Assembly (NCBI GenBank): GCA_039589315.1
Contig: JBDHHQ010000023.1
Coordinates: 1 to 54,974 of the forward strand
Length of the DNA stretch: 54,974 nt
Direction: 5' to 3'
Origin: Gemmatimonadota bacterium
GTDB taxonomy: Bacteria; Gemmatimonadota; Gemmatimonadetes; Longimicrobiales; Gaopeijiaceae
Part shown: positions 1 through 54,974 of the stretch, in pieces
Numbering within the stretch: the stretch's first letter is position 1
Layout: each line of letters starts with the position of its first letter
Position numbers and translations under genes: made by a program
Notes under the pieces: model-generated
The model's database searches: none
What the model saw: only the letters and a program-made list of their open reading frames with translations
What the model was told of the DNA's origin: nothing

Positions 1-2
1 AG

Positions 3-287
3 CTAGAGCGTCTTCGCAGGTCTGCCCGGGTCACGCGCGTGCTGGCCTGGGTGGTCATGGGGGTTTGCGGGCTCATGGCCCTCGCGCTCGTTCCGGGGCT
101 GGTGGTGGCGTGGCGGCTCGGGGAGTGGAGCGTCCTGCTGCTGGGGGCCGTCGGGCTGGTCTTGCTGGTCTCGGTGGTAGGGCTGACGCTGGTGCTGCTC
201 CGCAGGCAGCGCCAGATCCTCCAGGCGGGAGAGATGCTCCTGCGCCTTCAGGGCGAGGCCCGGGTCGACCCCGACGCGACGATCTGA
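3..287 (+). CDS. 5'-partial small membrane protein (two hydrophobic helices)
   Basis: Frame is open from base 3 (LERLRRSARVTRVLAWVV...) to TGA at 285-287; two long hydrophobic stretches. Confidence 0.6.
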   Translation, partial: LERLRRSARVTRVLAWVVMGVCGLMALALVPGLVVAWRLGEWSVLLLGAVGLVLLVSVVGLTLVLLRRQRQILQAGEMLLRLQGEARVDPDATI

Positions 288-343
288 TCGACGCGTCCCG
301 GTGCTTCAGGAGCGTCACGCCCTCCTGACGCCGAGAACTCCCA

Positions 344-2143
344 CTACCTATCCGGCGCCACCGCCGTCCCCACGGCTCCCCCATCCCTGTCTCTCGGGTC
401 GGCCGCGCCGACCCGCTCTCTCGTGTCCGGATCGATGAGGATGGCGTGCACGCTGCCCTGGGAGCTCCGACTCACGACACGGTGTCCCAGGGTCTCCAAG
501 GCGGCCACCAGCTCAGCATCCGCGGCCTCTTCTTCCAGCCGGATCTCGTCCGGTAGCCACTGATGGTGGAAGCGAGGGACGCTCACCGCCTCCCCCACAC
601 CCATCTCGAGCTCGGTGAGGTTCAGCGTCACCTGCAGCACGCTGTTGATGATGGTCCGCCCCCCGGGTGTACCCAACACCGCCGCGAGACGCCCCCCTCG
701 AGCCAGGATCGTGGGGGTCATACTGGACAACATGCGCTGCTCGGGTCGTGCGAGGTTCGGCTCGGTCCCGATCAGTCCGGTCTCGTCGGTGATCCCTGGT
801 CCGGCGTTGAAGTCGCCCATTTCGTTGTTCAGCAGGAACCCGGCGCCCGGCACCGTGATCTTGGAGCCGTATCCCTGCTCCAGCGTGTAGGTCACCGAGA
901 CCGCCAGGCCCTCGGCGTCCACGACCGAGTAGTGGGTGGTCTCCTCACCGGCCGGCACTGGAGCCACGTCAGCTGCCGAAGAGACACCGGCCGCGCTGGA
1001 ACTTATAAGATACCTCAACTGATCAGCGTATTCCATTGATGTGAGATGCTTTACGGGGACATCCGAGAAGTCCGGATCTGCCAGATGTCGCGCTCGATCG
1101 CGGTATGCCAACCGCATGGCCTCGGTCAGGTGGTGCACGTAGCTCGGGGAGTTGTGCCCCATCTCCGCGAGGTCGAACCCCCAGAGGATGTTGAGCATCT
1201 GGATCAGGGCGACGCCGCCGCTGGACGGCGGCGGCATACTGATCACGTCGTAGCCGCGGAACGTGCCCCGAACCGGCTCCCGCTCGACCGCCTCGTACCG
1301 AGCCAGATCCTCCTCCGTGATCATCCCGCCGTTCCTGCCCATCTCCTCCGCCAGGAGCCGGGCCGTCTCTCCCGTATAGAAGCCGTCCCTGCCCTCGTCC
1401 CGGATGCGCCCCAGCGTCCTGGCGAGATCGGGCTGCCGCCACAGCTCCCCTTCCCTGTAGGGTGCGCCGTCCTTGCTGAACGCCGCCCGGCTCGCCGGAT
1501 AGCGGCTCAGTCGCGGGAGCGCCCCGTTGAGGGACGAAGCCAACCCCGAGGTGACCTCGAACCCGTCGCCCGCGAGCCGCACCGCCGGCTCAACCAGGTC
1601 CGCCCAGGTGGTGGAACCGTATCGGCCGTGGGCCAGGGCGAATCCGGCCACCGTCCCCGGCACGCCTACCGCCAGATGACTGCGGTGGTGCAGTTCTTCC
1701 GAGTACTCGCCGCTCTCGTCCAGGAACATCTCGGCGTGAGCGGCTAGCGGAGCCTTTTCCCGGAAGTCGAAGGCCGTAGCCCGTCCATCCGGAAAACGGA
1801 TTACCATGAAGCCGCCGCCGCCGATATTCCCTGCTGTCGGGTGTACGACAGCGAGCGCAAACCCCGTTGCGACAGCAGCGTCTACGGCGTTACCCCCGCC
1901 CTCCAGCACTGCGCGACCGACCTCACTCGCGATGCGGTTGGCCGACACGACCATGCCCCCGCTGGAGCGGACCTCCGGGGCGACGGTCGGGGCCCGGGTT
2001 TCGGAAACGGGCCGCTCGGGTGTATCGGGCGCCGGCGAGGGCGAGCATCCGAGGAGCAGCGCGAGGGAAAGGGCGATCGCCTCGGCCGAGCGACGCCAGA
2101 TGCCCACGGGGGCGAAGTCCGGTTTCATTCTCTTACAAAACAT
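344..2143 (-). CDS. ggt: Gamma-glutamyltransferase, probably exported/lipoprotein
   Basis: GGNAVDAAVA, GNIGGGGF, DFREKAP, autoprocessing Thr in EETTHYSVVD, LNNEMGDF, SSMTP, TPGG motifs; LALLLGC lipobox-like N-terminus; exact start uncertain. Confidence 0.95.
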   Translation of the reverse strand: MFCKRMKPDFAPVGIWRRSAEAIALSLALLLGCSPSPAPDTPERPVSETRAPTVAPEVRSSGGMVVSANRIASEVGRAVLEGGGNAVDAAVATGFALAVVHPTAGNIGGGGFMVIRFPDGRATAFDFREKAPLAAHAEMFLDESGEYSEELHHRSHLAVGVPGTVAGFALAHGRYGSTTWADLVEPAVRLAGDGFEVTSGLASSLNGALPRLSRYPASRAAFSKDGAPYREGELWRQPDLARTLGRIRDEGRDGFYTGETARLLAEEMGRNGGMITEEDLARYEAVEREPVRGTFRGYDVISMPPPSSGGVALIQMLNILWGFDLAEMGHNSPSYVHHLTEAMRLAYRDRARHLADPDFSDVPVKHLTSMEYADQLRYLISSSAAGVSSAADVAPVPAGEETTHYSVVDAEGLAVSVTYTLEQGYGSKITVPGAGFLLNNEMGDFNAGPGITDETGLIGTEPNLARPEQRMLSSMTPTILARGGRLAAVLGTPGGRTIINSVLQVTLNLTELEMGVGEAVSVPRFHHQWLPDEIRLEEEAADAELVAALETLGHRVVSRSSQGSVHAILIDPDTRERVGAADPRDRDGGAVGTAVAPDR

Positions 2144-2337
2144 CCGTTTAGCGCAGTGACGCGGTTACGGGCACGAGCGGAGGATTCCCAGCGTGGTAGG
2201 CATTTCGCGGGCAAGCGTAAAGCGCAATGCTCCTTGCAGAATGTGGAGACATGCGACCGCTGGGTGACTCGCTCCTTGCCCTGGGATCCCCCTTGATTCC
2301 CATGAAAGGTAAAGACTTACGGCGACCCTGCCGACAC

Positions 2338-2353
2338 TGGCAACCCTTTTGCC
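2338..2353 (+). promoter_or_regulatory. Putative sigma-54 (-24/-12) promoter of the fimbrial-like operon
   Basis: TGGCAACCCTTTTGCC = GG-N10-GC, close to the TGGCAC-N5-TTGC consensus, about 150 bp upstream of the pilin-like start. Confidence 0.6.
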
Positions 2354-2499
2354 TCCAACCGTTGTGCCCCCCGAAAGGCAAACACGGCATCTCACGCCAC
2401 AGCGTCGGGCCGGAATGACCCGCCTCGGCCTCAGCCTCCAGGGGGCGGAACGTGACCGATCGCGAGGAAGCGCGATCCAATCACCTCTGGAGGACAACG

Positions 2500-3024
2500 A
2501 TGAGGAAGCTCGTAGCAACCTTGGCTTTCGCGGCCGCATTCCTGTTGGTCAGCGCCGAGTCGGCCTACGGGCAGAGTGACCAGGAGACGGTCAACGTCTC
2601 GGTCACGATCCCGCAGGTGCTGGTGCTGGACGTCAACACGAACTCCATCCCTTACGGGACCATCAACGATAACCAGGTCGGAACGGCCATCACGGCTGGG
2701 ACGAACACCGTCCTGTCGTTCCGTGGCAACGTCCCCATGAGCCTGGCCGTGGCTTCGGCGACCGACTTCTTCGACGCCGTCGACGTGGCCAACGACAACA
2801 CGAAGCCGTCGACGGACCTGGCGTGGTCGGCCTCGGCCGCGGGCGCGGTGACGCTCTCCAATACCAGCGGGACCTTCAGCACGAGCTCCACATCGCTCTT
2901 CTCGGGTCAGGCCCGCGGGGCCTACATCGACGAGATCACCGTCCAGTACGACCTGACGGTGAACTGGGCCGACGATCCGGATACGTACGACCTGGACGTG
3001 GTCTACACGCTGAGCACGCCGTGA
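2500..3024 (+). CDS. Putative major pilin/fimbrial subunit (secreted, beta-rich)
   Basis: GGAGGA RBS; signal peptide MRKLVATLAFAAAFLLVSAESAYG; N-terminal alternating strand ETVNVSVTIPQVLVLDV; C-terminal WADDPDTYDLDVVYTL motif typical of chaperone-usher pilins. Confidence 0.7.
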   Translation: MRKLVATLAFAAAFLLVSAESAYGQSDQETVNVSVTIPQVLVLDVNTNSIPYGTINDNQVGTAITAGTNTVLSFRGNVPMSLAVASATDFFDAVDVANDNTKPSTDLAWSASAAGAVTLSNTSGTFSTSSTSLFSGQARGAYIDEITVQYDLTVNWADDPDTYDLDVVYTLSTP

Positions 3025-3049
3025 TCCGAACGATGGCAGCTTGACCAGG

Positions 3050-3079
3050 CGAGGCCGCGGGGAATGCCCCGCGGCCTCG
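3050..3079 (+). terminator. 13-bp perfect GC hairpin after the major subunit gene (terminator/attenuator or mRNA stabiliser)
   Basis: CGAGGCCGCGGGG-AATG-CCCCGCGGCCTCG; no clear U tract. Confidence 0.6.
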
Positions 3080-3126
3080 AGGCCGTCCGCCGAGAACGCA
3101 ACTCCCCCAAGGTGCGGAACGAGCTC

Positions 3127-3933
3127 ATGCAAGACAAAGCGGGTAGGGCCCGGTTGGGGACGACCGGCGCAAGGTCTGTCCAAGCCCTCTCCATCACCCT
3201 GCTCATGGTGTTGGCGTCGGCGTCCCCATCGCGGGCGCAGTTCGGTGCGTATCCGGTGGTCATGAGCTTCGACTCCGGCGAGCCCGAGACCCAGGTCCTG
3301 ACGATCCTCAACGAGGCCGCGGAGCCCATGCAGGTTCGTCTGTACCTCGGCGACTTCGAGCAGCAGCCCGAGGGAGACAACCAATTCGGCAAGCTGGGTG
3401 CCCACCCCATGAGCTGCGCCGGCCGTCTTTCCGTCTTCCCCGAGTCCGTGAACCTCGAGGCCGGCACGACGGCCCGGGTCCGCGTGACGATGACCGAGGG
3501 CAACGGCGTTTGCTGGTCCGCTCTCTTCGCCGAACGCGGCGTTCCGGACGAGCAATTCAAGATCGCCCACCGGATCGCCATCAAGGTCCACGCTCACCCA
3601 CCCGAGGCCAGGGCCGAGGCTCAGGTGCTGGACGTGCAGGTAGAGCCCGACGACGCCGGCCTGGCCACGGTAGTTACGCTCGACAACACCGGGACCCGGA
3701 ATCTCCGACCGGCGGGCACCCTCGAGGTGCGATCTCTGACCGGAGACGTGGTGCACAGCCAGGAGATCCCCACGTTCAGCGTGCTGCCCGGTCACCGTCG
3801 TGTGGTCCGGATCCCTCTCCCCATCGATCTCCCGCCTGGGGATCTGCTCTCCATTCCGATCCTGGACATCGGCCAGGACCATCTGCTCGGAGGGCAAGCT
3901 TCCTTCCAGGTGACGGCCGCGCGGGAGCGGTAG
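3127..3933 (+). CDS. Putative periplasmic pilus assembly chaperone (PapD-like, two Ig domains)
   Basis: Signal peptide ending SRAQ; LTILN...QVRLYLGD, LSVFPESVNLEAGTTARVRV and TLDNTGTRNLR patterns resemble fimbrial chaperones; position in the operon. Confidence 0.65.
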   Translation: MQDKAGRARLGTTGARSVQALSITLLMVLASASPSRAQFGAYPVVMSFDSGEPETQVLTILNEAAEPMQVRLYLGDFEQQPEGDNQFGKLGAHPMSCAGRLSVFPESVNLEAGTTARVRVTMTEGNGVCWSALFAERGVPDEQFKIAHRIAIKVHAHPPEARAEAQVLDVQVEPDDAGLATVVTLDNTGTRNLRPAGTLEVRSLTGDVVHSQEIPTFSVLPGHRRVVRIPLPIDLPPGDLLSIPILDIGQDHLLGGQASFQVTAARER

Positions 3934-3934
3934 C

Positions 3935-4402
3935 GTGGCGACCCGCGCCGTAGGTGGGCTCTCAGGAGTCCTCCTGGCCTGCATGGCCCTGGGGGCAGCC
4001 CCGGCGGACGACGCGGGCGACGACCAGCCGCCACCCGGCCGAGTGCACGTAAGCACGAACCTGGTGGGGTTTCCCGTACCGGGCTTGACGGAGCTCACCT
4101 CGGGCTACATCGACGCCACCGAGCCGCTACGCGTGCGCGTCTCGGGAGTCGGGAATCAGGGGTGGGAGCTCTTCCTCCATTCCTTCGACGCCGATCTCGG
4201 GAACGGAAAGCCCCTGGACCACCTGCTCTGGCGGGAGGTGGGGGCCTCTGCCTGGCAATCGGTCGGAACCGTCAGCAGGCTGCTGGCGCAGGGCGAGAAG
4301 CCAGGAGCCGTGGACATCGAGTTCCGGATGCTGCTGAACTGGTTCACGGATCGGCCGGGAACCTACGGCACCGACGTGATCATCGAGCTCTATGTCCAGT
4401 AA
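3935..4402 (+). CDS. Putative minor pilin-like secreted protein
   Basis: Signal peptide; C-terminal WFTDRPGTYGTDVIIEL matches the C-terminal motif of the 2500-3024 protein. Confidence 0.6.
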   Translation: MATRAVGGLSGVLLACMALGAAPADDAGDDQPPPGRVHVSTNLVGFPVPGLTELTSGYIDATEPLRVRVSGVGNQGWELFLHSFDADLGNGKPLDHLLWREVGASAWQSVGTVSRLLAQGEKPGAVDIEFRMLLNWFTDRPGTYGTDVIIELYVQ

Positions 4403-7400
4403 GCGCTTGCGGTTCGTCCTGGTCATGGGCCTCCTGGTCTCCGTGCCGCCTTCGCGCGCGGCCGCGCAGGACCCACCCTCGGTGGCCCCGGGAAGCGTGG
4501 CCACGCTTCCGGTCCGTCTGCCCGTGCCCCTGGCGGCGGGCGAGTCGGCTCGGCTGCGCGTCGTGCTCGCCGAAGGGCTGCAGCTGTTCGGCCAGGCCGA
4601 GCGGACGGTGACGGTCCCCAGCGCCGGCGAGCTCATCGTGCCCCTGACCTTCCAATTGCCTACGACCTTCCCCGCGGGCGTCGCTCGCGTGGCCAGCGTG
4701 GAGGTGCAGTGGAGCGACGGGACCTGGTCTCGGATGGGCCTGGAGATCCGGGTGAGCGTCGTGGCCCGTCTGAGCCTGGGCCTGGGAGAATCCGCTGGTA
4801 CGGTCACGCCGGGCAACTCGGTGGAAGTCCCGTTCTCCATCGTCAATGAGGGGAACGCCACTGACTCGATCTTTCTGGGCCTGGACCAAGCGCCGGACTG
4901 GGAGATCGAGGGCCCGCCGCAGCCCTTCGTCCTGGACCCGAATGCTACGGCTTCCGGCGTGATTCGGCTGGAGGCCCCCCGCACCGCGGCGACGGGCAGC
5001 ATGAAACGGGTCGCCCTGGTCGCGACGGGGACCCGCTCCCAAGCGACGGAGCGGATCTCGGTCTACGTGATCCAGGACGAGTCGTGGGGTGCGACATACG
5101 AGAGGCTCCCGACCTCTGTCTTCGTGGGGGCATTCACAGCACCCGACACGCTCGCTTCCCTGGATCAGGTGATCGCGTCGGTGAACGCCTACGGCGTGGT
5201 CGGCGGAGACACCGAAATCGGGATACGCGCGTCCCGGTACGCCGATCGGGTCCCACCGTCGAGCTTCCGCAGCCTTCTACCGCCCCCCCGGTTCCAGTTG
5301 ATGTTGGGCCGGCCCACATGGCGGGCGACGGTAGGTGACACGTACTTCACGCCTGAGCCGTTCGGGACGTTCATCCGGAACGCGCAGGGCATCAACGTCC
5401 AGTTGGACCGCGGCGCTTTGAACGGCAGTCTTCTCGTCGGCCGTCCGTTGTCCGGCGCCGACCGGAACGAGGGCCACGTGGTGTTGGGCGACCTCAGCGT
5501 GGCCAGGGTGGGCCAAGGCCGCCTCTCAGTCCTGGTTACCGAGGCCGCCCAGACGCTGTTCACCGGCGGGATGCCGGAGCGTTCCCAGGCCCTGGGAGCG
5601 CGCTACCGGTTGTCGTCGCTGAGAGGGGCGCTCTTCGAGGCAGAAGCCGGCTGGACGCGCGTCACGGACAGCGCGAACAGGTCGGAGTCGGGTCCCACCG
5701 GGGCCATCCGCGGTCGGGTCGGCGGGCCTGATCAGTCGCTGGATTTCGCGGCCCGCTACGTTCCCGCCAGCCTTCCGGGGATCACCGCCGGCGCCAGCGA
5801 GGCGTTCCTGGCCGGGGCAAAGCGGCTCACGGGGGCCACGCGCGCCGTCGGCCAGGCCCGCTACTTCCACAGACCCCTCCTGGGCAGCGACTTCAGTCCG
5901 AGGACCGTTTCGGGGACTTTGGGATTCGGCCTCACGCCGCTGGCGTTCACGGATTTCCTGGCCACGTACCAGTTCAGGAGAGCGTTCGAGACGGGTGTGC
6001 TGGGTCTCGACGAGACCGAACACAGGATCGGGCTGGACGCGAACGTCGACCTGGGTCGAGTCTCGTTTAGACTCGGTGCTCGGCGGGGGACGGCCACGCT
6101 GGCTGGAGAGGAATCTCCTACTCTTCGCTTCACCGGGTCGCTGCGCTACGCCGACCGGTACGCCATGCTGGGACTCGCCACGTGGTACGAAAGCGGTGGC
6201 TTCCGGCCCACACGAATCCAATCGCAGCTGGATGCCCAGTGGACCTATCGGGCCCTGTCCATGGCTGCGGGCCTCATCGTGTCCCGCACCGAGGGCCTCG
6301 GGTACGATGACCCGTACGGCTGGGCCAACGTCGCGGTGCAGCTCCGGCACGACCTGGCCCTGGTGCTCGGGGTCGAAGAGAACACGACAACGATATCACA
6401 GGGCGAGGTCCGCTTCTCCCTGGGCTTGCGAAAGGACTTTGGCCTGCCGCTGCCGGTGCGGAGAAAGCCCGTCGTGGAGGGCGAAGTCTACCAAGACGCC
6501 GACAACAACGGCCGCCGGGACCCGGGGGAGCCGGGCGTACCTGACGTACGGTTGATTCTCGGGCCCAAGGAGGTGAGCACCGACCACGAGGGCCGCTTCC
6601 GGGTGGACGGCGAAGCCTTCCGGGGATACCCCCTGCAGGTGGACGTCACGAGCCTCGCGGAGGACGTGCTGCTGCCTCCCAGCCGTCGGCTTCCCTCGGA
6701 GGGACAAGTCTCCATCCCGGTTCTCGAGACGACCACAGGCGTATTGACCTTCTTCCTGGATTCGAATCGAAGCGGTCGCAGGGACGCCGACGAAGGTGCT
6801 GCCGCCGGCGCCCGGATCACTTTGACGGACCCGGTCGGACGCGTCCTCGTGCACTTCACTGACGACAGGGGCGTCGTGCACCTCTCAGGGCTGCCGTACG
6901 GTGCCTATTCCGTCTCCGCAGTGGTGCCCGAGGGAACGCGTAACCGGGAAACGGAGACGACGTTCACTCTCGAGGTGACCCGAGGAGAGACGCTCGCACG
7001 AGAAGTGGGCCTCGACGACGGCGCCCGGACGATCCTCTTCCGGTCCGAGCCCGACGCCGACTCGCTTCCGCGGGTCCCAGCGGTGCCCACCTTCGACTTC
7101 GGGTCTCCGACGGACCGGGTCGTGGCACCCCGAGACGGGGGTCGGGACGGCGATGCCGCTCCCCGACAGCAGGGCGACCCACCGCCGCGCCAGAAGCAAG
7201 AAGAGGGGGCGGCGCCTGGGCAGGTGCCGGTCGACGATCGACCTCACGAGGACCCCGCCGGCGGGACCGGCGCGCCCACCCAGCCCAAGAAGCAGGACAG
7301 CGAGGCGCACGACGCCCACGCAGAGCCGGCGCCACGGCAGGATGGTAGAGCCAAAGGCGGCCCCTCGTTGGCCTTGCGCGCCATTCCTCCCGAGCCGGCC

Positions 7401-8207
7401 GTCCTGAGGACGGGGGCTTTCCGGCCACCGGTCGGGTTAGCGGTTGCGGTCACTCCGCACAGGATCGACGTCGCCCCTCCGGCCGCGCTCGCCCTGCGCG
7501 AGCTGGAGCCCAAGGCCGCGACGCTGATGGCGCGTCACGACCGGCAGGCGCTCGCGCTGCAGGTGCCGGCCGATCCCGTCGCCACGGACGTCGGCCCGGC
7601 TGCCGCGCTCGCCCTGCGCGAGCTGGAGCCCAAGGCCGCGACGCTGATGGCGCGTCACGACCGGCAGGCGCTCGCGCTGCAGGTCTCGGCCGATCCCGTC
7701 GCCACGGACGTCGGCCCGGCTGCCGCGCTCGCCCTGCGCGAGCTGGAGCCCAAGGTCGTGCCCCCGACCGGCGCGGCCCTCGCGCCGGTGGTGGCGCTCC
7801 GTACTCTGGCTGTGCCCGCCGTCCCGCTTCCGCCGGCCTTCGGCCTCGCTCTGGCAGGTAGCCACCTGGCCTGGGCAGAGGCCCCCCCAGTACCGGTCAG
7901 GCCCGCCGTATCCGGCACACGCGCCACCGAGGCCGGAGTGAGACCTGTGCAGATCGAGGCCTCCGACACGACCGGAGGTGCTCGGCTCCGGCGCCCCGTC
8001 GTGGCCTCACTACTCCCGCCAACGGCAACGGCCGCGTCCGTGCCTTGGTCGTTGCGGGCTCGTCCGGTGGAGGAGAACCGGGATACGGGACCACCTGGGC
8101 CACGCGAGTACCCTGCCCTGCCACGCTGGCTGGAGGTCCGGCTACACGCCGGTCGGCGTGGGCGACGTCGGGATCCAGGCCGGTCGCTCGCGGAGGTGCC
8201 CAGCTGA
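4392..8207 (+). CDS. Large outer-membrane usher-like protein: N-terminal Ig-like domains, beta-barrel-like core, SdrD-B/carboxypeptidase-regulatory-like domains, Pro/Ala-rich repeat tail
   Basis: Signal peptide; VTPGNSVEVPFSIVNEGNATD Ig-like motif; amphipathic strands; GEVYQDADNNGRRDPGEPGV and FFLDSNRSGRRDADE SdrD-B-like motifs; overlaps the upstream gene. Confidence 0.6.
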   Translation: MSSKRLRFVLVMGLLVSVPPSRAAAQDPPSVAPGSVATLPVRLPVPLAAGESARLRVVLAEGLQLFGQAERTVTVPSAGELIVPLTFQLPTTFPAGVARVASVEVQWSDGTWSRMGLEIRVSVVARLSLGLGESAGTVTPGNSVEVPFSIVNEGNATDSIFLGLDQAPDWEIEGPPQPFVLDPNATASGVIRLEAPRTAATGSMKRVALVATGTRSQATERISVYVIQDESWGATYERLPTSVFVGAFTAPDTLASLDQVIASVNAYGVVGGDTEIGIRASRYADRVPPSSFRSLLPPPRFQLMLGRPTWRATVGDTYFTPEPFGTFIRNAQGINVQLDRGALNGSLLVGRPLSGADRNEGHVVLGDLSVARVGQGRLSVLVTEAAQTLFTGGMPERSQALGARYRLSSLRGALFEAEAGWTRVTDSANRSESGPTGAIRGRVGGPDQSLDFAARYVPASLPGITAGASEAFLAGAKRLTGATRAVGQARYFHRPLLGSDFSPRTVSGTLGFGLTPLAFTDFLATYQFRRAFETGVLGLDETEHRIGLDANVDLGRVSFRLGARRGTATLAGEESPTLRFTGSLRYADRYAMLGLATWYESGGFRPTRIQSQLDAQWTYRALSMAAGLIVSRTEGLGYDDPYGWANVAVQLRHDLALVLGVEENTTTISQGEVRFSLGLRKDFGLPLPVRRKPVVEGEVYQDADNNGRRDPGEPGVPDVRLILGPKEVSTDHEGRFRVDGEAFRGYPLQVDVTSLAEDVLLPPSRRLPSEGQVSIPVLETTTGVLTFFLDSNRSGRRDADEGAAAGARITLTDPVGRVLVHFTDDRGVVHLSGLPYGAYSVSAVVPEGTRNRETETTFTLEVTRGETLAREVGLDDGARTILFRSEPDADSLPRVPAVPTFDFGSPTDRVVAPRDGGRDGDAAPRQQGDPPPRQKQEEGAAPGQVPVDDRPHEDPAGGTGAPTQPKKQDSEAHDAHAEPAPRQDGRAKGGPSLALRAIPPEPAVLRTGAFRPPVGLAVAVTPHRIDVAPPAALALRELEPKAATLMARHDRQALALQVPADPVATDVGPAAALALRELEPKAATLMARHDRQALALQVSADPVATDVGPAAALALRELEPKVVPPTGAALAPVVALRTLAVPAVPLPPAFGLALAGSHLAWAEAPPVPVRPAVSGTRATEAGVRPVQIEASDTTGGARLRRPVVASLLPPTATAASVPWSLRARPVEENRDTGPPGPREYPALPRWLEVRLHAGRRGRRRDPGRSLAEVPS
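7482..7755 (+). repeat. In-frame 120-bp tandem repeat, about 2.3 near-identical copies (40-aa unit)
   Basis: GCCGCGCTCGCCCTGCGCGAGCTGGAGCCCAAGG recurs at 7482, 7602 and 7722. Confidence 0.95.
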
Positions 8208-8236
8208 GGGTCGACCGCCGAAGCCAGGTCGCGTGG

Positions 8237-8752
8237 CTACGGGGATTCGGGGACGCCCACGCGGTCGCTGCGGCGCTCGAGCAGGAGCACGTCCCGCCAG
8301 ACGCCGTCCATCTGGCCGAGACGCTCGCGCCGGCCGACGAGTCGGAAGCCGACTCGGGTGTGGACGCGCACGCTGGCGTCGTTCTCGGGGAAGACGCCAG
8401 CCTGTAACGTCCAGATCCCCCGGTCCTCGGAGCTCCGGACCAACGCCTCCATCAGCTCGCCGCCGACGCCCTGCCCGCGGGCTTCGGCGTCGACGTAAAC
8501 GCTGATCTCGGCCACGCCCCCGTACACGCAGCGGTCCGAGACCGGGCTCAACGCCGCCCACCCCACGACCGTTTCGTCCTGGGCGGCAACGAATCGGCTC
8601 TCGGTGAGGTGGCCCTCGTCCCACTCTTCCCACCCGGGAGGCTCGGTCTCGAAGGTCGCGTTACCGGAGGCGATGCCATCGGCGTAGATGCGCCGGACAT
8701 CGTCCCAGTCTGATGCCTGCATCGGCCGGATGATCACGGGTGCCCGGCTCAC
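8237..8752 (-). CDS. GNAT N-acetyltransferase (phosphinothricin acetyltransferase/YncA-like)
   Basis: IYADGIASGNATFE, VAEISVYV, RGQGVG, FPENDASVRVH, GFRLVG, WRDVLLLERR; GTG start estimated. Confidence 0.9.
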   Translation of the reverse strand: MSRAPVIIRPMQASDWDDVRRIYADGIASGNATFETEPPGWEEWDEGHLTESRFVAAQDETVVGWAALSPVSDRCVYGGVAEISVYVDAEARGQGVGGELMEALVRSSEDRGIWTLQAGVFPENDASVRVHTRVGFRLVGRRERLGQMDGVWRDVLLLERRSDRVGVPESP

Positions 8753-8864
8753 CGGCCCATCCCTCCCTCCGGGCGTGGCCCGGTCAGCCGTGCGGTCTCG
8801 CGGAGCGCGGAAGCGCCCGTGTCGGTCGCGTCTCCGCAAAGTGGGGTGGCCTCGGTCATAGGCG

Positions 8865-9659
8865 TCATGGCTTCTCGGGAGTCGGGGCTGGAAGGACTGG
8901 GCTGTCACCCGCCCGACCGGAGGGGCGGGGTCGGTCCGCCTCGATACTCCGCCGGGGTGTGCCAGCCCGAGGCTCGGTCATCTGCCGCCGTGACGGCACC
9001 GGTGGGGGCGCAGGCGCGTCCTCGCCAACGTCGCGGACCGATACCGTCACGCCGCCCAGGCAGGACACACCGTTGATTCTCAGGACCGGAGCGTCCGGAT
9101 TGGACACGCCGACCGTGGGCTCACAGTCGAATCCACCGATCAGCCCGAGTCCGCCGAACTCCACCTGGAGGTCCAGGGGGACAATCACCTCCACGTCGCC
9201 CATGATGCAGAAGACCGTGAGCTCCGTCACACCCGAAGGCAGCGTCGCCTCGCGGAAGTCCATGACCGCACCACCCAGCATGTTCACGACCCAGACGTGG
9301 CGAGCGGGAGTCCACGGGCCGACCCGTCCCGATCCGTCCTGCAGGGCCAGAACCACCTTGTTGCCGCGCCCGATTCGCCGTAGGCCCTTTGCGGGGCGCA
9401 GCGGCTCAAGCGCCGGAACGCCCATGGCCGCGGCATCCGCTGCTCTCGAAAGCTGGCCGAAGAGCTGGGACGCTCGCACCTGTATGCCGCGGCGTGACGC
9501 GGCCACCTCGCCCAGGATTCCGGCGATCTCCTCGACCGTGGCAGCCGCGTTCACCTGATCGAGACGCCTCTCGAACTCCTCCAGGTCGAGGATGTCGTCG
9601 GCCAGGCGCTCCATGAGCATCTCGGTGGCCAGCTTTCGCGCTCGCTCCAACTCGGTCAC
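8865..9659 (-). CDS. DUF1707 (SHOCT-like) plus LiaF/DUF2154-like C-terminal domain protein
   Basis: LDLEEFERRLDQV N-terminal motif; LGGAVMDFREA, CIMGDVEVIVP, LRINGVSCLGGVTV; GGAGGA RBS before GTG. Confidence 0.75.
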   Translation of the reverse strand: MTELERARKLATEMLMERLADDILDLEEFERRLDQVNAAATVEEIAGILGEVAASRRGIQVRASQLFGQLSRAADAAAMGVPALEPLRPAKGLRRIGRGNKVVLALQDGSGRVGPWTPARHVWVVNMLGGAVMDFREATLPSGVTELTVFCIMGDVEVIVPLDLQVEFGGLGLIGGFDCEPTVGVSNPDAPVLRINGVSCLGGVTVSVRDVGEDAPAPPPVPSRRQMTEPRAGTPRRSIEADRPRPSGRAGDSPVLPAPTPEKP

Positions 9660-9872
9660 GCCCCCGTGCCCTCCTCCCACACTGGTCCCTTCACGTCCCA
9701 CGCCGACCCCATGAACACCGCATCTAGACCAGGCGAATACCCGTCCCGAAGTGAATGGCCACGTGCGGTTCGTCTACGCACTCGACCCGGTGGATCTTCA
9801 TTTGTCGTACCGTCCGTGCGCCGCTCGGCAGGTGCCAACAAGTGGTCCACCTGGCACCAGCGCGGGCGCCGG

Positions 9873-10583
9873 TCACCGGCTCCTTCCCTCGGCCAGATCC
9901 CGGAATCGCGCCGCCAGGCGCGGTCCGGCTCCCGCATCCTCGTGCTTGAAGAAGACGTACAGATCGCCCCAACCCTGACCGGTCAGGCGCCCTACCCACT
10001 CGTCGAGCTCGGCGGCGGCGTACTCTTCTCTCCGCAGACGAGCGTACCCGTACGGGGCCGTGCTGACCACGGGTGCTGGCTTCTCGTCTCCGGTATCGGC
10101 GGTCACGAGAGCAAACTCCTGGGCACGGAGGACCTCGTAGACGCTCTCGTCGAACCAACTCTCATGGCGAAACTCGAACGCGGCACGGAATCCGTCCGGA
10201 AACAGACGCGCGAACGACTCCAGCCGTTCCACGTCTCTCTTCAGGTACGGAGGAAGTTGGAAGAGCATGGGCCCGAGGCGAGAACCCAGCGAAGATGCCG
10301 TCTCGAGCAGGTAAGAGAGGGGATCCTCGGCCTCCTTCAGGCGCTTCTGATGTGTGATGCGGCGGGACGCCTTCAGGACGAACGAAAACTCCTCCGGCAC
10401 CTTCTCCGCCCAGCCGTCGAGCAGCTTCACGGAGGGCATCCGGTAGAAGGTGTTGTTGATCTCCACCGCGTTCAGCCTTTCGGCGTAGAACGACAGCATC
10501 TCCTTGTCCGGAAGATCTTCCGGGTAGAAGGGGCCCTTCCATTCCTTGTAGGAAAAGCCACTGGTGCCAACGTGAAGCGTCAT
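9873..10583 (-). CDS. DUF72 (YecE-like) protein
   Basis: GTSGFSYKEWKGPFYP, VEINNTFYR, LFQLPP, FEFRHESW, YVFFKHE. Confidence 0.93.
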   Translation of the reverse strand: MTLHVGTSGFSYKEWKGPFYPEDLPDKEMLSFYAERLNAVEINNTFYRMPSVKLLDGWAEKVPEEFSFVLKASRRITHQKRLKEAEDPLSYLLETASSLGSRLGPMLFQLPPYLKRDVERLESFARLFPDGFRAAFEFRHESWFDESVYEVLRAQEFALVTADTGDEKPAPVVSTAPYGYARLRREEYAAAELDEWVGRLTGQGWGDLYVFFKHEDAGAGPRLAARFRDLAEGRSR

Positions 10584-10589
10584 GTCGCC

Positions 10590-11063
10590 TCAGCGGTCGC
10601 GGCCTGGCGGGCGCGTGGCATGCGGGGCAGCCCGGGCCTCCCCCGCGGCCGGGCTCGGCGAGGTAGCGGCGCCGGAGCCCTCGTCCTGGATCAGCCTCCT
10701 CACCCGTCGGCCGATGTCGTCCCTGACGTCGCGAAACTCCTTTGGGGGCATATGTTTGGGATCTGGCAGATCCCAATCCAGGTTAAGACGAGTCGGCACC
10801 CACGGGCAGGCGTCTCCGCATCCCATGGTCACGACGGCATCGAAGGGTCCATGACCCTCGACCTCGGAGACGGCCTGAGAGCGATGGTCGCCCATGTCCA
10901 CGCCCAGCTCCGCCATAACGGCGATCGCCCGCGGATTGACGACGCCAGACGGCCTGGAGCCAGCGCTGTAGGCCTCGACGCCCTGGTCGGCATACATACG
11001 CGCGAATGCCTCGGCCATCTGGCTCCGGCACGAGTTTTCGACGCAAACGAAGAGGAGCTTCAT
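10590..11063 (-). CDS. arsC: Arsenate reductase / low-molecular-weight PTP family protein
   Basis: LFVCVENSCRSQMAE P-loop, SAGSRP, TMGCGDACP, WDLPDP. Confidence 0.85.
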   Translation of the reverse strand: MKLLFVCVENSCRSQMAEAFARMYADQGVEAYSAGSRPSGVVNPRAIAVMAELGVDMGDHRSQAVSEVEGHGPFDAVVTMGCGDACPWVPTRLNLDWDLPDPKHMPPKEFRDVRDDIGRRVRRLIQDEGSGAATSPSPAAGEARAAPHATRPPGRDR

Positions 11064-11109
11064 GGGTTCTCGGTCGTCGGCCCGGGTGTCGCCCCGGCAT
11101 GTTCCATTG

Positions 11110-11520
11110 TCACGACGTGGTGTGTACCGTCGGAGATTCATCCAGGTCCCTGCCGATCCCCTTCCCCACTGGCCCGAGGTGGGCCTGGGTGAAACCGGTC
11201 GTCTCCTTGAGGCCGTAGCCGAGCACGCGGTCCACGCCAATATGGGCGGTCCAGATGAGGGCCACCTGCAAGGTGGTGGCCGAGCCCGAAACAGCACCGA
11301 CGATGCCGATGGCGACTGGCACGGCATAGGTGTGCCCCAGGTTGTAGACCCTCGCGCCCATCCCAGGCCCCTCCAGGTACCCCAGCATGAACAGGTCGGG
11401 GGCGAGAATCAGGAGGGCGAAGAAGCCCCAGCCACCGTCCCCGCGCGCATAGAGCCAAACGGCGAGCAGGAGGACGGCGAAACCCTCGAGTCGGAGTAGA
11501 CGACGGTTCTCGCGCGTCAT
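11110..11520 (-). CDS. DUF4260 family membrane protein
   Basis: LLRLEG, LAPDLFMLGYL, YNLGH, AHIGVDRVLGYGLK, HLG. Confidence 0.88.
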   Translation of the reverse strand: MTRENRRLLRLEGFAVLLLAVWLYARGDGGWGFFALLILAPDLFMLGYLEGPGMGARVYNLGHTYAVPVAIGIVGAVSGSATTLQVALIWTAHIGVDRVLGYGLKETTGFTQAHLGPVGKGIGRDLDESPTVHTTS

Positions 11521-11567
11521 GTCGGAGCCTTTCGCTGCGGGTGGTGCTGAAGATGAAGGACGAGCGT

Positions 11568-12215
11568 TCAAGTCGGTAGGGGGGCGTCGGAGGCCGGGGC
11601 CCGGGCGTCGTCGATGACCCCCAGGGCCGACAGCCGCTGGAGAGTGGCCGCCACGAGATCCACCATTTCGGCCATCCGATCGTGCTGCGAGACCCGACCG
11701 TCCGTCTCGGCCACCACCACCCGCGCCTCGTCTCCGAGCCGCCGTCGTTCCCACCATCCGGGCTGGCCGAACCTGAGGCGCAACCGGTGGCCCGCCAGCA
11801 GAGGTTCGGCCACACCGGGGTCCGCGAGGAAGGAGCGCAGGCGATGGGGCCGATTGGCGCGTGCCACCAGCGCCTCGTCCAGCCGGGGGTTGCGGAGGGG
11901 GAGGCCGCCGAGGCCCAGAGCCGCGGCCAGCCTGGCCAGTTTCCCCTTCGGGTAGACCTTGAACCGGAGATCCCCGGGTCCGTAGGCCCGGGCCGAGCAG
12001 CGGGTCAGAGCCACCGGCGCGGACCCCGATTGCACGATCACGATGGCCAGCTGGATCTCCCAAACGCCGTGCCGGAACCAGATGCTCGTGGGGCGGCGGC
12101 CCTTTGCCTCTGCGTAGCGCCCGCCCAGGGCCTCGGCCGCGTCCATCCACGGGTCTCGGCGGGGGCGGCGGGGGCGGCGCCTCCTCCGGGGCTTCTCGCG
12201 GCGCTTCCTGGCCAA
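11568..12215 (-). CDS. Hypothetical protein
   Basis: ORF fits between co-oriented neighbours; protein-like composition; no recognised motif. Confidence 0.55.
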   Translation of the reverse strand: MARKRREKPRRRRRPRRPRRDPWMDAAEALGGRYAEAKGRRPTSIWFRHGVWEIQLAIVIVQSGSAPVALTRCSARAYGPGDLRFKVYPKGKLARLAAALGLGGLPLRNPRLDEALVARANRPHRLRSFLADPGVAEPLLAGHRLRLRFGQPGWWERRRLGDEARVVVAETDGRVSQHDRMAEMVDLVAATLQRLSALGVIDDARAPASDAPLPT

Positions 12216-12233
12216 TGCGACGACCGCCTCTCT

Positions 12234-13085
12234 TCAGCCGCAGCCGAGCTCGGCGAGCCGAGCCCAGTCGATTCGGCCGGCCGCTTCGTCGCCGTCGGGC
12301 AGCGATCTGCGCCATTCGTCCGCCACGTCGGCAAACGACCGCCCGTACAGCGTCTCGAAGCGTCCCAAGCCGTGCCGCCACAGGGCTGCGACCCGCTCCC
12401 TCCCGTATTCACGGAGAAGGTAGCCCACCAAACTACCGCTCAGCACGGTGGCGTCGAGGGTCGGCTGCACCCCGAAAGCCTCCACCAACACCGCGGGCTC
12501 GATCCACCGGTCAACCGTCGGAAGCGCCGCCGCCAGATCGTCCAGCGCATAGCCATGGCACGCGCCCTCGGCGTGCTGTGCCAGGCCTTCGTTGATCCAA
12601 TGAGCGGGCGGCGCCGCTGCACCCCAGAAGTGGCCCGCCATCACGTGCATCAGCTCGTGCCGGTGGTGTGCGGTCACCTGCCCGTTGTACACGAACACCG
12701 CGAACCCGGCCGATGGCACCGCGAGCGCCTTGGGCCGCGCCCCCGTCAGGGACTCCATGCGGTCCTGCGTGGCCACGTAGAAGAGGTCGAGGACCGGTGC
12801 ATCCTCTTGTGCCAGCAGGTCCAGCACGTGCGCTCGCGCCGCCCCGGCCTGGCGGGCGAGAAGGTCCACCGCGAGCTCGGCCGGAGACCCCCGCTCGACG
12901 TGGAAGCGGAAGTGAGGGGACGTCACCGTCACCCACCGGATCCCGGACTCGCCCAGCATGGCTCGTGGGGACCGGAGCGCCGCGCTCTGAGCTGCCGCGG
13001 GAGAAGTCCCGCCCGAGGCCAGGAGCGCCGCCAGCGCCGAGATGGCCACACCCCGTCCGACCGCCCGACGGCCCTGGCGTCTCAC
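12234..13085 (-). CDS. Secreted gluzincin metallopeptidase (peptidase MA-like)
   Basis: Signal peptide; HELMH zinc motif followed by WINEGLA. Confidence 0.8.
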   Translation of the reverse strand: MRRQGRRAVGRGVAISALAALLASGGTSPAAAQSAALRSPRAMLGESGIRWVTVTSPHFRFHVERGSPAELAVDLLARQAGAARAHVLDLLAQEDAPVLDLFYVATQDRMESLTGARPKALAVPSAGFAVFVYNGQVTAHHRHELMHVMAGHFWGAAAPPAHWINEGLAQHAEGACHGYALDDLAAALPTVDRWIEPAVLVEAFGVQPTLDATVLSGSLVGYLLREYGRERVAALWRHGLGRFETLYGRSFADVADEWRRSLPDGDEAAGRIDWARLAELGCG

Positions 13086-14080
13086 TCGCCCGTGGTCCCT
13101 CCTGCCCGCTCCGCCTCGGCCCGCAGCGCGATCTCCTGGACGACGGGTCTGGGCGTGCGATCGACCTGTAGGTCGAAGATGTCCGGCCTACCGTAGTGCC
13201 CGGCCACGTCGAGCTGGAAGCGCGGGCCCTTCATACGGGCCGGGTCGACCTCCGCGAACAGAATGCTCTCTTCGTTGCTGACCGGTCCGGCCAGAAGCTT
13301 CCCGTCCGGGTCCACGATCACGCTGTCTCCCGGATTCACCCACTCGCCCACGCCGCCCATGAACCGCTCCTTGAAGTCGTAACGATCCGGAACATCGCTC
13401 TTTCGGACCGCGGAGCAGCAGCCCACGACGTAGACGCGCCCCTCCTTGGCGATGTGGCGCAGGGTCGAGAGCCAGGGCTCACCCCTGTCCCACGTCGGTG
13501 CGGCCCAGATCTGCGCCCCGTCGGCGTACAGGGCGAACCGGGCCAGCGGCATGTAGTTCTCCCAGCAGATGAGCCCCGCCAGGCGTCCTGCGTCGGTCTC
13601 GAGCGTGTGCAGTGTGCTCCCGTCGCCGCGACCGTGGCACAACCGCTCTCCGGCGGTGGGAACCAGCTTCCGGTGGCGGCCCAGGATCCGCCCGTCGGAC
13701 GAGATGATCAGCAAGGTGTTGAACAGCGTGCCCCCGCTGGCCTCGTCGTTCCGTTCGTTCACCCCGATCGCCACGTTGACGCCGGCTGCGCGAGCAGCGT
13801 CGCAGAGGCGGTCCGTGACCGGGCCTGGGACCGTCACCGCCCCATCCAACAGATCGGTGTAGAGCTCGCGCAGAGCGGCGGTCTGACCGGCGGGAATGAA
13901 CCAGACCCAGAACGGATAGGTGGGGATGAACGCCTCTGGGAATACCGCCAGCTTGGCGCCCTCCGCGCCGACCTGGGCGATGAGCTCGCACGCCTTGTCC
14001 ACCGTGGCGGCACGGTCGAGGAAGACAGGAGCCGCCTGGACAGCGGCGATCCGGAACGGCCCTCGCGAGAGCCTCGCCAT
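13082..14080 (-). CDS. Nitrilase / carbon-nitrogen hydrolase
   Basis: AAVQAAPVFLD, FPEAFIPTYP, HRKLVPT, LICWENYMPLAR (Glu-Lys-Cys triad), DVAGHYGRPD. Confidence 0.95.
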   Translation of the reverse strand: MARLSRGPFRIAAVQAAPVFLDRAATVDKACELIAQVGAEGAKLAVFPEAFIPTYPFWVWFIPAGQTAALRELYTDLLDGAVTVPGPVTDRLCDAARAAGVNVAIGVNERNDEASGGTLFNTLLIISSDGRILGRHRKLVPTAGERLCHGRGDGSTLHTLETDAGRLAGLICWENYMPLARFALYADGAQIWAAPTWDRGEPWLSTLRHIAKEGRVYVVGCCSAVRKSDVPDRYDFKERFMGGVGEWVNPGDSVIVDPDGKLLAGPVSNEESILFAEVDPARMKGPRFQLDVAGHYGRPDIFDLQVDRTPRPVVQEIALRAEAERAGGTTGE

Positions 14081-14085
14081 TCTTC

Positions 14086-14589
14086 TCAGAGCTCCTCTCC
14101 ACTCAACTGGCGCAGGGACTCCACGAGATCCGCAGCCATGGACCATCCCTCGGGCGGGGTCATCCACCACTTGAGGCGCGCCTCCGCAGGTCCGGCGGAA
14201 ATCGTGATCTCCACGGTGGAGCCGTCTCCCGCGCGGGACCGCCCCCCCAGCGGAATCAGACGGATTGCCGACGCCGTCTCGCGAATGCGCTGCACCTCCT
14301 CGGTAGTCAGGTCGACCTTCCACGCCCTGGACGGCGTGTTTTCGTCTCCGCCTCCGCCCTCCGGAGGGGGTTCGAAGCAACGGAGGGACACGTCGCCCGC
14401 CGCCTCGCCGTCGGGAAGATCCACCTCCAGGAGCCGCGCCATGCGGCCCGGGGTATGCAGGAAGAGGCGGATCTTGGTCCCCTTCACTGGAGGGGTGGAA
14501 GGACGGCGCTCCTTGACCTCCTTCGGTGTGCCGGAGGGCTCTGGTGCCGACCCCGGCACGGTTTCGGGCTTCTTGCGCCAGAATCTCAC
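14086..14589 (-). CDS. Hypothetical protein
   Basis: Overlaps the upstream MOSC gene by 4 bp and ends 5 bp before the nitrilase. Confidence 0.6.
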   Translation of the reverse strand: MRFWRKKPETVPGSAPEPSGTPKEVKERRPSTPPVKGTKIRLFLHTPGRMARLLEVDLPDGEAAGDVSLRCFEPPPEGGGGDENTPSRAWKVDLTTEEVQRIRETASAIRLIPLGGRSRAGDGSTVEITISAGPAEARLKWWMTPPEGWSMAADLVESLRQLSGEEL

Positions 14590-15053
14590 GTTCCGGCCTC
14601 CACCCAGCTCGCCCGGTCACCCACGGATAGCACTCCTCCCGTCACGACCACGCCAAAGGCACCTCCACGCCAGTCGGGATCGAGGGCGTCCCTGAGGCCC
14701 ACATGCGCCGCGTCCATGCGCGTGCAGGGCCTGGTCTCACCCTTGACGAGGACGGTGCACGGGCCCAGCCCGATCACCCGATCCCGGCTTTGCCGAAGGT
14801 CGACGCCACTGACCATGACGTTGGCCCGGCGGCTCGACGGCGCCACGGTGGCCCCCAGGCTGGCTTCGGCTGCCTCCCAGGCCTCCTTGGAGATGAGCGT
14901 GACTTGTCTCCAGCCACCTTGGTTCGCGTTTCCCTCGATCCCCCGGCCGGCTACGAGCGAGGCTCGCTCCACAGCGTCCATGGGCCCGCGCGTGGCCCGC
15001 TTGACCCAGATCGCGTCGATCCTCCCGTCGTCACTCTGGTCCATTCCACTCAC
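14586..15053 (-). CDS. MOSC domain protein
   Basis: GRGIEG, RQVTLI, RRANVMVSGVDL, ETRPCTRMD, RGGAFGVVVTGG. Confidence 0.9.
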   Translation of the reverse strand: MSGMDQSDDGRIDAIWVKRATRGPMDAVERASLVAGRGIEGNANQGGWRQVTLISKEAWEAAEASLGATVAPSSRRANVMVSGVDLRQSRDRVIGLGPCTVLVKGETRPCTRMDAAHVGLRDALDPDWRGGAFGVVVTGGVLSVGDRASWVEAGT

Positions 15054-15066
15054 TTTCTCGTCGAGT

Positions 15067-15792
15067 CTATCTTCCCGGGTTCTTCAAGCCCGTCGCGAGC
15101 TTCGCGCGGACCTCCCTCGTCACGGGCGAGCGCACCTCGTCTGCGTGCCGCTCGAGGAAGTCAGCCACCGCCGCGGCGTCGTGCCGGATCACCGTGCGCA
15201 GAGCCCATGAGAGCGCCTTCGCCACCATCGGGTCCGTGTCTGCCGCCAGCATCTCACACGCCATCATGGTCCGGGGCACGTCTCCGCTGCCCCCGGCAGC
15301 GGGCAGGTTGAGGGCCACGGTGGCCACCAACGCCGTGCGGCGCCACCAGCGTTCCTTCGAGCGCGCCCAGCGCTTGACCGTGGTGTCCGTCACTCGACCC
15401 GAGCGCCATGCCGGGCCCGCGACCAGCGTGGCGAAGGCGTCGACCGAGGCCCAGTTGTCGTTTCCCCGGCCGAGCCGCTCCACGTCGCGCACGCCGAGGC
15501 TGGCGAGCACGTCCTTCCGCCGGCCCAGCAGCTCGTACGCGGCCTGCCGGCTCTCGTGGACGTTCGCGGCGATGAGGGCTTCCGCCACCGCCAAAACCGT
15601 TCCGGCGGGCTCGCGCTTCAGCGTCGCGGCTTCCGACCGTAGGACGCGACGGATGTCGGGCACGGCCGTCCCGAGGATCGCCATGGACGTGGGAAAGTAG
15701 CCCGCGTTGTGCTCCGCGCGAGCCGGGTTCGCTCCGGCCTGGAGTCCGGCCAGGACGCGGTCACATGCAGCCTCGATCTCGCTAGCGTGCAC
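15067..15792 (-). CDS. DNA alkylation repair protein (AlkD-like HEAT-repeat family)
   Basis: LGTAVPDIR, DNWASVD, W..S..RWWRRTALV, MVAKALSWALR, REV..KL.TG. Confidence 0.85.
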   Translation of the reverse strand: MHASEIEAACDRVLAGLQAGANPARAEHNAGYFPTSMAILGTAVPDIRRVLRSEAATLKREPAGTVLAVAEALIAANVHESRQAAYELLGRRKDVLASLGVRDVERLGRGNDNWASVDAFATLVAGPAWRSGRVTDTTVKRWARSKERWWRRTALVATVALNLPAAGGSGDVPRTMMACEMLAADTDPMVAKALSWALRTVIRHDAAAVADFLERHADEVRSPVTREVRAKLATGLKNPGR

Positions 15793-15828
15793 GCAGAGCT
15801 CCGGGTAGCGCGGCCGGACCGATTCCGC

Positions 15829-16383
15829 TCAACCGCCGGCCCTGCCCTGATGCGCGGTGCCGTACCCCCTGAGCTGGCCGTAGCGGTGTACCTGGTGCTC
15901 CGTCAGGTGCTCCATCAACTCGAGATGTGCGCGCAGGTGCGTGCCACGGAGACGGGCGCGCACCTGGCCGATCCGGGAAAGCAGGTCACCCAAGGACTGC
16001 GGGTCCACCGTACCGGATCGGAACGCCAGGTCGAGCTCCGACTCCAGCGCGATCAGCTGCGATCCCTGTTCCCGGGCATCGGCTTGCATGCTCTCGAAGA
16101 TCCGTTGGGTCGCGGATTCCTGCGCTGCGGTGAGCTCCAACTCGTGCCGCAGCTCCAGAACATGGCGAGGGCCCGGGTAGCCGTTGAGCTCGGCCGCCAG
16201 CGCGAACCCCATCCCTTGACCTGCCTCCAGCGCCGCGACCTCGTCGGGCGACAGCGCCTTGAGGTCTCGGGACTCGAGCCCCGCGTACGGCTGATCGTGG
16301 GCGTGATCCTCCTGTGCGACCGCGACGCTCGCCGGTATGATCGTAAGGCATAAAGCTGAAAACAGCAGTGACTTATGTTTCAT
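15829..16383 (-). CDS. Periplasmic Spy/CpxP-like or heavy-metal-sensor helical protein
   Basis: Signal peptide; PYAGLESRDLKALS, GMGFALAAELNGYPGPRHVLEL, HLRAHL, LTEHQ. Confidence 0.75.
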   Translation of the reverse strand: MKHKSLLFSALCLTIIPASVAVAQEDHAHDQPYAGLESRDLKALSPDEVAALEAGQGMGFALAAELNGYPGPRHVLELRHELELTAAQESATQRIFESMQADAREQGSQLIALESELDLAFRSGTVDPQSLGDLLSRIGQVRARLRGTHLRAHLELMEHLTEHQVHRYGQLRGYGTAHQGRAGG

Positions 16384-16397
16384 GTTCTAAATCACCT

Positions 16398-16409
16398 TCT
16401 AAGATTAGA
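16398..16409. promoter_or_regulatory. AT-rich palindrome, candidate operator just upstream of the Spy/CpxP-like gene
   Basis: TCTAA-GA-TTAGA in an AT-rich island; an extra TTCTAA half-site at 16385-16390. Confidence 0.4.
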
Positions 16410-16447
16410 TGCAAGCATGTGACGTCGGATGGAGGGCTGAGTCGCCG

Positions 16448-16963
16448 CTAGGCCTCTCCGGACTCATCATCGTCTCCGCTTTGCCGCTTCTGCTGCATCG
16501 CTTCCACCTTCTCCTTGCCGAGCTCCACGGTCTGCCGCACCGCTTGCTCGACCTGGCCGATCAGGTTGTTGGCCCCGGCCAGGCTTTCTCCGAAGAGGCC
16601 GTCTCTCCCGGCATCGACCCTCTTGGTCGCATCGTAGAGATTCAACCAGAGGTCGAACCTCTCCCCCGCTCGCATCACCGCGTAGAAGTTCTGCCCGGTG
16701 CGGGCGCTCGACCGTGGCAGGATGTCCAGCAGAAAGGCCCCGAGCGCGACGGGCATCAGGACCAGGTCCTTCACGCCATCCAGGAAGAGCTTCACCTGGA
16801 AGATGACCAGGTCTCGGAGCATCACGCCCTTCTGGTTCAGGATCACGGGCACCCCTACCTCGGCGGCTTCCATGGACCAGCCGCACTCGGGGCAGGCAGT
16901 AGCCTCCTCCTCTCGAATTCCATGCCCACAGCGGGGGCATGTCACCGTCAGTTCGTCACTCAT
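16448..16963 (-). CDS. Hypothetical protein with N-terminal zinc ribbon and a hydrophobic segment
   Basis: CPRCG...CPECG; GAGGTG RBS. Confidence 0.7.
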   Translation of the reverse strand: MSDELTVTCPRCGHGIREEEATACPECGWSMEAAEVGVPVILNQKGVMLRDLVIFQVKLFLDGVKDLVLMPVALGAFLLDILPRSSARTGQNFYAVMRAGERFDLWLNLYDATKRVDAGRDGLFGESLAGANNLIGQVEQAVRQTVELGKEKVEAMQQKRQSGDDDESGEA

Positions 16964-16986
16964 TCTGTCCACCTCTCGTCGTACGG

Positions 16987-18324
16987 CTACGCCCGGGCGT
17001 CCACCGGACGATCCGCACCGGGCCAGTCGCGGCCCCCTCGGTTCGCCTTCTCGATCAATCGGGCAATCTCACCCGCTTCCAGAGCGATCTCCCTGAGCAT
17101 ACCGGTGGGAGCGACGTAGAATCCGCAGTAGTAGAGGCCCGCGTCGGAGCCCCGGACTCCATTGCGTACTGGAGACCCGTCAGGTTCCAAGGCTCCGGGC
17201 ACGTGTCCAAGGAGCGGCCTCAAGTCCGGACGGTACCCGGTGGCAAGGACGATCACATCGTACGCCTCCCGCAGCCCGTCCTCGAACACGACCTTACCCC
17301 GGTCAAACTCCAGGATCCCCGGGCGGACTTCAAGCTCCCCGGACCTGAGACGCTCGATGGTCCCGATGTCGATGAGGGGAATCCGCCTGCGGTTGGCGAT
17401 CTGTTGGAACGGCCCGTCGGCGGCTCGCCGAAGCCCCAGACGGTGCAGGTCGGAGTAGAGCAGCCGCCCCACGGGGGCCGTGAGGGCGTCGGCGACCCGG
17501 GGCGGGAGCCGTGAAAGCGCAATGGAGATCGTGAGAATCGGCAGTCCCAGCAGTTCTCGGGGGACCACGTTCACGGGACTCCGGACGCAGACCGACACCT
17601 GGGCCGCGTGCTCCAGCAAGTCGAGGGCGATCTCCCCTCCGGAGTTTCCGAAGCCCACCACCAACACCCGGGCTCCAGCGAAAGGAGCCCCGGAGCGGTA
17701 CTCCGAGCTGTGAAGGCAGGTGCCTCCGAAACCGTCGAGACCGGGCCAGGACGGCCTGACGGGCCGTTGCGTATACCCGGTGGCGACGACCACCCGCGGG
17801 GTCCGGATGCGCGCTTCGCCGGTGTCGACGGACCAGCCATCAGCCCTGCGGTCCAGCCGTCGGACCTCGACGCCGAAGCGCGGCTCCAGGCCGAAATGGG
17901 TTGCGTAGGCCTCGAGGTACTCCACGACCTGGTCCCGTGACGGATAGCGCGGATAGGAGCGCGGCATGGGCAGGTGGGGAAGGCCGGAATTCCGCCGATC
18001 GGTATGGAGGTGGAGACGGTCGTAATGGTTCCGCCAGGCAGATCCGAGCTGCGCGGTCCGCTCCAGGATCGTGACGGGCATACCTGCGCGTCGAAGGCAA
18101 CCTCCAACCGCCAGGCCGGCTGCCCCCGCCCCGATCACCACGGTCTGCAGGTTCTGCCCGTCGCGAGCGAGCTGTCGATGGCCATTGGCCTCGGAGGCTT
18201 CGGCGACCGCAGAATCCTGGGTCGCCCCGCTGTCGTCGGCCACCGCGAGATCGCTCTCGGCATCGGGCGCGACGTCACGTGGCTGATGTGCCTTGTCCGG
18301 CAACGGCATCCTCCTGACGCGCAC
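16987..18324 (-). CDS. Flavin-containing monooxygenase (class B, YUCCA/TrkA-like)
   Basis: GAGAAG FAD motif, WRNHYDRLHLHT, LHSSEY, VGFGNSGGEIALDL NADPH motif, ATGY; true start probably downstream of 18324. Confidence 0.92.
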   Translation of the reverse strand: MRVRRMPLPDKAHQPRDVAPDAESDLAVADDSGATQDSAVAEASEANGHRQLARDGQNLQTVVIGAGAAGLAVGGCLRRAGMPVTILERTAQLGSAWRNHYDRLHLHTDRRNSGLPHLPMPRSYPRYPSRDQVVEYLEAYATHFGLEPRFGVEVRRLDRRADGWSVDTGEARIRTPRVVVATGYTQRPVRPSWPGLDGFGGTCLHSSEYRSGAPFAGARVLVVGFGNSGGEIALDLLEHAAQVSVCVRSPVNVVPRELLGLPILTISIALSRLPPRVADALTAPVGRLLYSDLHRLGLRRAADGPFQQIANRRRIPLIDIGTIERLRSGELEVRPGILEFDRGKVVFEDGLREAYDVIVLATGYRPDLRPLLGHVPGALEPDGSPVRNGVRGSDAGLYYCGFYVAPTGMLREIALEAGEIARLIEKANRGGRDWPGADRPVDARA

Positions 18325-18636
18325 CTGGGAGTCTCGGGCTGCCCCCCACCAGCCCGGCCTCGGCCGAACTTAACGTTTCCCCCGCCCTGGAGTCAGGGCG
18401 GATAACGGCGGTGAGCCGCCGATGAAACTGACAGGAGCGATTGCGATCGAGGACGTCCGCGACCGGACGGAGGACCGGCGTTACCTGCCGGAGCCGACGA
18501 GCTGACGCACGGCGTCGGGGCGAGCCTCAGCCTCCGAAACGGGCGCGGGCGGCCTGCGCGTAGGCGTCCGTCTGGCCGCGAGGGATGCTCAACGTGTCCC
18601 AGGCCGACTGCAGAATCGATGGGTGGTCTGCGCGAG

Positions 18637-19617
18637 TTAGCGTTCCAGACACGGATCGGCCTCTACACCCGGGGTGTCGAACTCCCGCCGCCCTCTCGCA
18701 CGCTCTTCCAGGAGCACGAGGCTCGCGTGGATGAAGGCGTGTATGGGGGTCTCCAGGCCCAGCTGGCGGCCAATACGCACCACCGCGCCGTTCCAGGCCT
18801 CGAGCTCGGACGGGCGGCCGGCGGCCAGGTCTCGCTGCAGCGACGCGGATCCCTGGGCGGGCAGGGTGTCCACGAACGACATGGACTTCTCGACCACGTC
18901 CTCCCCGATCTTCACTCCGCTGGCCTGCCCCACGGTCACGATCTCCCGGATCGCCGACTCGATCATCGCGCGCGTGGCCGGGTGACTCCTCTCCTGGCCG
19001 ATGGGGGCCCGAGTCACCGCGCCGACCCCGCCCACCGAGACGACGAAGGCGAACTTCTCCCACAGCGCCACGTCGATGTCGCCCGGCACCCGCGCGTGGA
19101 TCCCGGCCCCGGCCAGGACGTCGCGCAGCCCGGTCACGCGGGCGGTCCGTTCGTTGTCCCACTCGCCCAAGACGATGCTGGGCTCGGCCCCGAGATGGCG
19201 GATGTGGCCGGGCGCCTCCACCATGCTGATGATCCGGCAAAGGCCCTTGAGCACCCGTCCCTTCCCCACCGCCGCGGCCAACTCGTCGGCCGCTTCCACG
19301 CCGTTGAGGAGGGGCAGGACCACCGAGTCCGCTTCGAGGAGCGGCGGTAGACCCTCCACCACTTGCGCGAGCTGCCAGGTCTTCACCGCCACCAGGACGA
19401 CGTCGACCGGACCCACTTCGGCCGGATCGTCGCTGGCCTGGACCGGCGAGACGGTCACGGCGCCCTTGGGGCTGGAAACCCGCAGACCGGTCTCCCTCAT
19501 CGCCGCCAAGTGGGCGCCCCGCGCGACGAACCGGACATCCTGACCGGACGCGGCCAGGCGAGCGCCGAAGTAGCCGCCGACGCCACCGGCACCGTAGACC
19601 GCGATCCTCATGGGCAT
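18637..19617 (-). CDS. panE: Ketopantoate reductase family protein (PanE/ApbA)
   Basis: GAGGVGGYFG, VAVKT, LLNGV, LWEKF, SLQRDLAAGRPSELE. Confidence 0.88.
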   Translation of the reverse strand: MPMRIAVYGAGGVGGYFGARLAASGQDVRFVARGAHLAAMRETGLRVSSPKGAVTVSPVQASDDPAEVGPVDVVLVAVKTWQLAQVVEGLPPLLEADSVVLPLLNGVEAADELAAAVGKGRVLKGLCRIISMVEAPGHIRHLGAEPSIVLGEWDNERTARVTGLRDVLAGAGIHARVPGDIDVALWEKFAFVVSVGGVGAVTRAPIGQERSHPATRAMIESAIREIVTVGQASGVKIGEDVVEKSMSFVDTLPAQGSASLQRDLAAGRPSELEAWNGAVVRIGRQLGLETPIHAFIHASLVLLEERARGRREFDTPGVEADPCLER

Positions 19618-19654
19618 GCCCCTCCGGCAGCGCCCCGCCCCGGGTGCCTGGGGG

Positions 19655-20044
19655 TCAAAGCCACTCGGGCACCACTGTGCGCTCGGTTTCTACCGTGCCC
19701 GTATTCAGCGTACCGGCGGGCTCCACCAACAGGATGTGCGCCTCCTCCGGCGCCACCGGTTTGTGCTCCACGCCTTTGGGGACGACCAGCATCTCGCCGG
19801 GCTCGAGCCAGACGTCCCGCTCCCGGAACCGCATGAGGAGCCGCCCCTCCAGCACCAGGAACAGCTCGTCCTCGTCGGCATGGTGATGCCAGTCGAACTC
19901 ACCCTGGAGCTTCGCCAGCTTCACATCGGTGTCGTTGACCCGGCCCACGATTCCGGGGTGCCAGTGCTCCGTGATGAGGCCCAGCTTCTCCTTCAGGTTG
20001 ACCTTCTCCAACGATCCGCCCTCCTTCGCCTCATGCGTCGCCAT
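19655..20044 (-). CDS. Cupin domain protein
   Basis: GEFDWHHHADEDELFLV, VPKGVEHKP, NTG. Confidence 0.92.
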   Translation of the reverse strand: MATHEAKEGGSLEKVNLKEKLGLITEHWHPGIVGRVNDTDVKLAKLQGEFDWHHHADEDELFLVLEGRLLMRFRERDVWLEPGEMLVVPKGVEHKPVAPEEAHILLVEPAGTLNTGTVETERTVVPEWL

Positions 20045-20056
20045 TCTCGCCCCGAT

Positions 20057-20755
20057 TCACCCGGCCAGCAGCAGGTCCAACCTACCCTCGATGGCCAGCA
20101 GCTTGCGCTTGTACTCGGTGCCGCCGGTGTACCCCCCGAGTTTCCCGTCGCTTCGGACCACGCGGTGGCAGGGCACCACGATGGCCACCGGGTTGTGACC
20201 CAGGGCGTTGCCCACGGCCCGCATGGCTCGCGGTTTCCGGATTCGGCGGGCGACCTCTGCGTACGGGATCACCTCCCCGTAGGGGATCCGCCGAGCAGCC
20301 TCGAGGACCGCACGCTCGAAGTCACTCAGGGACTGGAGGTCGACCGGCAGGTCGAAGCTCGTGCGCTCACCCGCGAAATACTCGGAGAGCTGCGTACGCC
20401 AATCGGCCAGCGCCGCGTCGTCTCGCACGAGTGGGCGCCCCGGAAAGCGCTTGCCGAGAACCTCCAGCAGGGCGTCATCGTCCGGCTGGCGCCACGAAAC
20501 CCACGACAATCCGGCCTCTGTGGCGGCGACGTACATGGTTCCGAACGGTGACTCGAACGAGGACCAGCGGACAGCGTCCCCCTGCGTCACCTGATCCAGG
20601 CAGACCTCGAGCAGGCGGTAGTCCACGGCCTGATCGCGGCAAGCGGCACAGTCCGCCAGGTGTTCCGACATCTCCAGTTCTTCCGTCCCGGCCATGTCCC
20701 CCGTAACGTAGGACAGCACCTGGTCTTCCGTGACCTGACAGCCCTGGGCGCTCAT
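20057..20755 (-). CDS. ogt: Fusion of an N-terminal zinc-binding anti-sigma (zf-HC2/ZAS) domain and a methylated-DNA--protein-cysteine methyltransferase
   Basis: C..LSYVTGDM...E...EHLADCAAC (HxxxCxxC); SPFG, QLSEYFAGER, IPYGEVIPY, RAVGNALGHNP, active site PCHRV. Confidence 0.9.
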   Translation of the reverse strand: MSAQGCQVTEDQVLSYVTGDMAGTEELEMSEHLADCAACRDQAVDYRLLEVCLDQVTQGDAVRWSSFESPFGTMYVAATEAGLSWVSWRQPDDDALLEVLGKRFPGRPLVRDDAALADWRTQLSEYFAGERTSFDLPVDLQSLSDFERAVLEAARRIPYGEVIPYAEVARRIRKPRAMRAVGNALGHNPVAIVVPCHRVVRSDGKLGGYTGGTEYKRKLLAIEGRLDLLLAG

Positions 20756-21309
20756 GCTCCATACTCCTTCGTCCAGAGGTCTTCCAACTCGCTGCGCAGC
20801 CTCTTCATGCCTTGATAGACGTTGGCCCGGGCGCTGTCCGCGGATGAGTCCAACCGCTCCGCGATGGACGCGTAGTCCAGGCCCTCCACCCACCGCATCC
20901 ACACCGCCTCCCGCTGCTTTCGGGGCAAGCCGGCGCAGTGGGCCCGGACCTTCTGGCGGGCCTTCTCGCCCAGGGCGAACGCCGCGGCATCCACCGGCGT
21001 GTCCTCACCCGTTGCGATCCTGGGATCGCGCCGGGAAAGCGCCTGCCGCCGGCGTCGCGCGGCCGCGAGACAGTCCAACGCGCGATTCGTAGCCACGCGG
21101 TACAGCCAGGCCCGGACGTTGCTACCGGGTCCGGCGTCGGGTGGGTTCTCCAGGGCCGTGATCCAGACCTGCTGGAGCACGTCCTCGGCGTCGGCGGCGC
21201 TGGACAGCATCCGGGTCAGGTGGCGCCTGAGCTCGGGGGCATAAGCCCCGGCCCAGGCCTCGACATCGGGTTCGCTGGACGCGCCGGCTACGGGCGTCAT
21301 GGGGTTCAC
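20752..21309 (-). CDS. ECF RNA polymerase sigma factor
   Basis: Region 2 DAEDVLQQVW and AWLYRVATNRALD; region 4 LPRKQREAV...GLDYASIAERL; start is GTG 21309 or ATG 21300; ATGA overlap with the anti-sigma/Ogt gene. Confidence 0.92.
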   Translation of the reverse strand: MNPMTPVAGASSEPDVEAWAGAYAPELRRHLTRMLSSAADAEDVLQQVWITALENPPDAGPGSNVRAWLYRVATNRALDCLAAARRRRQALSRRDPRIATGEDTPVDAAAFALGEKARQKVRAHCAGLPRKQREAVWMRWVEGLDYASIAERLDSSADSARANVYQGMKRLRSELEDLWTKEYGA

Positions 21310-21449
21310 CCGACCGTCCCCCCCGGCGAGCCCGGCATGAGGATGAGAAGAACCTGACCCATCAGCAGCGCGGGAATCCCCACGGTGACGGCGAAGAGGA
21401 AGAAGAGCTCGGTCGTCATTTCGATTGTGCGTCGTGCTCGATCCAACAT
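21306..21449 (-). CDS. Small single-pass membrane protein (47 aa)
   Basis: GGGAG RBS; hydrophobic LFFLFAVTVGIPALLMGQVLLILM; its TGA overlaps the GTG of the sigma gene (GTGA). Confidence 0.45.
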   Translation of the reverse strand: MLDRARRTIEMTTELFFLFAVTVGIPALLMGQVLLILMPGSPGGTVG

Positions 21450-21552
21450 GGTCCCACTCCCGTTTCCTGGTTGGGCGTCCCGCTCCCCGCGAGATCGATG
21501 CACCCTTGAAACGGGTGAGACGCGCTGGCGTGAAAACACCCGCCACAAGTGG

Positions 21553-21972
21553 TCAGGTGCCCGCGTCTCCAGGCTCCAGTCCCTCGACCATGTGCTCCCA
21601 CCGCTCCGAATCCCGGGTCCCTGCCGGACGGTACAGGATCACATGGGCCTTCTCCAGCGTGATCAAGCCACCGTCGATCATACGGTCCAGCTCGGCCAGG
21701 GCGTCCCGAATCGTCTCCTCCCGTTCCACGACCTCGACGATCACGGGGAGATCCTGGGACAGGCGGAGAATCTTGCCCGTGTGAAGCCTGGCGGACGCGC
21801 CGAAGCCCGCGGTACCCCGCACTACCGTCGCACCCGCGAATCCCTTCTCGCGGAGCAGCAGGACGACCGCCTCGTAGAGCGGGCGCCCCCTGTACGCGCC
21901 CTCTTTGCAGCGGTCGCTGTCCCCGAGGAAGATCCGCATCAGGGTGCGCTCGCCTTCGAATCTGTGCGGCAT
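21553..21972 (-). CDS. DUF190 (PII-like) protein
   Basis: LMRIFLGDSD, GATVVRG..GFG, LSQDLPVIVEVV, GGLITLEK; usual crcB neighbour. Confidence 0.92.
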   Translation of the reverse strand: MPHRFEGERTLMRIFLGDSDRCKEGAYRGRPLYEAVVLLLREKGFAGATVVRGTAGFGASARLHTGKILRLSQDLPVIVEVVEREETIRDALAELDRMIDGGLITLEKAHVILYRPAGTRDSERWEHMVEGLEPGDAGT

Positions 21973-21974
21973 GC

Positions 21975-22358
21975 CTACCCCCGTGACCTGACGAGCACGG
22001 TAGCCAGGGCCAGCCCGACGACCACCGCCAGGGACGCCAACACCACGCTGCCGAGAACGTAACCGCCGGCGCGGGTCCACTCGCCGTCCTGGAAAAGAGC
22101 CACGGACTCGTACGCGAACGTGCTGAACGTCGTGAAGCTGCCCAACAGGCCAATCGTCACGGCCTTCCGAAGCTCCGGCGACGCGAGACTGTTCTCGAAG
22201 TATACGACGGCAAAGCCCAGGGCCAACGAGCCCACGACGTTCACGGTCATCGTGCCCCAAGGAAACGCGTCGCTGAAGCGCTGGTATACGAAGCCGCTCA
22301 GCCCGTAGCGGGCCACGGCGCCCACAGCGCCCCCCAGCGCCACGTATAGCACGCCCAT
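21975..22358 (-). CDS. crcB: Fluoride channel CrcB/FluC
   Basis: GGAVGAVARY, FPWGTMTVNVVGS, GLLGSFTTFSTF. Confidence 0.96.
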   Translation of the reverse strand: MGVLYVALGGAVGAVARYGLSGFVYQRFSDAFPWGTMTVNVVGSLALGFAVVYFENSLASPELRKAVTIGLLGSFTTFSTFAYESVALFQDGEWTRAGGYVLGSVVLASLAVVVGLALATVLVRSRG

Positions 22359-22363
22359 GGCAT

Positions 22364-22696
22364 TCAGCTCCGGAGCGCCACGCGGACGACCCTACCGGAC
22401 CGCATGATGGCCACCGCCCAGAGGGGGTCTCGATCCGAGGGGTCGTCCACGAAGCCGCCTCGAACGGAGACCCTTTCGACCCTGCAAAGCTCGGTGAATC
22501 GCACTCGCTCGCCGGGATCCACGTGTCCGAGCTCCATCTTGTCTCGACCGAATGCGGTGACGCTCAGCACCGCACCGGACTCGTTCCACACTTCGACCTC
22601 ACATTCCGCGCTCACCGGCGCTGGTGTCGTCGAGGGTGCACAGGCACCCGCGGCGAACGCCAGGGCGATCAGGGACAGCGACCGAGAAGGGGTCAT
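22364..22696 (-). CDS. Putative lipoprotein
   Basis: Lipobox-like AAGAC after a hydrophobic leader; small beta-rich domain. Confidence 0.65.
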   Translation of the reverse strand: MTPSRSLSLIALAFAAGACAPSTTPAPVSAECEVEVWNESGAVLSVTAFGRDKMELGHVDPGERVRFTELCRVERVSVRGGFVDDPSDRDPLWAVAIMRSGRVVRVALRS

Positions 22697-22769
22697 GGCA
22701 GCGGTGCCCTCTCCTCGGCTGGGCTGAGCGCTCCGGCGCCAAGCGCTCCGTCACGCCGAGGCCGGTCCA

Positions 22770-23450
22770 TCAACCGCGGAACGCGTCGCGGCTGGGATCC
22801 CAGAAGGGATCGGTGAGGCCGACCTCGGCGAAGATCCTGGTCATCTCTTCCGGAGCCGGTCTCCGGGAATCGACCGTGAGCCGGTTTCCGTACCAGTGGA
22901 CCGCCAGATGCCAGAGCTGCCCAAGGTCCACGAGGGGGCGTCTCGGCAGGCCCCGGGTCAGACACCAGGCATCGACGTGGGCCTCCGACCGGAAGCAGAG
23001 CATGGTCTGTCACGTGTAGACGATGTCCTCCCACCAGAGTGCGGCCGGCACGGCGAAGTGCGTGAGGCAATCCGTCGGCGAAGGGCCGTCCTGGGCGACC
23101 TCGATGGTCATGGGATCTCCACAGTCGGCGCAGGACGTGCGCACCGTGCCGGCCCCGTGTAGCGCCGCCGGGATTCCGAGGGCGTCCCAGGCGCAGTTGG
23201 CGAAGTATCTGCGTCCTCCGACCTCGGCGACGAAGGGCGTGGCCACCGCCGAGAACGGCGGCGCCATCACGATCTCTCGGGTCTCAGTGGCCAGGACGAG
23301 CAGCCGCTTCTCGGCCAGAGAGTCGCAGGCGGCCCGCACTTCTTCCGCCGGGCGATCGAGACCCGCCGAGATCTCGGTCGTGGTGGGCACGCGGCCCGAG
23401 TCCGCGACGCGCTGGTAGATCCAGAGCTTGGTCGTGGTAGCGAAGTCCAT
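22770..23450 (-). CDS. merB: MerB-like organomercurial lyase, probable selenoprotein (in-frame TGA at 23010-23012 = Sec147; 226 aa)
   Basis: ORFs 23010-23450 and 22770-23003 are in the same frame, separated only by TGA-CAG-ACC; FANCAWDALG and SCADCG match MerB Cys96/Asp99 and Cys117; the TGA falls at the Cys159-equivalent position. Confidence 0.82.
22981..22996 (-). promoter_or_regulatory. Candidate bacterial SECIS apical stem-loop
   Basis: Minus strand GCTTCC-GGTC-GGAGGC; loop begins with G, 19 nt 3' of the UGA. Confidence 0.6.
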
Positions 23451-23832
23451 CCGTTCCCCGTGTTGGCGCGTGAAACCGGAAGGCCGCCGGAGCCCGACTC
23501 ACGGCGGCGCGACCGAGACGCGTGACCTCGGCAGGCAGGCCTCTGTAACGCATCCGGCGCGGCAGCCTCGGCGCAGCCCACTGTGCGGGCGCCAAGGTGC
23601 GGGGGGCAGCCCGACGGTGCAACTCCGACTGGCCCTGCCCGGCTGGCCCAGAGCTTCACCTCACACGACGGCGTAGCCCACTCTCCCCCTCATCTCGACT
23701 CGGCGGTCGCTTCGGTGGTGTGATGAGGGCAGTCCGAGGCGCGTACGACCGAGGGTCTGGCCTCTCCCGGATGATGCCTGCCGAGAGGGTCTCTCCCCAA
23801 TGCGTATCCTCCGCGGATGAGTCTGGCTGCTC

Positions 23833-24138
23833 ATGGGTCGTCTTCTCGTTGGAATCGCTCTCTCGACCCTGTTCGTCCTCGTCCCGGTTGCCCCCCTCGT
23901 CGCTCAGCCCGGCGTGCCGGGTGGCGGCGGCGGATCTGCGCCGAGGCACCTTGCCCGCTATTACGCCTACATGTTGGAGAAGGTGCAGGAGATCACGAGT
24001 GATTTCGAGGAGGCGTGGCACGAGGGAGACCGGGAGCGTCTACAAGAGCTCTACTACGAGGAATCCTGGCTGGTCGTGGAAGCTCGGTCGGCAAGGAGAC
24101 CGGTCGCGTGCCCCCGCGGCCGGCACGGGCATTGCTAG
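23833..24138 (+). pseudogene. Secreted protein, apparently 3'-truncated (start of an NTF2/DUF4440-like domain)
   Basis: Signal peptide and DFEEAWHEGDRERLQELY helix, then the sequence degrades where it meets the convergent methyltransferase gene. Confidence 0.4.
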
Positions 24139-24842
24139 GCGGGGCGGCCACGCGTCAGCAGCCAACCGCCGTAGTGGAACCCACCGAAGTAGCGAAACTG
24201 CGGCTCCAGGCCGACGCTGCGGCAGATCTCCATGATCCGGGACTCGGGAACGTAGTCTATCCCCTTGCGGAGACGCTCGAGGAACTCCTCCAGCGCCTCC
24301 CCCTGGAGGCCCCTGATCCGCATGTAGGACACCCACGCCTCATCCAGCTCCTGAAAGGCCTCCGAGACCGGGTCGCCATGCAGGTCGAACAGGAGGATGG
24401 GCCCGCCCGGTCGGACCCTCGTCGCCACAGCCTCCATCAGGGCCGCTTTGGTCCCGTCGTCACGGAGGAAGTGCATCACGTTGATGACCGTGGCCGCGTC
24501 GAACGAGGCCTGGGCGGGCAACGCGTCGACCTCGCCGTGCACCACGGCGACACGACTCTCGACGCCGAGGCGACGCACCACCGACCGGGTGACCCCGACC
24601 ATCTCTGCGCTCGGATCGACGCCCGTGATCGACCAGCCGGGCTCCGCCGGCGCCAGCGCGGCGATCTCCTTGCCCGTGCCGCAGCCCACCACAAGAACGT
24701 TCGCCCGGGACCCCAGCCGCCCGCCGAGCAGAGCCAGGGTAGCCTGAAACAGCTGCTCGTATCCCGGGATCACGGTGCGAGCGATGTCGTCGTAGATCTC
24801 GCCGTAGTCGCCGTCGAAGTCGAACGCACGGGGGTCCTTCAT
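24135..24842 (-). CDS. Class I SAM-dependent methyltransferase (CmoA-like)
   Basis: IPGYE, VLVVGCGTG, GVDPSAEM, FDAAT...VMHFL.DDG.K, RPGG. Confidence 0.9.
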   Translation of the reverse strand: MKDPRAFDFDGDYGEIYDDIARTVIPGYEQLFQATLALLGGRLGSRANVLVVGCGTGKEIAALAPAEPGWSITGVDPSAEMVGVTRSVVRRLGVESRVAVVHGEVDALPAQASFDAATVINVMHFLRDDGTKAALMEAVATRVRPGGPILLFDLHGDPVSEAFQELDEAWVSYMRIRGLQGEALEEFLERLRKGIDYVPESRIMEICRSVGLEPQFRYFGGFHYGGWLLTRGRPA

Positions 24843-25678
24843 CCCAGGACCTCCGTGAGCAAAGCCGCGAGCCGGACTCCTGCCTTCTTGAGCTGTAGCT
24901 CCGCGGTGCGGCGGTTCCGGGCATCATAGCCCTCGCCAAGCTGCGCCCGATCCTCCCCCTCAAGGTCTTCGTAGACGTAGTCCTCCACGATGCGGTACGA
25001 CTCGTTGGCCCAGACCAGGGGGTCGAGATCGGCCCAGAGGGTCCGGTCTACCGGCTTGATGTCCCCCTGCAGCTCCCGGGCGAATGCCTCCCAGCGACCG
25101 GCCAGGTCCCGCACGATGTAGCTGTCCCAGACGGCGTGCAGGTCGTCGTAGCGTTCGCCCAGGCCACGGATCTCGTGGTCGTTGCCCCCGTGGTCGGAGT
25201 CGTAGGCGATGTGGAGTGGAGCGTGGATATCGCCCACGAAATGGCCGACGAACATGAGGGCCCGAGCCCGCGTGCCCTCGGACCTCGACGCATCCCCCAA
25301 CAACTCCACCTCGGCGGTCAGGTGGCGAAGCACGCAGTCGGGCGGGCAGTGGTCCATCGTCACCGCCTCGCTCCCGGGCGGCAGGTCCACCCAGTGTGCG
25401 TTGCGCATCCCCTTGGCACCGTTGGAATCGGCCCAGACGCACGACTCGGCGAACGTCTCGAACTCGCCCCACGCCTCCGTCAGGCGGCGGACCTGCGACC
25501 GGGTTTCCTCCGTGAGCTCGAGCCACGCGATCTCGCAGACCGTCCTGTGGCCGGGGAAGCCCCAGGGGCGCAGGCCGGTCGGTGCCTCGTAGAGCGAGGC
25601 CGCGGCCGTCGCTCCCGGCGGACCGAGACCCGCCGACACAGCCAGAGCCGCGCCGATCAGCCACCGAGAAACGGTCAT
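24839..25678 (-). CDS. Secreted S1/P1 nuclease
   Basis: Signal peptide; WGFPGH, WAD, HFVGDIHAPLH, DHGGN, LHAVWD, AGVRLA. Confidence 0.93.
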   Translation of the reverse strand: MTVSRWLIGAALAVSAGLGPPGATAAASLYEAPTGLRPWGFPGHRTVCEIAWLELTEETRSQVRRLTEAWGEFETFAESCVWADSNGAKGMRNAHWVDLPPGSEAVTMDHCPPDCVLRHLTAEVELLGDASRSEGTRARALMFVGHFVGDIHAPLHIAYDSDHGGNDHEIRGLGERYDDLHAVWDSYIVRDLAGRWEAFARELQGDIKPVDRTLWADLDPLVWANESYRIVEDYVYEDLEGEDRAQLGEGYDARNRRTAELQLKKAGVRLAALLTEVLG

Positions 25679-25926
25679 CTCGTCATCCTGTCGTCGTTCG
25701 GGGGACGGCCGCCGTGGCACGGTGCTCGACAACGGTACGGAGGACGGCCAGCCCGGGTACATGGCTGTATGGGCCCTTGACCGCGGCGATCAAGTGGCGG
25801 AGCGCCGGTGACGATGCCGGCCGATGTGAGCCATCGCAAGACGGCTAGCGAAACCGCCCTGGCCTCGTGGGCCCCGTGGCGGTACGCTGGCCACTCCGAG
25901 TCCCAGCCCCGTTACGGAGTAGCCAG

Positions 25927-26268
25927 ATGACCGCCGACCCCCTCGATAGCCTCCCGACCTCGCACGAGGCGCTGGCGGACATGGTCGCCTACCAGGCTGA
26001 CTCGGTGGTGAGCAGGACGATGATGAAGAACGCGGGCGGCTCCCTCACACTCTTCGCGTTCGACGCCGGCCAGGGTCTGAGCGAGCACTCCACGCCCCAC
26101 GAGGCGGCCGTTCTGATCGTGGACGGCACAGCCGAGGTGACGGTGGGCGGTCGTGCGGTCACGGCCCATACCGGGCAGCTCCTGCGGTTGCCTGCAAGCG
26201 TCCCCCACGCCCTCGACGCCGTGGAACCGTTCAAGATGCTGCTCGTGATGCTCCGAGAGCCAGCCTAG
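25927..26268 (+). CDS. Cupin domain protein
   Basis: YQADSVVSRT, TLFAFDAGQGLSEHSTP, PHAL.A..PFKMLL. Confidence 0.92.
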   Translation: MTADPLDSLPTSHEALADMVAYQADSVVSRTMMKNAGGSLTLFAFDAGQGLSEHSTPHEAAVLIVDGTAEVTVGGRAVTAHTGQLLRLPASVPHALDAVEPFKMLLVMLREPA

Positions 26269-26311
26269 CGCCGACGAACAGACGCCTCCGCGTCGGGCCG
26301 TAGGCCCTACC

Positions 26312-26566
26312 TCACTCGCGCGCCCTCTGGACGCGCCAGTAGAGGCCGAACACGACCCCCAGGGCCATCAGCAGGACGTGGAGGCCGAGGAAGCTGACGG
26401 CCACCTCTTCGAGGTAGGTCGGGTTCTCGAGGAACAAGTCGGCGAGTCCGCGGTCCGAGCCCGCCTTGCTGGGCATGATCGGCGTGACCAACGCGATCGC
26501 CAGCAAGGTGCCCTCGACCAGCAGCAGGATCTGCCCCCGGGTCCCGGCTTTCTCTTTCGAGTCCAC
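26312..26566 (-). CDS. Small membrane protein
   Basis: Two hydrophobic helices; GGAG RBS before GTG. Confidence 0.55.
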   Translation of the reverse strand: MDSKEKAGTRGQILLLVEGTLLAIALVTPIMPSKAGSDRGLADLFLENPTYLEEVAVSFLGLHVLLMALGVVFGLYWRVQRARE

Positions 26567-26708
26567 CTGCTCCTCCGGCCGCGCCTTCGATCCTCGATTG
26601 TGTTCCTTCGCGCGTACGGCCCCCCGAATACGTTGGGCCGGCCCCGGCCCTTGTGCTCCACCGCCCGACGCGATGGCGACAATCCGTGGCGGCCCGCGGC
26701 GCCCCCCG

Positions 26709-27206
26709 CTACCCGCCGCCCATGCTGGCATGAAGCCGTTTGAGCATCTGGATCTGCCCAGCGTGGTAGGTGTCGTGCAAAACGACGCCCATGAAGAGAT
26801 CGGCGTAGGTGTAGCCGCCCCGGCCCCCGGAAGGCTCGTCGAGGCGGCCGGGATCGAAATCGGCCATGACGTCCCGAAGGAGCGTGTGGTACCGGCGGAG
26901 CACCCGCCGGTCTTGCTTCCACGCGTCGGGGGTGATCGCGTCCGGCAACGCGGGCCAATTCGACGGCCTGCGGGGAAACCCGCCCCGCGCCTCCCCGCTC
27001 ACTCTGCGCCAGATCGCGTAGTTCCAGTAGGCCACGTGCAGAGTCAGGGCCCAGATGCTGTGGCGGTCCGGCGCCGGCCGCCAAGCGGCCGCTTCTGGCT
27101 TCACGCCCCGGACCGCGCCCAGCGCGCTGGCGCCTCCGTGCCACATCTTGGTTCCGGCTGGAGGGTCGAAGTGGGCCAACGCCATCTCGAGTCTACGGTC
27201 TTCCAT
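26709..27206 (-). CDS. DinB/YfiT family protein
   Basis: AAWRP...HSIWALTLHVAYW, HDTYHAGQI. Confidence 0.9.
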   Translation of the reverse strand: MEDRRLEMALAHFDPPAGTKMWHGGASALGAVRGVKPEAAAWRPAPDRHSIWALTLHVAYWNYAIWRRVSGEARGGFPRRPSNWPALPDAITPDAWKQDRRVLRRYHTLLRDVMADFDPGRLDEPSGGRGGYTYADLFMGVVLHDTYHAGQIQMLKRLHASMGGG

Positions 27207-27452
27207 GTCGTCTCGTCCCTAGGGAGGGAGCTTCCGTCCTAGTGCGGCCAGCCCCAGCGTCCTCGCCCCTCATTCCGTTCGCACCGTCCCATCGGATACG
27301 GACGCGCCGAGCCTGCAACCCAACCTCTCGCGTCTGACGACCGACCGGCACATGACGCAAAGAACGCCATGCTGGACGGGATCTCTGACGCCAATCATAA
27401 TGAGGGGCATGACTGTTCCCGCTCCCAACTCCGAGGGCCCCAACTCCCTCAC

Positions 27453-28820
27453 ATGACCGACGAATTCGACTGGGAGGAGCTCCTCCTCTTCATCGAGGAT
27501 CGCGACGTCGTCCCAGTCGTCGGCCGAGAGCTCCTGACCATTTCGGACAACGGCACGACCAATCTGGTCGACTCGTTCCTGGCCGCCAGCCTGGCAGAAG
27601 AGCTTCGCGTCGACCGCGATGGACTTGGCTCCGCGCCCGACTTGAACGCAGTCGCTGCACAGTACATACGGGGCGGTGGGCCGCGGGCCAAGGTCTACTC
27701 CAAGCTCAGAGCGATCATGGGCCGCTCCGATTTCGCGGTTCCGGAGCCGCTGATGAAGCTCGCGGAGATCACCGACTTCGACCTCTACGTCAGCACGACC
27801 TTCGACTCCCTGATGGCCCAGGCCCTCGACAACGTCCGTTTCGGAGGAGACCCCGGAACACGAACGCTATCATACTCGCCCCACCGACAGGTCGTCGACT
27901 TGCCGATCGAGCTGGAACACCTGGGCGGGCCTCACGTCTATCAGATCTTCGGACCGCTGTCTTCGTCCCCCGAATACGCCGTCACGGACGAGGACCATCT
28001 GGAGTTCCTCCACCGCCTGCAATCCGAGCTCCATCGTCCCAAGCTTCTCTTCGACGAATTCCGCCACTATCACCTGCTCTTCCTCGGCTGTGGGTACCCG
28101 GATTGGCTCACCCGGTTCTTCGTGCGAACGCTTTCCAACGACCGACTGGGTTCCCGGGAGACCTCTGAGAAGATCGCCGACCGACGTGCGGTGGGAGAGG
28201 TCAACCTCTCCATGTTCCTGAGAGACTGTCGAATCGAGGTCTTTCCGGAGGGCGGAGCGGTCGAGTTCATCGATCAGCTCCACGACCGTTGGACGGAACG
28301 TCACCCGCATCAGGCCTCGGAGACGGCTCCCACCTCGAGGCCGGCCGCCGCGAGCCCCAAGATGGTCCCCGGCTCGATTTTCCTGAGCTACGCCAGCGAG
28401 GATCAGGAGCTGGTCGATTCATGGCGCGCGGCCCTCGAGGATGCGCATCTGGACGTCTGGTTCGACAAGCAAGACCTTCAGCCAGGCGATGCCTGGGACT
28501 TGATGATCAAGTCGAATATCCGGCGGTGTGACTTGTTCATGCCGTTCGTCTCTAGGCGCTCTCAATCCCGACGGGAGGGATACTTCCGCCGTGAATGGCG
28601 GTGGGCCCTCGACCGGGCCGAGGCCATGGCAGAGAGCCTTCCGTTCATCGTGCCCGTCATCCTCGATGAGACCCAGCAGGGCGCGGAGAACATCCCAGCG
28701 GGATTCTGGCGCAATCAGGCAATCAGGGCGCTGGGCGGCCGTCCCACGGACGAGGTCGTCGTGAGCATCAAGCAGACGCTGGAGCGCGTGCGGAGCCCGG
28801 AGGCGGCGAGGGACGCATGA
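27453..28820 (+). CDS. SIR2-like (SIR2_2-type) domain fused to a C-terminal TIR domain
   Basis: VVPVVG, YVSTTFDSL, YQIFG, LLFLGCGYPDW (SIR2-like); IFLSYASED, VWFDK..L.PGD.W, FMPFVS, YFRREWRWA, IVPVILD (TIR). Confidence 0.85.
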   Translation: MTDEFDWEELLLFIEDRDVVPVVGRELLTISDNGTTNLVDSFLAASLAEELRVDRDGLGSAPDLNAVAAQYIRGGGPRAKVYSKLRAIMGRSDFAVPEPLMKLAEITDFDLYVSTTFDSLMAQALDNVRFGGDPGTRTLSYSPHRQVVDLPIELEHLGGPHVYQIFGPLSSSPEYAVTDEDHLEFLHRLQSELHRPKLLFDEFRHYHLLFLGCGYPDWLTRFFVRTLSNDRLGSRETSEKIADRRAVGEVNLSMFLRDCRIEVFPEGGAVEFIDQLHDRWTERHPHQASETAPTSRPAAASPKMVPGSIFLSYASEDQELVDSWRAALEDAHLDVWFDKQDLQPGDAWDLMIKSNIRRCDLFMPFVSRRSQSRREGYFRREWRWALDRAEAMAESLPFIVPVILDETQQGAENIPAGFWRNQAIRALGGRPTDEVVVSIKQTLERVRSPEAARDA

Positions 28821-31800
28821 CCGGGTCGAGCCACTCACCCCCCGACCAGGCCCTCGAGACCAACAATCCCTACGCGGGCCTCAAGGCCTTCAGCGAACAG
28901 GACAGCCAGTTCTTCCACGGTCGGGAACGCGAGACCGAGGCGCTCTACAGAGCGGTACGCGGCTCCACCGTCACCGTGCTCTTCGGTGCATCCGGTCTGG
29001 GCAAGACATCGCTGATGGCAGCCGGCCTGTTTCCCCGTCTCCGCCGCCAGCTCTTCTTTCCGGTCTTGGTTCGCGTTGGGTACGACGGTGGATCACTCGG
29101 GGCCCAACTGAGGGAGCGCCTGTCCGAAGAGGCCAAGAGACACGGTGTGAAGGCTCCCCTCTGGCCAGGCGGGCAGACGATGTGGGAGTACTTCCACCGG
29201 GCCAAGTTCTGGAACCGCCGCACTCGTCTTCTGACACCCGTGCTGGTTCTGGACCAGTTCGAGGAGGCGTTCACGCTGGGTCGCGACCGAGCTGACACGG
29301 ATGAGCTGCTCGAGGAGCTCGGTGACCTCATCGAGAATCGCATCCCGGCGTCGCTTCAGGAGGCTATGGCGCTCGGCGACGGCGACATCCCCGCCGGATT
29401 CGAACGTCAGGACTACCGCGTGCTCCTCGCTCTTCGAGAGGACTTCCTTCCTGAGCTCCAGGAGCTTCAGGAGCGCATCCCGGCCCTTGCTCTGACCCGC
29501 GTTCGCCTGACTCGAATGAACGGCAGCCAGGCCCGGGAGGCGGTCTTGCGGCCGGCCTCCGACATCGTTTCAGAGGAGGTCGCGGAGGGCATCGTGCGGT
29601 TCGTGGCCCACGCTGGGGATCGAGGCGAGGGCGGGCCGAACGCAGTCGCGCTCGACCCGGAGAGGATGGAGGTCGAGCCGGCCTTGCTGAGCCTCTTCTG
29701 CCGAGAGCTCAATGAGCTCCGGAGACAGGCACGCTCGCCGACGATCTCCGCCGACCTTCTGGATCGACAGGGCGAGCGGATCATCGAGGGGTTCTACGAG
29801 CGATGCGTCTCCGACGAGCATCGGGCTGTGCGGTCGTTCATCGAGGATCGTTTGATCACGGCATCAGGCCACCGAACGGCCCAGGCCCTCGAGGACGCCG
29901 TAGGGACACCGGGCGTCACGGCGGCATCGATCGAGCGACTCGTCGACCGTCGGCTCCTCCGGCGTGAGGATCGCCTGGGTATTCCCCACGTCGAGCTCAT
30001 ACACGACCGACTCACCGACGTCGTTCTCGAGAGCCGCCAGCGCCGGCTGGCGCGCGAGGAGCAGCGAAGACGTACAGCACGAGCGCGGTTGTTGGGGGGC
30101 GTCGGCGTGCTCGCGCTCCTCGTCTCGCTGGGCGTTTTCAAGGTCGCAGCCGATCTCCGGAGGCAGGCCGAAGAGGTTCGAGCGTTTTCGATCCTCACAC
30201 AGGCTCCCACGATCGACGATCCCCTGACAGCCGCCCTTCTTCTCCGGGAGGTGGCCGAGATGCCTTCGGAGCGAGTCGTCGATCCGGTGGGGGCGGTCCG
30301 GGCAGCCCGCGCAGCACTCGGTCCATGGTATTGGCCCCAATCGATCTTGGTCGGACACGACAACGAGGTGCGGGACGTGGCGTTCAGCCACGATGGAACC
30401 AGGATCCTCACAGCATCGTTCGACGGGACGGCCCGGATCTGGAACGCCGACGGCTCCGGCGAGCCGATAGTCCTCGCTGAGCACGTGGACGCGGTGCGCA
30501 CGGCACGGTTCAGTCCCGATGGATCGTCGGTTCTCACCGCCTCACTCGATGGATCCGTGCGGCTCTGGGACGCCGATGGGTTCATATTGGACACCCTCGC
30601 GGGTGCCGCGGGGCTTCCGGGCGTGGGCGTTCTGGACGTGAAGTTCGGGCCGCGGGGCAGACTGGCTGCAGTAGCCTTCGATGATGGGAAAGCGGCAGTG
30701 TGGGACATGGTCGCGGACTCGACCCGCCTGTTCATTCCTAGGCCGTTCACCCGGGGGAACACGTGGGGTGTGGCCTTCGACGCTGAAGGGAGGAGGGTCG
30801 CCACGGCTTCGGCGGCTCGCGGGAATGGATCCTGGATCTACGACCTGGCCGGAGCCGACCCCGTCCGTCTGGAACACCCTCAAGGGGTCTTCGCCGTCGC
30901 GTTCGGTCCACGCGGCGGCTTCCTCGCAACGGCCTCCGCGGATGGCCACGCTCGCTTGTGGAACTTGGACGGTTCGCTGGAGAGGCAGTTCGCGCCTCCA
31001 CACGCTGGCAGCGCCCGGGCAATCAGCTTCGACGGTGCGGGTGAACGGATCGTGACCGCGTCCGTGGATCGTACCGCTCGAATCTGGAGGGTGGACGGCC
31101 AGGACTCGCGCGTCCTTGCAGGGCATACGGGTTCTGTGTGGACGGCCAAGTTCAGTCCCGACGGCCGATGGATCCTCACGACCTCGGACGATCACACCGC
31201 AGCCTTGTGGGATACCAGCGATTCAACCTCCACCAGCTACCTGCGGGGGCATCGGGCCCGAGTTCGGGCCGGTGCTTTCAGTCCCGACGGCAGCCTGATC
31301 GTGACGGGCTCCTCGGACGGATCCGCTCGGGTGTGGCGTCGGCAAGCTCGGCCGCTGGTGGACCGGGAGAGCAGATTCCTGACGGTCGCCATGAGCCCCG
31401 ACGGACAGCTCGTGGGCGCGGGGGCCGACGACGGAACGGTCCGCGTGTGGCCGATCGAGGGTGGCGATCCTCGGACCTCGACCCAGCACGGCGCGCGGGT
31501 CCTTCGCGTACGATTCGGACCGTCAGGCCAGCGCCTTGTCTCCGTATCCCGCGATTCCACCGCCCGGATCCTGGAGATGGACGACCCCGAAGCCATGGTG
31601 ATCCTTCCGCATCGTGCGGTGGTCCTGGACGCCTTTCTCGCCCACGATGACTCAACCGCCCTGACGCTTTCGGCGGATAGCATCGCCCGATTGTGGGGCC
31701 CGAATCACCCCGACACCGGCCGTGTGCTCGAGGGTTCGGGCCGCATCGCCGCAGTCGCCCTGCGCGGCGAACGTGTGTTCAGCGCCACCGGCCGTTCGGT

Positions 31801-32632
31801 CGCCGTTTCGAACCTCGATGGGGTGGTCGAAGTCGTCTTGCAGGGGGGATTCGAGACCGACCCCGACGTCCGGTCACGGCGTGATTCTGCGCTGGTACTT
31901 GTCGGTGGCCGGGACGGTATCCCCGGCGGGCATCTGGGCCCGATCGAGTCGCTCCACGCGAACCGCGTCGGCTCACATGTCGTGACGGTCTCCTCCGACA
32001 ATACCGCAAGGGTTTGGAGGGTAGATACGCCGAGCGAGCCACTGCTCGTAATCGAAGGAAGACGCGACGGGCACCGGATGGGGTTCGCCAGAGCTCCAGG
32101 GGAACCCGCGAGCGACACCGTGTTCCCCATTCCCGGCCATCGCGCGCCCATTCTTGCGGCATCGTTCAGCCCTGACGGGCAAACGCTCCTGACTGCCTCG
32201 GCCGACTCCACGGCAAGGCTCTGGGACTTGGAACGGGGGCAGGCCGTCCGCGTGCTCCGGGGAGACGCACCGATGATGAGCGCCGAGTTCAGCCTCGATG
32301 GAAGGCGAATCCTGACCTCCGACAGTAACGGCACGATCCGCGTCTGGGACGCGTCCCGACCTGGCGCTCCCGTCGACATCACGGATGGCGCTGTTGGGCC
32401 GGGTAATGCCGCTCTGAGTCTCGATGGATCGATTCTCGCATCGGCTAGCCGAGAAGGGCGTGCACGGCTGTCGTGGGTCTCGTGGCACTTCTACCGGGAA
32501 CTCCTACGCGAGTCTGTTCAGGCATGCCTCTCGGCAGAGGACCGTGTCCGGTACCTCGCGGAATCGAACCGCACGGCGAGGCGCGAGGAAGAAGATTGCC
32601 GGCGAAGGCTCCGCGACGGAGGCCTCGACTGA
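28817..32632 (+). CDS. nSTAND1-type STAND NTPase with a hydrophobic segment and many WD40 repeats
   Basis: NPYAGLKAF...FFHGRERE, Walker A GASGLGKTS, Walker B VLVLDQFEE, LALREDF, ELIHD; repeated GH...V..AFSPDG..ILTAS.D.TARIW units; ATGA overlap with the upstream gene. Confidence 0.92.
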   Translation: MTGSSHSPPDQALETNNPYAGLKAFSEQDSQFFHGRERETEALYRAVRGSTVTVLFGASGLGKTSLMAAGLFPRLRRQLFFPVLVRVGYDGGSLGAQLRERLSEEAKRHGVKAPLWPGGQTMWEYFHRAKFWNRRTRLLTPVLVLDQFEEAFTLGRDRADTDELLEELGDLIENRIPASLQEAMALGDGDIPAGFERQDYRVLLALREDFLPELQELQERIPALALTRVRLTRMNGSQAREAVLRPASDIVSEEVAEGIVRFVAHAGDRGEGGPNAVALDPERMEVEPALLSLFCRELNELRRQARSPTISADLLDRQGERIIEGFYERCVSDEHRAVRSFIEDRLITASGHRTAQALEDAVGTPGVTAASIERLVDRRLLRREDRLGIPHVELIHDRLTDVVLESRQRRLAREEQRRRTARARLLGGVGVLALLVSLGVFKVAADLRRQAEEVRAFSILTQAPTIDDPLTAALLLREVAEMPSERVVDPVGAVRAARAALGPWYWPQSILVGHDNEVRDVAFSHDGTRILTASFDGTARIWNADGSGEPIVLAEHVDAVRTARFSPDGSSVLTASLDGSVRLWDADGFILDTLAGAAGLPGVGVLDVKFGPRGRLAAVAFDDGKAAVWDMVADSTRLFIPRPFTRGNTWGVAFDAEGRRVATASAARGNGSWIYDLAGADPVRLEHPQGVFAVAFGPRGGFLATASADGHARLWNLDGSLERQFAPPHAGSARAISFDGAGERIVTASVDRTARIWRVDGQDSRVLAGHTGSVWTAKFSPDGRWILTTSDDHTAALWDTSDSTSTSYLRGHRARVRAGAFSPDGSLIVTGSSDGSARVWRRQARPLVDRESRFLTVAMSPDGQLVGAGADDGTVRVWPIEGGDPRTSTQHGARVLRVRFGPSGQRLVSVSRDSTARILEMDDPEAMVILPHRAVVLDAFLAHDDSTALTLSADSIARLWGPNHPDTGRVLEGSGRIAAVALRGERVFSATGRSVAVSNLDGVVEVVLQGGFETDPDVRSRRDSALVLVGGRDGIPGGHLGPIESLHANRVGSHVVTVSSDNTARVWRVDTPSEPLLVIEGRRDGHRMGFARAPGEPASDTVFPIPGHRAPILAASFSPDGQTLLTASADSTARLWDLERGQAVRVLRGDAPMMSAEFSLDGRRILTSDSNGTIRVWDASRPGAPVDITDGAVGPGNAALSLDGSILASASREGRARLSWVSWHFYRELLRESVQACLSAEDRVRYLAESNRTARREEEDCRRRLRDGGLD

Positions 32633-32789
32633 CCCCTGGCGGGTCATGGAGGCAAGTCCCAATCGCGTTCCTTGCGCGCTTCATAGGTTCCGGCGAATAG
32701 TGTCAGTGATCTCGGTCGGGATCCCCCCGTCCCTCCGTGCTCCGCCGCGGAACCGCCGTCGGCCCGCACCTAGCTCCTGGAGTGACGTG

Positions 32790-33569
32790 ATGAGCACCTC
32801 AATTCGTGATCGACGCAGTGCGCCACCGTCCCTGACCGCGTGCGCCACCGCAGTCCTTGCGATCGTCGCGCTACCCCCGGCCGTGGCGGGTCAGCAGTAT
32901 CTGAGTTGCGAATGGGACACGACTTTGGGGGCGTATCGCGTCGGGGGGCTCGACGGATCCTATCCGCTCGAAGTGAATGGCGAAGCATTTCAGTTCGATT
33001 GCCAGGTGGTCCTCACCAGCTTCACCCTGAAGATGGTCTTCCAGCCCCGTGGCGTGGACGATGGGGTCTTCCTCGCCAAGCGGTACTCTTACAGTAACTC
33101 GTACGATGACGACGATTTCTCCTTCGCCATGGGCCATATCGACGGCCAGGTAGCCGTCCTCGCCCGGGGAATCGAAGCCCTCGACAGCTATTCGACCAGT
33201 GACGCCCAGGTGTTGGGTCTCGTCTTCGAGCCAGACCGGCTCACGGTCTATCGAGATGGTCAGGAGCTCTTCTCCCAGGACTACGGCTACCTGTCCGGGG
33301 ACCTCGGCGACGGTCCGTGGTATCTCGGGGCCATCCCCGGGATGGACGCAGAGGATGCTCCACCGTTCTGGGGATGGGTGGACGAGTTGATCCTCAAGCC
33401 ATCGGCGGACACCCAATTGGCGATGGAGGGGATCGGCGTGGATGATCCCGATATGCGGCGGGCGCCGCCGGTCCCCGACTGCGAATGCGTTTCGTCGGCC
33501 CCGCTCATCGGTTGCTTAGACTGGGAGCCGGACGGATGTGGCGGTGACCCCTTGCTTCACGAGGAGTGA
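32790..33569 (+). CDS. Secreted LamG/concanavalin-A-like domain protein
   Basis: Signal-like leader; LTVYRDG, WYLGA, FWGWVDEL jelly-roll motifs; Cys-rich acidic tail. Confidence 0.6.
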   Translation: MSTSIRDRRSAPPSLTACATAVLAIVALPPAVAGQQYLSCEWDTTLGAYRVGGLDGSYPLEVNGEAFQFDCQVVLTSFTLKMVFQPRGVDDGVFLAKRYSYSNSYDDDDFSFAMGHIDGQVAVLARGIEALDSYSTSDAQVLGLVFEPDRLTVYRDGQELFSQDYGYLSGDLGDGPWYLGAIPGMDAEDAPPFWGWVDELILKPSADTQLAMEGIGVDDPDMRRAPPVPDCECVSSAPLIGCLDWEPDGCGGDPLLHEE

Positions 33570-33645
33570 GCGGTGGCCGGACGGTCGTCCACAGGTTGAC
33601 GGCTTCGCTTCCGCGACGGGGCAGTCGCTGAGGTCCCCTCCGCCC

Positions 33646-34425
33646 CTACAGGGGGTTCTTGATCAGCTCCTGGATCCGCGCTCGGTACGTCTCACCCGTG
33701 GTTACCTCGTGGCCGGATTCCGTGAGGATCACGAAATCGCCGTTGAACCAGGGCTGGATCTCCTTGACACGGTCCAGGTTGACGATGGCCGACCGCTGGA
33801 CCCGGAGGAAGTGCTGGGGATCCAGGGCTTCCTCCATCTTCTTCATGGTTCCCCGGATGAGGTGTGATTCAGAGCCCACGTGGAGCGCCACGTAGTTGCC
33901 CTCGGCTTCGATCCACTCCACGTCTTCGGCCATGACGAAACGGATGCGGCCCTGACTCCGCGAAACGAAACGTCGCAGCGGCCTGGTACCGCCCCCGGAT
34001 CTGAGCTCTTCCAGGATGTCGAGGAGCTGCGTCCTGGCGTCGGGTCCTCGGGCCGACACCAGCTTGCTCACTGCGCGATCCACGGACTCCGAGAACCGGG
34101 CCCGGTCGAACGGCTTGAGCAGGTAGTCGAGGGCGTGCACTTCGAAGGCCTTCAACGCGTACCGGTCGAATGCGGTCACGAAGATCACCACCGGAACCTG
34201 TTCCTCGTCGAGGGCAGCCAGCACCTCGAATCCGTCCATCTCCGGCATCTGAACGTCCAGGAAGACCAGGTCCGGTCCGTGCAACTGGATCGCCGCCACC
34301 GCGTCCATCCCGTCTGCGGCCTCCGCCACGACCTCGACGTCGCTCCGGTCCCGCAGAAGCGATCGGATTCGCTCTCTGGCCAGCGCCTCGTCATCGACAA
34401 CGAGGGCTCTGACCACGTCAGGCAT
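33646..34425 (-). CDS. LytTR-family response regulator
   Basis: LVVDDEALAR, FLDVQMPEMDG, FVTAFDRYA, DYLLKP, WIEAEGNYV, FLRVQRSAIVN. Confidence 0.95.
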   Translation of the reverse strand: MPDVVRALVVDDEALARERIRSLLRDRSDVEVVAEAADGMDAVAAIQLHGPDLVFLDVQMPEMDGFEVLAALDEEQVPVVIFVTAFDRYALKAFEVHALDYLLKPFDRARFSESVDRAVSKLVSARGPDARTQLLDILEELRSGGGTRPLRRFVSRSQGRIRFVMAEDVEWIEAEGNYVALHVGSESHLIRGTMKKMEEALDPQHFLRVQRSAIVNLDRVKEIQPWFNGDFVILTESGHEVTTGETYRARIQELIKNPL

Positions 34426-35638
34426 CCTCTGTGTGACTGGAGGCAGCCGGCGTGTCGGCGCCATGATCGGCCGCCGGCCCCTCTGGCCCGGTGGCGGATA
34501 GGTCGGTGATAGAGGCAAACGGCTCGGCGTGGCGCTCCGTGCCGGATCGCCCGCCCCCTGTGTCGAACGGAAAGGACATGCGAGCGAGCACGCCACCTTC
34601 AGGGCGATTGACCAGCTCGAGCCGGTGGTCCGGCCCATATAGCCGCTTCAGGCGCTCACGCACGTTGGCGAGCCCAAGGCCGTCGCACTCCGCAGAGACG
34701 AATCCCTCCGGCAAGCCCGGGCCCTCATCGCGAACGGACAGCTCGAGGATCCCGTTCCTGCGCGTGGCCGAGACGTGGATGCGGCCCGGCGTGGAGCGTT
34801 TTTCCACCCCGTGTCGGATCGAGTTCTCCACCAGCGGTTGGAGGATGAGGTGCGGCACTCGCGCGTCCAGCGCCTCAGGATCGACGTGAACGGAGACCGT
34901 GAGGCGGTCGGGAAAGCGGGTCTCCTCGATCTCCAGGTAGCTGCGCAGAAACTCCAACTCCTCCCGGACGGAGACATCCTGCACGCCGATCTTCTCGATG
35001 GTGAGCCGGAGGAGGTCGCTGAGCCGTACCAGCATCCGCTCCGCCGCGTCCACGTCCCGGTGCATCAGGGCGGTCACGGCGTTCAGGGTGTTGAACAGGA
35101 AATGGGGCTGGAGCTGCATGCGCAGCACCTGGAGCTGGACCTGGGCCAAGGTAGCCTCCAGCTGACTCGCCCGGAGCTCCCGGTCCCGTACGCGCCGCCC
35201 GTACTCCACCGCGTGAACGGCGACGACAAGCACTGCGTAGGTCAGCACGTTCGGGTAGAAATCGAACAGGAACGCGGTCCGCGAGAATCCCCGTCCCGGC
35301 ATCCAGGGCAGAACGCCTCCGGCACCCACGTCGATGGCGTACTTCGCCACGGCGACCACGATCCCGAACGCCACGTGCGCGGCCACCGCGCGCCGCCACG
35401 CCGCGGCCTCCACGGGAAAGCGCCGGGACGCCCACACGACCGTCGGCAGGAGCAACGCCCACAGGTACCAGTCCGTAATCGACGGCAACATGGCGGCGCC
35501 CAGGGAGATGCTGTTGTCGGGATAGGCATTGTAGAGCAAGTAGGTTCGGCTCCCGAACAGGATGCCGAGCCCCGTGGCCCCGGCCACGACGACTCCTGCC
35601 TTCCATGCCCATCCCTTTGGGCGCGAATCGCCATCCAT
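34418..35638 (-). CDS. LytS/YehU-type membrane histidine kinase
   Basis: Several TM helices; LRMQLQPHFLFNTLN, LQPLVENSIRHG, DEGPG, GLGLANVRERL. Confidence 0.95.
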   Translation of the reverse strand: MDGDSRPKGWAWKAGVVVAGATGLGILFGSRTYLLYNAYPDNSISLGAAMLPSITDWYLWALLLPTVVWASRRFPVEAAAWRRAVAAHVAFGIVVAVAKYAIDVGAGGVLPWMPGRGFSRTAFLFDFYPNVLTYAVLVVAVHAVEYGRRVRDRELRASQLEATLAQVQLQVLRMQLQPHFLFNTLNAVTALMHRDVDAAERMLVRLSDLLRLTIEKIGVQDVSVREELEFLRSYLEIEETRFPDRLTVSVHVDPEALDARVPHLILQPLVENSIRHGVEKRSTPGRIHVSATRRNGILELSVRDEGPGLPEGFVSAECDGLGLANVRERLKRLYGPDHRLELVNRPEGGVLARMSFPFDTGGGRSGTERHAEPFASITDLSATGPEGPAADHGADTPAASSHTEDA

Positions 35639-35947
35639 GGCGTGAAGATGCCCGCTGCGCGAGGAACGGTCCAGCCGCGGCTGAGCGAGAAGGCTCGCCC
35701 CTTCCCTGTTCATCGGGGCGGTCCCGGGTCCGGCCGTAGCCTCGCCCCCGATAGCGAGGTGAAGGCACGAGCTCCGAGCCGAATCCAAGGTAGCAGGACA
35801 CCACCACCCCTGGCAGCGCCTTGGGGTGAACCCGGGGCTGGCTGGGATCAACCCGTGCTCTGACCGTGCGGGGCGGTTCGCACGGCAGAGGCCACCGATC
35901 AGGCGGATCCGTCACCTGATCCGGTGCGGGTCCACACCGTGAGCCCC

Positions 35948-35980
35948 CGGCTTGGTCCCTCTTCCGATCGGGTTCGCCCC
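35948..35980 (+). promoter_or_regulatory. Candidate LytTR-binding imperfect direct repeat
   Basis: CGGCTTGGTCCC (35948) and CGGGTTCGCCCC (35969), 21-bp periodicity, upstream of the cytochrome gene; a related CGGTTCGCAC near 35875. Confidence 0.45.
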
Positions 35981-36058
35981 AATCCCCGCCTCCCCACGCC
36001 GCCACGGCGATATCATGCCCATGTGGCAATTTGTTCCTCGCGACGCGGAGTGGCGGAA

Positions 36059-36829
36059 GTGAACGGGAAGCGCGGTCCTTCAAGGGCGCCCATCCTCATG
36101 GGCGTCACCCTCCTGCTGTCGGCTCCAGCGTGGGTCGCCGGTCAGGCCCGGATTCCGGAGGAATTCACGAACCTGCAAGTCCTCGACGAAGACATCGAGC
36201 GGCGCGAGCTCATCGGCCTGATGCGGAACTTCACCATGGGGGTCGGCGCGGGCCGGTGCAGCTATTGCCATACGGTGTCGGACGGGCTGGATCAGCCTGA
36301 CGACGACTTCGCCTCGGACGACAAGCCCCAGAAGAAGAAGGCCCGCGCCATGCTCCGCATGGTCCAGACCATCAATGACGAGCACCTGGCCCAACTCCCG
36401 GAGCGCAGTGAGCCGGCCCTGGAGGTCACCTGCATCACGTGTCACGCGGGCAAGACGCGGCCCACCACCCTCGCGCAGGAGGTTACCTGGGCCGTGGAGG
36501 ACGGAGGCCCGGACGCGATGAGGGCGCGATACGACGAGCTCCGCGAGGAGTTCTTCGGACGCGGAGCGTTCGACTTCGGCCCCGGATCCCTGGAGGCGGT
36601 GGCTCAACAGAGGGGCCGAACCGATCCGGCGGGGGCGCTGGCCGCCATCGAGCTCAACCTCGAACACCACCCCGAATCGGTGGCATCGTGGCTGATCAAG
36701 GGCCAGATCCACGGCCTCAACGGCGAGACGGAGCAGGCCATCGAGGCGTTCGAGCGGTCCCTGGAGATCTTTCCCGGCAATCCCGTCGCCACCGAGCAAC
36801 TGGAGCGGCTCCGGGGGAGTGGGGGCTGA
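36059..36829 (+). CDS. Periplasmic dihaem c-type cytochrome (photosynthetic reaction-centre cytochrome-like domain) with C-terminal TPR
   Basis: Signal peptide; FTNLQVL, CSYCH, DFASDDKP.K..AR.ML.MV..IN, CITCH; TPR helix pair AIEAFERSLEIFP. Confidence 0.85.
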   Translation: MNGKRGPSRAPILMGVTLLLSAPAWVAGQARIPEEFTNLQVLDEDIERRELIGLMRNFTMGVGAGRCSYCHTVSDGLDQPDDDFASDDKPQKKKARAMLRMVQTINDEHLAQLPERSEPALEVTCITCHAGKTRPTTLAQEVTWAVEDGGPDAMRARYDELREEFFGRGAFDFGPGSLEAVAQQRGRTDPAGALAAIELNLEHHPESVASWLIKGQIHGLNGETEQAIEAFERSLEIFPGNPVATEQLERLRGSGG

Positions 36830-36931
36830 GCCGACGGTGACCGCCGCGTCGTGAGGTCCCGCCGATCGTTCGGTGGTGACCGGGGTGGAACGCCAAGGGC
36901 CCCTCAGTGCGCCATTTCGGGCGGATCGGAA

Positions 36932-36980
36932 AGGGCCCCTCGGGAAGCCGCCACCTGCGTAGCGATTCCCGAGGGGCCCT
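36932..36980. terminator. 15-bp perfect inverted repeat between convergent genes, probable terminator
   Basis: AGGGCCCCTCGGGAA-N19-TTCCCGAGGGGCCCT. Confidence 0.7.
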
Positions 36981-37058
36981 CATGGTACCTCGTTCGACCC
37001 CGCGACCGGTCGAGGCTACCAACCCCGATCTGATCGGGCTCCAGGCTTGGCGCCCGAG

Positions 37059-37712
37059 CTACATCATGCCGGGCCCGTGCACCGGGATCTCGACTCGGGT
37101 GTTCTCCCACTCCAGGACGATATGGCCCATCCCCTCGCCGTGGGACTCCCAGGTGTAGGTCAGGGTCTCGACCGTCGACTCCGTCACGCTCACGGGGCGT
37201 GTGATGGAGCCCACGTTCTGCGCCATCACTTCGTCGTTGATGGGGATCCCCCAGCGCTCGGCGTTGCCGTTGATGACGATCTCCCACTCGGTCTCGCCGG
37301 GAACCGCGTAGAGCGAATAGGAGCCCGGCTCGAGGTCTACGCCCCCGACTTCGGCGGCGAACGGGAGGTGGAGCCCCGTGGCCTCGTTGGCCCCCATGCG
37401 CCACGGGCTGCCGAGCGGAACCAGCTCGCCCATGACGATCCGCTCTCTCGCGGAGGGACGCCCGTAGCAGAGCTTGGCCGACTGATCACCGAAGGTGAGC
37501 GTCAGCTGGCCCAGGGGGCTGGAGCGTTCGGCGGCTTCCTCCAGGGAGGCTCCCCGGAGAAAGCAGGTGAGCTCCTGGGTCGATGCCGACTGAGCCACCT
37601 CGGCCTCGGCCATCTCCGCTTCGGCTTCAACCTGGTCGGCCGGCCCGCAAGCCGAGCCGGCCACCAGGGCAGACGCGAGCAGAACCGTCGAAAGGCGACG
37701 TACTTCGAGCAT
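37059..37712 (-). CDS. DUF2911 domain lipoprotein
   Basis: GGAGG RBS; lipobox GSAC; SPLG, YGRPSARER.V.G.LVP.G.PWRMGANEAT, PGSYSLYAVP, LEWENT. Confidence 0.9.
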   Translation of the reverse strand: MLEVRRLSTVLLASALVAGSACGPADQVEAEAEMAEAEVAQSASTQELTCFLRGASLEEAAERSSPLGQLTLTFGDQSAKLCYGRPSARERIVMGELVPLGSPWRMGANEATGLHLPFAAEVGGVDLEPGSYSLYAVPGETEWEIVINGNAERWGIPINDEVMAQNVGSITRPVSVTESTVETLTYTWESHGEGMGHIVLEWENTRVEIPVHGPGMM

Positions 37713-37856
37713 TGTACCTCCGGTTTCTTGGGGAGGCTTGCGCCTCCCGGACGCGCACACCCAGAGTGCGGCATCGCTCGGGATACCCAGAAGTGGAGCG
37801 TGAGTTCGCGCCGCCACCAGCCAGGACAGACTGCTACTCGCCATGCGAGATCGAGA

Positions 37857-38267
37857 GTGACGGAACCCGAGCTGCCCAATCACATGGGACCCGGCGTCTT
37901 CGAGTATGCGCTGCCCGGGGATTGGCAGGTCCTGGCAGGTCGGACCGCAGCGGATAACGAATACCTGAGCATCAAGTTCGCCCGGGCCAACGACTGGTGG
38001 TTCCACGTTCGGGGCATGCCGGGGAGTCACGTGGTGCTTCGAGTACCCGGGGAGGTGGAGCCGGACCGGGCCACCCTCAAACGCGTCGCAGCGATCGCCG
38101 CGTACCATAGCAGGGCGCGCGAGGGGGGTGTGGTCCCCGTGTCCGCCACCCTGGCGAAGAACGTGCGCAAGCCTCGCGGCGCCAAGGTGGGCACGGTCCA
38201 GATTCGGAAGGAGATCGTGCTGAAGGTCCGGCCTGGATTGGGCGACGCAGTCCTGCGGAAGCCGTGA
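37857..38267 (+). CDS. Stand-alone NFACT-R (DUF814) RNA-binding domain protein
   Basis: GRTAADNEYLS, DWWFHVRGMPGSHVVL, AAIAAYHS, VRKPRGAKVG.V. Confidence 0.88.
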   Translation: MTEPELPNHMGPGVFEYALPGDWQVLAGRTAADNEYLSIKFARANDWWFHVRGMPGSHVVLRVPGEVEPDRATLKRVAAIAAYHSRAREGGVVPVSATLAKNVRKPRGAKVGTVQIRKEIVLKVRPGLGDAVLRKP

Positions 38268-38391
38268 GGGGTCGAGCGCCGACCCACCCCTGGGCTCACC
38301 GGGCAATCCGACTCGACAGGTCCGGGATGCCTTTCTGCTGAAGAAGCTGGAGACCGGGGCGCTGATCGGAGTAGCCGTTCATCGTGGGGGT

Positions 38392-38841
38392 TCAGGACGC
38401 CGGCCCGTCGGTGGGCCGGGATTCCGGAAACCGCACCGTGAGCAGCTCCCGTTCCCTGAACTGGAAGTCGGGGTCCCGAATGCGGTCGACACTCACCTCC
38501 CGCAGGTGCTCGGCTGGCCTCTCCAGGTCGTCCGTCCAGCACCCGTAGATCTGGACGGGCCGAGCCTCGTCGGGTAGCGCAGTCAGGTACTCGGCCAGGC
38601 GCTCGTGTACGCGTTGCTTCTCTTCCGCCTCCTCCAGCTCTTCGCCCAGCGTTTCGCAGCGGAAGCCACAGCCGCACTGCAGGTGGGAACCCAGATAGTG
38701 GACGACCTCGGCTTCGTCGAAGTGGTCCGCCGCCTGCGCTTCCGCGTCCGAGAGCGGCCCGACGTGGAGATCCCGGTGCTCGGGGTCCCAGGGAACGAGT
38801 CGAATCGCTGCCGCCGCCCCCATGAAGTAGGTCATGCACAT
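38392..38841 (-). CDS. Hypothetical protein with a GSH..CGCGF motif
   Basis: ORF follows the ankyrin gene by 10 bp; MC start and CGCGF suggest metal binding. Confidence 0.65.
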   Translation of the reverse strand: MCMTYFMGAAAAIRLVPWDPEHRDLHVGPLSDAEAQAADHFDEAEVVHYLGSHLQCGCGFRCETLGEELEEAEEKQRVHERLAEYLTALPDEARPVQIYGCWTDDLERPAEHLREVSVDRIRDPDFQFRERELLTVRFPESRPTDGPAS

Positions 38842-38851
38842 GTGATTCGCC

Positions 38852-39382
38852 TCAACCGGTTTCTTCGCCGCTTCGCTCCTCAACCCGCTGCGCCGCGGCC
38901 TTCAGCGCCGCCACGGCGTCGGGCCGACCCAGCATCTCCGCTTCCTCCCGAGGCGTGGCGTAGTCGTCGATGCGGGTGCGCGCGTTCAAGTCTGCCCCGT
39001 GGGCAAGGAGCAGCGCAATCGCTTTCGGGTCGTTGTCCGAGGCGGCGCGGTGCAGCGGCGTGTAGTCATTGAAGCCGCGCTGTTGCACATCGGCCCCGGC
39101 AGACAGGAGGATCTCCACGATCTCGAGCCGGTCGCGCCGACCGGACGACAGGGCCGCGATCAGAGACGGGAACCCGCCGTGGTCCTCATAGTTGGGATCT
39201 GCGCCCAGCTCCAGGAGCACGCGGATGAACGAGGTGGGGCTGTGATAAACGGCATATTCCAGACAATGGCCACGAGCCCCCGGGAGGACGCAGTCGGGGA
39301 AGCCCGGAGCATCGCCCAGCAGAGGCCTGAGGGCGTCCAGATCGCCGGCCTTGAACGCCGCGTCGAGCTTGGATGTGTCCAT
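38852..39382 (-). CDS. Ankyrin repeat protein
   Basis: LLELGADPN, LLSAGADV, TPLHRAA, LLAHGADLN. Confidence 0.9.
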   Translation of the reverse strand: MDTSKLDAAFKAGDLDALRPLLGDAPGFPDCVLPGARGHCLEYAVYHSPTSFIRVLLELGADPNYEDHGGFPSLIAALSSGRRDRLEIVEILLSAGADVQQRGFNDYTPLHRAASDNDPKAIALLLAHGADLNARTRIDDYATPREEAEMLGRPDAVAALKAAAQRVEERSGEETG

Positions 39383-39538
39383 CGGATCCTCCGAGCGGCA
39401 GCGCCACGGCACTCGCCTATGTCCCAGACGTCCGTGACCGGGTGCGGCCGCCGGTCCTCCGCGAGCGCCGAGCGTTCGAGGATCTCACGTGGGCGACCCG
39501 ACAGCAGGCCCTCGGTCATCCGTTGCCCTGCGGCCGGG

Positions 39539-39952
39539 CTACGCTCCCGCCACCGCCTCGATCTCCACGACCAGCTCGGGGAGCACGAGGCGGGCGACGC
39601 CAATCAGCGACTGGGGCGGCCGGGTCCCGGCTTCGGCGATCCACGATGCGTACACGTCGTAGTTCTGCAGGAACCCATCGATCTCGGTCGTGAAGAACCG
39701 GAGCGAGAGGATGTTGCTCCGGTCCATGCCCGCCTTTTCGAGGACCGCGTCGACGTTGGCGAGCGCGGCTTCCATCTGACCGCGGATGTCGTTCGGGTGC
39801 GAGACCGCCAGGCCCATCTCGGTGTCCGGGGCTGGCTCGACGGCCACCTGGCCGGAGCAATGCAGGTAGCGCGCCACGCCTTCCACCAACTCGCCCTGAT
39901 CCATGCTGAAGGCGAGTCCCCAGTCCCATGGGTTCACTGATGTCCGCTTCAT
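39539..39952 (-). CDS. RidA/YjgF family protein
   Basis: CSGQ, Q...ALANVDAVL..AG, LIGVARL..PEL.VEIEA. Confidence 0.9.
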   Translation of the reverse strand: MKRTSVNPWDWGLAFSMDQGELVEGVARYLHCSGQVAVEPAPDTEMGLAVSHPNDIRGQMEAALANVDAVLEKAGMDRSNILSLRFFTTEIDGFLQNYDVYASWIAEAGTRPPQSLIGVARLVLPELVVEIEAVAGA

Positions 39953-39988
39953 TGCTGGCTCCTCGAGGAGGACGAGAGCACGCGCGGG

Positions 39989-40394
39989 CTACCCTTCCTC
40001 ACTGCCCGGCCGCGGGAAGAACTGATCGATCAGGACGGTGTTCCCGTCCGGGTCCAAGAACGCGATGTGGGCCGGGCCGGTGCCCGCCGGATCCGTATCG
40101 GTGGTCATCGCGATGCCCACATCCACCAGGCGCTCGGATGTCGCGCACGTCGGTGAACTCGAAAAGCTGCTCCTTGTTCTGGCCCAGGCCAGGGTTGAAC
40201 GTGAGGATGTTCCCCTCGAACATGCCGTGGAACAGCCCCACGATGGCGGGCCCGTTGACCATGATCAGGTAGTGGTCGCCGTCTCCGCCCGTCTGCGAGA
40301 ATCTGAGTGCCGCGTAGAAGGCCTTCGACGCCCCCAGGTCATTCACGGCCAGGCTCACCGAGAAGGCCCCGGGCTCCAGCTCCGTCGCTGCCAT
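39989..40394 (-). pseudogene. VOC/glyoxalase family gene with a frameshift near 40136
   Basis: [14 protein letters not shown]...[17 protein letters not shown]...FTDVRDI continues in another frame as [40 protein letters not shown] (stop 39989-39991). Confidence 0.8.
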
Positions 40395-40439
40395 GCTCCC
40401 TCCCTCGTTGTTCCCGCGGAGCGGACTTAACTCTCCCCT

Positions 40440-40584
40440 GAGTCTTCGATGCTCGAAGCGTTTGACGCCGGGCTCCGAACCCTCGCCGATCAGCTTGAAG
40501 TCGGTCTTCTCCAGAACTCCGCTCGACGGGATCAGCCCGGGCAATGTCTCGGCAATCACCCTGATCACACAAGGATCTTCGTAC
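40440..40584 (-). pseudogene. C-terminal remnant of a RimJ/RimL-type GNAT acetyltransferase
   Basis: [43 protein letters not shown] resembles that family's C-terminus; no N-terminal half before the permease stop. Confidence 0.55.
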
Positions 40585-40659
40585 GTGGATGGTCGAGCCA
40601 CACCTCGGCGACCTGCCAGCGACGGACGACGACCGTGAACGTCGCTCACGCCCTCCGCC

Positions 40660-43296
40660 TTACTCCGAGCGGAACGCCTCCACCGGATCCACCCGCGCGG
40701 CCCGTCGCGCAGGTAGCAGACAGGCCGTCACCGCGACGACCGACAGAAACCCGGCCACGGCGAACAGCGTCAGTGGGTCCGCTGGCTCGACCCCGAACAG
40801 CATGCCCTGCACCAGCCGGCCTGCTGCGTACGCTCCCGGTATCCCCAGGACGAGTCCGAATCCCACCAGCCGTAGGCCCTCGCCCACGATGCCCCGCGTG
40901 ACGCTCGAGCCCGACGCTCCCAAAGCGATGCGGACGCCGATCTCGTGCAACTGTCGGGACACCTGGTAGGCCAGTGTGCCGTACAAGCCCACGCCGGCAA
41001 GGAGGAGCGCTACGCTCGCGAACAGGACGAGCACCACCGCGACCGTCCGCTCGTCGGACACGGACTGGCTGATTGCCTCGTCCATGGTGGTGACGTCGCT
41101 CAGGGGGACGTCCGGATCGAGGGCCCGGAGCGCCTCGCGAACGCCCGTGACCACTCCCCCCAGGTCGCCTCGGGCCCGGACCGCCAGCCGCATCCGCCTC
41201 GACGGGCTCTGGGCGTAGGGGTAGTACATGGTCAGGTCGAGCCCCTCGCTCAGGCTCCCCGACACCACGTCGCCCACCACGCCGATGACCTCACGGATTC
41301 CAGGTTCGGAGCCGCCCTGGTCCACCGCGACCGTGCGACCCATGGGGTCCTCGTCCCCGAAGAGCCGCTCTGCCAGCGCCACGCTGAGGATGACGGCTTC
41401 CGGCGCTCCGGCATCGTCGGTCGGCCGGACGTCCCGTCCACCCACCAGCGGAATCGCCAGGGCGCCGAAGTACCCGGGCATCACGCTGCGCCGGTAGGCC
41501 AACGTGCCGAACACGCCGTCAGCGCCGAATTCCTCGGGACGGGACACGCGGATGTTGCCGCCAGGGTCCTGGATGGGGAGGTGTGTGGTGACCGCCACCG
41601 AAGAGACGCCTGGGATGGAGCGAACCTGCTCGCTGAGCTGCTCGAAGAAGCGGACGCCGGCCTCGGCGTCGCCGTACTTGCCGCGCGGGATGGAGACCTC
41701 GGCGGTGACGAGTTGCTCGGTGTCGAAGCCGGACTCCACCCGGGTGAGCTCCTGCAAGCTGCGGAAGAGGAGCCCCGAGACCGCGAGCAGCACCGCCGTC
41801 ATGGCGACCTGCGCCACCACGAGGCCGCTACGGAACCGGGAGCGCCGGTCACCCCCCCGCCCCGCTCCGGCCCGGAGGTCTCCGGCGGGATCCGCGCGGG
41901 CCATGCTGAGAGACGGGATGACGCCGAAGAGCACAACCGTCAGCGCCGACATCGACAGGGCGAATGCCAGCGTCTTGCCGGAGATGCCTGGCTCGATCCG
42001 CCCCAACATCTCCATCGGCATGAACGTCAGGATACCCCGCTGAATCCAGACAGCCAGCACGGTCCCCACCACGCCTGCGCCCAGGGCCAGATAGACGTTC
42101 TCCGTGAGCAGCTGCCTGGCCAGGCGCCCGCGACCGCCGCCCATGACAGAGCGGACGGCCATCTCGGAGCGCCGGGCGCCGCCCCGCGCCAACAGAAGGC
42201 CCGACACGTTGGCGCACGCGATGAGGAGGAGGAGCGCTACCGCAACAGAGAGGATGTTGAGCGTCGGGCCATATTGCTCGGCCAGCGCCTGCCTCAGGGG
42301 CGTGACGTTGAGTCCTTTGTCACGATTGGTATCCGGGTAGACGTCCTCCAGACGCGTCGAGATGGCGTCGATCTCGGCCTGGGCCGCCTCGACGCTCGTC
42401 CCGTCCGCCAGCCGACCGACCAGCACGAAGTTGTGGAACTGCCTGGCAGAGGCCCAGCCGGCGTCCCGCTGGATCGAACGCCACATGTCTGCGTCCATGA
42501 GGAAGCGGAAGCCTGCGGGCGCCACACCCACCACCGTGGTGGGCAGACCTTCGACCGAGATTGCGCGGCCGACGATGCCCGGATCGCTCGCATACCGTCG
42601 TTGCCAGTAGCCGTGGGAGAGCACGGCCACCGCCGCTCCGCCGACCCGGCCCTCTTCGGGCAGGAAGTACCGGCCCACCGCAGGACTCACGCCGAACGTC
42701 TCGAAGAAGCCCGCCGAAGCCAGCGGCGCCGAGACCCGCTCGGGCTCTCCCCGGCCCGTGACCGTTGCCGCTACCGGGAACGGGGTGAGCGCCGCCAGAT
42801 TCTCGAGTGACGCGGTCTCGTCCCGGTAGTCGAAGAAGTCGGGGCCCGACACGGTGAAGCCCACCTCCCCCTCCCACGTGACTCGACCCAGCAGCAGTTC
42901 CTCGGAATCGGGGTACGGCAGCGCCCGAAAGAGGGAGCGCTCCAGCACCCCGAACATGGCCACGTTCCCGCCGATACCGATCCCCAGTGTCAGGAGCACC
43001 GCCATGAGGAACGCAGGCTGCTTGGGCAGAGACCGGAGCGCGACCCGGGAGTCCAGGACGAAGTCGTCCAGGATCCGTGCCCCGCGCACGTCGCGGACCT
43101 CTTCCTTGAATCGCTCCACGCCGCCGAACGCCACCAGGGCGCGCCTGCGGGCCTCGGCGGCGTCCACGCCCGCCTCTATCTGCTGCCGGATCTCCATTTC
43201 CAGGTGAAAGCGGATCTCGTCATCGAGCTCTGCTTCCACGGAGTCCTTGTCGGACAGGACCTGCAAGCGCCGCCGAGCCCACCGCCACCAGCCCAT
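40660..43296 (-). CDS. Duplicated ABC transporter permease (ADOP/MacB-FtsX type)
   Basis: [12 protein letters not shown]...EARRRA..AFGG prefix domain, [18 protein letters not shown], two MacB-PCD/FtsX halves, [10 protein letters not shown]. Confidence 0.93.
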
Positions 43297-43309
43297 CACA
43301 CGCCTCCCC

Positions 43310-43639
43310 CTATCCCGTTGCCAGAATCGCCTCGACCGCATCCGCGAACAGTCGCCACCCTTCGCGCTCGGCCTCCAGTGCCGCCCGGCCCGTCTTCGTC
43401 AGGCGGTAGACCTTCACGGGCCGCCCCTCGGTCGAGACGCCCTGCTCGGACTCGATCATGCCCCGGTCCCGGAGCCGATAGAGAGCCGGGTACAGCGAGC
43501 CCTGATTCACCTCCAGGACCCCCTTGCTCAGGAGCTGAATCCGCTTCGAGATGCCCCAGCCGTGCAACGGCTCGAGGGCGAGCGTCTTGAGCACGAGCAG
43601 ATCCAGGCTGCCCTGCAGGAGATCGGCTTTCGGGCGCAC
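43310..43639 (-). CDS. PadR-family transcriptional regulator
   Basis: LLQGSLDLLVLKTL...LHGWGI, VNQGSLYPALYRL, YRLT..GR. Confidence 0.95.
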   Translation of the reverse strand: MRPKADLLQGSLDLLVLKTLALEPLHGWGISKRIQLLSKGVLEVNQGSLYPALYRLRDRGMIESEQGVSTEGRPVKVYRLTKTGRAALEAEREGWRLFADAVEAILATG

Positions 43640-43696
43640 GGCGAGTCCTCTTCGGTGACTGTTCTCTCGTTGGTTGGATGCCGGCAAAACCGGATT

Positions 43697-43734
43697 GGTT
43701 GTCGGACGTCATAATATCATGACAGGCGACAACC
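43697..43734. promoter_or_regulatory. Imperfect palindrome upstream of padR, candidate operator
   Basis: GGTTGTCG-gac-GTCAT-aatatc-ATGAC-agg-CGACAACC around an AT-rich -10-like core. Confidence 0.55.
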
Positions 43735-43915
43735 GGACAGGAAGCGTGTTTGGGGGAGGCCTCACCCGGAAGTCACGCGGGCGGGTGGTGGTGGGTGCGG
43801 GAGGTGTGGCCGGAAGTTGGCCGGTTGGCGGGGCCGATCTTCTACGTCAGCGGATCCGAAAACACTGCGGAGATCGTGAGCCTGGAGCGGAGTTGGGCGA
43901 ATGGCGACGGGGTGA

Positions 43916-46300
43916 CTAGGGCACCTCTGGCCCAAGCGCCTCCAGGCGGCCTCGGGCCCCGTCAGAGTGGCTCTGGAGTCGAGGATCCGCGCCCTCCCAG
44001 AGCTTCAGGAACCGCTCATAGTGCTCGACTGCACGTGGGGCGTCACCGAGATCGTCGTACACTTCGCCTCGGATCTTGCGGAGCGTCGGTGCCAAGACCG
44101 CGTTGCCACCGATTCGGAAGAACCCGTTGTCCGCCCATCGGCGCGCCTCCTCGGCTCTGCCCATGGCCCGCAGCGCCTCGATGCGCAGCAGTCGCGCATG
44201 CTCCTGCGTGAACAGATCGGCGTACTCAATACGGGCGGGACCCGTGGAAGCCAGGTCCATGACCTTGACCGGGATCTGACCGCTCACCCCTTCGAGATCC
44301 GCCAAGGCATCGGCAGGTCGGCCTTCCCGGAGCGCCACCTCCGCGCGGATGGTGAGTGCCAGGTCCTCCGCCATCCAAGGGGCATCGTCGGGCCCCGGGA
44401 TGGCTCCCAGGCTGTCGGCCCACTCGATGGCCTGCCTTGGCTCCCCTCGCCGCGCCTGCAGGAGGCCCAGGAGGTAGGCCCGCCCCCATGGGAGCAGGGC
44501 CGTGAGGGGGCTTTCAAGATCGGGATCGTTCTGGTCCGTGCCATTCCAGGCGCCGATTTGCTCGACCGCTTCGTCCAACTCCTCGGCCGATGGGTCGGCG
44601 AGCGGTTGGATCACGTAGAACGCGCGTCGCAGCCGGGCCCTACCGGGCGCCAGCTCCGCGGCCCGGTCTAGCAGCCCCGGCACCTCGCCCCACCGCCCCT
44701 GCCCCACCAGCAGGTCCGTGAGGATGAAGGTGCCGTGGACCCGGATCAGCTCCCGGCGGTCGGTCCCGACCATCGGACGCACCAGGCGCTCGGCCCAGTC
44801 GTAGGACTCGAACCACGCGGCCAGCCACGGCCCCTGCCAGTAGAAGTTGAAGCTCGGGCGATACCATCGGGCGAAGTCCGACTCGTCTGCACGGGCGGCG
44901 GCGGAGGCCGCCGCATACACTCGAAACCGCTCAGGTCCGCCCGTTCGGGCATACGAGATGCTGTCCGAACGGTCGATGTCGGCCTCCGCGAGGGCGAAGT
45001 TCGCCAGAGTGCACGTAGGACAGACGAACGCGGGGTCCACTCGCACCACTTGCTGCAAGAGCGGCAGGCCCTCAGTGGACGGCCTGCCCCGCGGCGGGTT
45101 GTGCTCGGTCAACAAGTCACCGAGCTGATAGCGCGATTCCCAGGCGTCCGGGTAATCCTGGAGGAGGGCAACGTACAGCCGCTCCCCCTCGTCGATGCGC
45201 CCTGCCCGCACGATCGTGAAGGCCTCGAGCGCCCGGCGGTCGCGGTCGCTCAACCGGTGAGCGAACGCCGTGGCCCGTTCGAGGGAGGACTCGACGAGCC
45301 GGTAGTTGCGTCGCAGGCCCGCGGCGACTGCCAGACGGTAGTAGGCCAGGGCGAAGGTGGGGTCTTCTTCCACGGCGCGCTGGAACCCCGCAATGGCGGA
45401 GTCGCGGCGATTCCCCCTGAGCCACCGCTCGGCGTCGACGAAGGCCTTGAACGCGGCCAGGGACTCGGTGTCCCGCGCCGCCGTGCTGGCGAGCTGCCGA
45501 CTGACTGCCCCGACCCGCTGGGCCAGGAGCTGAGCGACCAGGTCTTCTGCCAGCTCGAACACGGCCGTGAACGCACCCTCGACGCTCGCGGTCGTTGGCT
45601 CCACGGTCTCGTCGCTCTCGTAGAGCCGTGCCGAAAGGGCGATCTGGCCGGCGACCTCGGTGACGGTGCCCAGCACGAATCGGGCGGCGCCGACGTCTTT
45701 CGCGAACTCGCGGGCGGTTGCGGGATCCAACAGCCCGTCTTGTGCGGCGCCAGCGAGGTTGAGGATGGTGCTCGGGTCCGTGCCCCGAAGCCCTGCCACG
45801 CCGTCCAACTCCCGGCTCAACAACGTCACCATGCCCTCGCCGAGATGGCCGACTGCCTCGGCATCTCCCTGGACCTCGAAGGGAAACACCGCGACCGCTC
45901 CGAGGTCCGGCGCGGGCGGACCGAAGAACCGGATCCACACGACACCCGTGACACTGGCAAGGACGATGACAAGGCCCAGAGCCAGGGGAAGCCGGCCCCG
46001 GGCGATGATGGATCCGCTCCCGGCATGGCCCTCGGTTTCGGCCGAAGCATCGGCCCGACGGATCCCTTCGGGGGTCAGATCGAAGGCCCAGGCCAACACC
46101 GCCACCACCGGGATCCCGAGACCGAGCACCACGATGAGGGCGGTCCCGGCGCTGTCGGGGACGCCCAGGTAGGGGAAGATGGTGGTCGCGACCTCGATGG
46201 TCGCCCACGCGGCGACAAGGTACACACCCACCGTCTGGACGACGCCGCGGCGTCTCAGGTCGGAGAAGAGCGAGGCCAGCCGGTTTGCGGAGCGATCCAT
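43916..46300 (-). CDS. Membrane-anchored TolB-N-like/TPR protein
   Basis: LRRRGV....VYLVAAW N-terminal TM module, AWAFDLTPEG, VAVFPF, TESLAAFKAF, several TPRs (DPTFALAYYRL), FLKLWEGADP. Confidence 0.8.
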   Translation of the reverse strand: MDRSANRLASLFSDLRRRGVVQTVGVYLVAAWATIEVATTIFPYLGVPDSAGTALIVVLGLGIPVVAVLAWAFDLTPEGIRRADASAETEGHAGSGSIIARGRLPLALGLVIVLASVTGVVWIRFFGPPAPDLGAVAVFPFEVQGDAEAVGHLGEGMVTLLSRELDGVAGLRGTDPSTILNLAGAAQDGLLDPATAREFAKDVGAARFVLGTVTEVAGQIALSARLYESDETVEPTTASVEGAFTAVFELAEDLVAQLLAQRVGAVSRQLASTAARDTESLAAFKAFVDAERWLRGNRRDSAIAGFQRAVEEDPTFALAYYRLAVAAGLRRNYRLVESSLERATAFAHRLSDRDRRALEAFTIVRAGRIDEGERLYVALLQDYPDAWESRYQLGDLLTEHNPPRGRPSTEGLPLLQQVVRVDPAFVCPTCTLANFALAEADIDRSDSISYARTGGPERFRVYAAASAAARADESDFARWYRPSFNFYWQGPWLAAWFESYDWAERLVRPMVGTDRRELIRVHGTFILTDLLVGQGRWGEVPGLLDRAAELAPGRARLRRAFYVIQPLADPSAEELDEAVEQIGAWNGTDQNDPDLESPLTALLPWGRAYLLGLLQARRGEPRQAIEWADSLGAIPGPDDAPWMAEDLALTIRAEVALREGRPADALADLEGVSGQIPVKVMDLASTGPARIEYADLFTQEHARLLRIEALRAMGRAEEARRWADNGFFRIGGNAVLAPTLRKIRGEVYDDLGDAPRAVEHYERFLKLWEGADPRLQSHSDGARGRLEALGPEVP

Positions 46301-46721
46301 CACGGGCTCCGTGGGGAGGGGCGTCCGGTGTACACACCGGCTTGGTCCAAGCTAGGGGGGGACCAGGCGCGTTTACAACGATGTAGCCCCTACGTCCCGG
46401 CCGCCGGGGTGCGTTGCTCCGTGAAGGTCAGCGAAGCTCAGGAGGCAGGCGGGCGCCTTCGCCCGGCTCGAGGCTTTCTCTTGCGTCTGCCCCTCGGGCG
46501 ATGGCCAGGGTCCCGGCTGCCGAGCCGGCACCCAGCGCGGCGACCACTCCTTCCCTTCCGCTGTCACCGACTCCCGGAGCCAACGAGCCCAAGTCGCGAG
46601 GCGGGACGTCCGACCACCGAATCGACACGACAGGCCCATCCTCTCATCTAGTGTGCCAAAGGCGGCATCGTTCCGAGTCTCCCATACGCGTGATGCTCAT
46701 GAGCGTCACCCACCCGTCCCG

Positions 46722-48497
46722 CTAGAGACCCGAGGCGCCGGCCAGGACGGACCGGGGCGCTACCGCGGTCAAGGAGCCAACCACGACCGCGACTGCTCCC
46801 AGGCCAGCGAGCATGAGCATCGCCGTCACGGCCCCCGCCATCTGGATACCACCCTCCGGGACGGCACCGGCGACCTGGCTCGCCAACGCAAGGACGACGG
46901 AGCTGACCCAGAGTCCGGCGACAGCCCCGGCCAGGATCAGTCGGGCGCCCTCGGCCATGAGGAACTTCCGGACCGTCAGGGTATCCGCGCCGACGGCGAC
47001 TCTGAGCGCGATCTCCGGTCGCCGACGAGAAATGATGAACGCCATGATTCCGTGCACCCCGGCAAGGGAGAGCACCAGGGCCAAGACGCCCAGACCGAGC
47101 TGGAGCCGTCCCGCCCACCGGAGGGGCGCGGCGTGCCCGTTCAAGTACTCTGCGAGCGAGCCCGTGCCGGGCTCGTCGACGGGCTTCAGCCCCGCGCCGT
47201 CCGACAATGCGAGAGGTGTCGTTGGGGAAAAGACCTCCATCGAGGTCGGGGGATGCTGGAGCGCGGACACGAATACGGCCGGGCTCTCCGCTCGTCCGCC
47301 CAGCGCCTGACCGAGGGACGCCAGGTCGACGACGCCCACGACCTCGTACCAGGACCTCAGCCCGCGGCCGAGGCGTATGTGCCGACCAACCGCACTGCCG
47401 TCGTGGAACACCGCGCGAACCAGGGCTTGATTCACCACCGCGACGGGTGGCCCTCCAAGCTCATCGGCCGCCCTGAACTCACGGCCCTCCACCACCTCCA
47501 CGCCCATGAGCGCAAAGGTGTCCGGCGTCACGGCGTGGTGCCGAGCACGCGTGCCCTGGATTGGCACGTACATCGCACCGATGTAGCACTCCCCACACTC
47601 CGCCATCACCCGGTCCCGGACCCCGAGGCCGAGGAAGGCCCCGGGGGTGGCCGCCGCGAAGGGGGCCCGGTCCCGTCCGGGCTCCTCGAGAGCCTCTCCG
47701 AGGATCGCGGCGCGCCCAGCCGTTGCGTCCCCCTCGACGGAAACTGTCAGCACGGCCATGGCCTCCCCGGCCGTGGATTGCTGGCGCGGTGGCAACGCCG
47801 AGGCGACCAGTAGGCCAGAGGCCGTCAAGAGCCCGGCGGTGACCCCGAGCTGGATGAGGGGAAGCGTCCATCGAAGGCCCGTCGGATACCGAGGGAGCAC
47901 CGCCCCTCCCGACCCCATCGTCCCTCGCAGGTCTCTACCGACCGCAACCAATGGAACCAGGGCCACGGCGCAAAGAGTGACGACCAAAACCGTAGCGCTG
48001 GTGGTTATCCCGACGCCCGCCCCTGCCGCCTCGAGGCTGGTGCCGTGCCCGGGCCACGTTCTCCGAGCCAGCACACTCAGGGCGATGCCTCCGGTGGCGC
48101 CCGTCATCAGCGCCGACCCCATGCCACGAAGCTGGCGGGAGACGCCCCACGCTGCGAGCCGCCGGGGCGACGCTCCCAGCGCAGCGCGCGTCGCAGCCTC
48201 GCCGATCCGGTCGGAGGATTGCGCCAGCGTGAAGACGACCACCGTGAGAACGCATACGGCTGCGGCAGCAGCGGCCAGGAGTCGCGTCATCGACAGAAGC
48301 GCTGCGAGGGCTTCGGTCTGGGCTACGTGCGACGCCTCCGCCGTGGGGCTCCAATCGATGTCGATGCCGCCATCCACGAACACCGGCGCCTGGAGCCCGG
48401 ACAATGATGCCAGGAGAGTGCCGAGACCCACGGCGACGGCGACGGCGATCCAGATGATGCCACGCGCCCAATCTGTCGACTTGGATGATCGGCTCAC
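46722..48497 (-). CDS. Divergent FtsX/MacB-like ABC permease
   Basis: RAALGASP, VEGREF, VAVVNQAL, VVGVV, RRPEIALRVAVGA; multiple TM helices. Confidence 0.8.
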   Translation of the reverse strand: MSRSSKSTDWARGIIWIAVAVAVGLGTLLASLSGLQAPVFVDGGIDIDWSPTAEASHVAQTEALAALLSMTRLLAAAAAAVCVLTVVVFTLAQSSDRIGEAATRAALGASPRRLAAWGVSRQLRGMGSALMTGATGGIALSVLARRTWPGHGTSLEAAGAGVGITTSATVLVVTLCAVALVPLVAVGRDLRGTMGSGGAVLPRYPTGLRWTLPLIQLGVTAGLLTASGLLVASALPPRQQSTAGEAMAVLTVSVEGDATAGRAAILGEALEEPGRDRAPFAAATPGAFLGLGVRDRVMAECGECYIGAMYVPIQGTRARHHAVTPDTFALMGVEVVEGREFRAADELGGPPVAVVNQALVRAVFHDGSAVGRHIRLGRGLRSWYEVVGVVDLASLGQALGGRAESPAVFVSALQHPPTSMEVFSPTTPLALSDGAGLKPVDEPGTGSLAEYLNGHAAPLRWAGRLQLGLGVLALVLSLAGVHGIMAFIISRRRPEIALRVAVGADTLTVRKFLMAEGARLILAGAVAGLWVSSVVLALASQVAGAVPEGGIQMAGAVTAMLMLAGLGAVAVVVGSLTAVAPRSVLAGASGL

Positions 48498-48522
48498 CGT
48501 AGGGCTCCCGTCGTGGGGACGA

Positions 48523-49326
48523 TCAGGGCTTGCGCCCGGTCACGATGTGGGCCGGCGAGTCGAACACGACGTGACCTTCCGGCCTGACGAACGCGGCCAA
48601 AGCGCTTTCGGCCTCGGCCAGGATGTCTTCGATCTTCTCCTCGGGCAGCTCGACCCCCATCACCGGCAACCAGCCGCGCAGGTCGGCTTCGACCATGGTA
48701 CGAATGCTCGGGAATCGGGCCGTCGTCGTGCCGCTGATGATCTCCGCTGAGGTGACCCCGGCGCCCTTGAACAAGGACAGGAGCTCCTGCCGATCACCAA
48801 GCACGAACGGAGCGCGCAGTGCGTCGGCTGCCCGTGGTCCTGAGAGACGTTCGAGCAATTCGACCTCGACAGCGTAGGCCGGCGAGTTGGCCAGAGAGTC
48901 CCACACCGCTACTCCCAGCGCGCCTCCTGGGACCAGGACGCGGAGCATCTCGGCGACCGCCCCCATTCGGTCGGTGAAGAACATCAGTCCGAACTGGCTC
49001 ACAACTGCGTCGAACGAGGCGTCGGGAAACGGCAGCGCCTCCGCGACACCGTGTCGCCACTGCACCGTGCCGTTGAGTCGCTCGGCCACCGCCAGCATGC
49101 CCGGATTCGGATCGACTCCGGCGACGGTTCCGTGCGGGCCGACACGTTCTGCAGCCGCACGAGCGAGCACCCCCGTGCCGCAGGCCACGTCCAGCACCCT
49201 TTGTCCGGAGGACGCATTTGCTGCGTCCAACACGGGCTCGACCCACGCCTCGAAGAGCGCAGGGACGTGGAGCTCCTCGTACGCCGCTGCGGCGGCGATC
49301 TGGTCGTTCAGATTGGATTCCGTCAT
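48523..49326 (-). CDS. Class I SAM-dependent methyltransferase (UbiE-like)
   Basis: VLDVACGTG, GVDPNPGML, AEALPFPDASFD.V.SQFGLMFF, RVLVPGG. Confidence 0.92.
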   Translation of the reverse strand: MTESNLNDQIAAAAAYEELHVPALFEAWVEPVLDAANASSGQRVLDVACGTGVLARAAAERVGPHGTVAGVDPNPGMLAVAERLNGTVQWRHGVAEALPFPDASFDAVVSQFGLMFFTDRMGAVAEMLRVLVPGGALGVAVWDSLANSPAYAVEVELLERLSGPRAADALRAPFVLGDRQELLSLFKGAGVTSAEIISGTTTARFPSIRTMVEADLRGWLPVMGVELPEEKIEDILAEAESALAAFVRPEGHVVFDSPAHIVTGRKP

Positions 49327-49387
49327 GAGAACGCCTCCCGCGTAGTCTGTCTTCTTCTGCGCGCTCGAGCTTGCGGCGCGTCCTGGG

Positions 49388-49858
49388 TCACGAGCCCTTG
49401 GCCTTCCGTGCGATTCCGGCACCCACGACGATCGCGAGGATGGCCACAACGTAGTTTGTCACGACGAACCACGGCTGCGGACGGCCGTCCAACAACTCGG
49501 CGAACGGCATGTCCGCCGGGACGGGTCCGAACAGCCTCTCCACGAACGCCAAGCCCGACGCCGTGGGCCCGATCAGCATTTCGGTCAACACGACGATCAG
49601 CGCCAGGCCGACCAGAATCGCGACCAGCACGGCCACTGACCTCTGATCCTGACCTACGCGACGGCATACCCAGCCTCCCACCAAACCGCCAACGACGGAC
49701 ATGAGCAGCAACACCATCATCCAAGACGTCGTGAGCCCGCCAGAGTCCGGCTTGAAGGGAGGTTCGCCGAGGATGGTCCACATCAGCAGGGCGCCGATCG
49801 CGTACAACATGACGAACACGACGTATCCCAGCAGTCCGGCCGCGATCGTCCTAGGCAT
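49388..49858 (-). CDS. Membrane protein (about four TM helices)
   Basis: Hydrophobic segments; GGGAGG RBS. Confidence 0.7.
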   Translation of the reverse strand: MPRTIAAGLLGYVVFVMLYAIGALLMWTILGEPPFKPDSGGLTTSWMMVLLLMSVVGGLVGGWVCRRVGQDQRSVAVLVAILVGLALIVVLTEMLIGPTASGLAFVERLFGPVPADMPFAELLDGRPQPWFVVTNYVVAILAIVVGAGIARKAKGS

Positions 49859-50067
49859 CTGGATACCGAACCTCCCACCGTCCAGGTCGGATCAAGGGCC
49901 TACCGGATACCTGCCGGAGTGCCAGATTCCGTCGGCGACGATCGAGCGTAGATACTCAGTCGTCCTGCGGAAGTTACGGCGACAGAGAACGCGGCCATCG
50001 ATCTCTGCATGCGAACACGCGACCCCCGACCGAAACCGATCGGCCAGAAGGCCTCCCCAGCCGCGCC

Positions 50068-50913
50068 TCAGACCGGTCCGACCACAAGCGGGTTGGCCGG
50101 GTCGGCCGCCCACTCCTGAAGCGACGCGGTGTAGACGGCGACGTCGGTGTAGCCGAGTCGGGTCAGAACCAACGCGGTGGCGGATGCAGCGATCCCGCCG
50201 CCGCAGTACGTGATCGTGCGGGCATCGTGGTCGCCCTCGAACATGCCGGCCAGTTCGTCGAGCGGCCGGAAGCGACCCGATTCGTCGAACAGGTCGAGGA
50301 CGGAGGCGTTCGACGCGCCGGGGATATGGCCGGCCCGAGCATACATCGTCTGCTCGCCCCGGAAATGGTCCTCGGGCATGGCGTCGATCAGGCACACGGC
50401 GCCGTCGTCGCTAGCGGCGAGCACCTCGTCCCGGTCGGCGATCAGCTGCGGACGGGGGGCCGGAGTGAGCTGTTTCGCGGGTCGCGTCGCCGGCTCGGTC
50501 GAGAGCGGCCGACTCTCAGCGGCCCATACCTGCAGCCCACCGTCGAGAACCGCCGCTCGGTCGAATCCAACCCAGCGGAGCATCCACCAGACTCGCGCCG
50601 CCCACGCCGACATGAATCCGTCGTACAGCACGACGCGGGAATCGTCGCCGACTCCCAACGCGCCCATAGCGGAGCAGAACTGCTTCGGAGTCGGCACGGC
50701 GAACTCGATCGGGCTGTCGCTTTCGGAGAGATCACCCATGAGATCCGCGAAGCCCGCCGTCGGGATGTGTCCGGCGTCGTATTCGGCGCGTCCGCTCACA
50801 TTCACAATGCCGCCGGCGTCGTCCGGCAGTGAGTAGACGCTGCAGTCGAGCACCACCAGATCCGGGTCGTCGAGCTGCCGGCTCAGCCAATCAGTTGTCA
50901 CGAGCTTGTCCAT
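50068..50913 (-). CDS. Two-domain rhodanese/3-mercaptopyruvate sulfurtransferase (SseA-like)
   Basis: LVTTDWL, GHIPTA, AARVWWML, LDGG, GHIPGA, YCGGGIAA, YTASLQEW. Confidence 0.93.
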   Translation of the reverse strand: MDKLVTTDWLSRQLDDPDLVVLDCSVYSLPDDAGGIVNVSGRAEYDAGHIPTAGFADLMGDLSESDSPIEFAVPTPKQFCSAMGALGVGDDSRVVLYDGFMSAWAARVWWMLRWVGFDRAAVLDGGLQVWAAESRPLSTEPATRPAKQLTPAPRPQLIADRDEVLAASDDGAVCLIDAMPEDHFRGEQTMYARAGHIPGASNASVLDLFDESGRFRPLDELAGMFEGDHDARTITYCGGGIAASATALVLTRLGYTDVAVYTASLQEWAADPANPLVVGPV

Positions 50914-51291
50914 ATCCCCTCCATCCTTTGTCGGCGCAGGACTACCGGCCCTGCTCTTCCGCCCCGCCTTGCCCGGATGGGTCAGCTATGAGGGACCCGG
51001 GCCCGCGCGCTGCGGGAGAGGTGGGTCGGCACGGTCCCTTAATCTGTGTCCGGGATGCGCGCGGATCTGTCAGGCTCTGCCTGACATTGGCGAGGGGAGT
51101 CGCCCGGGGCGGGTCGAAGGCGGAGAACGTCTCGGAGATGTGGGATCGACTCTCGCAGAAGCCCGGCGGCTGCTGGGGCGACGCAATCAGTAGACCTTCG
51201 GCTGGTATCCGACGGGCTGCCGCGTAGAACCCAGGAAACCGTTCGAGGATTAGCCCGTATCCCGCCGCAAGCTGCGATCAGCTCTACCTGT

Positions 51292-51552
51292 TCAGAGCTC
51301 TCCAAGTTGGTGCAAGACGTAGGAAGCCGCGCGTTCCGACCAATCACCCTCGCCAGGAGAAGACTCTAGCCAGTAAGACAATTCCGTCGATGAAGTGAAG
51401 TCGCCCAGCCGCCCTAATACGTATGCGGCATACCAACCCGGCCACTGAGGATCTCGTACTCCGCGGAGGAACCGACTCTCGTAGTCGTGGTGGGCCTTGC
51501 CGGCCGCACGGAGGGCTTCCTTGAGGTCTTCGTGGCGCGGAGCTGGATTCAC
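51292..51552 (-). CDS. Hypothetical protein
   Basis: AHHDYE...D.QWPGWYAAY; protein-like composition, co-oriented. Confidence 0.65.
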   Translation of the reverse strand: MNPAPRHEDLKEALRAAGKAHHDYESRFLRGVRDPQWPGWYAAYVLGRLGDFTSSTELSYWLESSPGEGDWSERAASYVLHQLGEL

Positions 51553-51759
51553 CGGTATTCCCGCCGTTTGATGTCAACTCAGGTACATCCCGGGCTGATC
51601 GTTTACAGGTCTCCCCGTAGCCTAGGGACTTCCCTGACCGGGAGGGCTACGAGTGGCTCCAGCCGTATGAGGGTGGAGGCTTCGATGGTGCAGGCTCCAC
51701 CACGTGCTCGAGAAAGACCCCGACGTCGAATCTCCGCCCCGGCCGGTCCCGCCAACCCA

Positions 51760-52251
51760 TCAGGAGCGATACGCCTTCCTCCTCGGCCACCAGCGGGGCA
51801 CCGCATCGCAATAGGCCGCGTATTCGTCGCTGAACATCCGACGCAGGGTCGGCTCTTCGTACAACACCACGAACACATGGACGATCAAGAAGAACACACT
51901 CGCGAACCCAGCCAACTGCCAGCTCTCGTAGAAAGCTGCTGCCCCTGCAAGGGCAGAGCCAACACCGATGGCCATCGGGTTTCTAACAAACCGATACGGC
52001 CCTCGTACCACCAAACGGCGGGGAGGATCGAAGGGAGCGGGAGTACCCTGGCCCACCACCGCAAACGCAACAACACACCACAGGGCTAGACTCAACCCGA
52101 GGACCGACACCATGACACCCAAGACCTGCAGCAACTCAGTCTCGGGTGGACGAGTGAGACCGGCCCACTCGAGGATCTGACCCGGAAGAAAGAACAGCAC
52201 CAGCGCCACGAATAGTGACGCGTACGTCAGGGCCCGAACCAGTGGAAACAC
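51760..52251 (-). CDS. Isoprenylcysteine carboxyl methyltransferase/PEMT-like membrane protein
   Basis: GQGTPAPFDPPRRLVVRGPYRFVRNPM, EEPTL..MF..EY..YC..VPRW. Confidence 0.9.
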   Translation of the reverse strand: MFPLVRALTYASLFVALVLFFLPGQILEWAGLTRPPETELLQVLGVMVSVLGLSLALWCVVAFAVVGQGTPAPFDPPRRLVVRGPYRFVRNPMAIGVGSALAGAAAFYESWQLAGFASVFFLIVHVFVVLYEEPTLRRMFSDEYAAYCDAVPRWWPRRKAYRS

Positions 52252-52353
52252 TGCAGTGCTCCTGCTGTGGCGCCGGGCCCGTGGCCATGCCGATGAAGAA
52301 GAAACGGTACCCAAGACCGATCTGCTCTTCGCATGGCTGCTAACGCCACCTGG

Positions 52354-52641
52354 CTAGTCCCTGAGAGGGAAGAGAGCCTCCCCGACCTCGATACCGGGTG
52401 GCTCAGCGACGCGATAGGCTTCCGGGATCGACTTGGCGAGATCTGACTCCCGGAAGGCAGCCAGTGATTCCGGGGAGTCCCACAGGTAGACGCCGGCGAA
52501 CTCGCCGGGACCTTCACGGCGCACGTAGTACTTCTGAACGAGACCCGGGATCGCCCGAAACTGCGGAGCTCGATCATGTGCAATCTCGAGAAGCTCTTCC
52601 TCTGAGAGGTCCGTCCGTAGCTTCACGATCTGTAGAATCAT
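52354..52641 (-). CDS. YdhR/antibiotic-biosynthesis-monooxygenase-like protein
   Basis: F.AIPGLVQKYY, GVYLWDS.E...AFR.S.L. Confidence 0.8.
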   Translation of the reverse strand: MILQIVKLRTDLSEEELLEIAHDRAPQFRAIPGLVQKYYVRREGPGEFAGVYLWDSPESLAAFRESDLAKSIPEAYRVAEPPGIEVGEALFPLRD

Positions 52642-52671
52642 CCCCGTTCCCTTCCGTGGTTTCTGCATTAC

Positions 52672-52837
52672 TCATGACGCGCTCCAAGCTGGAAGCGTCG
52701 CGCCAGCGCTCCATGGCGCCACCTCTGCATCGTCCCACCTGATGCTTGCCACGAAAGCCGCCACCGAGCGCTTCCGGCGCGATGTGCCGCAGCCCCGACG
52801 AGCTCATAGGCGACGAGGCGCCAACCATGCGTTATTC
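52672..52837 (-). repeat. Degenerate attC-like intergenic palindrome (copy 1)
   Basis: Minus strand GAATAACGC...GCGTCATGA ends, inner CGTCGC/GCGACG pair; motif shared with 54007 and 54667. Confidence 0.45.
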
Positions 52838-52871
52838 GCGACGCCCCGGTCGGACCCTTCCACACGAGCCC

Positions 52872-53357
52872 TCAGCCACCGGGCGGTGGCATCTCGTTCC
52901 ACATGTCAACGACGTTCCTCCAATTGCCATCGACGTCCTTCCGCCACACGGTGATTACCTTCCCGTGCGTTCGGACAGGATTCCCCTCTGGGTCATGGAC
53001 GGTGATCACGTTGCGCTCGATCATGTACGCCATGTCGCCGCTTGCCGCCACCTGAACCGCCAACGGCTCCCAGCTGATCGCAAAGCCTGGAATCTCCGCT
53101 GCACCCTCTACATAGGACCGTATGGCGGCCTTCCCCTCGAGAGGGGGAATACCCGGTGGCATCATCACGGCGTCATCTGCCCACCCAGCCATGATGGCTT
53201 CCATGTCCCCGGTCGCGACCAGGTCTGACCACTCCCGGCTGAGTTGCATGAGGGCCTGGCCCTCTGCCTCCAGATCCACCGTGTCGACCGAGGGCTGCTC
53301 ACACGCTCCAAGGATAGCCACTACCACTATCGTCGACAGAGCCAAGTGACGAGACAT
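52872..53357 (-). CDS. NTF2-like (DUF4440/SnoaL_3) lipoprotein
   Basis: Lipobox LGAC; WADDAVMMPPG, GKAAIR, SGDMAY, GK.ITVWRK..DG.WR...DMWN. Confidence 0.88.
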   Translation of the reverse strand: MSRHLALSTIVVVAILGACEQPSVDTVDLEAEGQALMQLSREWSDLVATGDMEAIMAGWADDAVMMPPGIPPLEGKAAIRSYVEGAAEIPGFAISWEPLAVQVAASGDMAYMIERNVITVHDPEGNPVRTHGKVITVWRKDVDGNWRNVVDMWNEMPPPGG

Positions 53358-53551
53358 AGCGTGCTCCATAGGGGGGGCTGTTCGGGCCAACTCGAACGGG
53401 AGCATGGCCGCTCGAGCTTCAGCAACCCGAAGACGGCGGCCTGTCGTCTCTGTTCGTCGAGCCCTTGTCTTCGCCAGACCACAACACTGTTAAGGTTGGC
53501 CACGAAGGCCGCTCCGAGTACTGGTGGGCCCCGCCAAACGGTCCGCTCAGG

Positions 53552-53926
53552 TTACCAGAGCGAGTTAAGGATCGGTGCGGCAGCGGCACCGCTCACACTG
53601 CATTGTCCCATCCACTCGAGCACAGCGGGAAAGTCCGCCCAGCTCGCTTCCGCTTGCTGGAAGTGATCGGCGACGCCAGCGGCGGTCTCGTAGACCTCGG
53701 TCAGGACGTAGACCACGTTCCCGGTCGGATCGGAGTTCGCATCCATCGGATTCGAAAGCTCCGGTGCCTTCGAGACGGTGTAGGACAAGAGAGCTTTGTC
53801 CCCATCCCGATGGTGGGTCGAGGCCATCCAGGGCTCATGGCTTCGGAAGAGGCGATCACCTTCCTCCTCGAGGTGGGCTGGAGCGACGATGACGAAGGTG
53901 AGCTGGATCTTGCCGTGGTGAGCCAT
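53552..53926 (-). CDS. Hypothetical protein (dimeric alpha/beta-barrel-like)
   Basis: GGAGG RBS; FRSHEPWM..TH, LTEVYET..GVADH. Confidence 0.7.
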   Translation of the reverse strand: MAHHGKIQLTFVIVAPAHLEEEGDRLFRSHEPWMASTHHRDGDKALLSYTVSKAPELSNPMDANSDPTGNVVYVLTEVYETAAGVADHFQQAEASWADFPAVLEWMGQCSVSGAAAAPILNSLW

Positions 53927-54006
53927 TCTGCGATTCCTCCTATCTGGAGACTCATAACCTACCAGCCTCAGGTGCAGGGCCATCATAGCTCTAGACCCGT
54001 CATCGC

Positions 54007-54056
54007 GCTTGACGCCTTCATATCAGCGACGTCGCGCCAGCAGCCGAGGCGCCACT
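54007..54056 (-). repeat. Degenerate attC-like repeat (copy 2, one arm only)
   Basis: Plus strand TGACGC-N14-CGTCGCG...GGCGCCAC. Confidence 0.4.
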
Positions 54057-54148
54057 CCTGGCGGGAGACCGTCAGGACAAACACGAAACCACGCCTCGGT
54101 TGCGAGAGCCCACCGATACTCGCACTCCGAGGCTGCGCTTCGCGCCAA

Positions 54149-54565
54149 CTACGCCCACCCTAGCTGCTGCAAGCTGATCGTATCGTTCCAGATCTTGGTC
54201 ATATGACGAATTCGATCACCATCGAAGTCCATGACGTAGACATATTCAGCAGCCACGCTCTTCCCAGTCGGTGGCACCGGCCCGCCTTCGCCCGTGTGGG
54301 TACCGTGGAGCACAGCAAAGGCGGTCACGTTCTGCCTCCCCTCATCCACCGCGAAGGAGCGCAGCTCATACCGTCCGTCCGGCACCGGAGTCAGAAGCCC
54401 CTTCATCCACTCGGTGTAGGACTGCAGTGTGTCCACGTCGGCAAGGGCTCCGGCCTGGGCAGAGAAAGTAGCCCCGGGGTGGCAGAACGACTGGCAAACC
54501 TCCCAGCCTTTGCCGGTGTCGCAGGCATCGAAGAACTGCTCGGCTTGCTCCTTGATCGAACTCAT
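54149..54565 (-). CDS. SnoaL-like ester cyclase family protein
   Basis: FFDACDTGKGW, GTHTGEGGPVPPTGK, YVYVM.FDG.RI.HMTKIWND. Confidence 0.88.
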   Translation of the reverse strand: MSSIKEQAEQFFDACDTGKGWEVCQSFCHPGATFSAQAGALADVDTLQSYTEWMKGLLTPVPDGRYELRSFAVDEGRQNVTAFAVLHGTHTGEGGPVPPTGKSVAAEYVYVMDFDGDRIRHMTKIWNDTISLQQLGWA

Positions 54566-54666
54566 CACTTCTTCCTTTCGCTTGTGCCACGCTGTCGGAT
54601 CAGGACCAACCTAGCCGGTTGTGCTTACTAACGCCCCTCGAACACGTACACGAAACCCGGCATTGC

Positions 54667-54778
54667 AGATAACGCGCACCAAACTGACGACGTCGCGGTA
54701 GGTCGAGCCCAAGGCGCCACCACTCCCACACCGCTTACCCGGTCAGCAGCAATCCCTTGATAGGCGGCGGCGTCATCT
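54667..54778 (-). repeat. Degenerate attC-like intergenic palindrome (copy 3)
   Basis: Minus strand AGATGACGC...GCGTTATCT ends (GTT core intact), 30 bp after a stop codon. Confidence 0.45.
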
Positions 54779-54808
54779 CGATTGGACTGGGGACCCGCGG
54801 ATACGAAA

Positions 54809-54973
54809 CTACGACACCTCGCCGAACGCAGCGATTTCTTCGACGTATGCCGAATCGAAGTGCAGCGCCTCAACCAACTGTGATAGCTCGGTCGCGTACG
54901 CGGGATTCGCCCCGGCTAGGCCCAACTCGCGCGGCAGGTTGTAGCAGTACGCCTCGACAGCTTCGCTTGTGTC
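54809..54973 (-). CDS. 3' end of a gene running off the window (possibly gamma-glutamylcyclotransferase-like)
   Basis: Open frame DTSEAVEAYCYNLPRELGLAGANPAYATELSQLVEALHFDSAYVEEIAAFGEVS*; not listed in the ORF track. Confidence 0.55.
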   Translation of the reverse strand, partial: DTSEAVEAYCYNLPRELGLAGANPAYATELSQLVEALHFDSAYVEEIAAFGEVS

Positions 54974-54974
54974 C

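Follow-up and report, generated by a model that had tools for sequence, protein, structure and literature searches.

In this study, we found that the window (the whole 54,974-nucleotide stretch analysed, a contig of a Gemmatimonadota bacterium) carries a translationally coupled and co-travelling pair of genes at 27453..32632. The pair is a variation on the nSTAND1 conflict systems, with a dead-sirtuin partner in trans and a predicted membrane helix in the STAND protein. We propose that the dead sirtuin docks a TIR domain on a transmembrane STAND receptor, and that the two proteins form a two-component NLR-like switch in conflict or immunity; we give this proposal an even chance. To our knowledge, sensing is cytoplasmic in the characterised bacterial STAND defences, and their effector lies in cis. 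In addition, our literature searches found no prior description of the pair.

The accessory insert and its genes

The pair lies in an unstranded accessory insert of 6.4 kb (27229..33640) between a DinB-family gene and a LytTR response regulator. In a blastn comparison with a same-genus genome (G001), the aligned blocks stop at window position 27228 and resume at 33641, and about 80 bp stand at the insert's place in that genome (contig C40, 3882-3962 unmatched). The DinB-family gene (26709-27206), which is the left neighbour, is divergent from gene 1. Neither terminal repeats nor an integrase or a tRNA-like target was noticed at the insert ends, and the repeats detected were WD40 units. Furthermore, a search of a phage collection gave no match, a search of sequencing runs listed no RNA run with a match, and an NCBIfam search gave no family above cut-off.

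Gene 1 (27453..28820, + strand) encodes 455 aa with a pseudo-SIR2 domain, a flexible linker and a TIR domain. Gene 2 (28817..32632, + strand) encodes 1271 aa with an effector-less nSTAND1 module, a basic coiled segment, a predicted membrane helix, WD40 propellers and a C-terminal Cys1237/Cys1261 pair. The stop of gene 1 and the start of gene 2 overlap in ATGA (28817..28820, + strand), which indicates translational coupling, and this -4 overlap is shared by 94 of the 140 partner genes called in related loci. Upstream, there is a weak sigma70-like promoter candidate (27373..27401, + strand) with 9/12 consensus matches; two sigma70-like sites were found against 0.5 ± 0.7 in shuffled sequences, which is weak. 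An alternative in-frame ATG for gene 1 lies at 27369. Because the sigma70-like site ends at 27401, and because of the starts of the homologs, the start at 27453 is favoured.

The third gene of the insert (32790..33569, + strand, about 259 aa) has a signal-peptide-like N-terminus and no Pfam match, and it is ConA/LamG-like by language-model features (score 0.96, Laminin_G_3 clusters). It was found in none of the related loci. Thus, it is not a core part of the system.

The pseudo-sirtuin and TIR domains of gene 1

Gene 1 matched Pfam SIR2_2 at residues 111-233 (36.5 bits, cut-off 24.5) and TIR_2 at residues 309-408 (72.6 bits, cut-off 28), and it is without a hydrophobic span (maximum Kyte-Doolittle value 1.05). 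The pseudo-sirtuin domain (residues ~5-283; 27465..28301, + strand) has the fold of the KomC, ThsA and Avs5 SIR2 domains. In the structure model (pLDDT 89), it was matched to KomC (Z 18.6, rmsd 3.8, 247 aligned), SeThsA (Z 18.2) and EfAvs5 (Z 16.1), and more distantly to SAMD9 (Z 11.1). At the sequence level, a phmmer search of this domain against the PDB returned nothing meaningful; in a profile search, SeThsA was the closest solved sequence (E 0.043), and ThsA profiles gave weak matches in only 4 of 27 SIR2 domains.

The available text of PMC12931631 defines the sirtuin NADase motifs as GAGxS, TTNxD and HG. In gene 1, Thr116 replaces the catalytic Asn, Phe166 replaces the catalytic His, and the GAGxS loop is missing. 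With the register of catalytic residues taken from SeThsA, the family alignment showed the His in 0/277 and the Asn in 2/276 sequences and no GAG, and separate SIR2 profile matches showed the Asn in 6/142 and the His in 0/141. With its catalytic residues lost, the SIR2-like domain is judged to be a pseudo-enzyme. The mean top-residue frequency is 0.63 for the SIR2 domain, 0.63 for the TIR domain and 0.37 for the linker. Since the SIR2 domain is conserved equally with the TIR domain, it is under selection.

The TIR domain (residues ~306-448; 28368..28796, + strand) carries Glu381 (codon 28593-28595), and this catalytic residue is kept in 267/267 family members. In the alignment, it falls opposite the catalytic Glu of TIR-APAZ 8j8h. 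In addition, the TIR model matched the SARM1 TIR domain (Z 13.4). A preliminary description of this locus had assigned a SIR2-like and a TIR domain to gene 1; both domains and Glu381 are indeed present, and the missing SIR2 catalytic residues had been overlooked.

In Opitutae, the pair is flanked by TIR-TM-TPR receptor arrays of the same TIR clade. A role of gene 1 as a MyD88-like adaptor for such receptors was considered and rejected as a general rule, because a tblastn search with the TIR domain of gene 1 found only itself in this genome; four more distant TIRs were found by Pfam.

The nSTAND1 partner

The nSTAND1 NTPase module of gene 2 covers residues 18-414 (28868..30058, + strand; PF20703, 125 bits, cut-off 27.1), so that only 16-17 residues stand ahead of the NPY motif. 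Walker A (residues 57-64; 28985-29008, + strand) and Walker B (Asp146, Glu149/150) are intact. The STAND partners in related loci are similar: the N-terminal extension is at most 40 aa in 136 of 140 (median 18), and a Walker A regular expression matched in 138 of 141. Furthermore, no EAD Pfam domain matched in gene 1 or gene 2. The WD40 region (residues 506 to 1220; 30332..32476, + strand) is predicted to be an extracytoplasmic sensor of two propellers, and a self-built repeat HMM found 16 WD40 units (12 scoring >20 and 4 weak).

The anatomy given in the preliminary description held up well. The ATGA overlap of the two genes, the divergence from the left neighbour, a gene 2 that opens near the NPY motif without an N-terminal effector, and its hydrophobic segment (residues 425-443) were all recovered, and its count of "roughly 14" WD40 repeats is fair. 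Its proposal that the effector is supplied in trans is also supported.

Conservation of the pair

The related loci were the best 80 of 617 and the best 80 of 530 matches, and they are rich in related soil lineages; thus, the counts are not independent. Among the matches listed, the SIR2-TIR/nSTAND1 pair was in tandem at 139 of 140 testable loci and convergent at one, which bears out the conservation that the preliminary description had named as a check. An unbiased search of 400 genomes with the SIR2 domain only gave the same picture, for 10 of 10 strong matches carry a TIR domain and a downstream nSTAND1 gene. There are up to 7 SIR2-fold copies in one genome, and a cultured soil strain, Paraburkholderia caribensis MBA4, carries the pair.

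When an active SIR2 was used as query, an effector-less nSTAND1 gene was next in 11 of the 12 loci examined. In these 11 loci, 6 stand-alone SIR2s keep both Asn and His, and Phe replaces the His in the 5 that are fused to CHAT. Likewise, at the caspase-fused locus L201, a SIR2-fold gene with lost catalysis is followed by nSTAND1. The clade of L201 (caspase/DUF4062) keeps the Asn in 0/83 and the His in 1/83 members; its nSTAND1 linkage was seen at L201 only, and no other such locus was found in the 400 genomes. The effectors fused to the SIR2-fold partner are TIR, CHAT, caspase and DUF4062. In addition, a profile search found a natural nSTAND1-SIR2-TIR fusion in reversed order (P0238, a single sequence without genomic context), and a weak search of 2652 candidates found no longer, fused form of gene 1.

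The SIR2 and STAND trees are largely congruent, while the sensors swap: the C-terminal regions of 110 partners formed 10 clusters, with 77 regions TPR-like and 23 WD40. SIR2 tracks STAND slightly better than TIR does (Spearman 0.94 vs 0.90), and the excess is small (0.92 for equal-length SIR2 halves). Co-inheritance of the operon alone suffices to explain this congruence.

Genomic neighbourhood and alternative explanations

The same anatomy could belong to a receptor of environmental or envelope state that is unrelated to defence, in which an ADPR-type messenger made by TIR would tune a SLOG-gated cyclase or other physiology. Several results on the neighbourhood point this way. In a scan of 8-kb flanks (273/300 called neighbours), a named multi-gene defence system (BREX, at L006) adjoined 1 of the 29 scanned loci, counted without a background set, and at most 5 of 29 when single-gene defence candidates were included. 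The enrichment in defence islands that the preliminary description had named as a check is not supported so far. In some clades, synteny is stable and the pair sits in housekeeping neighbourhoods (ValRS in 8 loci). CHASE2 and heme domains can occupy the sensor slot, and these suggest chemical rather than invader sensing, which speaks against the docking and immunity proposal. Finally, among the matches listed, a TPR-S/YpsA-SLOG/cyclase gene occurs at 37 of 160 related loci (28 adjacent, three arrangements). Its middle domain is a YpsA-like SLOG (Z 18.8, rmsd 2.5, 161 aligned) fused to a class III cyclase, hinting at TIR signalling. However, this gene was not found in the insert or in this genome, where there were cyclase-domain matches only, and the presence of the pair is patchy (11 of 400 genomes of the phylum). 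Moreover, the effector slot holds TIR, caspase, CHAT, DUF4062 and active SIR2, which are typical conflict effectors according to the available sections of PMC8195603. We consider a receptor unrelated to defence unlikely.

Another explanation is that the pseudo-SIR2 domain works mainly by binding nucleotides (NAD+ or ADPR-type products), as a sensor or to set a threshold, or as a self-polymerising scaffold for TIR, and needs no direct contact with STAND. The family hardly varies at Gly24, Asp118, Gly167, Gly212 and an E-D-x-L-E segment, the nearest structures are filament-forming SIR2s (KomC, ThsA, Avs5 and FAM118B), and SAMD9 is activated through SIR2/SIR2 contacts, as the accessible part of PMC13600222 describes. 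However, the family alignment has G-[PAKR]-[ED]-L where the phosphate-binding GAGxS loop would be, and this explanation does not account for why each such gene, active or dead, adjoins an effector-less nSTAND1. It seems improbable to us, and such a role can be compatible with docking.

The third explanation concerns the hydrophobic helix, which might be buried or a mere anchor, with cytoplasmic propellers sensing phage proteins as in Apaf-1 or Avs. Membrane spans were called here from hydropathy and charge counts. The predicted single membrane helix (residues 425-441; 30089..30139, + strand) has only 17 uncharged residues, and it is demanding for a cell to export a tail of 830 residues behind a late signal-anchor. 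In the wider set of SIR2 and nSTAND1 genes, the helix was found in only 6 of 11 partners, and 2 of the 5 helix-less partners have broken frames. Yet no other Kyte-Doolittle window of gene 2 scores as high as segment 425-443 (2.22; next best 1.5), and there are 7 Lys/Arg in the 15 residues before the helix and 4 after. Among the partners, 100 of 102 have a 19-residue Kyte-Doolittle value of at least 1.6, the median uncharged run is 24, and Lys/Arg are more numerous before the helix than after in 94 of 100, which is a positive-inside bias. Besides WD40, the sensor slot holds TPR, Sel1, LRR with C-type lectin (CLec), CHASE2, Tll0287 heme, SMC_N and unknown domains, some of them of periplasmic type, and the helix is missing in both cases with cytoplasmic domains after STAND (P0238, and L120 with an SMC_N ATPase match). 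Cytoplasmic propellers are thus quite improbable. The helix probably crosses the membrane and places the sensor outside the cytoplasm, and the comparative evidence from sensor domains, hydropathy and charge bias favours this topology, which the preliminary description had suggested.

Last, the version implied by that description, with SIR2 and TIR both active NADase effectors, is hardly credible despite the SIR2_2 match, the sirtuin fold and the report that PaAvs5 functions with NG replacing HG (so that His is not always needed), because the family has lost all three sirtuin motifs together, among them the Asn that, when mutated, leaves PaAvs5 unable to defend (both points from the available text of PMC12931631).

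Comparison with known systems

PADLOC gave no system match for the pair, only single-domain TIR or WD40 matches, and no Avs profile matched either gene; the preliminary description had proposed this check for named systems. No PADLOC v2.0 family matched the STAND region of gene 2, and the only match to the whole of gene 2 was the WD40 stretch of HEAT-ARM_XIII. TIR-bearing Avs proteins exist, the effector of Avs2-5 is N-terminal to STAND, and Avs1 has extra genes. Gene 2 has no such effector fused N-terminally to its STAND module. Among the AVAST systems, Avs5 (SIR2-STAND-TPR), as described in the available text of PMC12931631, shares with the pair the STAND switch, a repeat sensor, a SIR2 fold beside STAND and an NAD+-directed effector; it differs in that its SIR2 is active and sits on one polypeptide with an nSTAND3 ATPase, and its TPR sensor is cytoplasmic.

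The nSTAND1 counter-invader conflict systems (Kaur, Iyer, Burroughs, Aravind 2021, PMC8195603) have, in the portion of that paper available, the same nSTAND1 NTPase, a variable C-terminal sensor and effectors drawn from TIR, caspase and related domains, which are sometimes encoded by a neighbouring gene. However, their STAND protein bears an N-terminal EAD or effector and is coupled in trans by homotypic EAD pairs, whereas the pair here has a STAND without N-terminal domain, a dead-sirtuin partner and a membrane helix ahead of the sensor. In that portion, SIR2 is named once, in another system, and the main text of Kaur 2020 has no mention of SIR2.

SAMD9/SAMD9L, as presented in the accessible part of PMC13600222, also have a non-catalytic SIR2-like domain on a STAND module, which works via protein contacts and carries another effector; they are single eukaryotic polypeptides, cytosolic, with a tRNase effector. 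Thoeris type I (ThsB TIR and ThsA SIR2-SLOG; bioRxiv 10.64898/2025.12.03.692087, available in part) likewise combines TIR, SIR2 and SLOG, which share one neighbourhood at 37/160 of our loci. Here, however, SIR2 is dead and fused to TIR, a STAND receptor senses, and the SLOG is of a YpsA-like kind, joined in one protein to a class III cyclase. No Thoeris-type gene for a signal-binding effector (SLOG, Macro or others) adjoining TIR was found in the insert or in the genome. Periplasmic sensing at a STAND locus has also been proposed for DGR-diversified STAND/CLec sensors (bioRxiv 10.1101/2023.09.22.558884); in the text available, these have CLec sensors and NACHT or EAD8-nSTAND1, are DGR-linked and have no SIR2-like partner (0 occurrences of SIR2).

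Proposed mechanism and its meaning

In the proposed docking switch, gene 2 would very likely sit in the inner membrane with the ATPase inside and the WD40 propellers in the periplasm. Nucleotide exchange and oligomerisation are established for STAND proteins as a class. By analogy, an envelope ligand that clusters the propellers would cause both in the nSTAND1 module. The dead SIR2 is likely a docking module on the N-terminal face of nSTAND1, where a fused effector would sit; the available part of PMC13600222 gives a precedent in SAMD9 for a non-catalytic SIR2 as an interaction module on STAND. An ancestral SIR2 NADase active in trans may have been retained as an adaptor once TIR, CHAT, caspase or DUF4062 was fused to it. 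Clustering of the TIR domains would, with high probability, switch on NAD+ cleavage. In this genome, activation would most likely deplete NAD+ or send an ADPR-type signal to a receptor encoded at another locus. Where a locus has the TPR-S/SLOG/cyclase gene, the product of TIR may feed into the synthesis of cyclic nucleotides. On balance, the trigger would be an invader or an assault on the envelope (phage, predator or competitor).

These results suggest that an old immune effector was remodelled by bacteria as a plug-in adaptor, with sensors and effectors that can be swapped around it. A broader idea, which we hold only tentatively and with some doubt, is that widespread bacterial membrane-spanning NLR-like receptors sense outside the cytoplasm and recruit interchangeable trans effectors via a sirtuin-fold plug. 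This plug would be active when it is itself the effector and would have been repeatedly inactivated to a pure adaptor upon fusion to TIR, CHAT, caspase or DUF4062; in many lineages, a nucleotide cyclase gated by a YpsA-SLOG domain would receive the signal of the recruited TIR as an ADPR-type molecule.

P. caribensis MBA4 is cultured and carries the pair, and therefore the system is testable. Since sensor and effector both swap naturally, it could be a modular transmembrane signalling chassis. The SLOG-cyclase is a candidate new reader of TIR signals. If our proposal is true, a STAND switch is driven across a membrane, and a pseudo-enzyme adaptor has been identified whose active stand-alone relatives show the route from effector to adaptor. 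The pair also offers a simple two-gene model for SIR2-STAND coupling in SAMD9-like proteins. If the broader idea holds, bacteria have a counterpart of the dead SIR2 in SAMD9, and the cascade of receptor, adaptor and second messenger would join TLR-like sensing of the outside with NLR-like assembly.

Anatomy of the gene pair

The pair consists of gene 1 (27453-28820, + strand; 455 aa), in which SIR2_2 and TIR_2 lie above the Pfam cut-offs, and gene 2 (28817-32632, + strand; 1271 aa), in which nSTAND1 (residues 18-414) is followed by a hydrophobic segment (residues 425-443) and WD40 repeats. With an HMM trained on the repeats of the protein itself, 16 WD40 units were found, 12 of them strong. 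All domains that the preliminary description gave to the two genes were recovered, and the ATGA overlap was confirmed in the DNA. PADLOC, proposed earlier as a check of novelty, matched no named system to the pair: gene 1 gave only single-domain TIR matches and gene 2 one WD40 stretch. In addition, the STAND region of gene 2 alone had zero matches in PADLOC v2.0, and an NCBIfam scan of the pair found no family above cut-off.

Loss of SIR2 motifs in gene 1

The model of the SIR2-like domain of gene 1 (pLDDT 89) matched KomC (Z 18.6), SeThsA (18.2), Avs5 (16.1), FAM118B (13.8), and SAMD9 (11.1). In the accessible text of one study, the motifs of sirtuin NADases are GAGxS, TTNxD, and HG, and PaAvs5 defence depends on the TTNxD Asn (PMC12931631). 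Aligned with SeThsA, the family profile has Thr at the catalytic Asn and Leu/Phe at the catalytic His. Among 278 non-identical family members, the Asn was found in 2/276 and the His in 0/277, the GAG loop was replaced, and the TIR Glu was retained in 267/267. A set of 142 SIR2 profile matches agreed, with the Asn in 6 and the His in none. The SIR2-like domain, earlier implied to be a second NADase, is thus on its motifs a pseudo-enzyme, and we count the loss of SIR2 catalysis as established. Since these motifs are lost and the TIR Glu is kept, TIR is the only likely enzyme of gene 1. Furthermore, Glu381 of this TIR aligns with the catalytic Glu of TIR-APAZ. The SIR2-like domain is as conserved as the TIR, despite its lost motifs.

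Family size and pairing

For gene 1, at least 554 relatives of comparable length were found, and almost all of the top 120 carry the annotation SIR2_2 + TIR_2; a SIR2-only profile matched 1020 cluster representatives at E < 1e-30. We studied 160 loci, the best 80 of 617 genome matches and the best 80 of 530 metagenome matches, which by record titles come from Beta- and Gammaproteobacteria, Opitutae, Acidobacteriota, and others. Twenty loci with a truncated gene 1, or with less than 300 bases of sequence after it, were excluded. In these best-matching loci, a same-strand nSTAND1 gene followed gene 1 in 139 of the 140 testable cases (137 script-called, L023 and L131 by inspection), counts that are not independent because many loci stem from related soil lineages. 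The single exception was L148, where the nSTAND1 gene is convergent with gene 1. The identical four-base overlap was seen in 94/140 called partner starts, and at most 40 residues preceded the STAND motif in 136/140 partners. The first scans relied on TIR motifs, and therefore the pairing was rechecked with the SIR2-only profile; 11 of 400 phylum genomes matched, and 10/10 strong matches had TIR and a downstream nSTAND1 gene. The neighbourhood check proposed earlier thus bore out the conservation of the pair: gene 1 and its nSTAND1 partner form a large, tight family, and the pairing is real.

Some loci showed variations. Two tandem nSTAND1 genes stand behind one SIR2-TIR gene in L082 and L098. 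In L013 (9367-9738), L065, L091, and L111, the members of the pair are 400-465 bases apart because a small 23S_rRNA_IVP gene (four-helix bundle) lies between them. The cultured soil strain Paraburkholderia caribensis MBA4 (L252, NZ_CP012748.1) has the pair, with a TPR-S-like gene upstream and a partner ending in a short domain of no known family, as in L021, L143, and L223.

Membrane helix and sensors

Among partners of testable length from the same best-matching loci, a hydropathy window of at least 1.6 followed the STAND in 100/102. The median uncharged run of these helices was 24 residues, and Lys/Arg were more frequent ahead of the helix than behind it in 94/100. The helix was absent from two proteins that serve as internal controls: L120, which has an SMC_N ATPase for a tail, and the fusion protein P0238. 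Judged by hydropathy and context, the helix of gene 2 is probably a membrane span. The 110 C-terminal regions past the helix in these best loci comprised 77 TPR-like, 23 WD40, and 10 others. Across 14 scanned representatives, the sensor slot also held Sel1, LRR with C-type lectin, CHASE2, and the Tll0287 heme domain, the last two being extracytoplasmic sensors. An earlier preprint put forward CLec domains as periplasmic sensors at a STAND locus (bioRxiv 10.1101/2023.09.22.558884).

Possible output

A gene with TPR-S, a YpsA-like SLOG, and a class III nucleotide cyclase (for example, L095:12649-14532, and 36 other loci) was present in 37/160 best-matching loci, and in 23/69 loci with both 2.2-kb flanks. 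It adjoined the pair in 28 of the 37 (19 as third gene, 7 divergent, 2 directly upstream). Its middle domain has the YpsA SLOG fold (Z 18.8, rmsd 2.5, 161 aligned; model pLDDT 87). In the portions available of two sources, SLOG domains of type I Thoeris read ADPR signals made by TIR (bioRxiv 10.64898/2025.12.03.692087), and YpsA-like SLOGs are proposed as cADPR sensors (PMC9503650). The modelled gene is a candidate reader of a TIR signal, and TIR may signal at such loci instead of draining NAD+. A search for this gene in the source genome (95% complete) gave only cyclase-domain matches, and therefore the default output would be direct NAD+ loss or an unlinked reader.

Up to five TIR-hydrophobic helix-TolB-like/TPR genes form arrays flanking the pair, mostly in Opitutae (L013, L018, L022, L052, L065, L069, L091, and L129). 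Their TIRs fall in the clade of the gene 1 TIR, and the arrays are receptor-like single-chain relatives. The source genome holds dozens of TolB-like/TPR modules. As read from sequence, its contig C17 (L175 5792-8599) encodes a TIR-helix-long tail protein near a metallo-beta-lactamase-fold-like gene, and C53 (L177 5803-9569) has a TIR gene adjoining a solute-binding/K+-channel-like fusion and, close by, a cyclase.

Accessory insert and role

The pair is part of an accessory insert. The flanking DinB and LytTR response regulator genes lie ~110 bp apart in the same-genus genome G001 (94% complete), and blastn against G001 limits the insert to 27229-33640 (6.4 kb). Besides the pair, it carries an orphan, ConA/LamG-like, probably secreted gene (32790-33569), found in none of the related loci compared. 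The SIR2 profile had no matches in 100 close relatives and matched in 11/400 other genomes of the phylum. G+C of the insert genes was slightly lower than that of the neighbours (0.63-0.67 vs 0.65-0.71), also at third positions (0.76-0.80 vs 0.79-0.89).

In favour of a conflict role are the effectors, which are of the conflict type, the patchy distribution, and the expansion of paralogs. A neighbour scan with PADLOC v2.0 (2023) covered 273/300 called ORFs in 8-kb flanks of 29 loci, without a background set, and found a named system adjoining the pair in 1/29, which counts against classic phage defence. This was L006 (1830-6640), where a close relative lies beside brxA and a two-piece brxC of BREX. 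Single-gene candidate defence matches occurred near the pair in L008, L019, L029, and L083; the other scanned loci had generic kinase, ABC, methylase, or ankyrin matches, or none. Eight genes flanking the pair in the window gave only a generic methyltransferase match.

The closest known systems are the nSTAND1 conflict systems, but these, in the accessible text of PMC8195603, couple effectors in trans via homotypic EAD pairs, and our pair has no EAD. Its mode of working would resemble Avs/NLR; however, it had no Avs profile match and its effector is not in cis. Nor does it qualify as Thoeris. The part available of the 2025 TIR preprint gives 29 putative effector types (bioRxiv 10.64898/2025.12.03.692087). 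Searches of openly available full texts found no account of the pair, of a dead-sirtuin adaptor, or of the SLOG-cyclase link. The pair is apparently unnamed so far.

The SIR2 fold as partner of nSTAND1

The one weak SIR2-profile match in the phylum search was a caspase-SIR2 gene that also lacks the Asn and His; the gene after it encodes an effector-less nSTAND1 with the helix. In the clade of this caspase-SIR2 protein (83 members), SIR2 is preceded by caspase, DUF4062, TIR+caspase, or EAD5, and the Asn is present in 0/83 and the His in 1/83; linkage to nSTAND1 in this clade was read at one locus. Genome G472 has seven or more SIR2-fold copies (L219-L222, L251), one of which is a stand-alone SIR2 that retains every motif and precedes an effector-less nSTAND1-helix-WD40 gene. 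With this copy as query, 401 + 301 genomes gave 15 loci, from which 3 SIR2-TIR loci already counted were excluded. In 11 of the remaining 12 (query included), an effector-less nSTAND1 gene followed, with the helix in 6/11; the other was a cis fusion to nSTAND5. The Asn and His were retained in all six stand-alone SIR2s, and Phe replaced the His in the five CHAT-fused ones. Thus, catalysis is kept if SIR2 is the sole possible effector and lost if another effector is fused. The STAND linkage persists in both cases, and effector-less nSTAND1 has the sirtuin fold as its constant partner.

Among the G472 copies are also CHAT fusions and, ahead of a single STAND gene, gene 1 duplicated in tandem; G476 has four SIR2-fold copies and G474 three. 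Other architectures were SIR2-bDLD3-TIR (P0143), protein kinase-SIR2 (P0128, cut), and an extra N-terminal TIR-like part (P0198). In addition, contig C225 of the source genome carries a second, unrelated split pair (L001 2-1489, 1486-3189), in which a TIR-led gene of ~495 aa without SIR2 shares a GTGA overlap with an nSTAND1 gene that has a hydrophobic helix but no effector. This suggests docking modules of more than one kind.

P0238 is a natural nSTAND1-SIR2-TIR fusion. The SIR2 and STAND domain trees (47 rows) were largely congruent, with sensors swapped inside clades; this congruence indicates co-inheritance rather than binding. A precedent is SAMD9, whose non-catalytic SIR2 works via contacts on a STAND (PMC13600222). 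We infer the topology, docking, activation, and function of the pair. Our best reading, to which we give an even chance, is that a dead sirtuin docks TIR on a transmembrane STAND receptor. The SIR2 fold would dock on nSTAND1, and it would have been exapted from effector to adaptor.
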